This document shows, piece after piece, positions 1 to 64,000 of a stretch of 64,000 nt of DNA. The notes under the pieces are model-generated. The model saw only the letters and a list, made by a program, of their open reading frames with translations, did not search any database and was not told where the DNA came from. A program made the translations under genes and the position numbers. This DNA comes from a candidate division FCPU426 bacterium (GTDB lineage: Bacteria; Oederibacteriota; Muellerivitia; Muellerivitales; Muellerivitaceae): positions 1-64,000 of the forward strand of contig CAVTWJ010000010.1 of assembly GCA_963738405.1 (NCBI GenBank), given 5' to 3'. Each line of letters begins with the position of its first letter. Position 1 is the stretch's first letter.

Positions 1-1332
1 CCGACGGCTACCCTGACCCCCACGGCGACTTCGACTCCCACGCCCAATGTAAACATCGCAAAGATGGTCTCCGAATCGGTTGGAAATTCGGGTGATATCG
101 TGACCTATACCTTGATTCTTTCTCCCACTTTAGGCCAAGCCAACTCGGTAGCGGTGACGGACATCCTTCCCAATTATTTGTCTTTCGTGAGTTTTGGACC
201 TGTCCCATCTGGGGTGAACGTTCCGACATTCGCAAACAACACTCTGGTTTGGACATTGGCGATCATGCCGACAACACCCGTGACCCTAACTTTCCAGGCA
301 CAGCTGGCCAATTATGTGCCTCAAGGGGCGGTGATTACCAATACGGCTCAGTTGACCTATTCGGGGCTGGCCAATCCTAAGCAGGCCTCGGTGAATACGA
401 CGATGGCGACAACCTACACCGTTCATATTGGGGTTTATAACGAAGCTGGGGAATTGATTAAACAAATATCGGTTCAAGAATTGTCGCAAGAAATCACGAA
501 CTTCAATATTCTTCAAACGCCCACCATTACGACCCTGAACGGAAAGGTTTATGTGGAAGTGAATGGACAGGCGATCACCAGTTGGGATGGCACAAACCAA
601 AACGGGGACCCGGTTATCAATGGTTCCTATTACGTGAAGGTGGACAATACCGATCCCTTTGGAGTGACGACGACCGTATCGCAGGTGGTCACAGTCAACC
701 GGCATCTTGCCAAGGTACAGGTGAACATCTTCAACGAGGCGGGTGAAATCATCCGGCATTTGACAAGCTATGTGGACGCGGCGGGTGCCTTCAGTATCAA
801 CAACGTGAACCTTTCAAGCTCGGTGATCCAACCGACTACGGATACGACTCCGACAGAGGGTAATACGAATATCGTGATGATCAATATGGGGAACGGGGAG
901 GCTGTGACCTGGGATGGAACAGACGACCAGGGAGCGATTGTAACGAACGGGCATTATGACGTGGAGATCCACTACGAGGATGGGGCGGGCGGTGAACAAG
1001 TGGTGACAAGAGGATTGCTGGTAGAAACCACAGGGTCCACCCATCCAAATAATACGATTCTCGCCATGCCGAATCTTCTGAACTGGAAAACGAGCTATCA
1101 GACGGTGATTGAGGTGAACTCAACCGAGGCCTATACACTGCGGGTGAAGGTGTACGATACTGCGGGAGAATTGCTGAAGAATGTGCCTGTGGTACCTAAC
1201 GGCGTTGAAAACCAGATGACGGCGGATTTCTCAAACGTGGCCAGCGGGCTGTATTTAACGCTGGTAGAAGTGATCAACAACACGGGCGGGGTTGAGAAGC
1301 GGCAAGCCCTCAAAATTGTCGTCGTTCGATAA
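1..1332 (+). CDS. C-terminal part of giant secreted Thr-Pro-repeat protein (DUF11 + three FlgD/CTD-like Ig modules), paralog 1; 5' truncated by window
   Basis: Frame open from base 1 ([21 protein letters not shown]...). DUF11-like GDIVTYTL...[19 protein letters not shown] motifs. Near-identical to the C-termini at 5.9-7.3 kb and 15.7-17.0 kb. Confidence 0.85.
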   Translation, partial: PTATLTPTATSTPTPNVNIAKMVSESVGNSGDIVTYTLILSPTLGQANSVAVTDILPNYLSFVSFGPVPSGVNVPTFANNTLVWTLAIMPTTPVTLTFQAQLANYVPQGAVITNTAQLTYSGLANPKQASVNTTMATTYTVHIGVYNEAGELIKQISVQELSQEITNFNILQTPTITTLNGKVYVEVNGQAITSWDGTNQNGDPVINGSYYVKVDNTDPFGVTTTVSQVVTVNRHLAKVQVNIFNEAGEIIRHLTSYVDAAGAFSINNVNLSSSVIQPTTDTTPTEGNTNIVMINMGNGEAVTWDGTDDQGAIVTNGHYDVEIHYEDGAGGEQVVTRGLLVETTGSTHPNNTILAMPNLLNWKTSYQTVIEVNSTEAYTLRVKVYDTAGELLKNVPVVPNGVENQMTADFSNVASGLYLTLVEVINNTGGVEKRQALKIVVVR

Positions 1333-1691
1333 AAGGTCACCTTTTACCAATTTCTTTCTAAATATCATCAAACCACAGCTCAAATTTTAACGCTTTCGCC
1401 AATTGAAGCTGGATTGGGTGAAGAGTCTATTTCTGTACGTCATTTTTATAAAAAAAAGGTTTTACGCATACCTAAATGGAAACCCTGAGAAAAGGGCTTT
1501 CTTGACGGCGTTATTTGGGTCAGATTCCTATGTTTTACCGTTTCACAGTCTCTTATCATTCAATTTATGATAAATTTAATGATAGAAACAGGTGAAACCT
1601 GTAAAAAAGCCCTTCAATAGTAACTAAAAACAATTTTATAAGTGCTTGCTGGTGAACCGATTTCTTCAGGGATTCAAAAGGGGAGCAGTAC

Positions 1692-4600
1692 GTGAATTCG
1701 TCACTGAAGTTCCTGAAATCGTTGTTACGGTTTCAAGTACAGTCGTTGATGCGCGTTTTGAGCATCAACTTGTCCGCTTTTATTTCTATTGGCCTACTCC
1801 CTATTGTGTTTTTTATAGCCGGCACTTCTTTTGCTCAGGTCGTAGGCACCTCCAAGTATTTTCAAAACGATCCGCCCACCATCTATACGTCCATCGCAAC
1901 AACCTATGGTCCTTTGTCCCCAGGGACCGGGAATTGCGGTTTTCCTTCCGGGTCTTATGACCCGAACTATTACGCCGCCATCATCTCGAATGATTACCAA
2001 AACGGAATAGCCTGCGGAGCTTGTATCGCGGTGACGGACACGGCGGTTGGCGGTGCGGCGGTCACAGTAATGGTGGTGGATAATTGCCCCAGCTGCTCAA
2101 CAGCGAACCAGCTGGATCTAGGGCCAACAGCTTGGAACACCCTGACGAACAACGCCTTGCCTGGCATTGCCAACATCCAATGGAACTTCATCACCTGCCC
2201 CACCAGTTTGATGACAGGTGACCCATCCCACAACATCACCTACCAATGGAAATCGGGCTGCGGAAGTGGTTACGCCCCGATTCAATTCATGGACATGCTG
2301 GTTCCCATCGTTGCTGTGGGATACAGCACGAGCAGCAGCGGACCCTTTACGGCATTGGTGATGGGCGCGAACGGCGTTGGCGGAGATGAATATTGGGGAA
2401 CGTCCAACGGCAACCTTGGAGGAACGGGCCCCTTTTATTTTGACTTGACGGCTGCGGAAGGAGGCTCGATTACGATCGGAGGCTTGAGTGTGGGCGCCTG
2501 CGGCGTGACGAACGCAACGAGCTCCCAATTATTTGGAGGAGGGCCCACGAATACCCCGGGTCCTCCAACGGCAACTCCGACCATTACCAATACCCCTGCC
2601 CCCATGCCGACTAATATTGTAAACGGCGTCTCCTATTCCAATTGCAGCGTCAATCAACCCAGTGCTGTTTCCCAGCAACAGGAGCTTCTGGCCCAGGGAA
2701 CAGGTTTGGATTACACCATGGTGAGCGCCAATTGCGGATCGGCTCTCACAGTCACCCTACCCCCTGGCGCAACCCCGGTCACGGCCTTTCTTTATGTTGA
2801 ATACCAAAACGGGGCTGATGTAGCCCCGAATACGACGGCGATCAATTTCAATGGCTCTGGCACGGGTACAGGCACTGCCACTGGAGCGGTTTCTTATGTG
2901 GGATGGACCCAGACCTGGTACAGCATTCGTTATGCCATCAACCCTGGTGCTATATCCAGCGCGGGCCAGGCTTCCTACACGGTGAATACAGGAGCCAATC
3001 CCGATTCCTGCCAAGGTGTGGGGCTGATGGTGCTCTACAAAAACCCAGCTGAGACCACGAACAACGTGATCGATATCGCCGATGGGGAATTTGCCTGGCA
3101 TTACGAGGAAAACGGGGAAGTGGCCTATGGGACTCCTCCCTACGATACGCGGATGAATTGGACCTGTTTGGGGTTGAGCTGTGGAACGGCCCAGACCCGG
3201 TTTTCCGCGCTGGGAGGAGCACAACAGTGCACGGGAACCCCCGATCAATTTAGCGATATTATCGCCCAGTACGGAACCGGGCCCGGCAACGGGGGAGCCT
3301 ATGGCCCCTGGAATGGAACACCCATTTGGAGCGGTCCTCCGGGAGCCTTGAACTGCCAAAACGGAACCAACGTCAACAAAAATGAAATCGTCAGAGATTA
3401 CCGACCACCCCAAGCGGACTTCAACAACAATGGACAAAGCTTTGAGTGGGGTATGACCCTCAACGGCAATCCCCAAAAGAGTTCCTATTGGCAGCAAGCC
3501 CTTATTTCCCAATATATTTGCAACCCCGTGACCCAATGTGCAGTGACAGATAATTTCATGAGCGGTGCCACCTACAGCGGCCCGCCACCGGGATGGATCA
3601 TCGGTCAAGACCCTCCAGATCAGGGGAGTTGGGTGCAAGGAACCAACGGCGTTTCATTTGTCGGCGGGGTCTATACCCAGTGTTTGGATGAGAACAACCA
3701 GTTGTTGAATACTCAGGTCGCCAGCGGCCCCGGGACCATGAATGTGGAGGTTTGCCAAACGAACCTACAGGGTGGAGCGCCCACTGGAAACGAGGAAGGG
3801 ATTGAGTGGGACATCAATCAAAGCACGGGTACTGGCTATGGTTTGAATTTCAACGCGGATAACGCGGCGAATACCGATAGCTCCTTCACTTTCATTAAAT
3901 ATGGCTCCGGTGGAACCACTATCAGTTCCACAACGGTTACCTTACCCGCCAACAGCGCCTTGGCGGCCTGCCCGGCCTGGATTCAACTGATCATCAATGG
4001 CTCCAACTTCCAGGTTTCGGTGGGTCCAACCCAGGGGTCCAGCACCTGGACGCACACCTTTACCGATGCCACCTATACCACCGGGTTGATGGGTCTAAGC
4101 GACTTTGGCTGCCCGAACTCGCGATTCGAGTATTTTCAATGGAATGGGGTTTGCACGACTCCAACTCCGACCAATACACCAACGAACACCCCGACCAATA
4201 CACCCACCCGTACCCCCACGGTTACCCCGACCTACACTCCGACTTATACTCCAACCATCACCCCTACTCGTACGCCTACACCCACTCCGACCAATACACC
4301 TACCAATACACCCACTCCAACACCTACCAATACCCCCACTCGGACTCCAACCAACACACCAACGATTACCCCCACAAATACCTTTACTATTACTCCGACC
4401 AATACTCCGACTGTTACCCCAACGGTTACCTGGACCTATACACCCACCCTAACGCCTACCAATACCCCCACGAAGACGCCGACTATTACACCGACGAATA
4501 CCTTTACGGTTACCCCAACCAACACTCCAACTAATACCCCAACCATTACCTGGACCTATACACCCACCGTGACGCCCACAAACACGCCCACCAAGACGCC

Positions 4601-7269
4601 AACTATTTCTCCTACCAATACTTTCACGGTGACACCCACCAATACCCCGACCAATACACCAACCATCACCTGGACTAATACCCCGACGGTTACGCCTACC
4701 AACACCTTCACAATTACCCCGACCGTCACTCCGACCAATACACCCACGGTCACTTGGACTTATACCCCGACCGTGACTCCGACTAATACCTTCACCAGGA
4801 CACCTACAGCTACCCCGACCAATACACCGACTGTCACTTACACACCCACCCCGACGGTGACACCCACCAATACTTTCACACCAACGCCGACCATTACGCC
4901 TACTAATACCTTTACCATCACTCCTACCAATACCCCAACGAATACGCCGACTATCACCTGGACCAATACCCCGACGGTGACCCCCACCAATACTTTCACC
5001 CCAACGCCGACCATCACGCCGACGAATACACAGACCTTCCAATTTACTCCGACGATAACCAATACCCCGACCCAAACGGCGACTCGCACCAATACCAATA
5101 CTCCCACGAATACCAGCTACGGTTACCGCGACCAATACCTGGACTCACACACCCACCAATACTAATACTGCTACACCTACTGTTACACCGACCAATACTT
5201 ACACGGTTACCAACACGCCCACTCCCACAGTCACACCTACCAATACAGTCACCCCGACACCTACCATTACGCCCACGAATACACAGACCTTCCAATTTAC
5301 TCCCACAATAACCAATACTCCGACCCAAACGGCGACTCATACCAATACCGTTACCCCCACGAACACCTTTACGATTACCGAAACCCCAACCCCAACCAAT
5401 ACACCCACCGTTACCAATACCGCAACTCCCACCATTTCACCTACGAATACCTTCACCATTACCAATACCATCAGCCCTACCAATACTTTCACGATCACAC
5501 CCACTATTTCTTCGACAAATACCTTCACTGTTACTAATACGCCCACACCTACTCTTACGCCGACGAATAGCTACACACCCACCCCAACCTTCACGCCCAC
5601 CAACACTCCAACCGAAACCTTAACTGCCACGCCCACCAGTCCTTGGACCGCCACTAATACAACTACTCCAACGGCGACTTACACGGTGACGACTACCTTT
5701 ACACCGACCTTTACCTACACCGTTACGACTACCCCGACCTTTACCTTTAGTTCCACGCCTACCTGGACGCCTACCTGGACCTTAACCTCCACAAATACCT
5801 TTACAGTAACGCCCACCTTTACCGCCACGACGACACCGACGGTCACCCATACCATTACGCAAACCTTCACCCCTACCACCACCCCGACCGCCACGACCAC
5901 CTTTACCTTCACCAGCACCCCCACCCCCACTTTCAGCCCGACAGCCACCCAGACCCCCACGGCGACCTTTACCCCCACGCCCAACGTGAACATTTCCAAG
6001 ACCGTTTCCGAGACCGTGGGTAATTCGGGCGATATATTGACCTATACCCTGGTGCTTTCGCCTAGTTTGGGACAGGCTAATTCGGTTGCGGTGACGGACA
6101 TCCTTCACAACTACCTGTCGTTTGTGAGCTTTGGGCCAGTGCCTGCGGGGGTCAATGTCCCAACTTTTGCCAACAATACACTCGTTTGGACCCTGGCGAC
6201 TATGCCAACAACCCCGGTTACCCTGACCTTCCAGGCTCAGTTGGCTGCTTATGTTCCTCAGGGAACCAACATTACCAATACCGCCCAATTAACCTACGCG
6301 GGTCTGGCTAATCCCAAACAGGCCTCGGCCAATACCACCATGGCGACAACCTATATGGTGCATATCGGGGTCTATAACGAGGCGGGGGAACTAATCAAAA
6401 ATATCTATGTCCAGGAACTTTCCCAGGAAGTCACGAATTTCAACATTCTTCAAACGCCCACCATTACGACCCTGAACGGAAAGGTTTATGTGGAAGTGAA
6501 CGGACAGGCCATCGCCAGCTGGGATGGAACCAACCAAAACGGCGACCCGGTTCTTAACGGGTCCTATTATGTGAAGGTGGACAATACCGATCCCTTTGGA
6601 GTGACGACGACCGTATCGCAAGTGGTGACGGTCAACCGGCATCTGGCCAAGGTGCAGGTCAATATTTTCAACGAGGCGGGTGAAATCATCCGCCATCTGA
6701 CAAGCTATGTGGACGCGGCGGACGCCTTCAGTATCAACAACGTGAAACTTTCCAGCTCGGTGCTGCAGCCGACCACGGATACGACGCCGACGACGGGTAA
6801 CACGAACATCTTGATGATCAATATGGGCAACGGGGAGTCGGTGACCTGGGATGGAACAGACGACCAGGGAGCGATTGTAACGAACGGGCATTATGACGTG
6901 GAGATCCACTACGAGGATGGGGCGGGCGGTGAACAAGTGGTGACAAGAGGATTGCTGGTAGAAACCACAGGGTCCACCCATCCAAATAATACGATTCTCG
7001 CCATGCCGAATCTTCTGAACTGGAAAACGAGCTATCAGACGGTGATTGAGGTGAACTCAACCGAGGCCTATACACTGCGGGTGAAGGTGTACGATACTGC
7101 GGGAGAATTGCTGAAGAATGTGCCTGTGGTACCTAACGGCGTTGAAAACCAGATGACGGCGGATTTCTCAAACGTGGCCAGCGGGCTGTATTTAACGCTG
7201 GTAGAAGTGATCAACAACACGGGCGGGGTTGAGAAGCGTCAAGCGCTCAAAATCATCGTCGTTCGGTAA
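1692..7269 (+). pseudogene. Giant expansin-like / Thr-Pro stalk / FlgD-like surface protein, paralog 2, with +1 frameshift near 5115 (real lesion or sequencing error)
   Basis: ORFs 1692-5165 and 5686-7269 join into a ~1858-aa protein colinear with 12008-17035 if one base near 5115 is removed (aat acc [a] gct acg gtt). Confidence 0.75.
4150..5985 (+). repeat. Low-complexity Thr-Pro (TPTNTPT/TPTNTFT) coding repeat
   Basis: Degenerate ACN-CCN-ACN-AAY codons, with an internal duplication at ~5011-5085 and ~5263-5338. Confidence 0.9.
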
Positions 7270-7355
7270 TCCCGAAGCTCTTCCATCCCCTTTAAGTCAT
7301 TTAAACATTTTTGCTTTGGACCTGATTCCGCGTTTAAAAAATGGGTTCAAAAAAG

Positions 7356-9290
7356 TTAGTTCGAGAAGTGACTTATCATCCTGTTGGCCTCGATATTACC
7401 TGGGTCCAGTTGAAGGGTATCCTGGAGGCAAATTCGTCCCAACGAAAAATTCCCCAAATGAAGATTTGAAACGGCCAAATTGAAATAGAACTCCTCGTAT
7501 TTTCCGGGAGCCTCTTGGAGGCAATGAAGAAAAAGCAGCCGCGCCAAAAAGTATTGGCCGTATTTCATGGTAAATAATCCGAGGCCGGAGAGGCCGAGGG
7601 GATAGGATTGGGGTTTGTAGAATCCCGCGATCCATGCTGCGGACCGGTTGGGTTTTAATTGGTCCATGACGGCGGTCATTTCATCGTCGGGAAGCCAGGG
7701 GATGCCCAGGGCGATGGGTAGGTTGGAAAAATCAACAGCCTTAAATTGGGGAGCGTACCCATTGGCGGCGTAAAGGGCTGAGCAGTCATCCAGGCAGATG
7801 AGGCGCCAATCGGGGGAATCCTTAAGCTGGTTGGACCAGGAACTGTCGGCGTTGTAATCCACCAGGACGAGCTGGGGCTGGTAGCGCGCCAGGAGCGGAT
7901 AGAGCCCGCCGGGTTTCAAACTTTCGAGATAATCCTCGTAAAACCTGTCTTCCATGACCTCCGAACGGCCATCGATGAAACTCGGTTGGGGGGCCTGCCA
8001 ATCCACCCACCCGCCGCAGTCGATGCTGTTGAGCAGCCTTCCATCCAGATGATTTTCGCGCATAAAACGGACGGCACCCACCGGCAGGCAGGTATCGCCC
8101 AAGCCCAGCCCCAAACGGTCAATCCGCCGGTCGGAGATGTAATAGGCGTTGGTGGCCACCCGCGCGATGAACAGCGTTAAAAGAACAAGAAAGGCAAGGG
8201 GAACGATTTTTCTTTTAAGAAAAGGCTCTGTCTTGTTTTGGAAGAGGTCCCGTATGACCGCTCCCATGTAGGGAGCCGATACCAGGATAAAGAGCGGGAT
8301 GTTGCGGACGGCGCCGAAGGCCAAATATCCAAAGGCCGCAGGAAGAACTATTTCATGGAACTTTCGTTTTCGCCAAGTCCATAGGGCCGACGGAATAAAG
8401 GCCAGAACCAGAAAAAAGAAAATAAACAGGTGAAGGCTGGCGTCGTAATGAAGTTTCCGTTCGGTTAGAAATTGAAAGGGCGATAATAATTCTGTGATGT
8501 TTTGCTTGTGAAGGTCGGAGGCCTGGAGCCTTGTCCATAGCTCGAAAGGGAACACAACGCCCTTGAAGAAGTAAGGATTCAAAAAATCAGTCGCGATGGA
8601 AAAAAGTCCGAAACGGACAAGAGATTTATCGATTTTTTTTCGTTGGATATATCCGCTGATCCCATAGGCGAACAGGACCGCCCATCCCAAGACAAACAAG
8701 CCTTCCGTATTGACCCAAAACCATTGGATAATGGGAAGTAAATAAAGGTAATTGCGGTTCTTTTCCCTTAATTCAAGCAGGTAAAGGGTGAGGCCCAAGA
8801 AAAGCCACGAAAAAACCTCCGGCCTCACAAAAAAGCGTCTTTCCGTCGCCAGGATGGATGCCAAAAGTAAAAGGCATATCCAGAAGGAGGATGTTTCGGT
8901 CAGGCGCAGGCGCCAAAATAAAACAAGAAAAACAAGGAAAAGAAGCGTGATGTTCATCAGCGTCAAGGCCGGGTAGCCAAGGGCCGATTGCAGTGTATAG
9001 AGGAGAATTTGATAGAGGCCGTTGGAGTCCAGGTAGTTTTGGTCGTTTTGAGTGTAGGTAAAGGTGTCTTTGGAGGGATAAGCGTGGTTTTGAACGATCC
9101 AAGAACCGGCCTTGAGATGGGTTCCCAAGTCGTACGATTCTATTTTTCTGGCGGAAAAAAGGATGAGAAGGAAAAAACAAGCGAAAAGAACTAAGGACCA
9201 AAGATTAAATCCCATTTTCCAAGTATCGAGTTTGAGGCTTGAACCCATATTGGTGACGGCGGGAAGGGGTTCGGATTTTTCGGATTTCAT
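7356..9290 (-). CDS. Polytopic membrane protein, GT-C-like putative glycosyltransferase with C-terminal TPR
   Basis: Many hydrophobic segments, DLGTHLKAG after TM1, RPEVFS, WVNTEG and FIDGR motifs, TPR-like tail. Confidence 0.6.
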   Translation of the reverse strand: MKSEKSEPLPAVTNMGSSLKLDTWKMGFNLWSLVLFACFFLLILFSARKIESYDLGTHLKAGSWIVQNHAYPSKDTFTYTQNDQNYLDSNGLYQILLYTLQSALGYPALTLMNITLLFLVFLVLFWRLRLTETSSFWICLLLLASILATERRFFVRPEVFSWLFLGLTLYLLELREKNRNYLYLLPIIQWFWVNTEGLFVLGWAVLFAYGISGYIQRKKIDKSLVRFGLFSIATDFLNPYFFKGVVFPFELWTRLQASDLHKQNITELLSPFQFLTERKLHYDASLHLFIFFFLVLAFIPSALWTWRKRKFHEIVLPAAFGYLAFGAVRNIPLFILVSAPYMGAVIRDLFQNKTEPFLKRKIVPLAFLVLLTLFIARVATNAYYISDRRIDRLGLGLGDTCLPVGAVRFMRENHLDGRLLNSIDCGGWVDWQAPQPSFIDGRSEVMEDRFYEDYLESLKPGGLYPLLARYQPQLVLVDYNADSSWSNQLKDSPDWRLICLDDCSALYAANGYAPQFKAVDFSNLPIALGIPWLPDDEMTAVMDQLKPNRSAAWIAGFYKPQSYPLGLSGLGLFTMKYGQYFLARLLFLHCLQEAPGKYEEFYFNLAVSNLHLGNFSLGRICLQDTLQLDPGNIEANRMISHFSN

Positions 9291-10453
9291 GATTGAGAAA
9301 GTTGGAGAGCTTCTTTTACCAAGGGATGTTGATCGGTGAAATAACCCTTAAGGATCGTCAAGGCATCCATTGAATCTTGTTTTGAAATAGAGTCCGCACC
9401 CAATTTCTTTTCCACTCGGGCCAGATCCATCAGGGTTAAGGCGGCTTGGACACTTTTTTCCCCATAGGCGTCCTGTCTTATCTTTAAACAATTCGTGAAA
9501 AGGTCCAAGGCTTGTTTGTTATTTCCTGTGAATGAATAAGCCTTCGCCAACTGGGAGACATAGGGCAGGGTGCTGAAACCGTAATAATCCCCCACGAAAT
9601 GCTGGTAAATTTTCAGCGCGGAAGCCAAAAGGGGATCGGCGGATTGGGGTTTGTTTTGGGATTGAAAGAAAATCCCCAGGTTTTCAGTGGCATCGCCGAC
9701 TTCCATGGAATCGGCTGGAAAAGCTTTTTGAGCGGTTTCCAAACCTTTTTCGAGACAGCTTTGGGTATCGGGCATATTTTTTTCGAGTTTGTAAACCTCG
9801 GAAAGGGCATTGAGGGTTTGTATGTACTTGTTTTTGTCCGAGATTGGATTTTGATCCTGGACCTTTAGGCTTTCTTTTAACCAGGTTTCGGATTGGGCCG
9901 TTTTTCCCTGGGCGAAATCGATTTCTCCAAGCGCGTTGAGGATCTGAACAAAAGCGGTTGAGGCGGCATTGTTGTTTTTTTCAAGGAGGATTCGGGCTCG
10001 GCTGGCGTAATATTCGGCGTCCACCCACCGGCCCCAATCGGCATAAAGCGACGCCAATTGCCCAAGGGATTCGGCGACCAATGGGTCTTCCGGCCCGAAG
10101 GCCTTTAACCGCAAAGCCAAGGCCCAATTGAGGGAGGCCTCGGCGTCCGAATATCGATCCAGATAACGGTCAATAGTGGCAAGGTCCGTAAGTATGGGCG
10201 CCAAAGAGGGGTGGGTGGGGCCCCATTCGTCCTGTGCCATCTTGAGCGCCCTTTCTTCGATTGATAAGGCATCCATAAAGCCGCCGTTTTTGACTCCGAT
10301 AAAGGCCTGGTTCCGGGCCACCACCAGGGGATCGGTGACGTCCAGGGTGTGTTCCGCCTTCAGCGGGAATGGGAAAAAAGAAAAAAGAACGAGAAGGCAT
10401 AGCAGAATAATTTTTATCTTGTGTTGAAGGCGATTCCAATTGAATGGATTCAA
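9287..10453 (-). CDS. Secreted tetratricopeptide-repeat protein (TPR_12-like)
   Basis: Signal peptide and repeats such as GPTHPSLAPILTDLA and GPEDPLVAESLGQLA. TTG start at 10453 has GGAGG upstream and overlaps the previous stop. Confidence 0.75.
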   Translation of the reverse strand: MNPFNWNRLQHKIKIILLCLLVLFSFFPFPLKAEHTLDVTDPLVVARNQAFIGVKNGGFMDALSIEERALKMAQDEWGPTHPSLAPILTDLATIDRYLDRYSDAEASLNWALALRLKAFGPEDPLVAESLGQLASLYADWGRWVDAEYYASRARILLEKNNNAASTAFVQILNALGEIDFAQGKTAQSETWLKESLKVQDQNPISDKNKYIQTLNALSEVYKLEKNMPDTQSCLEKGLETAQKAFPADSMEVGDATENLGIFFQSQNKPQSADPLLASALKIYQHFVGDYYGFSTLPYVSQLAKAYSFTGNNKQALDLFTNCLKIRQDAYGEKSVQAALTLMDLARVEKKLGADSISKQDSMDALTILKGYFTDQHPLVKEALQLSQS

Positions 10454-11658
10454 GGATTGGTTCCTCCCAATAGGGGGAGGGGGGTGGGTATAGGGTTGGG
10501 ATTGGGTTCCTCCATTCGTGATTGGACCGGCCCTAGAATCACCACGTTCGCATCGCGCTCGAATTCGTCCATCCAAGTCGCCCAGCCGTCCGTAGAGTAA
10601 ACTTCCCGGGATAAATGGGCTCCGCCGTCAAAACTCAAATCGGCCGCGTTCGCCAAGCCGCCGGAATTTCCAATTTCCGAAATAATGTAACAATCCGAAC
10701 AGCTGGTGGCGCCGGTTGCGGCTTTCCCCGAGTCGGTTTGAAACACGACGCACTGCCCTTGGGGCGGGAAGGTCTGGGGATGGTCCTTGGGGTTAAAGCC
10801 GATAGTGACCCAGCGGAAAGAAGCCGAGACTTGATCGGGGTTTAGCGCCTCCCCTGAAAAAGAAGGAATGGTTTTGTGATGCATGAAGTCGATAATGTAA
10901 ACGGCGTAATTTAAAGGGGCTGTCGGATGCCCTTCCCGGCGCACCCGGATCGCCAATCCCGTGCCCGTAAATCCGTAGTGGGGATGTAGAGCCTCTCCTT
11001 GAATGACGTCATCCGTTGGGTCGTTAGGCGTGCCGTTTCCATGGATCGGAAGATTCCCGGGTTCGTCATAGGGAACACCTTGGACCTTGGACCCGGTTCC
11101 TTGGAGTGCGAAGAGGGGTTGTCGGTTTAAAACTTTCCATTGGTCATTCTGGAAAATCAGAAGGTTCAGCTTTGGATCGGAGTTTTCGTTTCTGGGGTCG
11201 AAGGAATTCAAAAAATCCCCATAGGCTATCGAGGCGAAATGGTCCGGGCCAATGAGGCCCACCTTGTGCATCCCCCCGCGGAAGGCATCCTGCTCCATGA
11301 CCATGTGGTAGACCTTTCCAGCTTGAAGAGGAAGATTGTCGATCGGCAATGTTATCCAGCTATTACCCTTGGGGGTGATACTGTTGGAGGTCAAAACATC
11401 AGGCGAGGGTAGGCCTTCTTTGTCTTCCCGAATGCTGACTAAATAAGAAGGGGATTTTTGAGCGGTGGAACAAAAGAAGGAAACCCCGATTAAATTCATA
11501 TCTTCCCGGCAAGTGAAGCGGATCGAAATTTTGATATTGGGGCCATCCAAGGCTTGGCTGAGGAGTTTGTCCATAACGAAGTGACAGCCATAGTCGGCAT
11601 GGGCGATGTTAACCACCAACAGCAAAAATAGAGACCCGAGGGTTTTTTGAAGGTTCAT
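10450..11658 (-). CDS. Secreted hypothetical protein
   Basis: 402-aa ORF with signal peptide (…NIAHA), coupled to the TPR gene. Confidence 0.7.
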   Translation of the reverse strand: MNLQKTLGSLFLLLVVNIAHADYGCHFVMDKLLSQALDGPNIKISIRFTCREDMNLIGVSFFCSTAQKSPSYLVSIREDKEGLPSPDVLTSNSITPKGNSWITLPIDNLPLQAGKVYHMVMEQDAFRGGMHKVGLIGPDHFASIAYGDFLNSFDPRNENSDPKLNLLIFQNDQWKVLNRQPLFALQGTGSKVQGVPYDEPGNLPIHGNGTPNDPTDDVIQGEALHPHYGFTGTGLAIRVRREGHPTAPLNYAVYIIDFMHHKTIPSFSGEALNPDQVSASFRWVTIGFNPKDHPQTFPPQGQCVVFQTDSGKAATGATSCSDCYIISEIGNSGGLANAADLSFDGGAHLSREVYSTDGWATWMDEFERDANVVILGPVQSRMEEPNPNPIPTPLPLLGGTNP

Positions 11659-12007
11659 AGTCTTTCTTGGGCGAGCGTTTTAATCGAGAAATGATAATAA
11701 CATGGCTATTGAACCAGAGGTTTAAGCTAAAACCTTAAATTCAGGCAAAGTTGGTTTTTTTAAGCATTTTTTAAAAGATGCCTTTGTAAAAAAACTGATA
11801 ACTATTGGGAAAAAGGAGTAAACTTTACATGTAGGACGAAGCAAAGATTCAGCTTGGTTGATCAAAAAATAGGCACAGGAAGGAATTGTTTTTCAGGCAA
11901 AAAACGTTTTTTGACCTGGGAATTCCTAACTAAAACATAAAGGGGAGAGTTGACCGTAAAACTTAACGGTTGAAGTTTGATTATTTTGGCAAGGCCGATG
12001 GTGAATT

Positions 12008-15000
12008 ATGAATGCCAAATTTGCAAAACTTCTCAAACCGTCCCCGCGAAGTTATTCATCTAAACTTCGATGGGTTTCCTTTTATCTTTCTTGTTTTCTC
12101 CTCGTTCCCGCCGTTTCCTTCCCGCAGGTCGTAGGTTCCTCCCAGTATTTTCAAAATGATCCTCCGACCATCTATACGTCTATCGCCACGACCTACGGGC
12201 CCTTGTCGCCTGGAACGGGGAATTGCGGGTTTCCTTCCGGGGCCTATGACCCCAACTATTACGCCGCTATCATCTCAAATGATTACCAAAACGGAATAGC
12301 CTGCGGTGCTTGTATCGCGGTAACGGACACGGCAGTTGGGGGCGCGGCGGTCACGGTAATGGTTGTGGATAATTGCCCCAGCTGTTCGACCGCGAACCAG
12401 TTGGACTTAGGACCCACCGCCTGGAACACCCTGACGAATAACGCGATGCCGGGGATCGCCAACATCCAATGGAACTTCATCCCTTGCCCCACGAGCTTGA
12501 TGACGGGCGACCCGACCCACAACATCATTTACCAATGGAAATCGGGCTGCGGCAGCGGCTACGATCCCATTCAGTTCATGGACATGCTGGTTCCGATCAT
12601 AGGTGTGGGTTTCAGCACCAGCGCCAGTGGACCCTTTACGGCCTTGGTGATGGGGGCCAACGGCGTTGGCGGGGACGAATATTGGGGAACGCCCAGCGGC
12701 AATCTCAATGGCACCTTTGGGCCTTTTTATTTTGACGTGACAGCGGCGGAGGGCGGATCGGTGACGATCGGGCCTTTGAGTGTAGGGGCCTGCGGGGTAA
12801 CGAATGCGACGACCTTCCAATCATTTGGCGGCGGCCCCACGAACACACCGGGTCCTCCAACAGCCACTCCCACAATTACTAACACCCCGGCCCCCATGCC
12901 GACCAACATCGTTAATGGCGTCTCTTACTCCAATTGCAGTGTCAACCAACCTAGCGCGGTTTCCCAACAGCAAGAATTTCTAGCCCAAGGAACTGGGTTG
13001 GATTACACCATGGTGAGTGCCAATTGCGGCTCGGCCTTGACTGTCACCCTTCCACCCGGAGCCATTCCTGTGACCGGCTATCTTTATGTCGAATATCAAA
13101 ATGGAGGGGCTGATGTGGCTCCTAATACCACTGCGATAAACTTCAATGGATCCGGTACTGGGGCGGGTACTGCCGCTGGGGCGGTCTCATACGTTGGATG
13201 GATCCAGACTTGGTACAACATTCGTTACGCTATTAACCCTGGCGCCTTATCCAGCGCTGGACAGGCTACCTATACGGTGAATACAGGAGCCAATCCCGAT
13301 TCCTGCCAAGGGGTGGGACTCATGGTTCTATACAAAAACCCGGCGGAAACCACGAACAATGTGATCGATATCGCGGATGGGGAGTTCGCCTGGCATTACG
13401 AGGAAAATGGGCAAGTGGCCTATGGAACTCCTCCTTACGATACACGCATGAATTGGACCTGTTTGGGATTGAGCTGCGGAACGGCCCAGACCCGGTTTTC
13501 CGCCCTCGGCGGGGCTCAGCAATGCACGGGGGTACCGGATCAGTTCAGTGACATTATCGCCCAGTACGGTACGGGTCCCGGCAATGGGGGAGCCTACGGC
13601 CCCTGGAACGGCACGCCCATTTGGAGCGGGCCTCCGGGAGCTTTGAACTGTCAAAACGGTTCCAATGTGAACAAGCATGAGATCGTCAGGGATTACCGAC
13701 CGCCCCAAGGGGATTTCAACGACAACGGGCAGAGTTTCGAATGGGGTATGACCCTCAATGCCAATCCCGCAAAGAGCACCTATTGGCAGCAGGCTCTTAT
13801 TTCCCAATATATTTGCAACCCCGTGACGCAATGTTCGGTGACCAATAACTTCATGGGTGGCGCCACTTACAGCGGTCCGCCTCCGGGATGGATCGTCGGC
13901 CAAGCCCCTCCGGACCAGGGATCCTGGGTTCAAACCGCCAGCGGTGTTTCGTTCGTGGGCGGGGTTTACACCCAATGCCTTCAAGAAAACAATCAGTTAT
14001 TGAATACCCAGGTAGCAAGCGGGCCAGGGACCATGCAGGTGGAAGTTTGCCAAACCAGCCAGCAGGGCGGCGCGCCTACTGGAAACGAGGAAGGCATCGA
14101 GTGGGACATCAATCCCAGCACTGGCGCGGGCTATGGTTTGAATTTCAACGCCGATAACCCGAACAACGCGGATAGTTCCTTCACCTTCCTTATCTATGGT
14201 TCAGGGGGAACTACCATCAGCTCAACCACGGTAACCTTGCCGGCCCATAGCGCCTTGGCGGCCTGCCCGGCCTGGATCCAACTGATCATCAACGGTTCCA
14301 ACTTCCAGGTCTCGGTGGGGCCAACCCAGGGATCGAGTACCTGGACGCACACTTTCACCGATTCCACCTATTCAACAGGTTTGATGGGTCTGAGCGACTT
14401 TGGGTGTCCGGAATCGACTTTCGAGTATTTCCAATGGAACGGAGTCTGCACGATCCCAACACCCACCATAACCCCTACCAATACCCCCACCCCTACGCCT
14501 ACCAACACGCCCACCAACACCCCTACCCGAACCCCGACTCCCACACCAACCTATACCCCAACCCCTACGCCTACCATTACACCCACCAATACCTTTACCA
14601 TTACGCCGACCAATACCCCGACGAATACTCCGACTGTTACTTGGACCTACACCCCGACGGTGACACCCACCAACACTTTTACCCCAACGCCTACGCCAAC
14701 ACCCACCAATACCCCCACTGTGACATGGACCTATACACCTACAGTGACGCCCACTAACACGTTCACCCCGACTCCTACGCCTACGCCGACTAATACCTAC
14801 ACGGTTACCAACACACCTACACCCACAGTGACGCCCACCAACACCTTTACCCCTACACCCACCATTAGTCCCACGAATACGTTTACGATTACACCCACCA
14901 ATACCCCGACGAATACCCCTACCGTAACTTGGACCTATACACCTACCATTTCACCTACCAATACCTTCACCCGAACGCCTACCCCTACGCCGACTAATAC

Positions 15001-17035
15001 CTACACGGTTACCAACACGCCTACCCCCACAGTGACGCCTACCAACACCTTCACGCCAACGCCTACTTTCACCCCTACGAATACGCCAACTATAACCAAT
15101 ACTCCGACACCGACGGTTACACCCACAAATACATTCACACATACACCGACCATCAGCCCTACCAATACATTTACCATCACCCCAACGAATACCCTCACCA
15201 ATACCTACACCATTACAAACACCCCCACACTCACAGTTACCCCTACCGATACCTTCACGGTCACTCCTACTCGAACTCCAACGAACACCTATACTATTAC
15301 GAATACTCCCACACCGACAGTCACCCCTACGGATACATTTACGGTTACTCCAACCATTAGCCCCACGAACACCTTTACGATTACCTTAACTCGCACCCAA
15401 ACGAACACCAATACCATTACCAATACCCCAACTCCCACGGTTACACCCACCAACACATTTACACCTACAGCGACATTCACGCCTACGAATACACCCACCC
15501 AAACCCTTACCGCCACGCCCACCAATGCTTGGACGGCAACTTATACCAAAACTCCCACGACGACCTACACGGTCACGCCAACCTTTACGCCCAGCACAAC
15601 CCCAACCCGAACCTATACCTTTACGATGACCTTTACCCCCACCACCACCCCGACCGCCACAACCACCTTTACCTTTACCAACACCCCCACCCCCACCTTC
15701 AGCCCGACGGCTACCCTGACCCCCACGGCGACCTTTACGCCCACGCCCAACATCAATATCGCCAAGATGGTCTCCGAATCGGTTGGTAATTCAGGCGATA
15801 TCGTGACCTACACGATTCTCCTTTCACCGACCTTTGGGCAGGCCGACTCGGTGGCGGTGACAGACGTGCTTCCCAACTACATTTCATTCGTGAGCTTTGG
15901 ACCCGTACCTGCGGGGGTCAATGTACCGACGTTCACCAATAACACGTTGGTTTGGACCCTGGCGACCATGCCGGCAAGCCCTGTTACCCTGACCTTCCAG
16001 GCCCAATTGGCCTCCTATGTGCCCCAGGGAAGCAGCATTACCAACACCGCGCAATTAACCTATTCGGGACTCGGTAGTCCCAAGCAGGCCTCGGCGCAGA
16101 TGACCATGGCGACAACTTATAAAGTGCATATCGGGGTTTATAACGAGGCTGGGGAACTGATCAAAGACATTTATATTCAGGAACTGTCGCAGGAAGTCAC
16201 GAATTTCAACATTCTCCAACAGCCGACTATCACGACCCTGAACGGGAAGGTGTATGTGGAAGTGAACGGACAGGCCATTGCCAGCTGGGACGGCACCAAC
16301 CAGCAAGGGGCGCCGGTGCAAAACGGGTCCTATTATGTGAAGCTGGATAACACCGATCCCTTTGGTGTGACTTCGACGGTAACCCAGGTGGTGACGGTCA
16401 ACCGCCATTTGGCCGAGGTGCAGGTGAATGTCTTCAATGAGGCGGGTGAAATTGTGCGCCACCTGACGAGTTACGTGGCCGATTCCGGAGCTTTTAGCGT
16501 CAATAACGTGAATCTTTCAAGCTCGGTGATACAGCCGACAACGGATACAACCCCGACGGAGGGCAACACGAACATCGTATTGGTTAACTTGGGGAGTGGT
16601 CAGGCGGTGACCTGGGATGGGACAGATGATCAGGGTGCGATTGTGACGAACGGCCATTACGATTTGGAGATCCATTACGAGGATGGCGGGGGCGGGGACC
16701 AGGTGGTGACCAGGGGATTGCTGGTAGAGACGACGGGGTCTACCCATCCGAATAATGTGGTCTATGCCATGCCAAACATGATGAACTGGAATACCGGCTA
16801 CCAAACCATTTTTGCCGTGAGCTCAACCGAGGTTTATACGATGAGGGTGAAGGTTTACGACATCGCCGGGGAGTTGATCAAGGATGTTCCGGTGGTGCCC
16901 AATGGTCAGGAAAACCAGGTGAAGGCTGACTTCTCAAACGTGGCTAGCGGTGTCTATTTAGGACTTGTGGAGCTGATCAACAACACGGGCGGGGTGGAAA
17001 AGCGTCAGGCCCTTAAAATCGTGGTTGTTCATTAA
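12008..17035 (+). CDS. Giant expansin-like / DUF3344-like / lectin-like / Thr-Pro stalk / DUF11 / FlgD-like surface protein, paralog 3 (intact, 1675 aa)
   Basis: Signal peptide, expansin D1 motifs ([35 protein letters not shown]), TPT stalk, C-terminal Ig modules. Confidence 0.85.
14450..15750 (+). repeat. Low-complexity Thr-Pro coding repeat
   Basis: ~430 aa of TPTNTFT/TPTVTPT units. Confidence 0.9.
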
Positions 17036-17111
17036 TCCCCAAACCTCTTTTTCCTTCTTTTCGATATAATCCCTTGTCTATTTCTTAAGTCCTATCTTTT
17101 GGGAGCCTCAC

Positions 17112-18077
17112 TTGTTCCGTTCCTTGGCCTTGGGCTTTTTATTGTTCTTTCTATCGGGTTTCCAGATTGTTCAAGGGGAAACCGCAACCACCCCCTCCGC
17201 AACCGCAGAAATTCCTTCTCCCATCGATGCTCAGCGAGCCTCTTTATTAGGGTTGGTCAATGTTCAGGTCTATTCCCAAAAGGGAGATTTGATTTCTAAC
17301 CCTGATTTGATGGAAAGGTTTGGTGGTCTGCGCGATGAGGAGATCACCCGCTTATTGCATACATCTCAAACTTCATCGGATATTGGCCAATGGTGTGATG
17401 GGTTCGGGTGGGGCTTCGGGGCTGTGGGAGCGGGATTTCTGCTGGCCGGTACCAATGATTCGGGAACGAACAATATAGGGGTAGGGTTTTTGTTGGGCGG
17501 TTTGGGCCTTAAATTGGCGGGGAATCTATTAGTCGATCAATCCAACAGCTCTCTTTTTAACGCGGTGGAAAGGTACAATCAGATTTATTGGGGGGAAACT
17601 ACCGATTTTCCCTCAACGAAGTACGCCAAGGGGTTAAACCCCATTCACACTCATTTTTCCACCTTGAACGGCTTTGAATATGAATGCGATGGCAAGAGGC
17701 TGGGTGGAGCGGAAGATTTTAAACCCCTCTTTGACGCGGCCAATGACCATGAAGTTCAGCGTCTTTTTAACAATTCCGAAGGGGCGGGTACCCTCGGAAG
17801 CGTTTTGGAGGTGACAGGGGGGGGAGGGTGCCTGGGAACTGTTGTGGGGTACCTTTCGTCGTCCAATTCGGGCGATAAAACAGCCTATGCTTGGGGTTTT
17901 GCCTCAAGCGCGGTGGCGGCTTTGGTAGGGGACCTGTTCCTGAAGGGGGCGGAATCATCCAAATTTAACGCCGTCCAAAGGTACAACCGTTTCGCCAGAG
18001 GCCAGGAGGCGGTGCTTCCCAAAGAACCTGAAAATGAAAAAGATTTGTTAAATTTTGGGGCTCCTGTCCCCAAGTAA
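17112..18077 (+). CDS. Hypothetical secreted/membrane protein with two internal repeats
   Basis: Signal peptide and a duplicated module ending SSLFNAVERYN / SSKFNAVQRYN. Confidence 0.7.
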   Translation: MFRSLALGFLLFFLSGFQIVQGETATTPSATAEIPSPIDAQRASLLGLVNVQVYSQKGDLISNPDLMERFGGLRDEEITRLLHTSQTSSDIGQWCDGFGWGFGAVGAGFLLAGTNDSGTNNIGVGFLLGGLGLKLAGNLLVDQSNSSLFNAVERYNQIYWGETTDFPSTKYAKGLNPIHTHFSTLNGFEYECDGKRLGGAEDFKPLFDAANDHEVQRLFNNSEGAGTLGSVLEVTGGGGCLGTVVGYLSSSNSGDKTAYAWGFASSAVAALVGDLFLKGAESSKFNAVQRYNRFARGQEAVLPKEPENEKDLLNFGAPVPK

Positions 18078-18601
18078 CCTCAAAATCCGATAAGTAGCCC
18101 CGAAACCTCAATAAAAGGTTGAAAGAATCGGCCAAAAGCGGGATATTGGTAAAGGTCTTAAAGATTCAATTGGTTAAGTGCATTGCCCGTTAATGGTTAT
18201 GCGGTAGGAATGAACCCCAACACCCCAGTTTTGAATGACTTTTAAGAATGATTTTTTGAGAATCCGGGCGGTTACTTTTTAATTATCCAATTAAGGGTTT
18301 TAGCATGATTCGAATGTTGGGGGTTCAATGAGAACCCTGGGTTTGACTGTGGACTTTCCGAATAGGGTAGGATTTTCTTCACTAAGTTCCTCGCCAATAT
18401 CCGTTCCCGCCTTTTTCTCTTTTTTAAAGGATTTAGGGTCCCGCGAAACATTCAACAATCCCAATTTCCATAGTCGACAGATGGTTAAAATTGGCTGGGT
18501 TTAACGAAAACACGGACTTGGTCGTACAGTAAGCCTAAGAAGTGACGCAAAAATGTTTGAAAAGAACATCTGGTAATACCATTTGAAGGAAGGGAAAGAA
18601 A

Positions 18602-19438
18602 ATGACAGAGACACCTACCATTCAAGGCGGAAAAAAGGCTGAAGAACAGCCCGATGTCCTCCAAAAGCCGAATGCAAAAACCTGGGATGGACTGTCCCGA
18701 ATGGCTTTCGCGGCCGATTGGAACCCGGAAAGCGCCATTGACTGGAACCACCCCATCGAATTGGGGGGAATCAAGGAAGGCTGGATCAACATCCTCCACT
18801 ACTTTTATGAAGGGGAATGGCAGGGTTTAGAGATCATCCAACGTCTCATGAACAAGGCTGCCCACCTGTACAAGCTCAACGACATGGTGACTTATTACTC
18901 AACCCAATGCTACGACGAATCCAAGCACCTTTTTGTGTTCCGCAAATACCTCTATAAACTCAATTCTCCCCCGGCCAAGCAAAAGGCCTTTGACCTGCTC
19001 GTGGCCCTTTCCACCAACGGCCCCTTTGCGGTAGAACGCTGGATCTTAGCTACCTATTTCACCGAAACCATGGCGGGAGCTATTTTTCAGCGGTCTCTCG
19101 AGTTGGAAGCCATCGATGCCACCGGCAAAGAAATGATCAAGTTGATGCTTAAAGATGAATCCCGCCATATTGCTGGAACCCGGTTGGGTGTTCAAACCCT
19201 GATGGATCACGCCGGGCCCATCAAAACCATGCTTTTGAAATGGTGGTGGGGTGTGTTTGCGCGGCTGGCTGTTTCCGAAATACGCCGGTTGAAACCCTAC
19301 GGCGATCAAGTGGGGATGGATACCGAATATATCATTCAGAAAACCTACGCGAAAATGGCGGAGATGGATGAATTCCAAAAGAAGTTTTTAAGTGATGATT
19401 TGTCAAAGGGTTTTTTAGGAGTTAAGGCTGTCGCTTAG
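18602..19438 (+). CDS. Ferritin-like di-iron protein (AurF-like)
   Basis: Paired E...DExxH motifs: YEGE, DESKH, TETM, DESRH. Confidence 0.7.
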   Translation: MTETPTIQGGKKAEEQPDVLQKPNAKTWDGLSRMAFAADWNPESAIDWNHPIELGGIKEGWINILHYFYEGEWQGLEIIQRLMNKAAHLYKLNDMVTYYSTQCYDESKHLFVFRKYLYKLNSPPAKQKAFDLLVALSTNGPFAVERWILATYFTETMAGAIFQRSLELEAIDATGKEMIKLMLKDESRHIAGTRLGVQTLMDHAGPIKTMLLKWWWGVFARLAVSEIRRLKPYGDQVGMDTEYIIQKTYAKMAEMDEFQKKFLSDDLSKGFLGVKAVA

Positions 19439-19462
19439 GTCTAATAGAAGAAAGGGAAGCTT

Positions 19463-20137
19463 ATGGGAAAACGTCTTTATGTAGGCAGTCTGCCGTTTCA
19501 AACCACCGAGCCGCAATTGGCGGAAATGTTCGCTGCCTGCGGAACGGTGGCCAGCGCGAAGATTATTACGGACAAGCTGACGGGACGGTCCAAGGGTTTC
19601 GGATTCGTGGAAATGAGTTCGGATACTGAGGCCGACGCGGCGAAGGAAAAGATGAACGGTTTCGCCATCGGGGACCGAAAGATCGTGGTCAATGAAGCCA
19701 GGCCCATGGAAGAACGCAAATCCGGCGCTCCCTCCAACGGAAACGGCGGCCACCGGCGCGGACCAGGCGGCCCGCCCAGCGGTCCCAACGGCAATAATTT
19801 TTCGACCCCCAGAAGTAATTCCTATGGCCAACCCCGTCAAAACAGCTGGGGCGGCGGTAACGGGGGGCACCGTTCCGGCACCGGCCAGGGCGAATCCCGT
19901 GGTCCCTACAATCCCAACCGCAACGGTGGGGGGGGATATCGTGACGCCAATAAAACCGGCGGTTACCAAGGCGGTTTCAGGGATAACGGCGGTTTCAACA
20001 GTCGCGGCGACGCTGGTTTTGGCGCCCGCAGGGACGCCGGACGGCGCAGAAGCTGGGGCGATCAAGATAGCCGTCGTCAGGGCCAGGGCGGGGGCGCGAA
20101 CCGTCCTCCCATGGACGACAATTTCGGAAACCGCTGA
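19463..20137 (+). CDS. RRM RNA-binding protein with Gly/Arg/Asn-rich disordered tail
   Basis: RNP2 LYVGSL, RNP1 KGFGFVEM, VNEARP. Confidence 0.9.
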   Translation: MGKRLYVGSLPFQTTEPQLAEMFAACGTVASAKIITDKLTGRSKGFGFVEMSSDTEADAAKEKMNGFAIGDRKIVVNEARPMEERKSGAPSNGNGGHRRGPGGPPSGPNGNNFSTPRSNSYGQPRQNSWGGGNGGHRSGTGQGESRGPYNPNRNGGGGYRDANKTGGYQGGFRDNGGFNSRGDAGFGARRDAGRRRSWGDQDSRRQGQGGGANRPPMDDNFGNR

Positions 20138-20361
20138 TCCACCACCGATTCAAAAAAATAATTTTCAGCCACGGATACATTGGATTAACCGCCGCCAAAA
20201 AAGATTTTAAAGGCCAATGTTTTAGTAGTTAGGTGTAAGTCTTAATTCTCAAATGTTTTTATTTTAATCTCATGCATCCCATGAATCTGTGGCCAATTTT
20301 CTTGTTTCTGGTTTTCGGCACTCTACAAATCTTGTTCACTTGAAAGAGGAGAACCTCTCCA

Positions 20362-22014
20362 TTGGAAAAATTATCCTTTATCCCCCTGGGGGGATTGGGC
20401 GAAATAGGCAAAAACATGGCCCTGCTGGAATATGGCAACCATGCGGTCATGATCGACGCGGGATTGATGTTTCCAGACGACCGGCATCCGGGCGTGGATT
20501 ACATCATTCCCGATTTCAATTTTCTCGCCGAAAAGCCTGGTTATCTATTGGGGGTCTTGCTTACCCACGGCCATGAAGACCATATCGGCGCCGTGCCTTA
20601 CCTGCTTCAAAAATTAAACGTTCCTATTTACGGCACCAAACTGACATTAGGGTTCGTGAAGGCCAAATTGGAGGAATTCAAGCTTCCCCAGGCGCCCCAA
20701 TTGATCGAGGCGGACCCGAAGAAGCCCATCACCTTGGGTGATTTCCTGATCGAATTTATCCGGGTTACCCACAGCATCGTGGATGGCTGCGGCTTAGCTA
20801 TCACCACCCCCCGGGGCGTGGTGGTGCATACAGGGGATTTCAAGATCGACCCGACCCCCATCGACGGGGTTCCTATCGACCTGAACAAATTCGCCGATTA
20901 CGGCACCAAGGGCGTGTTGTTATTGCTTTCAGACTCCACCAACGTCGAAAGGGAAGGCTATACCCTTTCTGAAAAGGTGGTGGGTGAGGAATTTGACCGC
21001 ATTTTCCCCAAGGCCAAGCGCCGCATCATCGTGGCTTGCTTCGCCAGCAACATCCACCGGGTTCAGCAGGTCATCGAGTCGGCCAAAAAGGTGGGGCGCA
21101 AGGTCTGCATCATGGGCCGAAGCATGGTGCGCAATACCCAAGTGGCTAGGGACCTGGGCTTTATGCATGTTCCTTCCAACTTGTTGATCGCCCCCGATAA
21201 CCTAAAGGGTATGGACCCCAAGGAAGTGGTCATCGTCACTACCGGAAGCCAGGGGGAGCCCATGTCTAGCGTCACCCGCATGGCCATGGGGGACCATAAG
21301 CAAATATCCCTCCAGCCGGACGATTTGGTCCTCCTCTCAGCCCGCACCATCCCCGGAAACGAACGGGCCATCTCCAATATCATCAACCTTCTCTACCGCA
21401 AAGGCGCTGAGGTGCTTTATGAGGCCGTTTCCGAAATTCACGTTTCGGGCCACGCCTGCCGGGAAGAACAAAAGATTATGCTGGCCCTGGTAAAACCCAA
21501 GTATTTCGCCCCCGTCCATGGGGAATACCGCCATTTGGTGCTGCATGCCCGCTTGGCCGAGGAGGTCGGCGTGTCGCCGGACAATACCTTCGTGTTGGAA
21601 AACGGTGAAAAGCTGGTTTTTGAGGAAACCGAAGTTCAAATCGAGAAGGAATCTGAGGGCGGGACCATCCTGGTGGATGGCAAAAGCCTATCCGATGTGG
21701 GAGATGTGGTCTTGCGCGACCGGCTTCACCTTTCCCAAGACGGGGTAGTGGTGGCCATGATTACCGTGAACGTTCAAGAGGGGGCCATTGTCGGCGGGCC
21801 GGATCTGGTGACCCGCGGTTTTACTGAAAGCCTTTCCGAACAACTGATGAAAGATGCCAAAGAAGTCGTGAAAAAGGCCCTGGAAGGCGAAGTGCACGAG
21901 AAGGTGAATGATTGGGGATCAGTGAAAGAAATCATGCGTAAATCCCTGCAAAAATTCTTTTCAACCCAGTCCAACCGTCGGCCGATGATATTGCCGGTTG
22001 TGATGGAGATATAA
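20362..22014 (+). CDS. rnj: Ribonuclease J
   Basis: LGGLGEIGKN, THGHEDHIG, TGDFK, HVSGH, PVHGEYRH, RRPMILP. Confidence 0.95.
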   Translation: MEKLSFIPLGGLGEIGKNMALLEYGNHAVMIDAGLMFPDDRHPGVDYIIPDFNFLAEKPGYLLGVLLTHGHEDHIGAVPYLLQKLNVPIYGTKLTLGFVKAKLEEFKLPQAPQLIEADPKKPITLGDFLIEFIRVTHSIVDGCGLAITTPRGVVVHTGDFKIDPTPIDGVPIDLNKFADYGTKGVLLLLSDSTNVEREGYTLSEKVVGEEFDRIFPKAKRRIIVACFASNIHRVQQVIESAKKVGRKVCIMGRSMVRNTQVARDLGFMHVPSNLLIAPDNLKGMDPKEVVIVTTGSQGEPMSSVTRMAMGDHKQISLQPDDLVLLSARTIPGNERAISNIINLLYRKGAEVLYEAVSEIHVSGHACREEQKIMLALVKPKYFAPVHGEYRHLVLHARLAEEVGVSPDNTFVLENGEKLVFEETEVQIEKESEGGTILVDGKSLSDVGDVVLRDRLHLSQDGVVVAMITVNVQEGAIVGGPDLVTRGFTESLSEQLMKDAKEVVKKALEGEVHEKVNDWGSVKEIMRKSLQKFFSTQSNRRPMILPVVMEI

Positions 22015-22036
22015 CTATTTTGAGTGGAAGTTCATA

Positions 22037-22570
22037 TTGAAACGCAAAACGGAAAATATAACGAAGGAAATGTTACGGTTTAAAGAAGCAACAAGACATA
22101 TTTGGAATACATATTTAGCGACTGAAAATCCTGATCTAATGTTAGAAAATCAACTTTCTTTTGAATTGATTGAACGCGAATTATTACGTTCGATAGTATT
22201 GGCTCCGCGCGAGGCCCAATTGGCCGCAGATAACTACCGAGGGAAACCTATTCGTCAAATTCTTGTTCGGCCCGGGCCGAATTTGATTGATATACCTATT
22301 CAATTCGGAAATCGAGATCAAAACCATAACATGGTGTGGCATCAAGAAAAAAATATTTCCGCAAAACACTTTCCGAAATTTTATTTCCTTGAATTCTTCG
22401 ATTGGAATCCATATGGGCCAATAGATTTGAAGCAAATCAAGGTAAAAGAGGCTAACACGGGACGGGTCGCTTTAATCAATCAGAGTTATTGTGAATTTGT
22501 TTTTCATCAAAGTGTTGAGGATAAAAGTAAGAATCGAAAATATCGTCCTAAAAGATATTTTCAAAAATAA
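22037..22570 (+). CDS. Hypothetical protein (AT-rich)
   Basis: 177-aa ORF filling the gap between rnj and trxB. Confidence 0.6.
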   Translation: MKRKTENITKEMLRFKEATRHIWNTYLATENPDLMLENQLSFELIERELLRSIVLAPREAQLAADNYRGKPIRQILVRPGPNLIDIPIQFGNRDQNHNMVWHQEKNISAKHFPKFYFLEFFDWNPYGPIDLKQIKVKEANTGRVALINQSYCEFVFHQSVEDKSKNRKYRPKRYFQK

Positions 22571-22587
22571 GTCATCTTGCCAACTTT

Positions 22588-23514
22588 TTACTTCTCGAAT
22601 GCCGACAACCACCGTTCCGCCTCAATAGCTGCCATACAACCCATCCCCGCCGCAGAAATGGCTTGGCGGTAATAGTGGTCCGCCACGTCGCCTGCCGCGA
22701 AAACCCCTGGAATATTAGTCATGGTATAGGGTGGTTTAGGCAGTTTTAAATAACCCACCTCATCCATATCCAACTGCCCCTTAAAGATGCCGGTGTTGGG
22801 CGTGTGGCCGATGGCGAAAAAGAGGCCATTCATGGGCAGAGACTGTTCCTCGTTGGTTTTTACGTTTTTCACTTTCATGCCGGTCAGTTCCTGATCTCCT
22901 AGAAGCTCGGTAATGACCGTATTCATCATCCATTTGATCTTGGGATTAGCCTTGGCCCTTTCTAGCATGATCTTGGAGGCCCGGAATTCTTCCCGGCGAT
23001 GGATTAGTGTCACGCTTTTGGCAAACTTGGTGAGAAAACCCGCCTCTTCCATGGCCGAATCCCCGCCCCCGACCACGGCGATATCGTGATTCTTAAAGAA
23101 AAAGCCGTCACAGGTGGCGCAGGCGGATACACCCCGCCCGATTAGTTCCATTTCCCTAGGAACGCCGCCGTACTTGGCGGTAGCGCCGGTAGCAATAATA
23201 ACGGCCTCGGCTTCCACGAGTTCTTTTTCATCCACCCAAAGCTTAAAGGGACGTTTGGAAAGATCAATCTTAGTTACAAAACCCGTTTTGTAACGGGTGC
23301 CGAAATGGGCGGCCTGTTGTTTCATGTTTTCCATGAGCTGGGGGCCTTGAATGCCTTCGGGGAAGCCGGGGAAGTTTTCAACCAAAGTGGTAGTGGTCAA
23401 TTGGCCGCCAGGCTGGGGCCCGTCGATAAGAAGGGGAGTTAAATTGGCTCTGGAGGCATAGAGAGCCGCCGTGTAGCCAGCGGGACCTGATCCGATAATG
23501 ACAACTTTTTCCAT
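22588..23514 (-). CDS. trxB: Thioredoxin-disulfide reductase
   Basis: IIGSGPAG, CATCDG, GGGDSA, FAAGDV. GGAGG upstream of the ATG at 23514. Confidence 0.95.
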   Translation of the reverse strand: MEKVVIIGSGPAGYTAALYASRANLTPLLIDGPQPGGQLTTTTLVENFPGFPEGIQGPQLMENMKQQAAHFGTRYKTGFVTKIDLSKRPFKLWVDEKELVEAEAVIIATGATAKYGGVPREMELIGRGVSACATCDGFFFKNHDIAVVGGGDSAMEEAGFLTKFAKSVTLIHRREEFRASKIMLERAKANPKIKWMMNTVITELLGDQELTGMKVKNVKTNEEQSLPMNGLFFAIGHTPNTGIFKGQLDMDEVGYLKLPKPPYTMTNIPGVFAAGDVADHYYRQAISAAGMGCMAAIEAERWLSAFEK

Positions 23515-23611
23515 GACGTTCCTCCAAGAGATCAATAAAACTCAAACCGACAGTTAAACTAGGGTTTAAAGGGGTGCTAAGTCAATAAGTACGCTTAATG
23601 ACAATAGTTTG

Positions 23612-25255
23612 TTACCGGAATTCGTTTTCTAGTTGAGGGTCGTGTTTTTCTCCCTCGGGCATAGGGAAAAGTTTATGGCGGTAACGCGACAATTCATCTT
23701 TTATCTGCGGTTCTGGCCAGCCCAGTTGGGCGGCCATACATTGAGCGGTCTTTTGGGAGGCTTCGCCCCATCTTTCAGGGCTGTAACCAATTTCTAAGCG
23801 CCTCAAGAGCACATCCTCTAAATGCACGGCTTTCTCTGAGCGTACGGCATAAACCACCTGGGCCAGTATTTCAGGGCGGTTGGGGTGGAGTTGTTCAGCC
23901 CAAGCTGGGTTTTCATTCAAAAGTTCCATAACCTTAGCGGCTCTTTGTCCGTACAGCTTGGCCAAGTGTTCAGCTGTTTCCGGCTTGAGGGAATATTTTT
24001 CTATCGCCAGTTTTTTATGGTTTTTCAAAAACTCTTCCCAGGGAAGGTCGGGAGTGCCGGGTAGGCGGTCGTTGGACGGCAGGGGAGTGTTTTTTCCAAG
24101 GATGGTTATGATTTTCCCCAAAGTTTTTTGGGCCATGGCCCGATAGGTGGTCAGCTTGCCCCCGACAATAGTGACTAGAGAACCTTCGACCAAGATGCGA
24201 TCCTCGCGGGACACATCGGATGCGTTGTTGCCTGCTGAAAAGGCCAGGGGGCGAAGACCCGCAAAGGCGGATATGACCTTGCTTCGTTCCCAAGTTTGGC
24301 CCGGAAAAACACGGCTGGCTTCATTGAGAAGGTACTGGATTTCTTCCTCGGTGGGCTGGGTATTATCCGGGTTGGTAGAATCGTCTAGGTCGGTCGTACC
24401 TACCAAACTATAACCCCGCCAGGGAATGATAAAGATAATGCGGTTGTCCTTGGGGGTGGTAATAAGCACCGCATGGTCAGCAATGACTTGGGGTAGAACG
24501 ATATGGCTTCCGCGAGTTGGCCGAATGAGCATTTTGCCGTCGTCGCTTAATAGCTTGGAAGTTTCGTTGGTCCAAGGGCCCGTGGCGTTCAAAAGACAGC
24601 GAGTCTTCACCACGCCGGTAAACCCTGTTTTTTTGTCCCGGTAAAAGACATGGAAGCCGTCGGCGGTCTTATCCAATTGGGTAACAGCCCGGTAGTTCCA
24701 ACAGGAAGCACCGTTTTCTTCGGCGCCGAGGATGTTTTCCAACACTAAACGGGCATCGTTGACTTGGGCATCAAAATAGACCCCACAGCCTTTCAGTCCT
24801 TCTTCTTTAAGAAAGGGAGCCTTTTCTAAGGAATCTTTTTTTGAAAGCCATTGATGGAAGGCGATTCGGTGTGCCCCTGCCAGCAGGTCATAGAGCCACA
24901 TGCCGATCCTGAGTTTCCAGGGAGGGTTGCGATCCCCTTCGTAGCAAGGCAATAGGAAGGAAAGGGGCCGGACCAAGTGGGGGGCTGTTTGGAGAAGATG
25001 TTGACGCTCGTGCAAGGACTCGAAAACGAGCGAAAAATTGAATTGTTCCAGGTAGCGGATGCCCCCGTGGATCAATTTGGTGGATTTACTGGAAGTTCCT
25101 GAGGCGAAATCGCCTTTCTCAAATAAGGCGACTGAGAGACCGGCTTGGGCGGCTTGGTAGGCGACACCTACCCCATTGATACCGCCGCCGAGGACAACCA
25201 GATCGACTTGGGATGTTTCGCTCATGGGGACAGCCTTAGAAGGCGGGAGTTTCAT
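23612..25255 (-). CDS. glpD: FAD-dependent glycerol-3-phosphate dehydrogenase
   Basis: GGGING, ASGTSSKSTKLIHGGIRYLE, GGKLTTYR. Confidence 0.9.
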   Translation of the reverse strand: MKLPPSKAVPMSETSQVDLVVLGGGINGVGVAYQAAQAGLSVALFEKGDFASGTSSKSTKLIHGGIRYLEQFNFSLVFESLHERQHLLQTAPHLVRPLSFLLPCYEGDRNPPWKLRIGMWLYDLLAGAHRIAFHQWLSKKDSLEKAPFLKEEGLKGCGVYFDAQVNDARLVLENILGAEENGASCWNYRAVTQLDKTADGFHVFYRDKKTGFTGVVKTRCLLNATGPWTNETSKLLSDDGKMLIRPTRGSHIVLPQVIADHAVLITTPKDNRIIFIIPWRGYSLVGTTDLDDSTNPDNTQPTEEEIQYLLNEASRVFPGQTWERSKVISAFAGLRPLAFSAGNNASDVSREDRILVEGSLVTIVGGKLTTYRAMAQKTLGKIITILGKNTPLPSNDRLPGTPDLPWEEFLKNHKKLAIEKYSLKPETAEHLAKLYGQRAAKVMELLNENPAWAEQLHPNRPEILAQVVYAVRSEKAVHLEDVLLRRLEIGYSPERWGEASQKTAQCMAAQLGWPEPQIKDELSRYRHKLFPMPEGEKHDPQLENEFR

Positions 25256-25318
25256 TTATTCTGGGTCCGTTATACCCTTGAAAGCCAGCGTTTTTTGCGC
25301 AAAATAGCCCCTCTTAAA

Positions 25319-25347
25319 TTGAATGCGCCCCTGGGCTCGTTTAAGAT
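25319..25347 (+). promoter_or_regulatory. Putative sigma70 promoter for tRNA-Leu/tig
   Basis: TTGAAT-17-TAAGAT. Confidence 0.45.
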
Positions 25348-25492
25348 ATGAGTTGGTTTTGCCTTTCTTGAAATAAGGCAAATAAGCGAGGGTGGCGCCC
25401 CAAAAAGACTTTTAAAACTTAACATGATTTTTGGGACGTGCCACCCTCCCTAATTCCAAATGGGTGAAACGGAGTTTCACCCATAGTTAAGG

Positions 25493-25577
25493 GCGAGGGT
25501 GGCGAAACTGGCAGACGCACCAGACTTAGGATCTGGCGGGGTAACCCATGGGGGTTCGACTCCCCCCCCTCGCACCA
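25493..25577 (+). tRNA. tRNA-Leu(TAG)
   Basis: Acceptor GCGAGGG/CCCTCGC+ACCA, anticodon arm CCAGA-CTTAGGA-TCTGG, long variable arm, GGTTCGACTCC T-arm. Confidence 0.95.
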
Positions 25578-25634
25578 CTTTTTTGGCTTTTTGACCCTGG
25601 TTGACCGAGACCATACAAAACACAAGGAGTTCCA

Positions 25635-26918
25635 GTGAAAGTCACCGTGAGCGAAGTTTCCGGATGCGCCAAAGAGATCCAAGTGGAAATACCCACCGAG
25701 GATGTCCAAAAACGCGTGGATGAAATTTACGGAAAAATAACCAAGGAAGCCAAATTGCCCGGTTTCCGCAAGGGCAAGGTTCCCATCAGCGTTATCAAGA
25801 AAGAATATAAATCCAATGTCCGCGAGGAAATGGTTCAGCACCAATTGCCCGAATATCTTCGGGAAGCCCTGATAGAGAACAAAATTGACCCCGTAGCCCA
25901 ACCCCGGGTCACCCACCTGCAATTTGAAGAGGGCTCTCCCTTAAAGTTCGTAGCGGCGGTTGAAGTGAAGCCTCTTTTCACATTGAAGGAATACAAGGGA
26001 TTAAAGATTAAAAAAGAAAAAACGGCCGTGGACGCGGAAGAAGTGGATAAAACCATCGATACCATCCGCAACCAACAGGCCGATTTTATACCAGTGGAAG
26101 GCCGGGCCGCCAAAACCGACGACCTGGTGGTTATCGACTTTTTGGGAAAGATCGACGACAAACCCTTTGAAGGGGGCAAGGCCAACCGCTACCCGGTGCT
26201 TTTAGGTTCGGCCAGTCTCTTGAAAGATTTCGAGGAGAACCTTATTGGTTTGAAGAAGGGGGAAACAAAGGTTTTCAAACTCACCTTCCCGAAGAATTAC
26301 GGCAATGACAAGATTCAGGGCAAGGAAGCGGAATTCACGGTGACCCTGCATGAAATCAAGGAAAAGAAATTGCCTGAATTGGACGACGCCTTTGCCTTGA
26401 AGGTGGGGCAGTTTAAGACGGTTCAAGAAATGAAAGAAAGGGTTCTGACGGATCTTAAGTCCCACAAGGAAGTGGAACAGCGGTCCAAAATGATCGAACA
26501 GATTGCCGAGAAGCTGATGGCGGATCATCCCTTGGAGGTTCCTATTTCCTTGGTTCATCTGGAACAGCAGAGACTGATTCAGCAGGGCGTTGAACGCCTG
26601 AAAAACCAGGGCGTGGATGCCGGGAAGTGGACCGACGCGCAGAAGAAAGAATTTGTTGATTCCTTAAGGCCCATGGCTCAGAAGAATGTGCATATGGCCT
26701 TATTGGTTGAAAAGATATCCGAGGCGGAAAAGATCCGCTGTGAGGAAAAAGATTTCGAGGCTTACTTGGCCAAAATTTCGGCGGGGTCCAACCAGTCGCC
26801 GGACGCCGTGAAGCGATATTTGCAGCAACAGGACAAGATTGATTCGGTCAAAGAATGGATCCAATACGAAAAGACCTTGGATTTTTTGATCGCCTCGTCC
26901 AAAATCGAAGCCGCATAA
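25635..26918 (+). CDS. tig: Trigger factor
   Basis: LPGFRKGKVP signature, FKBP domain, position upstream of clpPX. Confidence 0.95.
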   Translation: MKVTVSEVSGCAKEIQVEIPTEDVQKRVDEIYGKITKEAKLPGFRKGKVPISVIKKEYKSNVREEMVQHQLPEYLREALIENKIDPVAQPRVTHLQFEEGSPLKFVAAVEVKPLFTLKEYKGLKIKKEKTAVDAEEVDKTIDTIRNQQADFIPVEGRAAKTDDLVVIDFLGKIDDKPFEGGKANRYPVLLGSASLLKDFEENLIGLKKGETKVFKLTFPKNYGNDKIQGKEAEFTVTLHEIKEKKLPELDDAFALKVGQFKTVQEMKERVLTDLKSHKEVEQRSKMIEQIAEKLMADHPLEVPISLVHLEQQRLIQQGVERLKNQGVDAGKWTDAQKKEFVDSLRPMAQKNVHMALLVEKISEAEKIRCEEKDFEAYLAKISAGSNQSPDAVKRYLQQQDKIDSVKEWIQYEKTLDFLIASSKIEAA

Positions 26919-26950
26919 CAAGGAGCTGAAAATTTTTTCAGCTCCTTGTT
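26916..26950 (+). terminator. Stem-loop after tig
   Basis: ACAAGGAGCTGAAAA...TTTTCAGCTCCTTGT inverted repeat. Confidence 0.55.
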
Positions 26951-27074
26951 GACAGCCATGGGAAGGAACGAGCCACTAAAAACATGGTTTTTATTTATTG
27001 TGGCTCGTTCGTAAGTATGAATCCCCGAAAAGGGAATTCAGCAACCTGTTAAACAAGACTCACCGGAGGCAGTG

Positions 27075-27674
27075 ATGGCTCTTATACCCATAGTGGTCGA
27101 ACAAACAAACCGAGGGGAAAGGTCCTACGACATCTATTCCCGCCTGTTGAAAGACCGTATCGTCATGCTGGGAACCCCCATCAACGACGATGTGGCTAAC
27201 ACCATCATCGCCCAGCTTTTGTTTTTGGAATCGGAAGACCCCGATAAAGATATCAACCTTTATATCAACAGCCCCGGCGGAGTTGTGACTTCGGGTTTGG
27301 CCATTTATGACACCATTCAATTCATGAAGGCGCCTGTTTCCACCATTTGCGTGGGCCAAGCGGCTTCCATGGGGGCGGTGCTTTTGGCCGCAGGCGCCAA
27401 GGGCAAAAGGTACGCCCTGCCCAACGCCCGTATCATGATTCACCAGCCTTCCGGCGGGGCCCAGGGACAAGCCACGGACATTGAGATTCAGGCCAAGGAA
27501 ATCCTCAAGGTCAGGGAAAGGCTGAACGCCATTCTCGCCTTCCATACAGGCAAGACCACCGAACAGATCGGTCTGGACGTTGAAAGGGACTTCTTTATGT
27601 CCTCGGATGAATCCAAGACCTATGGGTTGATTGACGATATCCTGGTCAAACGGCCGGAAACCAAGAAAAAGTAA
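27075..27674 (+). CDS. clpP: ATP-dependent Clp protease proteolytic subunit
   Basis: [30 protein letters not shown]. Confidence 0.97.
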
Positions 27675-27684
27675 AGGAAAAGGC

Positions 27685-28953
27685 ATGGCTGGCGACCGGG
27701 ATAAAACCACACTTCTTCGCTGTTCTTTCTGCGGAAAGAGCCAGGAGGAAGTTAAAAAGCTCGTGGCGGGACCTACCGTTTACATTTGTAACGAGTGCGT
27801 CGCCCTTTGCAACGACATCCTTAGGGAAGAAGAAAAAACCGAGGAACCCAAGGCCGGTGCCCCCAAGGTACGTCTTTCAATTCCCAGGCCCGCTGAAATA
27901 AAAGAAGTTTTGGATCAGTACGTGATTGGCCAGGAAAAGGCCAAGCGGGTCCTGTCCGTGGCGGTTCATAACCACTACAAGCGCTTGTCGGTCAAAAACG
28001 GTCCCCAAGATGTCGAATTGCAAAAGAGCAACGTTTTGCTGGTGGGGCCTACCGGTGTTGGAAAAACCCTTCTGGCCCAGACCTTGGCCCGAATCCTCGA
28101 TGTGCCCTTTGCCGTGGCGGACGCCACCACCCTGACCGAAGCGGGATATGTGGGCGAGGATGTTGAAAATATCATCCTCAAACTGCTTCAAAACGCCGAA
28201 TTTGACGTTCAGAAAGCCCAGCGGGGAATTATCTATATAGATGAGATCGACAAGATCAGCCGCAAGTCCGAAAACCCCAGCATTACCCGGGACGTTTCAG
28301 GGGAAGGGGTTCAACAGGCCCTTTTGAAGATCATCGAAGGTACCGAAGTCAATGTGCCGCCCCAGGGCGGGCGCAAGCACCCCCATCAGGAATACATCAA
28401 GGTCGATTCCTCGAATATCCTCTTCATTTGCGGGGGAGCCTTTGTGGGGCTCGAAAAATTGATCGAAAACCGCCTGGGACGCCGCTCCATCGGCTTCAAG
28501 GGCGAAACCATCAGCCGTCAGGAAAAGAAACTGGGCGAACTTTTTGAGATGGTTCAGCCCGAAGACCTTATCAAGTTTGGGCTGATCCCCGAGTTTATCG
28601 GGCGGTTGCCGATCGTGGCTGCCCTGCATGAGTTGGACGAGGCTTCCTTGGTTCGGGTCTTGACCGAACCCAAGAACGCCCTGACCAAGCAGTACCAGCG
28701 TTATTTCGAGATGGAAAGCGTGAAGCTGAAATTTACCCCTGAGGCTCTCCAGGCCGTGGCCCGGGAAGCCATCAAGCGCCAATCCGGAGCCAGGGGTCTA
28801 AGGGCTATTTTGGAAGAAGTCATGATGGAATTGATGTATGAGATTCCCTCCCGCAAGGACATCAAAGAAACGGTCATTACTGAAGGCGTGATTCTCAAAA
28901 AAGAAGAGCCCATCCTGGTCTATCAGAAGGGCCGGGGCGAGAACACGGCCTAG
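27685..28953 (+). CDS. clpX: ATP-dependent Clp protease ATP-binding subunit
   Basis: CSFCGK...ICNEC zinc finger, [11 protein letters not shown] loop, GARGLR. Confidence 0.97.
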
Positions 28954-28965
28954 GGCTAGATCGCC

Positions 28966-29790
28966 TTGGATTTTTATCACTTCTCCAAAAAGTCTTCCAA
29001 GCCGCTTCTTCATCTATCCCACGCGAACGGGTTTCTTCCCCCCACCTACAAAAGAGCGCTCCAACCCCTCGAAAAGCATTTCCAAATCATTTCTTTAAAA
29101 ATTCGCCCTCTCTGGGAAGGCGAGAATCCGAACCAACTCAAGCATTGGAGCCTCTTCGCCGATGATTTAATCCGGGGTTTGGATTCCATTGGAGCCAAGG
29201 GTATAGCCGCGGTCGGGCATAGTTTGGGCGGGGTGGTGACCCTCTACGCTGCGGTAAAGCGGCCCGATTTGTTCAGCCGAATTGTGCTGTTAGACCCGAC
29301 CATGCTGGATCCCGCGCGTTTGTGGAAAATCCGCCTGATGCGGTTGCTGGGTTTGGAAACGCGCCGGTCACTGGTGGAAGGCGCCGTGAGACGTCGCCGC
29401 CATTGGAGAAGCGTCAAGGAAGCCTTTTTATCTTTTAAAGAAAAACCTCTGTTCAAATCTTGGCCGAAGGAAACGGTTCTCTCTTATGCCAAGAGCCTGA
29501 TCCGCCCATCGGCTGAGGGGGGAGTGGATTTAGCCTATCCACCCGAATGGGAAGCCCGGATTTACCAGACAATTCCCACGGATGTCTGGGATTACGCCCG
29601 GCGGTTAACCCGGCCCACCCTGGTCTTATCCGGGGAAAATTCGGACGTTTTCACCCCTGACAGCCGGGAAGCTTTCCGCCAGGCCAATCCTGCCGTTCAG
29701 GTGGAAACCATCTTGGGAGCCGGCCACCTGCTGGCCCAGGAGAACCCACTGGAAGTGGGGGCAAGAATGGCAAAATTTTTAAAGAACTAA
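28966..29790 (+). CDS. Alpha/beta hydrolase
   Basis: HANGF, GHSLGG nucleophile elbow, GAGHL. Confidence 0.85.
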   Translation: MDFYHFSKKSSKPLLHLSHANGFLPPTYKRALQPLEKHFQIISLKIRPLWEGENPNQLKHWSLFADDLIRGLDSIGAKGIAAVGHSLGGVVTLYAAVKRPDLFSRIVLLDPTMLDPARLWKIRLMRLLGLETRRSLVEGAVRRRRHWRSVKEAFLSFKEKPLFKSWPKETVLSYAKSLIRPSAEGGVDLAYPPEWEARIYQTIPTDVWDYARRLTRPTLVLSGENSDVFTPDSREAFRQANPAVQVETILGAGHLLAQENPLEVGARMAKFLKN

Positions 29791-29830
29791 GATGTTGGAA
29801 GGTCGGTAGTAGCAGGAGTCGGCGGGAGTC

Positions 29831-29873
29831 CTACGGCCAATTTTTACCTGCATTTGGAAAAAATTGGCCGTAG
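29831..29873. repeat. Perfect 15-bp inverted repeat overlapping the start of the tandem array
   Basis: CTACGGCCAATTTTT (29831-29845) / AAAAATTGGCCGTAG (29859-29873), 13-nt loop. Confidence 0.9.
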
Positions 29874-30307
29874 TGGCACAATCCCCGTAGTGGCACAATC
29901 CCCGTAGTGGCACAATCCCCGTAGTGGCACAATCCCCGTAGTGGCACAATCCCCGTAGTGGCACAATCCCCGTAGTGGCACAATCCCCGTAGTGGCACAA
30001 TCCCCGTAGTGGCACAATCCCCGTAGTGGCACAATCCCCGTAGTGGCACAATCCCCGTAGTGGCACAATCCCCGTAGTGGCACAATCCCCGTAGTGGCAC
30101 AATCCCCGTAGTGGCACAATCCCCGTAGTGGCACAATCCCCGTAGTGGCACAATCCCCGTAGTGGCACAATCCCCGTAGTGGCACAATCCCCGTAGTGGC
30201 ACAATCCCCGTAGTGGCACAATCCCCGTAGTGGCACAATCCCCGTAGTGGCACAATCCCCGTAGTGGCACAATCCCCGTAGTGGCACAATCCCCGTAGTG
30301 GCACAAT
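29868..30307. repeat. Perfect tandem array, 17-bp unit CCGTAGTGGCACAATCC, ~26 copies
   Basis: 25 full copies plus 15 nt. No spacers and no variant copies seen. Confidence 0.97.
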
Positions 30308-30513
30308 AGGGTCGTATAATCGGGCTTTACCACTGTTGTCCAAATAAGATGAAAGACAAGGCTAATGCCCCGATTAGCCACAGATACATGGGATGCACTT
30401 GATAGGCCAAGAAAAGGCCTTAAAGTTTGTGGTTTTAAATCCCATGAATCCTATGCATCTGTGGCAAATTATTTTGGACGGGTCTTGGGCTTTATATTAT
30501 TGGGAGGTTATTT

Positions 30514-31335
30514 ATGTCTTCTAAAGCCAATGATCAGAAAACCGAAGATACGTATGAGAAGGAAACTAGGGATTCTTCCTCAATCCTCTGGCTTTTCCTC
30601 TGGTTGGCCACTCTTTACCACGCCGGTGTAACCGCCTGGGCCCTGCTTTCAACGGCCCAACTTCCACCTGGCTACCAAGTTCCCCCCATGTGGGTGGAAA
30701 ACTTCCGGCAGGGCCCCACTTCCGATTCTTTCTGGATTTACATCATTGTCCTTGGGGTCAATATCCTTCGGGAAAGCTGGTTTAAAAGCCAAAAGACCTA
30801 CGTGCCATCCCTCCTCTATCCGGAATTCAAATACGGCAATGTCGCCGTGGTTTTATGGGCGGGTTTGTGGGTTTTTAGCCAATATGGCCATGACCAGGGT
30901 TGGTTTCCCGTGCCGGATCAGGTGAATAAAACCTTTGGAAGCTGTCTGATTCTTTGGATCGCCCAGCATTTGATGATCAGGCTCTTTAAGAGCACGACAT
31001 TTATGGAAGCTTTTAAGGATGTGCCAAAGCAAACCAAGGCCGTAGTTCCAAAACCCCATACCCCGCCACCCAGCCCTCAAGCAAGCTTGGCGGTGTCTGG
31101 GCCAGCCCCGAAGAAAGTGGTTTCCAACAATAGTGATTTGGCCGGGAAGCTATTGGACTATATCCGCCAGAACGGACAAGCCAAAACCAGCGGAATGATG
31201 AGTGTATTGGGCAGTCCAAGACGGACGGTGATAAGGAACCTGAACAAGTTACTTAAGGATGGGCGGTTGATCAGGGAGGGTTCTGGCGCAGGCGCGGTTT
31301 ACCGGCTCAATGAGAACCCAAAAGGTGGAAAATAG
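30514..31335 (+). CDS. Membrane-anchored protein with C-terminal winged-helix DNA-binding domain
   Basis: GGAGG RBS, ~4 hydrophobic segments, Pro-rich linker, wHTH-like LLDYIRQNG...SPRRTVIRNLNKLLKDGRLIREGSGAGAVYRL. Confidence 0.8.
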   Translation: MSSKANDQKTEDTYEKETRDSSSILWLFLWLATLYHAGVTAWALLSTAQLPPGYQVPPMWVENFRQGPTSDSFWIYIIVLGVNILRESWFKSQKTYVPSLLYPEFKYGNVAVVLWAGLWVFSQYGHDQGWFPVPDQVNKTFGSCLILWIAQHLMIRLFKSTTFMEAFKDVPKQTKAVVPKPHTPPPSPQASLAVSGPAPKKVVSNNSDLAGKLLDYIRQNGQAKTSGMMSVLGSPRRTVIRNLNKLLKDGRLIREGSGAGAVYRLNENPKGGK

Positions 31336-31450
31336 GATTAATTGTGGATTTGGGTTCGAGTCCAACCCGGGGAACATTACTTGGGGTTCGAACTTAGAAT
31401 ATCTAATTCAAGAACTGTAAAGAATATGGTTTGCAAAAAAGGAATTGATA

Positions 31451-32020
31451 ATGGACGAATATTATTCCTGTGAATTTTGCCATTTTGATTTTAAAAGCTT
31501 TAAGGAAAGATCTAAATGCCCAGGTTGTGGGGTCGAAATCAACGAATTACCGCTTTTTATAGCCGTGAAAAGAGAAGCAAAAAAATTTTCTGTTCAAGAT
31601 ATGTTAGATAAGTTGGGGTGGAAACGCCCGAATTATAACGATATGACTTATTTGGATATTGAGTCCGACATCGAAGAAGTTACTTATGTTTTGGATTTCA
31701 GAGAGGTGAAAATTCTGTTTGAAGTTTTGGATATTGATTGGAATGAGGCGCTTGGATTTATTATTGGGAAAGAAAATGTTTCGCTAAGCGCAACTTCGGA
31801 TGATCGTCCAACTTACAAAATCATAAATTCACAAATGACGAAATTAGGTTTCAGTAATGAAAAGTTGGCGGTTGAACTCGATTTTGATGCAGATGAAATT
31901 GCTAACGTCCAAGTGCCGAATTCTTCTTTTGATAAATGGGCTTTGAAAAATATGTTAAATCTCGCAAAGATACTTCAAATAAACCCAGTTGCGTTTATTC
32001 ATAAGGTTATTGAGGGTTAA
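31451..32020 (+). CDS. Hypothetical zinc-ribbon protein with XRE-HTH-like helical regions (AT-rich)
   Basis: CEFC...CPGC followed by two HTH-like segments. Confidence 0.6.
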   Translation: MDEYYSCEFCHFDFKSFKERSKCPGCGVEINELPLFIAVKREAKKFSVQDMLDKLGWKRPNYNDMTYLDIESDIEEVTYVLDFREVKILFEVLDIDWNEALGFIIGKENVSLSATSDDRPTYKIINSQMTKLGFSNEKLAVELDFDADEIANVQVPNSSFDKWALKNMLNLAKILQINPVAFIHKVIEG

Positions 32021-32049
32021 ATTCTTTTAGAAATGGAAAGGTATTTTCA

Positions 32050-32250
32050 ATGAGTTTATTTTTCCCCAAAAATTGGCAATGCAGAAAATGCAAAAGTGAT
32101 CTTATGAGAGAAGATGGAGTATTTGACTGCCCTCATTGTGGGACTTATTTCCCAAGGGCAGGAACCGGTGCGATTTTGAGATTTTGGCTATATTTGGTGA
32201 TGGGTCTTCTTTGGCTATTTGTTTGGTATTTTACGACTAGTCACAGATAG
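32050..32250 (+). CDS. Small zinc-ribbon membrane protein
   Basis: CRKC...CPHC plus C-terminal TM helix. Confidence 0.55.
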   Translation: MSLFFPKNWQCRKCKSDLMREDGVFDCPHCGTYFPRAGTGAILRFWLYLVMGLLWLFVWYFTTSHR

Positions 32251-32353
32251 AAGAGTTAATAACGAAATATTTTGAATTTAATGGTTCGCAAATCGTTTAA
32301 TCCGGGGAACCGTTAAAATTTTACTGACTTTGAGACTAAAAAACGGATAAATC

Positions 32354-32953
32354 ATGCAAACTAAAACTATAAGTGATGCAGAAAATTTATATCGGTGGGG
32401 TTATTGGTGGGCATACGGGAATCCTCGAAAAAAAGATGGGAAAAAGGCTTTTGAGTATTGGAATAGAGCGGCGCTTCTAGGGCATGTTCTCGCTCAATTT
32501 TATCTTGGCACATGTTATGACTGGGGTATTGGAACAAGGAGAAACTTAAAACTTGCTAAGAAATGGTATGAAAAAACGGCAAGATTGGGCGTGATAGGTG
32601 GTCAATATAATTTGGCGTTTATGTATCGGGATGGCATCGCGGTTCGAAAGGATTTGAGAAAAGCGTTTAAGTGGTTTAAAGCAGCGGCCCTACAAGGTGA
32701 CTCGGAGGGCCAAAGAGATTTGGGCTACTGTTATCACGAAGGTCGAGGAATTAGGAAAAATTTCAAAAAAGGTTTTTATTGGTATTCCAAGGCTGCAAAA
32801 CAGAATGATTCTAAAGCGCAATGGAATTTAGCATTGTGTTATTTAGAAGGAGATGGCATAAAACCTAATGAAAAAAAGGCAGAATTCTGGTTAAAGAAAG
32901 CGGCTAAAAACGGACACAAGAAAGCAAAGGCCAAACTTAAATCACTGAAGTGA
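32354..32953 (+). CDS. Sel1-repeat protein
   Basis: Repeats such as AQFYLGTCYDWGIG, GQYNLAFMYRDG, AQWNLALCYLEGDG. Confidence 0.9.
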   Translation: MQTKTISDAENLYRWGYWWAYGNPRKKDGKKAFEYWNRAALLGHVLAQFYLGTCYDWGIGTRRNLKLAKKWYEKTARLGVIGGQYNLAFMYRDGIAVRKDLRKAFKWFKAAALQGDSEGQRDLGYCYHEGRGIRKNFKKGFYWYSKAAKQNDSKAQWNLALCYLEGDGIKPNEKKAEFWLKKAAKNGHKKAKAKLKSLK

Positions 32954-33228
32954 TCGAATTATCTGGAATTTAATGGTTCTAAAATCCTTCTGCACTGAAG
33001 CTCCGAAGGACAAGTCGTGCAGAATGGGAAGGACTCAGATTCTGCAAGTTTCTAAATTTTGAGGCGGATCACTTTTCAAACGGTGAATTCTTCCAAACTG
33101 GATTAAAAAGAACCTAAGAGTGGACAACCCTTCTCGCCGGAAAACCACCGCAAATTGTGAAACCAATGGCTGAATTTTTGTCGGGGTACAACTTCAAACC
33201 TAATTTCTTTTAAATATGACGTACGCCC

Positions 33229-33256
33229 TTGACTCCCAAAGGTCGAGGGTTAAACT
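33229..33256 (+). promoter_or_regulatory. Putative sigma70 promoter of the aminotransferase-serA operon
   Basis: TTGACT-16-TAAACT. Confidence 0.5.
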
Positions 33257-33347
33257 ACCCGCAATTCTTTATGAATTTAAGGGGAGACCGCCCAAAGCGG
33301 GCTGGGTTTTTATTTTGAGGCCCTGATGGGGCGAAAAGAGGTTTCCA

Positions 33348-34502
33348 ATGATGAAAAAGTTCATTATGGCCCCAGGGCCCACTGCCATCCCCGCCGAGGT
33401 TTTGGCGGAAGCCAGCATGCCGATACCCCATCACCGGACCCCGGGGTTTCAGGCCTTGTTTAAGGCCGCCTCCGAGGGGTTGCAACTCTTTTTTCGCACG
33501 AAAAACCCCGTTATCACCTTTGCTTCCGTCGGCACAGGCGCCATGGAAGCTGCCGTTGCCAACCTGACCTCGCCCGGTGAAAAGGTATTGGTAGCTTCTT
33601 CGGGTTGGTTTGGAAAGCGCTGGAACGATATCTGCAAGGTCTACAGCGTTCAAACGGACTATTACGAGTGCGAGTGGGGAAAGTCGGTGGACCCGGCCGA
33701 GGTGGAAAAAAGACTCAAGGCTAGCCCCGAGATTAAACTGGTTTTTACGACCCTCAACGAAACCGCCACAGGAAACCTGAACGATGTTCAAGCCTTGGCC
33801 AAGGTGGCTCACGCCGCCGGCGCATTGATCGTGGTGGATGCCGTTTCGGGCCTGGGAGCGGCTCCTTGCGAAACCGACGGCTGGGGATTGGATGTGGTGG
33901 TTTCGGGTTCGCAGAAAGGTTTCATGATCCCACCGGGCTTGAGCTTTACCTCGGTGAACGCGGCGGCAGCTGAAAAAAACAAGACGGCCAAGAATCCACG
34001 ATTTTATTTCAGCTACGAGAAGGCTTTGAAAAAGCTGACCGAGGAAAAAATGCCGGACACCCCTTTTACCCCGGCCATCTCGCTTGTCATTCAATTGAAG
34101 AAGGCCTTGGAATTGATTCACCAAGAGGGAATGGAAAACGTCTGGAAAAGGCACGCCGGTTTGGCCAGGGCCACTCGGGCGGGTGTGGAAGCCCTGGGGC
34201 TCAAGCTTTACGCCCCCCAATCGCCCTCACCCGCTTTGACTTCTGTGATTTCCCCCGAAGGCATCGACAGCGGACTTATTAACAAGGCCTACCGGGACAC
34301 CTACGGCATCAGCATTGCCGGGGGCCAGGGTCCGGCCAAGGGCAAGATCTTCCGCATCGGGCATCTGGGCTATGTGGATGGCTCGGACACGATTTTGGCC
34401 ATTGCCCGCCTGGAAATGATTCTTCATAAACTGGGCAAGCCTGTGCCCTTGGGAACGGGCGTCAAGGCGGCTCAAGAGGTTTTGCTCGAAGAAAATTTAT
34501 AA
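33348..34502 (+). CDS. Class V PLP aminotransferase (alanine-glyoxylate/serine-pyruvate family; probable phosphoserine aminotransferase role)
   Basis: MAPGPT, VDAVS, GSQKG, FRIGHLG. Adjacent to serA. Confidence 0.9.
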   Translation: MMKKFIMAPGPTAIPAEVLAEASMPIPHHRTPGFQALFKAASEGLQLFFRTKNPVITFASVGTGAMEAAVANLTSPGEKVLVASSGWFGKRWNDICKVYSVQTDYYECEWGKSVDPAEVEKRLKASPEIKLVFTTLNETATGNLNDVQALAKVAHAAGALIVVDAVSGLGAAPCETDGWGLDVVVSGSQKGFMIPPGLSFTSVNAAAAEKNKTAKNPRFYFSYEKALKKLTEEKMPDTPFTPAISLVIQLKKALELIHQEGMENVWKRHAGLARATRAGVEALGLKLYAPQSPSPALTSVISPEGIDSGLINKAYRDTYGISIAGGQGPAKGKIFRIGHLGYVDGSDTILAIARLEMILHKLGKPVPLGTGVKAAQEVLLEENL

Positions 34503-34524
34503 TTAAAACTCGAAGGGGCGCGCC

Positions 34525-36108
34525 ATGATCAAGGTCCTCGTCACCGACAAGCTTTCCGAACAGGGGATGGAAGTCTTCACCCGGGAAAAAGATTTTAAAG
34601 TCGAAGAACATTTGAAAAAAACACCTGATGAGCTCAAGGCTCTCTTGCCGGGTTTTCAAGCCTGGGTGATCCGAAGTGGGACCACCGTGACAGCCGATTT
34701 GATCCAAGCCGCCCCCGACTTAAAAATTATCGGGCGGGCGGGCGTCGGGGTTGATAACGTCGATTTAGAAGCGGCGACAAAGCGGGGGATCATCGTCATG
34801 AACACCCCTGACGGTAATACCATCTCTACCGCAGAGCACACGGTAGCAATGCTTATGTCCATGGCTCGGTTGATTCCCCAGGCCATGCAGTCTTTGCGGG
34901 AAAAGAAATGGGAACGCACCAAATTTACCGGCTGTGAATTGAACGAAAAAATCCTGGGCGTGGTCGGGATGGGACGCATCGGCACCAATGTGGCCCGCAA
35001 GGCCAAGGGTTTGGGGATGAGGATTATCGGGTTTGACCCCTATTTGGATCCGGCCCGTGCGCAGGGACACGAGTTTGAGATCGTCACTCTGGACGATTTG
35101 ATTAAAAGGGCTGATTTCATCACCGTTCATACTCCCCTCACGAAAGAAACGAAGGGGCTGATCGGGGCTGCCCAAATCGCCAAGATGAAGGACGGGGTGC
35201 GGTTGATCAATTGCGCCCGGGGCGGCATTATCGATGAGAAGGCCTTGTATGACGCTTTGAAAAGTAAAAAGGTGGCCGGGGCCGCGCTGGATGTTTTCGA
35301 GCAGGAACCTCCTTTCGAAAGTCCTCTTTTGACCCTCGACAATGTGGTGTTCGTGCCCCATTTGGGCGCCGCCACCCAAGAAGCGCAAGTGAACGTGGCG
35401 GTAGTGGTGGCCGAACAGATGGTGGAAGCTTTGAAGGGCGGGCGTGTCAGCAACGCCATCAATATGCCGTCGCTTGATCCTAAATTACTTGAGGAATTAA
35501 AACCCTATTTGGACCTGATGGAAAAAATAGGTTCATTTCATTACCAGTTGGCTGAATCTTTCATTCAATCCATCAAAGTGGAATACAACGGGGAAATCGC
35601 CAAGTATGATCCCAAACCGTTAACCTTGAGCCTGATGAAAGGCATTCTAGATAAGGGGATGAGCGGGGGCGTCAATTACGTGAACGCGCTGGTCATCGCG
35701 AAGGAAAAGGGCTTCCAGATCACCGAGGCGGTTCATAATACCGTAAAGGATTACTCTTCCCTGATTACCGTAACGGTCAAAAATGAAAAGGGTACCCATT
35801 CCATCTCGGGAACGGTTTTCGGCAAAAACGAGACGCGGATCGTGAATCTGGATGGAAGCAATACCGATTTCACCCCCACGGGGCACATGATCTGGATGGC
35901 GCACCAGGACAAACCAGGAATTGTGGGCAAACTGGGAACCATCCTGGGCAATAACGGCGTGAACATCGCCGGGCTTTACGTGGGCCGCCAGGAAGTGGGA
36001 GGAAAAGCCGTGGCCATGGTGAATGTGGACAATGAAGTTCCCGAAAAAGTTCTGGTTGAATTGAAGGGAATTTCCCACATTCAGGATTTGCGCTTCGTGA
36101 CCCTATAA
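34525..36108 (+). CDS. serA: D-3-phosphoglycerate dehydrogenase
   Basis: GRAGVGVDN, GMGRIG, NCARGG, PHLGA, ASB and ACT domains. Confidence 0.95.
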   Translation: MIKVLVTDKLSEQGMEVFTREKDFKVEEHLKKTPDELKALLPGFQAWVIRSGTTVTADLIQAAPDLKIIGRAGVGVDNVDLEAATKRGIIVMNTPDGNTISTAEHTVAMLMSMARLIPQAMQSLREKKWERTKFTGCELNEKILGVVGMGRIGTNVARKAKGLGMRIIGFDPYLDPARAQGHEFEIVTLDDLIKRADFITVHTPLTKETKGLIGAAQIAKMKDGVRLINCARGGIIDEKALYDALKSKKVAGAALDVFEQEPPFESPLLTLDNVVFVPHLGAATQEAQVNVAVVVAEQMVEALKGGRVSNAINMPSLDPKLLEELKPYLDLMEKIGSFHYQLAESFIQSIKVEYNGEIAKYDPKPLTLSLMKGILDKGMSGGVNYVNALVIAKEKGFQITEAVHNTVKDYSSLITVTVKNEKGTHSISGTVFGKNETRIVNLDGSNTDFTPTGHMIWMAHQDKPGIVGKLGTILGNNGVNIAGLYVGRQEVGGKAVAMVNVDNEVPEKVLVELKGISHIQDLRFVTL

Positions 36109-36157
36109 ATCGCCGCCTTTCTTGACAGGGACTAGGATGAAAGATACCTTAGAACCC

Positions 36158-36739
36158 ATGAAATCAAACCCGCTTGTTTGTCTCATTTTGTTCCTCATTT
36201 CAACTTCCCCCCTTTTGGCCGCCCCCAGTTTTTGGGGAGGGCAGGAAGAAACTCCCACACCTTCTACCCTGATGCCGGTTGAAGAAGTGGTGGCGACTCC
36301 AACCATTTCGGGACCGACCGCGACTCCGGTAGTTATTCAAAATGTTTCATTTCCCACGCCAACTCCCACGCCCTTGCCTGGGATGAAATCAAAGGACGCC
36401 ACGACCGCCGCGATCCTTTCAACGGTTTTGCCGGGCTTGGGGCAGGTTTACGATGAAGACCCCTTGCGGGGAGTCGCCTTTGCGGCTCTTTTTGGGGTCG
36501 GGCTTTGGCAGACCATCGATAATCTACAATTGGTGAACGCAAGCAATCCTGCCGGGGGTAATAAAGAAGTTAAAAATGAGGATGCGGGAGAGTTGATCGG
36601 TTTGGGGACCCTGGCGGTATATGGTTTTTGCATTCAAGACGCGGCCAATAGCGCTAATAATTACAATCGCCATAATAATCTCGCGCTGACTTTCCAGTTA
36701 AAACCCCGGAGCGGCGCCCAACTAGCCCTTCGTTTCTGA
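36158..36739 (+). CDS. Secreted/membrane hypothetical protein (TP linker, LPGLGQVY motif)
   Basis: Signal peptide, TPTP tract, SxxLPGxGQ motif of TM2/DUF5683-like proteins. Confidence 0.65.
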   Translation: MKSNPLVCLILFLISTSPLLAAPSFWGGQEETPTPSTLMPVEEVVATPTISGPTATPVVIQNVSFPTPTPTPLPGMKSKDATTAAILSTVLPGLGQVYDEDPLRGVAFAALFGVGLWQTIDNLQLVNASNPAGGNKEVKNEDAGELIGLGTLAVYGFCIQDAANSANNYNRHNNLALTFQLKPRSGAQLALRF

Positions 36740-36744
36740 CTTTT

Positions 36745-37785
36745 GTGATGGCACAAAGAAAAAAGCCATTGTTTTTCAAATTCCGGATTCTAAGTTTTTG
36801 TCTCCTGTCCCTCCTGCCTTTTTGTTTACCCAAACATCTGAGCGCGGTTGAGTTAGATCCCTTTCCCCTGCCGGAAGTTTCAAGGGAACAGGTTTCCATT
36901 TCCTTTTTTCGGGAGGAAAGGCCCAGTTTTTATTGGCTCAACGCAGGCGTACCGGATAGTTTTTTCAACCCTGTCAGCGTAGTGTCCTCCTATCCCAATC
37001 CTGTTACCTATTCCGTAAGAACCATCGAATACGGTATTCGGGCGCAAGGCTGGGTTACGGACCAGCTGAATTTGAGGGTGACTTTGCCCTTTGAGGGAAA
37101 CGCCTTGGAGGACACCGGATCGGTCAATAGTTTGGGTGAGACCATCGTGGGGACCCATAGCGCTGAAAAAATAGGCGATATCGAACTTGGGGCCACCTAT
37201 TTGATCGTGGGAAACGGGGAAAAAGGAAACTACATCGGCGTGAACGGCTGGTACCGGTTTCCGACCGGTTCCAGTCCTTTTTATCAATCCTTCCCCCTGT
37301 TGGGTACAGGGAAGGGAGCGGGGCGTGAGGCCCTGGGGATTGTGATGGACGAGGAAGCTTATGGATTTTCCCTTTTTCAAAGCCTAAACTACGAAACAAC
37401 GGACCCGGTTCAACTCAATAGCGGCTCCTGGTTTGGGTCCGGCACCTTTAATTGGCCCGACAATTGGTTTGCCACGGGAAAAATCAGCTACCAGGTTTTC
37501 CATCGGTCTCAAAGGGTCGTTTCATTTTATTATCAACTTCGAGCCCGGTTCAGCGGCTTGATGAAATTCAACGGCCAGGTTTTAGGTTATGGAGAAAATG
37601 GGAATTCTTTGGGTTTTCCCATGACAACCGACCAGCTCGCTTTTTCGACCATTGGGATGGATGTTCAGGTGGATCGGACCTTTTTGGTCGATGGGCAACT
37701 GACCTATTTTCCATGGTATATTGTGGGTGTTCGTCCGAACCAGGGCTGGCTATTCACGATGGGCCTGGACTTCAAGCCTATTTGA
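36745..37785 (+). CDS. Putative outer-membrane beta-barrel protein
   Basis: Signal peptide, amphipathic beta strands, IGDIELG and FPTG motifs like transporter/MetA-pathway barrels. Confidence 0.55.
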   Translation: MMAQRKKPLFFKFRILSFCLLSLLPFCLPKHLSAVELDPFPLPEVSREQVSISFFREERPSFYWLNAGVPDSFFNPVSVVSSYPNPVTYSVRTIEYGIRAQGWVTDQLNLRVTLPFEGNALEDTGSVNSLGETIVGTHSAEKIGDIELGATYLIVGNGEKGNYIGVNGWYRFPTGSSPFYQSFPLLGTGKGAGREALGIVMDEEAYGFSLFQSLNYETTDPVQLNSGSWFGSGTFNWPDNWFATGKISYQVFHRSQRVVSFYYQLRARFSGLMKFNGQVLGYGENGNSLGFPMTTDQLAFSTIGMDVQVDRTFLVDGQLTYFPWYIVGVRPNQGWLFTMGLDFKPI

Positions 37786-37810
37786 GCTTTGATTTTTAAG
37801 GAGTTCGGCT

Positions 37811-38182
37811 ATGCCTGACGCAAATATGTTTCTTGAAAAAAGGGTCCATCCCCGTATCTCGGTTAAAATTCCGGTGAAGTACAGGGTGATTGAGGACCAA
37901 AAAGAAATTGAGACGGTTTTTGAGCGAAAAAAGCGAGAACAAACCAGTCAAACGATGGATGTGAGTTTGGGCGGGCTTTACCTGGTCGCGGATCAGGTTC
38001 TCAATGTGGGCAGTATCCTCCGGCTCGATATTTCTCTTCCGGGTCATTCCGTAATGATTTCAGCCTTCGCGGAAGTGGTTTGGTCCAATGAGACCGGCGG
38101 GGGGCTGCATTTTTTAGCCATGAAAGAAGAAGACGTCGATTCGTTGAAGAACTACCTTTCCCAGACTCAACCCGGAAAATAA
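37811..38182 (+). CDS. PilZ domain protein
   Basis: EKRVHPR (RxxxR) and DVSLGG (DxSxxG). Confidence 0.9.
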   Translation: MPDANMFLEKRVHPRISVKIPVKYRVIEDQKEIETVFERKKREQTSQTMDVSLGGLYLVADQVLNVGSILRLDISLPGHSVMISAFAEVVWSNETGGGLHFLAMKEEDVDSLKNYLSQTQPGK

Positions 38183-38188
38183 CACCTT

Positions 38189-39394
38189 ATGAACGGACGC
38201 TCCTTGTTTTTCCCCCTTTGGTTTCTTTGGGTCGTTTTGGGTGGGACTTTGGGATTTTTTTCCGGCTACCTCAACCCTTGGATTGGCTGCCCTTTGATTG
38301 GAATCTCCTTTTGGGCTTTGGGAGCCTGGGCCTTTTCCCAGGGCAGCAAGGAAGCCTTTCGATCATTTAAAGCTGGTGTCCAATCCCACGGACCTTCCGA
38401 GAAATTATCCTCCCTCGTTGAGGCTGCCGCTTCCGCAGCGAACCCATTTGAGGCCTTGGCGCTGGGCCTTGTGGAGATGGACAAAGCATCCTTATCTATT
38501 GTTCTTGAAGCAAATGGACAGGCCGGGGCAGGTCCCTCAATGGAAATTCTCGAGAATTTGGAGCGCTTGGTAAGAGAACAAGAACACACCATCCAGGCCT
38601 TTTACGCTTTTAAGGATGTGATCCGGGATTGGTCCACCACCATTGAAAAGGCGGGACGCATCAATAAATCGCTTTTACAACTCAATGAAATAATTGTGAG
38701 CGATAGCAAAAAAGTGGCTCAGGATACCGATTCCGCTGCTCGTTCCGCCACTGAGGGGATCAAGACCGTTGGAAAGGAAATCAAGGCAATGACCGAAATC
38801 AAGGCCACCATTGGTTCTTCCGCGGAAGTGATTCAACAGCTCAATCTTGCCTCGGAGCAAATCGGGGATTTTCTGGCCTCCATTACCTCTATCGCTCGAA
38901 AAACTAATCTTTTGGCCTTGAACGCGGGTATCGAGGCCGCCCGGGCGGGGGAACAGGGAACGGGTTTTGCGGTCGTGGCCGGAGAAATTAAAATTTTAGC
39001 GGAGGCTTCCGCGAAGGCGGCGGGAGATGTCAAGCATTTGGTGGACGACATTCGAAGCAAAACCTCCAGCGCCATTTCACTAATCAATACCACGGGGAAA
39101 ATTGAGGAAAACGTCAATGTTGTCTACAGTGCTGGTGATGTTTTCATGAACATCGTCAAATCGATCCGCAAGGCCGGCGGTTTATTGGGGGAAATCTCAC
39201 AAGCGCTTGATGATCAGAGGAATGATAATGAGTTGCTCGTTCAACTTTTAGAGAAGATACATAGTTCGGGCGGCCAAGTGCGCGATAAATTTGATATGGC
39301 TCAGCAGGGGCTGGATCAGGTTCAGAAACTGTCCCAAAAGATACGGGATCAAATAATTGAAGCGCGGGCTAATTCTCCGGCAAACCGGGATTAA
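38189..39394 (+). CDS. Methyl-accepting chemotaxis-like protein
   Basis: TNLLALNAGIEAARAGEQGTGFAVVAGEI, two N-terminal TMs. Confidence 0.9.
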   Translation: MNGRSLFFPLWFLWVVLGGTLGFFSGYLNPWIGCPLIGISFWALGAWAFSQGSKEAFRSFKAGVQSHGPSEKLSSLVEAAASAANPFEALALGLVEMDKASLSIVLEANGQAGAGPSMEILENLERLVREQEHTIQAFYAFKDVIRDWSTTIEKAGRINKSLLQLNEIIVSDSKKVAQDTDSAARSATEGIKTVGKEIKAMTEIKATIGSSAEVIQQLNLASEQIGDFLASITSIARKTNLLALNAGIEAARAGEQGTGFAVVAGEIKILAEASAKAAGDVKHLVDDIRSKTSSAISLINTTGKIEENVNVVYSAGDVFMNIVKSIRKAGGLLGEISQALDDQRNDNELLVQLLEKIHSSGGQVRDKFDMAQQGLDQVQKLSQKIRDQIIEARANSPANRD

Positions 39395-39500
39395 GTTGAC
39401 AGGCTTAAACGCAGGGAGTTAAAGTAAAAAGGTTCCTGGTCGTCTAAAAACGTTGTCCGTTCTATTTTTGCTTTTTATTCCAACCTCAAGAGGTTTTTTC

Positions 39501-40466
39501 ATGATCAAGTGCCCGGCCTGCGGTGCGGAAAACCCCGAAGGCACGAAAATTTGCGTTAAATGCGGAACGGAACTTCCCAAAAACGAAAAGGACAAGAAAA
39601 AACCGGTTCCCGCGGCTTCCGGAGAGAAACGAAGCTTCAGGCTGGGTGATATTGCCAGGGATTTGGTGGATATTCTTTTCCTTTTGGCGATCATAGCCCT
39701 GATTGGGTTTTACTTTATAGAAGAGTCCTGCCATTGGACTTGGCCCCCCCGTTTTACGGACACAGAGGAAGCCCGTATCGTATCCAACCCCGTTTTGGGA
39801 GAGCCCACGCCTGTTCCCGCGCACCGCCGTGGCCGCATGGCGCGTCACGCCGCCTCCCCGGAAAGAACCGCAGAGGTAAATCCGGAGGTGCAGTTCGGGA
39901 ATGCCGAGACCTTTTATCAAAGGGGCAAGGCTCAATATGACTTAAAAAATTATCATGCGTCCTATAATTTCCTGAAGCAGGCCCTTCGCGTGGATCCGAC
40001 CTATTCCATGGCCTATTTCGCCCTGGGATACCTTTATCATCACTTTTCAATGGATGACGCCGCGGTTCGGATGTACGAGATGTCCCTTCGATTCAATCCC
40101 AATCACGTGGAATCGATCAATAACCTGGCCAAGATGTTTCAAGACGCTGGCAATTACGATGACGCGATGGATCTTTATCAACAGGCTGTCAGCCTGGACC
40201 CCTCCAACGCCGATTTCCATTTTAACCTGGGGGATCTTTACCTGGAAAAGAACCGAAATGAGGAGGCGCTTCAATCCTTCCAAAAGGCTTCCAGTTTAAA
40301 CCCGCAAAGCCCTGATATTTATACCGACTTGGCCTTGACCTGCGAACGGCTGGGCCGCAAACAGGACGCTGAAGACGCCTGGCACAAGGTGCTGCAATAT
40401 TCCAACCAGGCCGATTACATCCAACAAGCCAAACAACACCTGACTTTCTTGCAGGCCCAGAGCTAG
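39501..40466 (+). CDS. Zinc-ribbon, TM, TPR protein
   Basis: CPACG...CVKCG, TM helix, several TPRs. Confidence 0.85.
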   Translation: MIKCPACGAENPEGTKICVKCGTELPKNEKDKKKPVPAASGEKRSFRLGDIARDLVDILFLLAIIALIGFYFIEESCHWTWPPRFTDTEEARIVSNPVLGEPTPVPAHRRGRMARHAASPERTAEVNPEVQFGNAETFYQRGKAQYDLKNYHASYNFLKQALRVDPTYSMAYFALGYLYHHFSMDDAAVRMYEMSLRFNPNHVESINNLAKMFQDAGNYDDAMDLYQQAVSLDPSNADFHFNLGDLYLEKNRNEEALQSFQKASSLNPQSPDIYTDLALTCERLGRKQDAEDAWHKVLQYSNQADYIQQAKQHLTFLQAQS

Positions 40467-40475
40467 AAGAGAAAT

Positions 40476-40520
40476 AAAAAAAGCCGCCTCCCTTTAAAAG
40501 GGGGCGGCTTTTTTTATTTT
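40476..40520. terminator. Bidirectional intrinsic terminator
   Basis: AAAAAAAGCCGCCTCCC...GGGGGCGGCTTTTTTT between convergent genes. Confidence 0.8.
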
Positions 40521-40533
40521 GGGACGGGCTAGT

Positions 40534-41229
40534 TTATTTTAGGCGGTTGTAAAGTTTGAAGAGCTCCTTGAAGGCCCTCAAAATCACCGAGAGTTTGGCG
40601 CCGGTTTGGGTGCCCGCCGTTCGGGGATAGTGGGTGACCCCCACCTCCACGAAGCGGAATTTTTCCTTGTGGGAGCGGGCCAAAAGTTCCGTGGAAACCA
40701 TGGCGCCGCCCGCCGTCAGTTCCACCTTGTCCAGAACTTTGCGCTTCATCAGTTTGAAGGCGCAGTCCACATCGCGAACCTTGAAACCAAAAAGCAGTTT
40801 TACCAAGGACCCCCACATAAAAGCGTTCAATTTACGCAGGGCCGGATCCCTTCGGTTTTTTCGGAAGCCCAGGATGAGATCTCCCTCATCGATTTTTTCG
40901 ATGAGAAGAGTGATTTCCCGCAGGTCAAACTGAAGGTCCCCGTCGGTAAAAAAGACGAAATCGTAACGGGCGGCCTTGTAACCGGATATGACCGCCCCCC
41001 CGTAGCCCTTATTTTTTTCATGATGAACGGGGCGTACATGGTCGTCTTCCTTGGATAACCGGTCAATGATCTCACCGGTATGGTCTTTACTGCCGTCGTT
41101 GACGGGAATAATTTCCCATTGTTCGGCCACCTCGGGCAGTATCCCTTGGGCTTGCCTTACCATTTTCTCGACATTGGCTTCCTCGTTGTAACAAGGGAAA
41201 AAAATGGAGAGAGAAGAAAGCTTGGGCAT
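40534..41229 (-). CDS. GT2 glycosyltransferase (polyprenol-phosphate glycosyltransferase-like)
   Basis: PCYNEE, NDGSKD, NKGYG, TDGDLQ, DVDCAFKL. Confidence 0.9.
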   Translation of the reverse strand: MPKLSSLSIFFPCYNEEANVEKMVRQAQGILPEVAEQWEIIPVNDGSKDHTGEIIDRLSKEDDHVRPVHHEKNKGYGGAVISGYKAARYDFVFFTDGDLQFDLREITLLIEKIDEGDLILGFRKNRRDPALRKLNAFMWGSLVKLLFGFKVRDVDCAFKLMKRKVLDKVELTAGGAMVSTELLARSHKEKFRFVEVGVTHYPRTAGTQTGAKLSVILRAFKELFKLYNRLK

Positions 41230-41298
41230 GACGACTCCTTGCATTTGACTTTGAAAGTTTACCACGCACCGGAGAGGGCCGGAAATAAAACCCGATTC

Positions 41299-42615
41299 TT
41301 ACTCTTGAAACTCCGGGATTTCAACCGTGCTGTCAACCAACCGCGCGGCCTTGTTGCCCACATCCACGGCGAAATTAGTACCCCGGTCCTCGGGATAGAC
41401 TAAAGCCATATTGGCCAGAAAAAGATTGTGGATAGGTGTTTCGTATCCGGGTTTCAGGGCGCTGTAATGGAGTGGCACCACCGGTTGGGCGAAGAGGTCC
41501 TGGAACAAATAAATTTCCTCGATTACGGAAGGATCGAACCCGGGCTTGATGCTTTGGAGGTGGGGAAGCAATTCAGCGAAAATATCCTCTTTTTTCATCT
41601 TGAAGTACTTGTGGTCTTGCGGGAGATAGTTGGCCACATACATCAAATGCTTACCGCCATACCATTCCCGGGGAGCGAAATTGGTGTGCTCGATGAGGGC
41701 CAGAATAGGATTATCCGAGTCGCCGACATTGATCCAATACATGTCGCTGAATTTTTCTTTCATCACCAGGATTAGGCATTGGGCGCCTAGAAAATCAAGT
41801 TGGGTGAGGCGTTGAACGTAGTCGTTGGGAAGCTCCGGGCAGGTTTTTAGGAAGATGGGGGTCGCGGCCGCGAAGATCAATTTATCAAACGTTTTTTCCC
41901 CATCGGGCAATTCCAAACCCTTGAACTCGGCGTTTTGGGTCAGGACCCGCCGGATGGGCGTGTTCAGGTGGATCCGCACTCCCGCTTTGCTCGCGCCCTC
42001 GGCGAGGGCATGATGAAACACCTCGAAGCCGCCCTTGAAGTAGCCAAGGGTCTCCTTGGCCCCCTTGCGCGAGGAGAATCGGGTATGAACCCTGGCCCAG
42101 AACCAAGCCATGGCAACCTTGTCGAAGTAACGGTCGAATTTTCCTTTTAAAAGGGGTTCCCAGATGATCCGCATAACGGCGGGTCCGGTGTGCTTTTTAA
42201 GCCATTCATAGGCGGTGACGGATTCAAAAGGCTTCCAGTTATTCTTCAAACCCAGATAAAGACCCTGGAAGCCAAACCAGATTCTTTCCCAGAAGGGAAG
42301 GAGGGGCAGCTTTAAGATTTGGGAGGGGGTTCCGAAGGGGTAAAGTTTACCTTGATATGAAAGGCCCATTTGGCTTGGAAGCCAGTGTAGGCTGTCCCGG
42401 ATACCTAACTCATCTACCAGCCCCCTAATCTTCACGTCGCTGGTGAAAATATGATGGTAATACCTCTCTAAGGTTGTTCCTGCGATGGGAAAACCGGCGG
42501 CCAAACCGCCCACATGATCAGAAGCCTCATAAACATCCACTTCATGGCCCTTTTTGGCCAGGCGATAGGCCGCTGTCAGGCCCGCTACCCCCGCCCCAAC
42601 GACACCAATTTTCAT
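41299..42615 (-). CDS. FAD-dependent oxidoreductase (protoporphyrinogen/amine oxidase-like)
   Basis: VVGAGVAGL, GGLA, ERYYHHIF, YPEDRG. ATGA overlap with the upstream gene. Confidence 0.85.
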   Translation of the reverse strand: MKIGVVGAGVAGLTAAYRLAKKGHEVDVYEASDHVGGLAAGFPIAGTTLERYYHHIFTSDVKIRGLVDELGIRDSLHWLPSQMGLSYQGKLYPFGTPSQILKLPLLPFWERIWFGFQGLYLGLKNNWKPFESVTAYEWLKKHTGPAVMRIIWEPLLKGKFDRYFDKVAMAWFWARVHTRFSSRKGAKETLGYFKGGFEVFHHALAEGASKAGVRIHLNTPIRRVLTQNAEFKGLELPDGEKTFDKLIFAAATPIFLKTCPELPNDYVQRLTQLDFLGAQCLILVMKEKFSDMYWINVGDSDNPILALIEHTNFAPREWYGGKHLMYVANYLPQDHKYFKMKKEDIFAELLPHLQSIKPGFDPSVIEEIYLFQDLFAQPVVPLHYSALKPGYETPIHNLFLANMALVYPEDRGTNFAVDVGNKAARLVDSTVEIPEFQE

Positions 42616-43643
42616 TTTTTTGCCCTTTTCGGTTTTTGTTCTTCTTCCCGGCTTTTTTCCAGTTTTTTGAGGCTTAGGTGTTCCAGGCTCATGTAGTAAA
42701 GCCCCAAAAGATTGATGGGAAGCCATACCACGAAGTGGACAATGAGGATATAGCCGACGGCCACCTCGGTTGGAACCGTAAGGGAAATAAGGAGTGTTTT
42801 TCCCACAAATTCAAAAAGCCCGAAACCGCCCGGGGCATTGGGAACCAGAATGGCGATGTTTACCACCGCCATGAGCAAAGCGGCTGACCAAAGGGTGATC
42901 GGGGTTGGGGCGATTCCCATGCCGATGGCGAGAAGATAATAGCTGCCGAACTCACAGGTCCAGGCGGCCAAAGAAAAGGCCAATACGAGAAACGACTCGC
43001 GGATGTTTTGAAGAATCTTAAGACCATCGATGAAAGTATGGGCGATTTTATCAAGCGGGCTGCTTATCTTGGTGGGGAGAAGCTGGGTGAAAAAACCGAC
43101 CACCCACATGGCTCGGTCCCGCAGTAAAACAACAATAAACAAAACTAAAAAGGCGGTGCCGAAAACGTAGGGACATTTGTGTATGGCAGATTGAAGCCGC
43201 GGGTCAAGGGTTTCGGTTTGCAGATGACCAAAGGTGAGGGCGGCCCAGAGGATAATCAGCATGGCTAGGCCGTCAAAGATGCGCTCAACGATGATAGTGG
43301 CCAAGGACGCGCTTCGACTGATGTTTTCTTTGCTTCCGTTTAAATAAGCCCGAACAAATTCTCCAGCCCTGGCGGGCAAAAGATTGTTAGCCATGAACCC
43401 GATGATCAAAGTGGGAAAAAGATTGTTAAAAGAACACTTTTTGATGGGTGAAAGGAGGATCACCCAGCGGAATCCGCGGATAATATAACCGGCAAGATAA
43501 ATCAAAAGGGCCGGAAGAAGCCAGATGAGTTGAAAATGAAAAATCGCGTCCCAAAGCTGGTCCCAATGAACGTCTTTTAACACAAAAAAGAACATCACGG
43601 CCATGACGAGGAAACCAAACCAAATAACTTTTTTGGATAACAT
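42612..43643 (-). CDS. Lysylphosphatidylglycerol-synthase-TM (UPF0104) flippase-like protein
   Basis: RGFRW, NNLLPARAGE, VERIFD, PNAPGGFGLFE. Confidence 0.85.
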   Translation of the reverse strand: MLSKKVIWFGFLVMAVMFFFVLKDVHWDQLWDAIFHFQLIWLLPALLIYLAGYIIRGFRWVILLSPIKKCSFNNLFPTLIIGFMANNLLPARAGEFVRAYLNGSKENISRSASLATIIVERIFDGLAMLIILWAALTFGHLQTETLDPRLQSAIHKCPYVFGTAFLVLFIVVLLRDRAMWVVGFFTQLLPTKISSPLDKIAHTFIDGLKILQNIRESFLVLAFSLAAWTCEFGSYYLLAIGMGIAPTPITLWSAALLMAVVNIAILVPNAPGGFGLFEFVGKTLLISLTVPTEVAVGYILIVHFVVWLPINLLGLYYMSLEHLSLKKLEKSREEEQKPKRAKK

Positions 43644-43810
43644 TGCGCCCTTTCTTTCTTGAAATGCGCCAGTATTTTGCCCGAAATGGGTCGAAAATAG
43701 AAATGGTTTTAGGGGTAAACCGTTCGCCTTTAAGCGATCGACCGAATAGGTGGTGACATCCCAAAGGGCGAAGTAGAATAACTTCGATTGATAACCCTCA
43801 GGAGGATTTT

Positions 43811-44911
43811 ATGAAAAGCAACTTTTGGCTGGGTTTGGGGTTGGTATGGGTGTTTCCCGCCTGGGTCGCGGCGCAAACTCCAACTTCTGCGGCGATAAAT
43901 CCTTCGGATGCCGCCTCCAGCCCGGCGGCGTCCTCTAGCTTTAAAAGTTTCAAAGAGGCCTATAAGGCGGGTAACCAGGCGGCGAAGGACCGGAAATGGG
44001 ATGATGCGGCCGGGGATTACGCTCAAGCGGCATCACTGGCCCCCAACGATAAATCCAAAAGCCAGGCTTTAAATTCACAAGGATGGGCGCTCCTCAAGCA
44101 AAAGAAATGGAAGCCAGCCGAGGCTGCCCTTAAACAGGCGGTCGATGCCGATGGAACCAATAAAACGGCCGAAAAAAACCTGGGAGTGGCTAGTTTTCGT
44201 ATTTATGAATACGGCTTTGGAGGTCCTGAAGACCTAAAAATGGCCGTCACGAATCTGGAGGCGGGGGGAGACACGGACCTGTTGGAAATGGCCAAGGGCG
44301 CCCAGACGAGGGAAGACAGCTACGCTCAGGTGACTCCGGAGGCCGAACCCAAACTGAATAGCTTGAGCTACAAGGCGCTGGTGGCTTTGGGGAACAAGGC
44401 CCAGGCCCAGGGTGAATTCGACCTCGCTTTGAAAATTTTCAAGAAGGCGGGGGAAGTGGCGCGCTCCGCCGTCTCCCAAGGCAACGCAGCTAATCTTCAA
44501 GGAAAACTCCTTTTGGATGCCCGCCGCCCGCACGAGTCCATTCCCTATTTTGAAGAGGCCGTCAAGGATCAGCCAAATGAAAAGGTTTACTTGAATAACT
44601 TGGGTTTTGGCTACTGGGTCTATTACGATTCGGGAAAGGGTGATGAGGAAACCTTGAAAAAAGCTGTCGACGCCTTTTATAAAGCCAACGCGATTGACCC
44701 ATCTTTTCATAAAGATAACCTCGTGATGGCCTTGGATGAGTTGAGAGAAATTGATCCGGACGCGGCCAAAAAATATTCGGCGACCACTGAAAAATCCGAG
44801 GATGCCACTTCGGATGAAGCTTCTAACGAATCGTCCGCCACTTCCCCGGCCGCTTCCGAAACCCCATCGCATAAAACAGATGAAGTCCCCGAGGGTGATA
44901 ATTCCAAGTAA
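43811..44911 (+). CDS. Secreted TPR protein
   Basis: Signal peptide, TPR helices, acidic tail. Confidence 0.75.
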   Translation: MKSNFWLGLGLVWVFPAWVAAQTPTSAAINPSDAASSPAASSSFKSFKEAYKAGNQAAKDRKWDDAAGDYAQAASLAPNDKSKSQALNSQGWALLKQKKWKPAEAALKQAVDADGTNKTAEKNLGVASFRIYEYGFGGPEDLKMAVTNLEAGGDTDLLEMAKGAQTREDSYAQVTPEAEPKLNSLSYKALVALGNKAQAQGEFDLALKIFKKAGEVARSAVSQGNAANLQGKLLLDARRPHESIPYFEEAVKDQPNEKVYLNNLGFGYWVYYDSGKGDEETLKKAVDAFYKANAIDPSFHKDNLVMALDELREIDPDAAKKYSATTEKSEDATSDEASNESSATSPAASETPSHKTDEVPEGDNSK

Positions 44912-45554
44912 CCTCCCAATAACCCCTCAAAGGCAACTGGATCTGTTGCATGGGAGAATCCGGGCCTGTTCCCTCTGCTTTCCCAAGGGAGGGAACTGTC
45001 CGGTCTCGGGTACGGGTACGGCTTTAAAAGGCGGCCTTTTTTTATTGGGCCAAGCCCCCGGGATCAAAGAACCAGCGGCTCAAAAAAATTTCGCTTGGAC
45101 CGCCGGGAAGCGGCTTTTTCAATGGTTCGCAACCATCGGAATGTCCGAGGAAAATATCAGGATTCACGCTTACATTACCGCTGTCACCAAGTGTTATCCG
45201 GGCAAGGCTTCTCATGGCAAGGGCGACCGTAAACCCAGCCCTGCCGAAGTCGCCCATTGTTCCCCTTACCTTCAAGAAGCCCTGCGCCTACTAGCTCCCT
45301 CAGTCATCGTACCCATCGGCGCTATGGCCATTGAACAGGTTATGGGACCTCATCTTTTTTCCGACGTGATCGGAAGGGAGTTCAAAAAGGATATGCCGGG
45401 GGGAAAGGCTTTTATTATTCCTATTCCCCATCCCTCGGGGGCTAGTCCTTGGCCCTATCTGCCTGGTAACAGAGAAAAATTAGATAAAGCCTTCCGGTTG
45501 ATCCGGTCCCGGCTTCTTAAAGAAAAGCTTTATTCCCGTTTTGAAAGCGTGTGA
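44895..45554 (+). CDS. Uracil-DNA glycosylase superfamily protein
   Basis: CSLC, GQAPG, KCYPG, DRKP, PHPSG. Start uncertain. Confidence 0.85.
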   Translation: MIIPSNLPITPQRQLDLLHGRIRACSLCFPKGGNCPVSGTGTALKGGLFLLGQAPGIKEPAAQKNFAWTAGKRLFQWFATIGMSEENIRIHAYITAVTKCYPGKASHGKGDRKPSPAEVAHCSPYLQEALRLLAPSVIVPIGAMAIEQVMGPHLFSDVIGREFKKDMPGGKAFIIPIPHPSGASPWPYLPGNREKLDKAFRLIRSRLLKEKLYSRFESV

Positions 45555-45664
45555 AGTTTGAATGGCTGTATCTTTTAAAAAGCATTGGATAAAATAACCC
45601 CTCTTGCCGTGCCGTTGAACCAGGGCGGTGTTTTCAAACGACTTCAATTGATAAGGAGAGCCTC

Positions 45665-47134
45665 ATGCAATTTTTGACCATCTCGACCCCCGCGGCAAAA
45701 GATAACTGCTTGATATATTTTGCCTATGAAAAGGAAAAGGGCTTTGCAAATGCCTTGGGGAAAGAAGGGGACTTAATTCGCACGGGGCTTGAAGCGGAAG
45801 GATTTACGGGAAAGGAATCTTCTGCGGCCGTTGCCTATCCACGGGGCAAGGGCGAGACCCACAAGGTCATTGCCTTAGGGTTGGGGCCCAAATCAGGCTT
45901 CAGCTTGGAATCCATTCGAAGGGCAGGCGGCCGGTTGGCCCGGAAGGCGCGGGAAATCAGGCTAGAAGAAATAGCGGTTGTTTGGCCGGGGTTTTTTACC
46001 GATGAACATTTATCGGCTTTCGCCGAGGGGCTTTTGCTTGGTTCCTATCAATTCAACAGATATAAAACAGCCAGCAAGGATAGTCCTGCCGGTCTACAGA
46101 AGGTTTATGTTCAAGTCAAAAAGGATCGGAAATCCAAAGCTGATAAAGCTTTGGCGCAAGCCCAGGCTTTTGGGGCAGGGACCCTTTTGGCTAGAGACCT
46201 TATCAATGGAGCGCCCAGCGATGTGACTCCCAAAGTTTTGGCTGACACGGCCCGAAAAATTGCCAAGGGCAATATCCGGCTTAAACTTTTTGTGAAAAAA
46301 GACCTGATCCGGATGGGAGCGGGCGGCCTCCTGGGGGTAAACCGGGGAAGTGCACAGGAACCCTACCTCATTCATCTCCATTACAAACCTAAAGGAAAAA
46401 CGAATAAGTCTATCGCCTTGGTGGGCAAGGGAATAACCTTTGATTCGGGGGGGTTGTCCTTGAAACCCGCTTCCGGCATGGAAACCATGAAAATGGATAT
46501 GTCGGGTGCCGCGGCGGTTTTGGGTGTTTTCAGCCAATTAGCTAAAACTCAGCCTCAAATCGAGGTTCATGGAATCATTCCTACCACTGAAAATATGCCC
46601 GGGGGCAGGGCCTATAAGCCCGGCGATGTTTTGACAGCGCTCAATGGGAAGACGATGGAAGTCCTAAACACCGATGCGGAAGGAAGGCTGATTCTTTCGG
46701 ACGGGCTCAGCTATGCTGAGCGCATGAAGGTTGACGGTATTATCGATTTGGCGACTCTGACTGGGGCTTGTGTGGTGGCCCTTGGATCTCTCGTGGCTGG
46801 AGCTTTGTCCAATAATGAGGCCTTTCTTAACAGGTTTAAGGCCGCAACCGAAGTGGAAGGTGAACCCATTTGGGAATTACCACTTGTGAATGAGTATAAA
46901 GATGACATCAAAAGTAAGGTGGCCGACATAAAGAATATTGGAAGCGGAAGGGAAGCTGGAACCATTACGGCGGCACTTTTTCTTCAAGAATTTGTGGGGG
47001 AAACCCCCTGGATTCACTTGGATATTGCTGGTCCCGCCTATTTGGAAAGGGAATTTTCGGCCGTTCCCTATTTGACCCATGGTGGAACCGGGCTTATGGT
47101 TCGAAGTCTGCTGAATTTCCTCGAAAATGAGTGA
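45665..47134 (+). CDS. pepA: Leucyl aminopeptidase (M17)
   Basis: GKGITFDSGG, MKMDMSG, NTDAEGRL, ATLTG, HLDIAG. Confidence 0.95.
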   Translation: MQFLTISTPAAKDNCLIYFAYEKEKGFANALGKEGDLIRTGLEAEGFTGKESSAAVAYPRGKGETHKVIALGLGPKSGFSLESIRRAGGRLARKAREIRLEEIAVVWPGFFTDEHLSAFAEGLLLGSYQFNRYKTASKDSPAGLQKVYVQVKKDRKSKADKALAQAQAFGAGTLLARDLINGAPSDVTPKVLADTARKIAKGNIRLKLFVKKDLIRMGAGGLLGVNRGSAQEPYLIHLHYKPKGKTNKSIALVGKGITFDSGGLSLKPASGMETMKMDMSGAAAVLGVFSQLAKTQPQIEVHGIIPTTENMPGGRAYKPGDVLTALNGKTMEVLNTDAEGRLILSDGLSYAERMKVDGIIDLATLTGACVVALGSLVAGALSNNEAFLNRFKAATEVEGEPIWELPLVNEYKDDIKSKVADIKNIGSGREAGTITAALFLQEFVGETPWIHLDIAGPAYLEREFSAVPYLTHGGTGLMVRSLLNFLENE

Positions 47135-47269
47135 TTTTCGTCAATAGGAAAGGGGTAACTCCCCTTTCTTGGATCTGAATTCCCCAATTGATAATTGGTT
47201 GAGTTATTTATATTTTTCCTTAGAAACTGGATGGCCTGCGAAGAAATTCAGGCCTTTTGACTTCAATTA

Positions 47270-47296
47270 TGAAACCTGCGGGCCTTTTGAACCGTC
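47270..47296 (+). promoter_or_regulatory. Putative ECF-type autoregulatory promoter
   Basis: TGAAAC-17-CGTC directly upstream of the ECF sigma gene. Confidence 0.55.
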
Positions 47297-47322
47297 CTAA
47301 GAATAGGTAAGCCAGGTGAAAC

Positions 47323-47871
47323 ATGACCGAACTTGAGGCGATTGATCGGTGCCGGGCGGGGGATATCGCCGGGCTTCATGTTTTATATGAACTTCATCAA
47401 AAAAAGGTTTACAACCTTTCCTGGAGGATGCTGGGAACCCCTCAAGATGCCGAAGACGCCTTGCAAGAAGTTTTTATTAAGGTTTTCGATCGAGTCAAAA
47501 ATTACCGGGGTGATTCGGCTTTCAGCACCTGGTTGTACCGGATGACCGCCAATCATTGCCTTGATATCCTGAGGAGGCGGAAGATACTCTCGTTTATGGG
47601 GTTTGAGAACGCCCCGGAAGTGGAAGACAAAAAGCAAAGCGGCCGGGAAGTGGACCTGGGGTTGAGCCCGGTAATTGAAGCGGCCCTCCAAAAACTGCCC
47701 GAGAAACAGCGGGTCTGCTTGTTGATGCGGGAAATGGAAGAATTAAGTTACGAGGAAATAGCCGAGGCTTTGGGTCTTTCCCTGGGATCGGTTAAGTCGA
47801 ACATTTTTCGGGCGAAGGGATTTTTAAAATCCAGCCTGGAAAAAGAAGGGGTTTCACCCGCGGATCTTTAA
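47323..47871 (+). CDS. ECF RNA polymerase sigma factor
   Basis: DAEDALQEVF, FSTWLYR, LSYEEIA...GSVKSNIFRA. Confidence 0.95.
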   Translation: MTELEAIDRCRAGDIAGLHVLYELHQKKVYNLSWRMLGTPQDAEDALQEVFIKVFDRVKNYRGDSAFSTWLYRMTANHCLDILRRRKILSFMGFENAPEVEDKKQSGREVDLGLSPVIEAALQKLPEKQRVCLLMREMEELSYEEIAEALGLSLGSVKSNIFRAKGFLKSSLEKEGVSPADL

Positions 47872-47899
47872 ACCGGGTGCAACGAACGCGAGGTGGACC

Positions 47900-48331
47900 A
47901 TGAAAATCGAATGGAAAGACCAGGATCTGGAACGGATCTTGAAAAACCTGAATGAAACTGAAAAAGTTTCCCAGGTTTCCGATAGGGTTTGGGCGCGAAT
48001 TGAGTCCTGCCTTTCTGAGCGGGAGTCTTCTTGGTTGAATCATAAGGTGTGGCGCCCGCTGGGCCATCCGATCCGCTGGGTTATGGCGGCTAGTTTTCTT
48101 TTTTTGGCTTTGGGTGCTGCCGTTTACCAAAACCAGTTTAAAGAACAGATGGACCTAAATGCCTATCTTCTGAACATCTCCAACCCGGCCGAAAATATCG
48201 CCAAGGATTCGGGTGAGGTAAGGATTTCTTCCATCATTTCGGAAACTCCCAGCCAGGAGGGCGCGGTGATTTTAATCGGCGATGATGAGCACCCAGCTGT
48301 TCAAATAAGCGGGGATGACCTGCTGCTTTGA
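47900..48331 (+). CDS. Putative anti-sigma membrane protein
   Basis: Single TM, directly after the ECF sigma. Confidence 0.6.
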   Translation: MKIEWKDQDLERILKNLNETEKVSQVSDRVWARIESCLSERESSWLNHKVWRPLGHPIRWVMAASFLFLALGAAVYQNQFKEQMDLNAYLLNISNPAENIAKDSGEVRISSIISETPSQEGAVILIGDDEHPAVQISGDDLLL

Positions 48332-48362
48332 TCCATCAACCTGCAGGGACAAGGGGTTCAAA

Positions 48363-48842
48363 ATGAGTAATACTCGATGGGCTTTGGCCTTTATCCTGGG
48401 AATGATTTTTTGCGGTCCCTCCGCTGCGGTTTCAGAAAACGCTTCTACGGTTTCGGATGGAAAAGCCAAGCCCGCTGAAACCGAATTGGGTCAAATCCCA
48501 CGGTTTCAAATCCTCAAGAAGCTTCAGTTAACCCCCAAACAAATGGACCGGCTCTACACTCTGCGCGCCCATTACCGAAAAACAGACGCTGAATTAAAAG
48601 GGAAACTTCAGGTAAAACAGGTGGAACTGGAAAATGAGTTGGAAAAGCCCAGTCCCGAGCCCTTAAAAATTGATCAAATCACCGGCGAAATTGGGGTGCT
48701 TTACGGCCAGCGCATCGCTCTGAAAGCCAAATCCAATATTGAATTGGAAGACAATATTCTCACCCCCGATCAAGAGGAAAAACTGAAAGAAATTGAGTCG
48801 AAGGTTTTGACTCCCGAATCAACCGCAAACCCCAAAAATTAA
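48363..48842 (+). CDS. Spy/CpxP-family periplasmic protein
   Basis: Signal peptide, LQLTPKQ and ILTPDQ (LTxxQ) motifs. Confidence 0.8.
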   Translation: MSNTRWALAFILGMIFCGPSAAVSENASTVSDGKAKPAETELGQIPRFQILKKLQLTPKQMDRLYTLRAHYRKTDAELKGKLQVKQVELENELEKPSPEPLKIDQITGEIGVLYGQRIALKAKSNIELEDNILTPDQEEKLKEIESKVLTPESTANPKN

Positions 48843-48988
48843 CAATTAAAATTGCGCTTTGAGAAAGATTTACCCAAAGTGCGACTTTCTTAAGATGTCT
48901 GAAAAAACTGGACGGCAAATTTTATCCATTTTTTTCTTTCAATTCGTTTAACTTTGACAATTTGACTGTTAGAAGTAAAATTTAATAC

Positions 48989-49552
48989 ATGAGCCTTTTG
49001 ATTATGAACCTCGCCTCCCCCTTCCTGAACTACCTGAAAAGGCTGGTGACAGGTATTGAGTTCAAAAAGTTCAAGGACGCCGTCCGCCGCAATCCCAATG
49101 ACCACCTCTTAAGGGTTCGTTTCGCTAAGTTCTGTCTGAACCAATATTTCGACGAAAAGGGCAAGTCCAAAATGCACGGAGTGGAAGCGGTCAATCAATT
49201 TGAGAATATCAACCATTCTGAAGTGATGGACTTGGAAGTTTATTATTTGATGGGGAAGTTTTATCAGGGTCAAAACAATGAAAAGGCCATCGCAATTTAC
49301 CGGAAGGGAATTACCCGTTATAACGAGTTTTCCACAAAGAACTTGGATTTCCGGCACGAGTATGTGGAACTGGCTTTTTCCATCGCCTTGAATTTGCTGC
49401 ACCTTGAAAACAATCAGGCCGACCCTGAATTGGAGAAATTTTTCAAAGTTATCCGAAGGACTTATCTCAAGAGATTTTTTGACGAAAAAATGGGTTTTGG
49501 CCCCGAGATTCTTGGCGGAGCCCACGGCGATGTCCGCCCCATTGCCAACTAA
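48989..49552 (+). CDS. Hypothetical TPR-like protein
   Basis: Helical 187-aa ORF with YYLMGKFY TPR-like motif. Confidence 0.6.
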   Translation: MSLLIMNLASPFLNYLKRLVTGIEFKKFKDAVRRNPNDHLLRVRFAKFCLNQYFDEKGKSKMHGVEAVNQFENINHSEVMDLEVYYLMGKFYQGQNNEKAIAIYRKGITRYNEFSTKNLDFRHEYVELAFSIALNLLHLENNQADPELEKFFKVIRRTYLKRFFDEKMGFGPEILGGAHGDVRPIAN

Positions 49553-49620
49553 GCTTCCTACCTAAAATCCTTTATCTCCCTGTCTTTACCGGTTCTTTAC
49601 CCGCCCTTTTTTGATTTTTT

Positions 49621-50235
49621 CTAAACTAACGGCTTAATTTTATCGGCTAGGGTCATGAGGCTCCAGGCGAGGATAAAGCCGACCCCTAAGAAAAAAATAT
49701 AAAGTCCAGGGCTGAAAAAGGGGAAATGGGGCCCGGCCACCATGCAAAAAACCAAGGGAACAGATAAATAAGCGTTCAACCGGGACGCCTTAACCGCTCG
49801 CGGCCCCAGGAAAGGGGGAACGGGCTGTCCTGTTTTGATCCCCTGGATGATCTTGCGCTGGCAAGGCCAGATGATAAACCAGACGTTGAACCACATGAGG
49901 GTTCCAAAGGCCATCCCGGTCAAAATCCAGTAGCCGGGGGGGCTGTTGAGGTCCCGGACGTGGCCCGGCGCCAAGTAAACCAAGTAAAGAAGCGCCAAAC
50001 CTAAGATAAAGGTGGCCATAGCGGCCCAGCGGAAAAAGAAAAGGGCGCGGGGCATCAATTCGGGCACGACCTTTTGCCGGGTTTCAGAAGTGAGGGTCTT
50101 GTTGAAGGGGCCGTTGACAAGGTTAAAAAAATACAATAAACCCACCCAAACAATGCTCGAAACAACATGAAGCCACCGGATGATGATTTCGGCAAGGTAA
50201 CCGGGTCCAATATCCATTTTTTCCTCCAGATCCAT
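49621..50235 (-). CDS. Urate oxidase N-terminal (PuuD-like) membrane protein
   Basis: RWLHV...WVGLLYFFN, FRWAA, MWFNVWFIIWP, SRLN. Confidence 0.75.
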   Translation of the reverse strand: MDLEEKMDIGPGYLAEIIIRWLHVVSSIVWVGLLYFFNLVNGPFNKTLTSETRQKVVPELMPRALFFFRWAAMATFILGLALLYLVYLAPGHVRDLNSPPGYWILTGMAFGTLMWFNVWFIIWPCQRKIIQGIKTGQPVPPFLGPRAVKASRLNAYLSVPLVFCMVAGPHFPFFSPGLYIFFLGVGFILAWSLMTLADKIKPLV

Positions 50236-50406
50236 TGTCCTAAGAACGAAATCCTACGGTAGGGATGAAGTGGGGCCCTGTCAAGCAATGGGCCGGAAAG
50301 GGCTTTGTATTTTTCGTTTTGATTCCTTGAAGGCTTTTGTGCATGATGAAGGCCTGCCCCTTTTAGTTTGGGGAAGAATCAAGTCAATTCAGGGATTTAA
50401 GACTGC

Positions 50407-51276
50407 ATGAACGAATGTGAACAGTTGCACCCCCATCTGCGGGGGTACTTGGATGATCGGTTAACCGCCCGGGACCGCCGTATGGTGGCTCGTCATCTCA
50501 ATCTTTGCGCCAACGCCCGCAAGGAACTGGATCGGCTCCGCCAAGGGGTCAAACCCGCGACCGTTTTGGACCAGCCCTTGAACGTGCCTTGGGATCAAAA
50601 AATTCTTAATTGGATGTTTCGGCCAAAACCGGTCAAGGATGATCCTCCCCCGGGTCTTTCCACAAAATCCCCCAAACGCCGTTCGGGTTCAATCCCTTCA
50701 TCTTCCACTGAATCTCCCTCGGCACCACCGCCCAAGAACCCCTCCCTTTTACGAAGCCCACTACTTTGGTTCATGGTTCTTCTTTTGGGACTCATCTTTT
50801 TGACCCATCTGGTACAAAACGCCGGCCAATACAAAAGTCTCGTGAGCATTCAGCGATGGATGGCCCGCCAGGGGATTTCTTTTTTTGGACCCAAATCCAC
50901 TTTGGATTTGGTCATGGACGTGACCCTTCCCCATTGGGAGGGTGACGATTCTCCTGTTGGTTTTGAATACGGGGATATTGTCAGGGATCAGGAGCATTTA
51001 CAGGTTTACTGGATGCTTCTGGAACCCGGAGTGGATATGCCCCAGATCGATTTTACCAAAAACGTTCTAGTACTACGTTTTCTGGGTCAGAAGCCAACAC
51101 CCGGGTATGGGATCAAATTCAAACGGTTGGAGGATTATTCGGACAAGACCCTGGTTTATTACGACGAATGGGGCCCCTCAGCGGCCTCGACCCTGACGGG
51201 GGACACCCGGCCCTGGACACTCCAAGTCATTCCAAAACCTCCCCAGGAACCTTTGCTTCAACAGAAAATTCAGTGA
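50407..51276 (+). CDS. zf-HC2 anti-sigma-like protein with PrcB-C-like extracytoplasmic domain
   Basis: N-terminal C...HLNLC, TM, IDF...GQKPTPGYGI motif. Confidence 0.65.
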   Translation: MNECEQLHPHLRGYLDDRLTARDRRMVARHLNLCANARKELDRLRQGVKPATVLDQPLNVPWDQKILNWMFRPKPVKDDPPPGLSTKSPKRRSGSIPSSSTESPSAPPPKNPSLLRSPLLWFMVLLLGLIFLTHLVQNAGQYKSLVSIQRWMARQGISFFGPKSTLDLVMDVTLPHWEGDDSPVGFEYGDIVRDQEHLQVYWMLLEPGVDMPQIDFTKNVLVLRFLGQKPTPGYGIKFKRLEDYSDKTLVYYDEWGPSAASTLTGDTRPWTLQVIPKPPQEPLLQQKIQ

Positions 51277-51374
51277 AGAAGGGGCCCCTGGCCTTTAAGA
51301 TTTGTTGAAAAACTCGGTTATCCTCTGTCGTGAATAATTCCCCTCATTAGGAACTTAGGTTCAAGGAGACTGTT

Positions 51375-52469
51375 TTGAAAATAGGTATTGTGGGTCTGCC
51401 CAACGTCGGCAAATCGACTCTTTTTAACGCCATCACCAAGTCCAAGGCTCCCGCGGAAAATTATCCCTTTTGCACCATCGAGCCCAATGTGGGGGTCGTG
51501 ACGGTGCCGGATGATCGAATCGACCATTTGGCCGAGATGGAAAAGAGCGGCAAGAGGGTCCCCGCCATTGTTGAGTTCGTGGATATCGCCGGGCTTGTCA
51601 AGGGCGCCGCCCAGGGCGAGGGCCTGGGGAACAAATTTCTCTCCCATATACGCGAAGTCGACGCCATCGCCATGGTAGTGCGATGCTTTGAAGACGCCAA
51701 TATTGTTCACGTCGAAGGCTCCATTGATCCCGTTCGGGATATTGAAATTATTTTGACCGAACTGTGTCTGGCGGACCTGGAAACGGTAGAAAAACGCCTG
51801 CAGAGAACGGAAAAGGGTAAAAAGGCCGGGGATAAGGAAGCCGTCGCCGAATGGGACCTATTTCAATCGGTTAAGAATATTCTCCAAGAAGGCAAGCCTG
51901 CTATTACGCTTACGGCTTCTCCCGAGGAAGAAAAAAAGTTAAAAGAATTAAGCCTTTTGACTCGAAAGCCTTTCCTTTATGTCGGCAATGTCGCAGAGGG
52001 TGACTTGATGGATGTTTCGAAGAATAAGCCGTTTGAGGCCCTTCAAAAGTACGCTGCCAGCCACCAGGCTTCCTGCCTCCCCATTTCAGCCAAAATTGAA
52101 TCCGAGGTGGCCGAATTGCCTGAGGAAGAGGCGGTTCAATTTTTGGCGGATTTGGGAATCAAGGAAAGAGGGCTTCACGCCATCATCCGCAAATCCTATG
52201 AGACTTTGGGGCTTATTTCCTTCTTCACCGCCGGACCCATGGAATCCAAGGCCTGGACCATCACCAAGGGCACTCTGGCGCCCCAAGCGGCTGGAAAGAT
52301 TCACTCGGAAATCGAGAGAGGCTTCATCAAGGCTGAGGTTTATTCTTATGAGGACCTTATCGCGGCGGGAACGTCCGTTAAGGCCAAGGAAGCGGGCAAA
52401 CTCCGAACCGAGGGCAAGGAATATGTCATGAAAGACGGGGATGTGGTGCATTTCAGGTTCAACGTTTAG
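51375..52469 (+). CDS. ychF: Redox-regulated ATPase YchF
   Basis: [35 protein letters not shown]. Confidence 0.97.
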
Positions 52470-52471
52470 GG

Positions 52472-52987
52472 GTGAAAATGAAAAAAATCCTTTTGGCCGT
52501 TGTCTTATTCGCTTTCGTTTCCAGTGCGCGCGCGGGAAACGACGCTTTGTCCCAGGCGAGTTCCGCGCCGCTGGGCGAGCGGGTGGCCAATTATTTGCAA
52601 ACGATGATGATGGTTAAGACTGCTATTTGGGAACAGAACCGCCCTGTGGACATGGATTACCGAGAGGAAATCCATATGGCGGTCAGCTACGAGCCTTCTG
52701 AAAAACTGATCGGCGTGTCCGTGATCGGCGTCCAGGATGATTCGAATTATGTAAAATCTCTTTTGGAGAGAATTCGCAAAACCATGCTTTCCTTCGATAA
52801 AAAGCTAAAGAACGATTATGGGGTCGAATTGACAGAGTCCGATTTTTCACTGGCTTACCTGAATGTCCGGTCCGGAAAAATCATCCTTCGGTTGAAGGAA
52901 ACGGAAGTGGGTGAACCGACACCCTCTGTAACTCCGGAAGCGGAGCCTCCCCAGACTCCCAACGCGTCGGCACCCCAGACCCCGTGA
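52472..52987 (+). CDS. Secreted hypothetical protein (tandem paralog A)
   Basis: Signal peptide; GERVANYLQ shared with the next gene. Confidence 0.7.
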   Translation: MKMKKILLAVVLFAFVSSARAGNDALSQASSAPLGERVANYLQTMMMVKTAIWEQNRPVDMDYREEIHMAVSYEPSEKLIGVSVIGVQDDSNYVKSLLERIRKTMLSFDKKLKNDYGVELTESDFSLAYLNVRSGKIILRLKETEVGEPTPSVTPEAEPPQTPNASAPQTP

Positions 52988-53493
52988 AAACTTTTAAATT
53001 TTTCTTGTTGGCGGGGGTGTTTCTCGCGATCGGAATGGCCCGCGCCGCCAATGACGATTTGGGTGCGTCGGACAGCGTTCCCGTCGGCGAAAGGGTGGCC
53101 AATTATCTTCAAATGATGGTGACGGCCACTACACAAGCCATGCCCTTGAAGCCCAAGGCCAAATACCCAAATCAGGAACAGGAGCCCATCCGGGCCGTCA
53201 TTATCTATAACCCGGATGAGGAAAGGCTGGATGTGACGCTGGTAGGAAGCTTGGAAAACACGGAAGCTGTAAAAGAAGATTTCGCTTTCATGCGCAGGTT
53301 GATTTTGGGTTTTAATAAGAAGTTGGACTATTACTACGAGGTCACGCTCTCGGATGATGATATCAACCTCGAATACCATAACGTTCCCAAGAACAAAACC
53401 ATCCTCAAGTATGAAAACGGCCTCTATACAACCCCCGAAAAGGGCAAAGAGGATGAAAAGAAAACCCCTGAAATTTCCGGTGAAAGACCTTAA
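52984..53493 (+). CDS. Secreted hypothetical protein (tandem paralog B)
   Basis: Signal peptide, GERVANYLQ, GTGA overlap. Confidence 0.7.
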   Translation: MKTFKFFLLAGVFLAIGMARAANDDLGASDSVPVGERVANYLQMMVTATTQAMPLKPKAKYPNQEQEPIRAVIIYNPDEERLDVTLVGSLENTEAVKEDFAFMRRLILGFNKKLDYYYEVTLSDDDINLEYHNVPKNKTILKYENGLYTTPEKGKEDEKKTPEISGERP

Positions 53494-54175
53494 CTCCCTG
53501 CTGGGACGGTCCCTTATTCTTCTTGGCCTTCTTTTATCGCCTTACGTAGTACATTCCCAACAGCCCTCTATCGAGGCTTCTATGAAAAATTTGGCTACCA
53601 ATCCCCATTTTGTTGAAATCTCCCATTGGGAGGGCGTGACAGTCGATTTGAAATACGGTACTACGGACAATTTCACCCATAAGAACCTCTACGGCCCTTT
53701 TAAAAAATGCTATGTCCATAAAATCACCGCCGAAAAATTTAAGAAGGCAATCGAGTTTCTTCACGAAAACAATCCGGGTTACAAGTTCATCATCTTTGAC
53801 GCCCTCCGGCCCCGGTCGGTCCAGTGGAAACTCTGGAATGTGGTGAAGGGTACATCCCGGCAGAAATACGTGGCCGACCCCGAAAAGGGGTCCATGCACA
53901 ACTACGGCTTCGCCATGGACATCGGGCTTTTGGACCCAAAGGGGAAGCTGGTCGACATGGGGGCGCCCTTTGACGGGTTCACGCCCCTTTCCGAACCCCA
54001 GTTGGAAAGCCGCCTGCTCAAAGAGGGCAAACTCACCCAAAGGCAAATCGACCATCGGATGATTTTAAGGAAGGCCATGGTGTGGGCGGGTTTCCGCCAA
54101 CTGCGCCACGAATGGTGGCACTACGATGCCCTGACCGAAGAGCAGGTAAGGGGAAAGTACGAGATTGTGGAATAG
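53480..54175 (+). CDS. D-alanyl-D-alanine dipeptidase (peptidase M15D, VanX/DdpX-like)
   Basis: DLKYGTTDNF, DALRP, SMHNYGFAMD, EWWHY. Start uncertain. Confidence 0.9.
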   Translation: MKDLNSLLGRSLILLGLLLSPYVVHSQQPSIEASMKNLATNPHFVEISHWEGVTVDLKYGTTDNFTHKNLYGPFKKCYVHKITAEKFKKAIEFLHENNPGYKFIIFDALRPRSVQWKLWNVVKGTSRQKYVADPEKGSMHNYGFAMDIGLLDPKGKLVDMGAPFDGFTPLSEPQLESRLLKEGKLTQRQIDHRMILRKAMVWAGFRQLRHEWWHYDALTEEQVRGKYEIVE

Positions 54176-54179
54176 AGTT

Positions 54180-56156
54180 TTAATGGCTGCTTGAGGGTTT
54201 TAAATCGTAAAGCTGAAGAATGATCCTGCCGGGTTGGTTCTTGAAGCCTCTCAAAATCGCCTTATGAGTAAAGGTTTTTGGATGTGGCGTTGGTCCCTCC
54301 CAAAGGGCTGAGTCCACCCTCTTTCCGTGCTTCTCCACCCACTTGGCGATCTCACTTTTTTTACCAGTCGTTTGGGGCAATAGGATGTAACGAAGTTTCC
54401 CTTCCCCCACCCTTTGCGCGAATTCATCCCTCGATAGGATTGGTTCCTTGCCCGTGTAACCGCCAACAGCCACCGCAGGTTCACAGGTTTGGATAATGAT
54501 GGGCGCGACCGTCTGGCAGTTAAGGGCCGCGACAAGATAAGTTTCATTCTTGCGGTGGGTTTTTAAGAAGGCTATGAGTTTGGGGAGATTAAAATCCGGT
54601 TCGTTGCTTTGGATTGTCGCCAAACTCTTGTCGCTGGTTAAAAGCCAAGGGCCGGCTATCACCGATGACGCCGAGCCTAATACTGGTGTTAAAGCCCAGA
54701 ATGCGGGGCAAATGAGTAGGGTCAATATCCCCAAACCGAAAGCGGCAACTTGGAATCGGCTGATAATAAGTCCCCCCAGTGATAAAGCCGTCCCGATTAA
54801 AAGGATCGGACAAAGCTGGGACGTCCAATCGGGATATTGGGAAAGGATAAAGGCCTGCCAGAGTGCAGTCGAACATAGGGCCAGAAGCAACGGCGCGCGG
54901 AAACCTTTTAAATAATCTTCCCATAAAGCTTTGGCCCCAACGCCCGTTAGGGCGGCCAAGGCCGGAACCAGCACCACCAGGTAATAGGGATGGACTTTCC
55001 CCCTCATGAAGCTGAAAACCGCCCCATAAAAGAACAGCCAGCCCAGCCAAAAGATCAGGAATGAATGTGGGGCAGATAGGGGAAAGGTTAATCGGGTGCG
55101 TCGTGCTTCGGCCCATAAACCCATAAGGGCTAGGGGCAGAAACCAGGCCATCTGCCCCGGCATATCCTTCAAGGCCAACCGAAAAAGCCCCGGTGTACCG
55201 CTGTTCAAGCCGCTCCAGTGGCGGGAAAGGGGTGGACGCGATGTGGAAACTTTTGAATCTTCTGAAGATGAATCTTTGAATTGAGCGTCGCCATTTCGAG
55301 AGATGGTTCTCCCGGAATTCCCTGAAATATCAGGCCTGTTTCGGGTTACCAACCTTTGAAACCCATTCCAGCCTAGGGAAAGGCCCATTTCGGAATTATC
55401 CAGGGTGCTTCCCACGAAGGGCCTCTGAGCGGCAGGGGTCAAGTCCACGGCGAAAGGCCAGGAAAAGGATACGGCCAATAGAATGAGAGTGCCGATGGTA
55501 AGGTCACTCCATTTGCGAAACCGGGAGAGGGAGGGACCGGCTAGGTAAACAAAATAAAAGACGGGAAGAACAACAAAAGCCGCCATCATCTTGGTATTGA
55601 ACCCAACTCCGACCAATGCCAGGGACAGGTAAAGAAGTTTTCGGTTTCCAGTTTCGATGGAACGGATGAGGGCCCAAGCTGCCAGGACCAGTATTAAGAC
55701 CAGGCAGGAATCGGTGTAGTTGTAGCGGTCTACCGCGACGCTCACAGGGGAAAGGGCTATGGCCAAGGCCGAAAACAGGGCGGCCCAAACGCCGAAACGG
55801 CTCCGGACGAGAAGGTAAATCACAACTAGGGTGCAGAGTCCTTCCAAAACCTGGGGAAGGATGAGGGAAAAGCCGCTGTAACCCAGAATTTTAGCGAAGG
55901 CGGTTTGAATCCAAAAGGCGACGGGGGGTTTATCGATACTTAAAAATCCAGCCGGATCAAAGGACGCGAAGAAGAAATTGTGCCAGTTCATGGTCATGCT
56001 TCGTACGGCCGCGGCGTAATAGAAGTTGCCGGTTCCGTTTTTATCCAGGTCCCATAGGCGTAGACTGGCACCCAACAGAAGAATGGAGGCGAAACCTATT
56101 GGCTCCAAAAATTTAGAAGGGAATATGTTTAGCGAATGGGAGGATGTTGGTTTCAT
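54180..56156 (-). CDS. ArnT/PMT-family (GT-C) glycosyltransferase
   Basis: NFYYAAAVRSM, IDKPP, GFNTKM, HPYY, many TMs. Confidence 0.85.
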   Translation of the reverse strand: MKPTSSHSLNIFPSKFLEPIGFASILLLGASLRLWDLDKNGTGNFYYAAAVRSMTMNWHNFFFASFDPAGFLSIDKPPVAFWIQTAFAKILGYSGFSLILPQVLEGLCTLVVIYLLVRSRFGVWAALFSALAIALSPVSVAVDRYNYTDSCLVLILVLAAWALIRSIETGNRKLLYLSLALVGVGFNTKMMAAFVVLPVFYFVYLAGPSLSRFRKWSDLTIGTLILLAVSFSWPFAVDLTPAAQRPFVGSTLDNSEMGLSLGWNGFQRLVTRNRPDISGNSGRTISRNGDAQFKDSSSEDSKVSTSRPPLSRHWSGLNSGTPGLFRLALKDMPGQMAWFLPLALMGLWAEARRTRLTFPLSAPHSFLIFWLGWLFFYGAVFSFMRGKVHPYYLVVLVPALAALTGVGAKALWEDYLKGFRAPLLLALCSTALWQAFILSQYPDWTSQLCPILLIGTALSLGGLIISRFQVAAFGLGILTLLICPAFWALTPVLGSASSVIAGPWLLTSDKSLATIQSNEPDFNLPKLIAFLKTHRKNETYLVAALNCQTVAPIIIQTCEPAVAVGGYTGKEPILSRDEFAQRVGEGKLRYILLPQTTGKKSEIAKWVEKHGKRVDSALWEGPTPHPKTFTHKAILRGFKNQPGRIILQLYDLKPSSSH

Positions 56157-56239
56157 AGGAGTCTGGACAGAACAAGGTGTTTGCCCGGCTCAAGAGTAAT
56201 AAAAAGATAAGCCGGGATGGAGATGAGATTTAGGATGAT

Positions 56240-56560
56240 TTAAGCACGTATATCGATGCGTTTAGAGAGGGCTTCACCAAAGCCGGAGGGGCTGTCGTCC
56301 TCTTGTAAGGTCCCGTCTTTGTTGTATCGCTGAAGCCGCAAATCCTTGGGCTGGTCCTTCTTGTCCGTTTTACCGTCTGTTGAAATTTCACGAACGGTTT
56401 TGTCTTTCATTTCTTCGACTTTTTGGAGTTCAGCCAGTTCTTCCTCGGCTTGGGCGCGGGCCCTTTCGGCCTGGCGGTTTTTATTGGCTTCCGCTACCTG
56501 CTGGGCCAACATGGCGTTTTGAGCCTGGATTCTAAGAAAATCGTTTTGGATGTTCTTCAT
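56240..56560 (-). CDS. Hypothetical coiled-coil protein
   Basis: 106-aa charged ORF downstream of nth. Confidence 0.6.
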   Translation of the reverse strand: MKNIQNDFLRIQAQNAMLAQQVAEANKNRQAERARAQAEEELAELQKVEEMKDKTVREISTDGKTDKKDQPKDLRLQRYNKDGTLQEDDSPSGFGEALSKRIDIRA

Positions 56561-56580
56561 TGGCTCGATTCCTTAACTGA

Positions 56581-57219
56581 TTACAAATACATTTTAGAAG
56601 AGGGGCAAATCTTTGCCAAGGTACAGATACTACAGAGGGGTTTGCGGGCATCACAAACCTTGCGGCCATGCTGGATGAGACGATGTGATATCGTCAACCA
56701 TTCCTCTTTCGGCACGATTTTCACCAAATCCCGCTCAATTTTTACGGCATCCTGGTGCTTGGTCCACCCCAGGCGGTTGCTAAGCCGGGTCACGTGGGTA
56801 TCAACCGTGATTCCAACCGAAATGCCATAGACTTCCCCTAAAACCACATTGGCAGTTTTTCGCCCCACGCCGGGAATCAAGATGAGTTCTTCCATGGTTT
56901 TAGGGAGGTTCCCTCCGTGATGGGCCAAAAGGGCCTGGGCGCAGCCGATCAGATTTTTCGCCTTGTTCTTATAAAAACCAGTTGAATGGATGATTTTTTC
57001 CACGTCCTTCTGTTTCGCGGGAGCGAGTTTTTCGGGAGTGGGGAAGACCTTGAATAGCTCAGGCGTGACAATATTGACCCGCTCGTCGGTGCATTGAGCG
57101 GAAAGAATGACAGAGCAGAGCAACTGAAAAGGCGTTTTGTAATGTAGGAAACAGCGAACATCGGGATAGAGGCGTTTGAGCTCTTTGAGGACTCTGAGAA
57201 AATTTGAATTTGAAGCCAT
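56581..57219 (-). CDS. nth: Endonuclease III
   Basis: ILSAQCTD, IPGVGRKTANV, VDTHV, C-x6-C-x2-C-x5-C. Confidence 0.95.
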   Translation of the reverse strand: MASNSNFLRVLKELKRLYPDVRCFLHYKTPFQLLCSVILSAQCTDERVNIVTPELFKVFPTPEKLAPAKQKDVEKIIHSTGFYKNKAKNLIGCAQALLAHHGGNLPKTMEELILIPGVGRKTANVVLGEVYGISVGITVDTHVTRLSNRLGWTKHQDAVKIERDLVKIVPKEEWLTISHRLIQHGRKVCDARKPLCSICTLAKICPSSKMYL

Positions 57220-57325
57220 TGAGTTCCTTATGTTTTTGTCCGGTGGCCTTGTTACCCTTTTGGGCGGTTCCTATAATGACGCCCGCTCACCTTAACTTCC
57301 TCACAATAAGGACTACCCAAAGCCT

Positions 57326-58308
57326 ATGTCCATCATCGAAGTCGAGAATCTTTCGAAAATCTACCGAACAAGCAAGAAAAAGCCTGGAATCGGCGGGGCC
57401 ATTGAGGCCATGTTCAAGCGAGAATTCACCGAGGTTCGGGCGGTGGATGGAGTTTCCTTCACGATTGAGGAAGGCGAATTAGTTGGCTTTTTAGGGCCCA
57501 ATGGTGCGGGCAAGACTACAACGCTCAAGATGCTCTCCGGCATCCTTTATCCCACCACTGGAAGCGCGAAGGTGATGGGGTTCGTTCCCTCGGAGCGTAA
57601 AAATGAATACCGCCGCCAGTTCGCCCTGGTGATGGGCCAAAAGAACCAGCTTTGGTGGGATTTGCCGGCGCAGGAATCTCTCTACCTCAATAAAGAAATC
57701 TACGGTGTTGAGGACGAAGCTTACAAGCTGGTTCTTGATGAAATGACGGAGCTTACTACAGGTCAAAAAGCTTTTGGGAATCATGGTTCGCGAACTTTCA
57801 CTCGGGCGAGCGCATGAAGTTTGAGCTGATCGCGTCCCTTTTGCATCGCCCCCGTGTTCTGTTTCTGGACGAGCCAACTATCGGTCTGGACGTTGTGGCG
57901 CAAAAGAACATCCGGGAATTTATTAAAGAATATAACCGTAAGACCAAGACCACCATACTTCTGACCAGCCATTACATGAACGACATTCAGGCCCTGTGCG
58001 ACCGGGTGGTAGTGATCAATACCGGAAAGAAGATATTTGACGGCAGGCTGGATGAGGTGGTGGAGCGTTTTTCGCAGTTCAAGCTGATTACCGTGACGTT
58101 CGAGGATGGGGGAGTCTCTAAAGAACAACTGGAAGCTTTCGGCCAAGTGCAGGAACATTCACGGCATAAGGCGGTTTTAAGGGTGGCCAGGGAGTCGGTC
58201 AAAAAGGCTTCCAACGAACTTCTCAATCATTTTGATGTGGACGACATCAATATTGAGGAAGTTCCCATCGAGGAAGTGATTGAGAAAGTTTTCAAGATTG
58301 GCAGTTAA
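57326..58308 (+). pseudogene. ABC transporter ATP-binding protein split by two +1 indels (possibly sequencing errors)
   Basis: Walker A GPNGAGKTT. Removing one base near 57753 and one near 57805 restores ...ELLQVKKLLGIMVRELSLGERMKFEL...LFLDEPT. Confidence 0.8.
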
Positions 58309-58336
58309 TAACATCCGTAGCATTTAGGAAGAACCA

Positions 58337-59191
58337 TTGAGCACAGAAGCCGCAATTATCAAAGCCCGCTCTCCTCTGCATAAATACTGGGTTATTTTGT
58401 CCACCCGTACCCAGGAAGATATGGCCTATCGTTCTAATTACATCGTGGGTGTTGTTTTTCGTTTTCTTCCCCTGGTGACCACCATTTTCCTTTGGTACGC
58501 CATCTATCAAACCCGCAAGGCGGGGGGGGCGGCTCCCATCATTCGGGGCATGAGCTATGAGGATATGGTGGCCTATTACGCCCTGATGTACATCGCCAGG
58601 GGCTTTTCCAGTATGCCGGGGACCATGCGGGATATCAGCGTGGACATTAAAGACGGCCTTTTGAACCGCTATTTGACCCGGCCCATGGATTACCTTTGGT
58701 ACCAGGTCATGTACCGCTTGGCCCACAAGCTGGTCTTTTGGTACGTGGCCCTTTTTTCATTTCCACCCATTCTTTACCTGATGAGGGGCTATTTCACACA
58801 TTCCCCGACTCCCTGGGAATGGGCAGGTTTTGTGGTCTCGCTTTTCATCGCCTTCTGGATCGGCATGCTTTTTTGCTTCGTCATCGGCTCACTGGCCTTC
58901 TGGTTTCTTGAAATTTCCACTTTTCTCTTTGTGGTCATGACCATTGAGTTCTTTTTATCAGGCCATTTGATCCCTTTAAACCTTCTACCCCTATCCATTC
59001 AGTCCTGGGTTTCGAGTTCGCCTTTCGCTTACGAGGGATACTGGCCTTGTGTGATATTGATGGGCAAGGTACCTCAGGACCAACTGCTTCCTCTATTGGG
59101 AATGGGGTTTGTCTGGGTCGGCGTGTTTTACGCCGTAAGCCGTGTTCTTTGGAACATTGGGTTGAAACGCTATTCGGCGGTGGGCGGTTGA
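58337..59191 (+). CDS. ABC-2 family permease
   Basis: DIKDG...YLTRP, LSGHLIPL, KRYSAVGG. Confidence 0.85.
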   Translation: MSTEAAIIKARSPLHKYWVILSTRTQEDMAYRSNYIVGVVFRFLPLVTTIFLWYAIYQTRKAGGAAPIIRGMSYEDMVAYYALMYIARGFSSMPGTMRDISVDIKDGLLNRYLTRPMDYLWYQVMYRLAHKLVFWYVALFSFPPILYLMRGYFTHSPTPWEWAGFVVSLFIAFWIGMLFCFVIGSLAFWFLEISTFLFVVMTIEFFLSGHLIPLNLLPLSIQSWVSSSPFAYEGYWPCVILMGKVPQDQLLPLLGMGFVWVGVFYAVSRVLWNIGLKRYSAVGG

Positions 59192-59985
59192 AAGTCCTTC
59201 AAAGATATCTAAAGCTCACGCTTCTCATGATGAGGAACTGCCTGGTTCGGGAAATGCAGTTCAAGGTCAATTTTCTCGTAAGACTTTTCACCGAGGGCCT
59301 TTGGGTTTTGATGCAGTTGATCTATATCCAGGTCATGTACGGGCAGGCCCAGGACATCGGGGGATGGAACAAATGGGACATGGTCATATTGCTTGGAACC
59401 AACAACATCATCACTCAACTCTTCGAGGCCTTTTTTTACGACAACTGCATGCGCTTGACCGACCAGATTCGCCAGGGTGATTTGGATTTCAACCTGATCA
59501 AACCCATCAACAGCCAATTTTTGGTTTCTCTTCGCTACACCGATTACTCCTCGATCCTGACCAGTTTAGTGGGTTTTGCCATGATTGGATTCGGACTGCA
59601 CCGCCTGGGCATTGGAATAGGATTTGCCGAAGTCCTGCTTTTTCTGGCATTGGTGGTGAACAGCATCCTGATCTATTACGCGATGCTGTTTACCCTTTCG
59701 GTCTGGACCTTTTGGATCGGACGATCCAGCAACCTGTTGGAGCTTTATTGGCAGTTGGGACAGTTTTCGCGTTATCCCGGGGACATTTATCCCTGGCTTT
59801 TACGGCGGCTCTTGTTGACAGTTATCCCTATGTTGATTGTGTCGAATTTCCCCGCGGGAGTACTGATAAACAAGCTGGAAGGTGGATGGATTTACTATGG
59901 TTTCGCCATGGGGGCGGTCTTTTCCGCCTTTACGGTTTGGATTTGGCAGAGGGGATTAAAAAGATACCGAAGCGCCTCCTCATAA
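59188..59985 (+). CDS. ABC-2 family permease
   Basis: IRQGDLD...KPIN, RYPGDIY, GLKRYRSASS. TTG start overlaps the previous stop. Confidence 0.85.
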   Translation: MKVLQRYLKLTLLMMRNCLVREMQFKVNFLVRLFTEGLWVLMQLIYIQVMYGQAQDIGGWNKWDMVILLGTNNIITQLFEAFFYDNCMRLTDQIRQGDLDFNLIKPINSQFLVSLRYTDYSSILTSLVGFAMIGFGLHRLGIGIGFAEVLLFLALVVNSILIYYAMLFTLSVWTFWIGRSSNLLELYWQLGQFSRYPGDIYPWLLRRLLLTVIPMLIVSNFPAGVLINKLEGGWIYYGFAMGAVFSAFTVWIWQRGLKRYRSASS

Positions 59986-60015
59986 ATTTACGAGACCATT
60001 TAGTTCATGAACCGA

Positions 60016-60051
60016 TAAAAAAGCCCTGGAGAAATTTCTCCAGAGCTTTTG
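60016..60051. terminator. Bidirectional terminator-like hairpin
   Basis: AAAAGCCCTGGAGAAA / TTTCTCCAGAGCTTTT between convergent genes. Confidence 0.65.
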
Positions 60052-60071
60052 TGCTTCTTGGGGGAGGAAAT

Positions 60072-60467
60072 TTAGTTCTTAGTCCCGCCTGTCGCTGTCG
60101 CATCCGCTTTCGTATCTGCCAGTTCCAGGTAATTGACACCCTTGGTCTTGACGATGGTTCCGGTCAGCTCAATGGTTTGTCCCGCCTTGTCCTTGATGAC
60201 ATTCCGGGCCGATTCGAAGCTTGAGTTTACAGGCATGTAAAGATTGCCTTTCGAATCCATCAGCCCCAAATCCGTGCCTTTCATGGCGCAGGACATGGCG
60301 CAGGCCGCATGCTTGTCCCCGTGCCCGCCCCCGTCCCCCAGCGCCGCGTGATGAGCCATGCATTTCATGCAGACCACCTCATATTTTTGTGTGGTATCTT
60401 CTGCGAAAACACTTCCAGCCGCCAACAGCAGGCTGAGAACCGACCCTAAAACCAAAGATCTTTTCAT
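60072..60467 (-). CDS. Secreted Cys/His-rich hypothetical protein
   Basis: Signal peptide, CMKC, HH, HAACAMSC. Confidence 0.7.
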   Translation of the reverse strand: MKRSLVLGSVLSLLLAAGSVFAEDTTQKYEVVCMKCMAHHAALGDGGGHGDKHAACAMSCAMKGTDLGLMDSKGNLYMPVNSSFESARNVIKDKAGQTIELTGTIVKTKGVNYLELADTKADATATGGTKN

Positions 60468-60632
60468 TCATTTCCTCCCCAGTTGATTTACAGTCCCCCC
60501 CGAACAGGGCCGTTCTTATATATGACCTGATTGGGAGGAAAGTTACCAGTCCCCCGGCAAAAGAGATTCAAGACAAGGTCTATTTTCGAAATCCCTTTGC
60601 CCAGCGGGGCTTTCCTCCCCTAGAATACGCCC

Positions 60633-62873
60633 ATGCCTGAGACCCCCCGTGAAGTTAAGGTCAGTTACAGCAAAAAAACCGCCCTATGGATGACGGCGGG
60701 AATTGTCTTTTTCCTCTGCGTCTGTAATTTCTTTAAGATTCAGTTTTTCCAATCCCTTGAGAATAAAACTATTGATTTCCGTTTTGGCGTTCGGGGTACC
60801 CGCTTGCCGGAAGCCCCTATCCGCATCCTGGCTGTCGATGAAAAGAGCCTGCGGGAAGTGGGCCAATGGCCTTGGCCGCGGGCTATTCACGCTCAATTGG
60901 TGCGGCAGCTTAAGGATATGGGCGTCAAGTGCATCTTTTACGACGTTTTCTTCCCTGAACCCGAACGTACCCAAGAAAAGATGCTCAATCAGCTGGAAAC
61001 GGTTTTGAATTCGGCCATCCAGGGCAACAGCAAGACCGCCACTAAAATTAGAGAATCCATGCTTTCCGATATCAAACGGTTCCAGGAAACACAGAACGGG
61101 GATAAGGAATTCGGTCAAGCCATTCAGGATACCGGAAATGTCTTTTTGCCCATCGAACCCCTGATCAATGGCAAGGAGGGGCGCACTCCCAATGAGGAAT
61201 CCTTACATGTAACCGGGGCCCAACTTTTTGGAGGATTCACCAATAATTTTCTGACAAGCCAATCCTTGATCATTTCCATTCCCGACCTTCAGGAACATGT
61301 GGCCGACTCTGGGCATACCCGTTATTTTCCCGATCCTGACGGTATCTATCGCTATTACCCCACGGTCATGAATTACTCGGGTGTATTGATTCCCAATTTG
61401 TCCTTGCAGGTGGCCCGGGTTTTCCAGGGAATCAAGGATCCGGTCAAGGTTTACGATGGGGACCACGTGGCGGTTGGGAAAAGCAATATCCCGATATTGG
61501 ACTTGGGTTTCGCCCTGATTAACTTTTGCGGGCCACGGGGAACCTTTATGACTATCTCGGCCAGCGATGTTTTGAATGGCCGAGTTTCGCCCGATACTTT
61601 GAAAGGATCCATCGTTTTGATCGGGGCCACGGCTGATGGCCTTTACGATTTGCGTCCAACCCCCTATACCCGAGCCTCGCCGGGAGTCGAAATCAACGCC
61701 AACATCATTGAAAACGTACTGGACAACCATTTCTTGACCTTAGCGCCGGATTATTTGAAATACATCCTTGTTCTTTTCCTAGCCTTGATTATTTGGTACC
61801 TGGTTCCTCGCGTGACACCCACCCAGGGTTCCATATGGTTCGGGGCTTTGCTGGTAATTTATACCGTCCTGTCCTGCTTGGTGTTTAGTTATATGGGTTT
61901 GATCATTAATTTGACCTATCCCGTACTTGCTCTCATGCTCACATTCCTCGCCCTCACGACCTACAAGTTCCGCACCGAAGTGCGACACAGCCGTTACATG
62001 AAACAGATGTTCCAGAGCATGGTGACGCCTAAGGTTGTTGAGGAAATTTTGAAAATGCCGGCTGGTATCGAACTGGGCGGTGAAGAAAAAGAACTGACGG
62101 TCATGTTCTCGGACATCCGGGGGTTCACCACTTACTCAGAAAAGCACACTCCCCACGAGGTCGTGGAGGTTCTAAACGAGTATCTCACCCAGATGACCAA
62201 CATGATTTTCCAAACGGAGGGCACCCTCGACAAATACATCGGAGACGCCATCATGGCCTTCTGGGGAGCCCCGACCGGACAGCAGGATCACGCCTATCGC
62301 GCCTGCTCCACCGCCCTCGGGATGGTGGATCTTTTACACACAACCCTTCATCCCAAATGGGAAAAAGAGGGCAAGGAAAAACTGGAAATCGGTATTGGGG
62401 TCAACACTGGCCCCATCGTCGTGGGGTTCGTGGGTTCCCAGGCCATCAAGAATTACACCCTTATCGGGGACGCGGTGAACTTGGGGAGCCGCTTGGAGGG
62501 TACCACCAAGGAATACAAGGTAGAAATCATCATCGGCGAACAGACATTTGAGCACGTTAAGATGGACATGCTTTGCAGGGAATTGGACCTGATTCGGGTC
62601 AAGGGCAAGCTGCAGCCCATCCGTATTTACGAGGTCGTGGATCACCGGCTCAAGGCTGTCGGAGCCAAGGAGTTAAAGGTGAACACCTTCAACGAGGGGC
62701 TCAGCTATTACCGCCTCCAGCGCTGGGATGACGCCATCAAGCGGTTCAAGGTCTGCCTGGAACTGGACCCGCACGACGGGCCTTCCAAGATATTCATCGA
62801 CCGATGTCAGCACCTGAAAGAAGACCCTCCTAAGCCCGATTGGGACGGGGTTTTCATCATGAAGACGAAATAA
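60633..62873 (+). CDS. CHASE2-domain adenylate/guanylate cyclase
   Basis: GQWPWPR, PGVEINA, FSDIRGFT, DKYIGDAIMAFWGAP, GDAVNLGSRLEG. Confidence 0.93.
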   Translation: MPETPREVKVSYSKKTALWMTAGIVFFLCVCNFFKIQFFQSLENKTIDFRFGVRGTRLPEAPIRILAVDEKSLREVGQWPWPRAIHAQLVRQLKDMGVKCIFYDVFFPEPERTQEKMLNQLETVLNSAIQGNSKTATKIRESMLSDIKRFQETQNGDKEFGQAIQDTGNVFLPIEPLINGKEGRTPNEESLHVTGAQLFGGFTNNFLTSQSLIISIPDLQEHVADSGHTRYFPDPDGIYRYYPTVMNYSGVLIPNLSLQVARVFQGIKDPVKVYDGDHVAVGKSNIPILDLGFALINFCGPRGTFMTISASDVLNGRVSPDTLKGSIVLIGATADGLYDLRPTPYTRASPGVEINANIIENVLDNHFLTLAPDYLKYILVLFLALIIWYLVPRVTPTQGSIWFGALLVIYTVLSCLVFSYMGLIINLTYPVLALMLTFLALTTYKFRTEVRHSRYMKQMFQSMVTPKVVEEILKMPAGIELGGEEKELTVMFSDIRGFTTYSEKHTPHEVVEVLNEYLTQMTNMIFQTEGTLDKYIGDAIMAFWGAPTGQQDHAYRACSTALGMVDLLHTTLHPKWEKEGKEKLEIGIGVNTGPIVVGFVGSQAIKNYTLIGDAVNLGSRLEGTTKEYKVEIIIGEQTFEHVKMDMLCRELDLIRVKGKLQPIRIYEVVDHRLKAVGAKELKVNTFNEGLSYYRLQRWDDAIKRFKVCLELDPHDGPSKIFIDRCQHLKEDPPKPDWDGVFIMKTK

Positions 62874-63084
62874 AGCTTTTGAATTGAGGCTGTTTTTAAG
62901 TTTTTTCCCGCCTTTTGAGTTTTTACCCCCCAAAACCTGATTTTTTTCTAAAATTTAAAAGACGATTGAATTTGTGTAAATATTGATTTTATCTATCTTT
63001 TGGTCGTGATTCCCCGAATCCTTGTCATGTACAATGCCGCCTCAACAGACAAGCGGGCTTTTGCAATGGCCCCAGGGGAGCCTG

Positions 63085-64000
63085 ATGAAAGTTCGCCATT
63101 GGGCGCTTTTATCTTTTGGTATCGTTTTTATTTTCGCGGCCTTCATCGGCTGCAATAACCGCTCGGCCTCGCCGGTTGCTCCTACACGAAACGCCAACCT
63201 TAATGTAGCCGTTCCTAGAACCCAGGAACTCCAGGCCAGCCTTTTAAGCTCCACCAGCGACATCCTTCTTTACAAAGCTACCACCTCAGGTCAGGCCGTC
63301 ACAGGATCGGCGGGACCTTTCAATGACCAGACTGGTTCGGGCTCGATTAATTTTTCGGTGGATCTACCAAGTTCTGGGACTTGGCTTATGGCGGTGGAGC
63401 TTATTGCCGCTTCAAACCAACAGCCTTTGGCCTTAGGCGCAGCTCAGTTTGACGCTGGAAGCGTTTCGGGTGGTGTCACGCTCGACCTGGGGTCGGTATC
63501 CAGAAATTGTTATCAAACTGATACTTGGATGGATCCGCTTGGGTCTTCTTTTTCCTTCTTGACTGATACACTTTTTACTTCGCTAAACTCGGGCGATATT
63601 AATATCGTCCCATTCGGCGCCGGTTATCAGATTCAGGCGGTTGCCCCTGCTCGGATCGAATATCTTGGTAATGGGCCGCTGGTTAATTTTGCCTCAGCTC
63701 CCGCGACTGAAACAAACACCGCTTCTTCTGTTTCGAAGATGACCGCTGGGGCCGCAGTTTCGATTCTGCAGTCGGGGGACGTTTACTGCGTTCTCTTATC
63801 AGGCGGTGGACACGCATGGATGCAGATCAGCAACCCCGGCAATGCCACAACAGGACCTTCTTTTCGTTTTCGGGTCAACGCGACACTTCCTTATTACGCC
63901 TATTATCAAACTTCTGCTGATATATCGGGCGTGTGTCTGACACCCCTGAACACCCCCACTTCCACCGCCACCTTCTCGCCGACTCCAACGATCACCCCCA
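63085..64000 (+). CDS. Lipoprotein with the start of a Thr-Pro repeat; 3' truncated (absent from ORF track)
   Basis: GGGGAG RBS, MKVRHWALLSFGIVFIFAAFIG-C lipobox, frame open to window end (…NTPTSTATFSPTPTITP). Confidence 0.8.
   Translation, partial: MKVRHWALLSFGIVFIFAAFIGCNNRSASPVAPTRNANLNVAVPRTQELQASLLSSTSDILLYKATTSGQAVTGSAGPFNDQTGSGSINFSVDLPSSGTWLMAVELIAASNQQPLALGAAQFDAGSVSGGVTLDLGSVSRNCYQTDTWMDPLGSSFSFLTDTLFTSLNSGDINIVPFGAGYQIQAVAPARIEYLGNGPLVNFASAPATETNTASSVSKMTAGAAVSILQSGDVYCVLLSGGGHAWMQISNPGNATTGPSFRFRVNATLPYYAYYQTSADISGVCLTPLNTPTSTATFSPTPTITP

What the first reader, a model, noticed from the sequence alone, without database searches (positions are those of the whole stretch)
29868..31335. 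Perfect 26x17-bp array beside a membrane-anchored winged-helix gene: candidate DNA-membrane tether or array-binding system
Seen: ~26 identical copies of CCGTAGTGGCACAATCC, about 200 bp upstream of a gene encoding ~4 TM segments, a Pro-rich linker and a C-terminal wHTH. There are no spacers, no cas genes, and no rep or parA nearby. Known: 17-22 bp direct-repeat arrays bound by wHTH proteins occur as plasmid iterons; membrane-embedded DNA binders (ToxR, CadC) and chromosome anchors (RacA/ram, MatP/matS) exist but have different architectures. Inference: the wHTH binds the array cooperatively and tethers the locus to the membrane, or the array titrates the protein, with copy number acting as a tuning knob. 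I do not recognise this pairing as a described system.
Basis: partly seen in the sequence, partly recalled or inferred. Interest (0 to 1): 0.85.

Follow-up and report, generated by a model that had tools for sequence, protein, structure and literature searches.

The report
Membrane-anchored DNA binder with docking array
A small, undescribed family of membrane-embedded DNA-binding proteins in uncultured soil bacteria always sits just downstream of many copies of its own probable docking motif, here blown up into 26 perfect 17-base repeats, which would pin that stretch of chromosome to the cell membrane.

Summary
In detail: 25.9 perfect copies of a 17-mer at 29868-30307, 206 bp upstream of a 273-aa gene (4 TM helices, disordered Pro-rich linker, C-terminal winged helix).

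The unit's 9-bp core TGGCACRAT occurs 8-42 times within 1 kb upstream of 12 of 13 non-redundant full-length homolog loci. It occurs 0 times inside the genes and once in about 52 kb of the other flanking DNA.

The 13th locus and two distant homologs carry altered cores together with altered recognition helices. Motif columns are nearly invariant where spacers differ by about 25%. Sister genomes without the gene have no clusters.

Perfect 17-bp tandem arrays occur at only three loci, all in one genus, and they differ in unit, copy number and orientation. They are therefore recent, recurrent expansions of an older dispersed site cluster.

The module lies in a 3.4-kb insertion that is absent from two sister species, and a tRNA-Asn 3' fragment follows the gene.

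Best reading: the protein binds its own upstream sites, autoregulates, and tethers the locus to the membrane. Binding, tethering and array length are untested. An earlier scan note describes an analogous ParB-like module elsewhere in this genome.

The parts
29791..33200 (.). Insertion of about 3.4 kb relative to sister genomes G003 and G001. There, hydrolase and aminotransferase are separated by only about 115-190 bp. The right border is approximate.
   Evidence: synteny by blastp of ORFs; the intergenic alignment regains similarity near 33205-33330
29831..29873 (.). Perfect 15-bp-stem hairpin (CTACGGCCAATTTTT / AAAAATTGGCCGTAG). Its right arm supplies the first 6 bases of the array. Homologous hairpins flank the arrays in G002:C96 and the remnant in G001:C28.
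   Evidence: sequence read; related loci printed
29868..30307 (+). Array of 25.9 perfect copies of CCGTAGTGGCACAATCC. It holds 26 head-to-tail copies of the core TGGCACAAT.
30315..30320 (+). Perfect TATAAT hexamer 7 bp after the last core copy. It is a candidate -10 box at the array's edge (inference only; the consensus scan did not list it because no -35 match accompanies it).
   Evidence: sequence read
30514..31335 (+). Gene for the 273-aa membrane-anchored winged-helix protein.
30574..30993 (+). Four-helix transmembrane domain (residues about 21-160). Invariant polar residues are H36, E87, T140, C144 and Q151. The predicted outer loops are conserved (LPPGYQxPP, GWFPxPD).
30994..31128 (+). 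Disordered Pro-rich linker (residues 161-205).
31129..31308 (+). Winged helix-turn-helix (residues 206-265). The recognition helix is RRTVIRNLNKLL.
31353..31373 (+). Orphan copy, identical at 21 of 21 bases, of the 3' end (T-arm plus 3' acceptor strand) of this genome's tRNA-Asn(GTT). The true gene is on contig C14.
31445..32953 (+). Three accessory ORFs of the insertion (191-aa zinc-ribbon protein, 66-aa zinc-ribbon/TM protein, 199-aa Sel1-repeat protein). They are not conserved beside any homolog.

Best explanation
The 273-aa protein is an integral inner-membrane protein. Its cytoplasmic C-terminal winged helix recognises the 9-bp core TGGCACRAT as a monomer-sized site. The DNA just upstream of its gene is a dense set of these sites.

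Because the protein is fixed in the membrane and hangs on a flexible linker of about 45 residues, many copies docking on 8-43 neighbouring sites must hold this locus against the membrane with high avidity. Sites next to the promoter would also let the protein shut off its own gene once the sites are filled. Protein supply would then be matched to the number of sites.

In this window a single site plus 8 bp of spacer has recently been amplified into 26 identical 17-bp units, probably by slippage or unequal exchange. That raises the number of docking sites.

Shown here: the anatomy, the gene-motif association, motif/helix co-variation, selection on the motif, presence/absence, and rapid array turnover.
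Inferred: DNA binding, membrane tethering, autoregulation, and any benefit to the cell or to the inserted island.
For: (1) Association. In 13 non-redundant full-length loci, 12 have 8-42 TGGCACRAT copies in the <=1 kb upstream. There are 0 copies in the genes and 1 in about 52 kb of remaining locus DNA (raw data).

(2) Co-variation.
- L033 (helix HRRTVIRNLKKLV) has TGTCACAAT x5 plus three TGTCACA, and no TGGCACAAT.
- The G014 homolog (PPRTVNYWQKKLL) has TTGCGCGA x8 plus one inverted copy. Three of them lie about 21 bp apart just before the start codon.
- The G004 homolog (TTRAVNYCQQKLL) has TTCGCGAT x4 plus TTGCGCGAT x1.

(3) Selection. In close pairs, motif columns are identical at 72/72 and 123/125 positions. 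Spacer columns are identical at 164/228 and 392/525.

(4) Presence/absence.
- G003 (same genus, about 99% complete, no homolog) has 30 singletons and no cluster.
- G005 and G006 (no homolog) sit at the level of the reversed-pattern control.

(5) Fold.
- The winged helix is confident in the model.
- The best solved relative by sequence profile is the centromere-binding protein AspA (E 7e-6). It is also the top Foldseek hit (1.7e-3).
- Generic wHTH matches reach Z about 9-11.

(6) Topology. The four helices and the K/R distribution place the wHTH in the cytoplasm.

(7) Precedent.
- Membrane-integrated CadC clusters where its DNA sites are (PMC6320335, abstract).
- Noc recruits its DNA sites to the membrane (PMC4331003, abstract).
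- StbA of R388 binds ten 9-bp direct repeats upstream of its own gene, plus smaller arrays elsewhere. It autoregulates and segregates the plasmid without its own NTPase (10.1101/2022.04.29.490116, abstract and passages).
Against: - No experiment or read data bears on binding, tethering or array length.
- Perfect tandem arrays occur at only 3 of 13 loci, so a high tandem copy number is not needed for the family's function.
- This window's locus lacks the 2-4 promoter-proximal sites seen at most homologs. Autoregulation here rests on one TATAAT at the array's edge.
- Of 9 hits that cover only the wHTH yet keep the family's helix, only 1 (L014, 7 copies) has the motif cluster. Two of the 9 have <=205 bp of upstream DNA. 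Others are preceded by unrelated repeat arrays.
- A 478-aa homolog in G004 shows no repeated upstream word.
- The TM domain has invariant polar residues inside its helices and conserved outer loops. That fits a sensor better than an inert anchor.
- Small secondary clusters lie before other genes, for example 6 copies before a TMEM175-family gene. That fits an ordinary regulator.
- The total motif count in the genome (63) is not far above some scrambled 9-mers (4-53). Only the clustering is exceptional.
Confidence: 0.5

Rival explanations
1. The protein is an ordinary signal-responsive one-component regulator. The polytopic membrane domain senses a ligand or membrane state. The wHTH represses or activates its own promoter and a few other genes. 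The many sites are just an elaborate operator, and membrane attachment of the DNA is a by-product with no role.
For: - The TM domain has invariant H36, E87, T140, C144 and Q151, plus conserved outer loops.
- Most loci have 2-4 direct sites within about 100 bp of the start codon.
- Secondary clusters lie upstream of other genes.
- CoxC has the same domain order (N-terminal membrane sensor, C-terminal DNA-binding domain) and binds three direct repeats overlapping a -35 box (PMC11347149, abstract).
Against: - 8-43 sites spread over up to 750 bp are far more than known operators of this kind use.
- No target other than the gene's own upstream region is conserved between G000, G001 and G002.
- Tandem expansion arose at three loci separately.
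Confidence: 0.28
2. The perfect 26-copy array is a neutral or selfish minisatellite: a recent slippage expansion of one operator plus spacer. Its length in the assembly may also be wrong. Copy number has no function.
For: - 100% identity of all copies implies very recent origin or homogenisation.
- Only 3 of 13 loci are tandem.
- The positionally equivalent loci in G000 and G002 differ in unit, number and orientation.
- No reads could be laid on the locus.
Against: - Three separate arrays share the same 17-bp period and the same core. A 3-copy mini-array with 17-bp spacing exists at G002:C56.
- The G002 arrays contain a few variant units, which a collapsed or invented repeat would not show.
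- It is the only such array in the whole assembly.
- Non-tandem loci keep many sites under selection.
Confidence: 0.12
3. The array and gene are a maintenance, exclusion or recombination-accessory module of a small integrative island. The sites serve the island (for example retention at the membrane when excised, or control of recombination at the adjacent tRNA-Asn-like site) rather than the host chromosome.
For: - The module lies in a 3.4-kb insertion absent from G003 and G001.
- A tRNA-Asn 3' fragment follows the gene at most loci, including the 33%-identity homolog.
- Other orphan fragments abut large serine recombinase genes.
- L029 has two fragments bracketing two ORFs.
- Proteins are only about 50% identical within a genus whose neighbouring genes are 68-96% identical.
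- The distribution is patchy: 7 of 32 genomes of the order.
Against: - No recombinase, integrase or replication gene lies within 6-10 kb of any of the 12 loci examined.
- No homolog was found in viral contigs, phage records or plasmid records.
- Two loci are syntenic between G000 and G002.
Confidence: 0.1

Closest known systems
StbA / stbS of plasmid R388 (NTPase-independent segregation and repressor)
   Same: - The site is a 9-bp motif repeated directly.
- The largest array (ten copies in two sets) lies upstream of the protein's own gene, and smaller arrays of 2-5 lie elsewhere.
- The protein is a small HTH that autoregulates.
- No dedicated partition NTPase is required (10.1101/2022.04.29.490116, abstract and passages).
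   Different: - StbA is soluble, plasmid-borne and PadR-like, with an 11-bp period.
- Here the protein is an integral membrane protein on a chromosomal insertion.
- Here the sites occur in both orientations with variable spacing, or at a 17-bp period, and reach up to 43 copies.
AspA, centromere-binding winged-helix protein of Sulfolobus plasmid pNOB8
   Same: It is the best solved relative of the wHTH by profile (E 7e-6 over residues 208-263) and the top Foldseek hit. It binds a site upstream of its own operon and coats DNA (as summarised in the StbA preprint's discussion).
   Different: AspA is a soluble dimer of about 90 aa that works with ParB and ParA. Here there is no partner gene, there is a 4-TM domain, and the sites are asymmetric and monomer-sized.
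Membrane-integrated one-component regulators (CadC/ToxR; CoxC)
   Same: One polypeptide joins a membrane domain to a DNA-binding domain. CadC gathers at its DNA site in the membrane (PMC6320335, abstract). CoxC has the same domain order and binds direct repeats (PMC11347149, abstract).
   Different: - ToxR and CadC have an N-terminal OmpR-type domain, one TM helix and a periplasmic sensor.
- CoxC has MHYT plus LytTR domains.
- None of these domains is detected here.
- Their operators have 1-3 sites, not dozens.
Noc and its NBS sites (Bacillus subtilis)
   Same: A sequence-specific DNA binder that brings its sites to the membrane (PMC4331003, abstract).
   Different: Noc is a ParB-like CTPase with a weak amphipathic helix, and its sites are scattered round the chromosome. 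Here the protein has a true 4-TM anchor and a wHTH, and the sites are concentrated beside the gene.
Array plus ParB-like HTH/4-TM protein noted earlier by this scan in the same genome (e1-753778, e1-7780504)
   Same: It follows the same logic: a row of 9-bp direct repeats directly upstream of a gene for a membrane-embedded DNA-binding protein. I re-found its array (6 exact CTGTTAAAC copies at about 21-bp spacing, G000:C4:46643-46770) and a long ORF after it.
   Different: It has an unrelated DNA-binding head (said to be ParB-like, N-terminal), a much longer protein, a different motif and regular 21-bp phasing. I detected no sequence similarity to this family (one search found no look-alike).

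Membership tests
Plasmid iteron / Rep origin | Adjacent initiator with Rep-type (two winged-helix) domains | tested here: not met
   Pfam gives only sub-threshold single-HTH hits (DeoR HTH 16.5 bits, AbiEi_4, DIP2311_C). No Rep family is hit. The model shows one wHTH plus four TM helices.
Plasmid iteron / Rep origin | Located on a plasmid or other replicon | tested here: not met
   The module lies between chromosomal clpX/hydrolase and serA genes. tblastn finds no match in 72,556 plasmid records.
Partition centromere plus centromere-binding protein (ParR/parC, TubR/tubC, AspA, StbA/stbS) | Array of short repeats upstream of the binding protein's own gene | tested here: met
   12 of 13 loci carry the same core and the 13th a variant core.
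Partition centromere plus centromere-binding protein (ParR/parC, TubR/tubC, AspA, StbA/stbS) | Partner NTPase (ParA, ParM, TubZ) in the same operon | tested here: not met
   No gene family other than the wHTH gene is shared across the 12 loci clustered, apart from synteny between close relatives. Pfam scans of 34 neighbouring ORFs, plus 6 neighbours in this window, show no NTPase of these kinds. StbA is an exception among known systems.
Partition centromere plus centromere-binding protein (ParR/parC, TubR/tubC, AspA, StbA/stbS) | Protein binds the repeats and stabilises the replicon | not testable with these tools
   This needs EMSA and stability or localisation assays.
ToxR/CadC-type membrane regulators | N-terminal OmpR-type wHTH, single TM helix, periplasmic sensor domain | tested here: not met
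   The domain order is reversed and there are four helices. There is no Trans_reg_C hit and no periplasmic domain.
CoxC-type MHYT-LytTR regulators | MHYT membrane domain and LytTR DNA-binding domain | tested here: not met
   Neither family appears in the Pfam scan at E <= 0.1. The fold of the DNA-binding part is a winged helix.
ParB/Noc superfamily | ParB-type HTH with N-terminal CTP-binding domain | tested here: not met
   There is no ParB-family hit in Pfam or NCBIfam.
CRISPR array | Repeats separated by unique spacers; cas genes | tested here: not met
   The units abut with no spacer. PADLOC gives only E about 0.004-0.01 matches of the wHTH to CARF-linked models.
tRNA-targeting integrative element | Orphan tRNA 3' fragment as attachment-site repeat | tested here: met
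   The fragment is identical at 21 of 21 bases to the 3' end of tRNA-Asn. It recurs after the gene at most loci.
tRNA-targeting integrative element | Recombinase gene and a second repeat bounding the element | tested here: not met
   No recombinase lies in the insertion. No second copy of the fragment is on the contig. Serine recombinases abut other orphan fragments in relatives.

The most novel reading that the evidence does not exclude
This is a self-contained, motor-free 'membrane centromere'. An integral membrane protein fastens its own locus, and the small island that carries it, to the cytoplasmic membrane through dozens of docking sites. Supply is self-measured by autorepression, and site number is a fast-evolving avidity dial.

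Together with the unrelated ParB-like/4-TM module in the same genome, it would show that this uncultured phylum has evolved direct DNA-to-membrane attachment at least twice. That is the kind of anchoring the replicon model of Jacob, Brenner and Cuzin (recalled, not searched) once proposed for segregation.
Probability: 0.3. Interest if true: 0.88.

Novelty: new variant of a known kind. Interest (0 to 1): 0.74.

Why it matters
Direct, permanent attachment of defined chromosomal sites to the membrane by an integral membrane protein has not been described in bacteria, as far as four searches of the held literature show. Known tethers use peripheral helices (Noc) or polar scaffolds. Known membrane-integrated regulators use one to three sites.

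This family offers a compact two-part system, a 9-bp site and a 273-aa protein, that could be tested in E. coli within weeks. If it works, it could serve as a tool to pin DNA to membranes.

The three independent expansions to perfect 17-bp arrays also give a natural series for asking how the number of sites affects avidity, expression and inheritance.

If it proves to be only an autoregulated sensor, it is still a new membrane one-component family with an unusually large operator.

Tried and rejected
- Reads. One public run held 8% of the sampled words. Following the tool's advice I laid 30225-31300, and no contig covered it. No RNA holder was listed. Array length, heterogeneity and expression therefore stay open.
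- Homodimer prediction. No verdict.
- TM-domain fold. The domain was modelled alone (pLDDT 78.7) and compared with 48,161 chains. The best Z was 8.4, to designed helical repeats and STAT coiled coils, which is within the range expected by chance for helical bundles. No fold could be assigned.
- Whole-model Foldseek found nothing at E <= 0.001.
- Sigma-54 promoter reading of TGGCAC was rejected. The position where TTGC should follow has T in only 8 of 136 sites.
- RNA reading. Rfam at gathering thresholds finds only tRNA-Leu in the window.
- Phage, plasmid or defence origin. There were no homologs in IMG/VR, INPHARED or PLSDB. PADLOC and PHROGs gave only weak wHTH matches.
- Genome-contig scan. 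It found no relative, probably because near relatives are left out there. The genome search was used instead.
- Origin or terminus placement. dnaA is on another contig and the GC skew of C10 and C3 is uninformative.
- Literature search for the core motif returned only primers.
- The ESM Atlas gave only unnamed HTH_24 clusters at 0.84-0.90.
- The minus-strand ORFs across the array are translation artefacts of the repeat.
Full report
OBSERVATION.
The array is exactly as described. Tandem Repeats Finder reports 25.9 copies of a 17-bp unit at 29868-30307, with 100% matches and no indels (sequence). The unit occurs nowhere else in the 3.18-Mb, 23-contig assembly. No comparable tandem array exists elsewhere in that assembly.

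The array begins inside the right arm of a perfect 15-bp-stem hairpin (29831-29873). It ends 7 bp before a TATAAT hexamer (30315-30320) and 206 bp before the ATG of a 273-aa ORF with a GGGAGG ribosome-binding site.

Upstream lie tRNA-Leu, tig, clpP, clpX and an alpha/beta hydrolase. Downstream lie three small accessory ORFs, then an aminotransferase and serA.

THE PROTEIN.
Pfam and NCBIfam give no family. There are only sub-threshold HTH hits at residues 205-265.

AlphaFold2 on a 24-row alignment (pLDDT 78) gives four long helices, a disordered segment at 170-205 and a winged helix at 206-265. Hydropathy and the K/R distribution fit N-in/C-in, so the winged helix faces the cytoplasm.

The closest solved relative of the winged helix is AspA, the centromere-binding protein of pNOB8. 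It is best by profile (E 7e-6) and tops the Foldseek list (1.7e-3). VIA-align confirms a generic winged helix with Z of 9-11.

The membrane domain has no assignable fold. It does have invariant polar residues (H36, E87, T140, C144, Q151) and conserved outer loops.

The family is small. There are 24 clusters at 90% identity. Among 1.84 billion representatives, 13 score below 1e-30. Seven of the 32 genomes of the order have a match. No homolog appears in viral, phage or plasmid collections.

THE DECISIVE COMPARISON.
I collected homolog loci from relatives' genomes and from metagenome contigs. I dropped the following before counting:
- duplicates (L030 = L029; L032 and the G025:C43 fragment share L031's pattern);
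- L034, which has no upstream DNA;
- all hits that cover only the wHTH.

That left 13 full-length loci. Two pairs among them are close relatives (L011/L037 at 96% protein identity, L038/L039 at 89%).

Twelve of the 13 loci have 8-42 copies of TGGCACRAT in the <=1 kb upstream. None has a copy inside the gene. One copy lies in about 52 kb of the other DNA held for these loci.

The usual layout is not tandem. It consists of modules of 2-3 copies on one strand, a 25-40-bp spacer that is often palindromic, then 1-4 copies on the other strand. Another 2-4 direct copies lie within about 100 bp of the start codon. Same-strand neighbour spacings peak at 8, 12-13 and 18-19 bp.

CO-VARIATION.
The thirteenth locus, L033, has no TGGCACAAT. 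It has five TGTCACAAT and three further TGTCACA, and its protein has HRRTVIRNLKKLV in place of SPRRTVIRNLNKLL.

The 33%-identity homolog in G014 (PPRTVNYWQKKLL) has TTGCGCGA eight times plus one inverted copy. Three of these are about 21 bp apart just before the start codon. A G004 homolog (TTRAVNYCQQKLL) has TTCGCGAT four times and TTGCGCGAT once.

SELECTION AND PRESENCE/ABSENCE.
In the two close pairs, motif columns are identical at 72/72 and 123/125 positions. Spacer columns are identical at only 164/228 and 392/525. The aligner may anchor on the repeats, which favours this result somewhat.

G003 is in the same genus and is about 99% complete. It has no homolog and 30 isolated copies with no cluster. 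G005 and G006 match the reversed-pattern control.

In this genome, 48 of the 63 copies lie in five clusters: 26, 11, 6, 3 and 2. The clusters of 26 and 11 precede the two paralogs. The cluster of six precedes a TMEM175-family gene. Secondary clusters in G001 and G002 lie beside IS elements or a toxin-antitoxin pair and are not conserved in position.

THE TANDEM ARRAYS ARE DERIVED.
Perfect or near-perfect 17-bp arrays occur only here (26 copies), at G002:C24 (17.4 copies) and at G002:C96 (42.8 copies, opposite orientation to its gene).

By synteny, this locus corresponds to G002:C96, and the paralog on C3 (dispersed sites) corresponds to G002:C24. The hairpin and the bases before it are alignable between this locus and G002:C96, but the arrays differ in unit and direction. 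The expansions are therefore separate and recent.

The two G002 units are nearly the same as each other, which suggests exchange between loci.

A MOBILE SETTING.
In G003 and G001 the hydrolase is followed after about 115-190 bp by the aminotransferase, whose promoter region is conserved. Here about 3.4 kb is inserted: hairpin, array, gene and three accessory ORFs.

Eighteen bases after the stop codon lies a 21/21 copy of the 3' end of this genome's tRNA-Asn. The same fragment follows the gene at most loci, even in G014 in variant form. Each of four relatives checked has one true tRNA-Asn and several orphan fragments, three of which abut large serine recombinase genes.

Family proteins are only about 50% identical within a genus whose neighbouring genes are 68-96% identical. 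The protein tree does not follow the synteny. No recombinase, integrase, Rep or partition NTPase lies near any locus.

MECHANISM.
The evidence is comparative but coherent: the winged helix most likely recognises the 9-bp core. If it does, and if the protein is in the membrane, multivalent docking must hold the locus at the membrane. This is what happens on a smaller scale for CadC (PMC6320335, abstract) and Noc (PMC4331003, abstract).

Sites by the promoter suggest autorepression, as in StbA/stbS of R388. That system shares the 9-bp direct repeats, the large array before the protein's own gene, the small arrays elsewhere and the lack of a dedicated NTPase.

I put about 0.75 on cognate binding and 0.5 on the whole statement. 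The main rival is a plain membrane sensor-regulator of the CoxC kind (PMC11347149, abstract). The conserved polar residues of the membrane domain and the secondary clusters support that rival.

AGAINST.
- Eight of nine wHTH-only ORFs that keep the family's helix lack the cluster. Two of them have almost no upstream DNA. Several are preceded by other repeat arrays that I did not explain.
- One 478-aa homolog shows no array.
- This window's locus lacks the proximal sites.
- The array's length is unverified.

RELATION TO EARLIER SCAN NOTES.
The scan had already noted, on another contig of this genome, an array of 9-bp repeats before a gene for a membrane-embedded ParB-like protein (e1-753778; orphan array e1-7780504). 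I re-found that array and ORF. The two protein families are unrelated by sequence. The same logic therefore seems to have arisen twice in this phylum. That note is an unchecked lead, not support.

Noticed in passing
window 31353-31373; also G000:C3:23150, G001, G002, G014, G024, G025 (L071-L088): Orphan copies of the last 21-31 bases of tRNA-Asn(GTT) are scattered through these genomes. Three of them abut large serine recombinase genes (one recombinase ORF appears to run across the fragment). In L029 two fragments 1.3 kb apart bracket two ORFs. This looks like a tRNA-Asn-targeting integrative or cassette system.
   Followed up: partly
G000:C2:22500-22760 and G000:C2:161800-162030: Two copies of a composite intergenic module. 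Each has a series of different short perfect palindromes, then 2-3 TGGCACRAT copies, then a long AAAACCCTTATTTTT...AAAAATAAGGGTTTT hairpin. The latter word also occurs upstream of L038 and L039.
   Followed up: no
L012/L053 (G014:C2), L014, L023, L041-L043: Other short motifs are repeated 6-25 times in the same upstream regions of relatives, for example GGATAAACCGCCCACA, TTCCGGCGGCAATTC and CCCGGTGTTATTTT. They do not track the wHTH helix, and their binding partners are unknown.
   Followed up: no
window 4164-5071, 5441-5780 and 14471-15384: Long imperfect tandem repeats with periods of 12-204 bp, rich in ACC/CCN codons. They probably encode Thr/Pro-rich repeats of large surface proteins.
   Followed up: no
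proteins P0049, P0055, P0058, P0068: Proteins of 345-1194 aa match the family's wHTH 4-7 times each, so they carry tandem arrays of this winged helix in one chain. Their context could not be fetched.
   Followed up: no
G001:C28:429350-429700 (L065): A hairpin of the array-flanking type is followed by two TGGCACAAT copies and a third 144 bp on. It lies next to an IS30-like transposase ORF and a toxin-antitoxin-like pair, 570 bp from a contig end. It may be a decayed or unassembled second locus of G001.
   Followed up: partly
window 29779-30381, minus strand: Three overlapping ORFs of 147-200 aa run through the array. They are the repeat read in three frames, not genes.
   Followed up: yes
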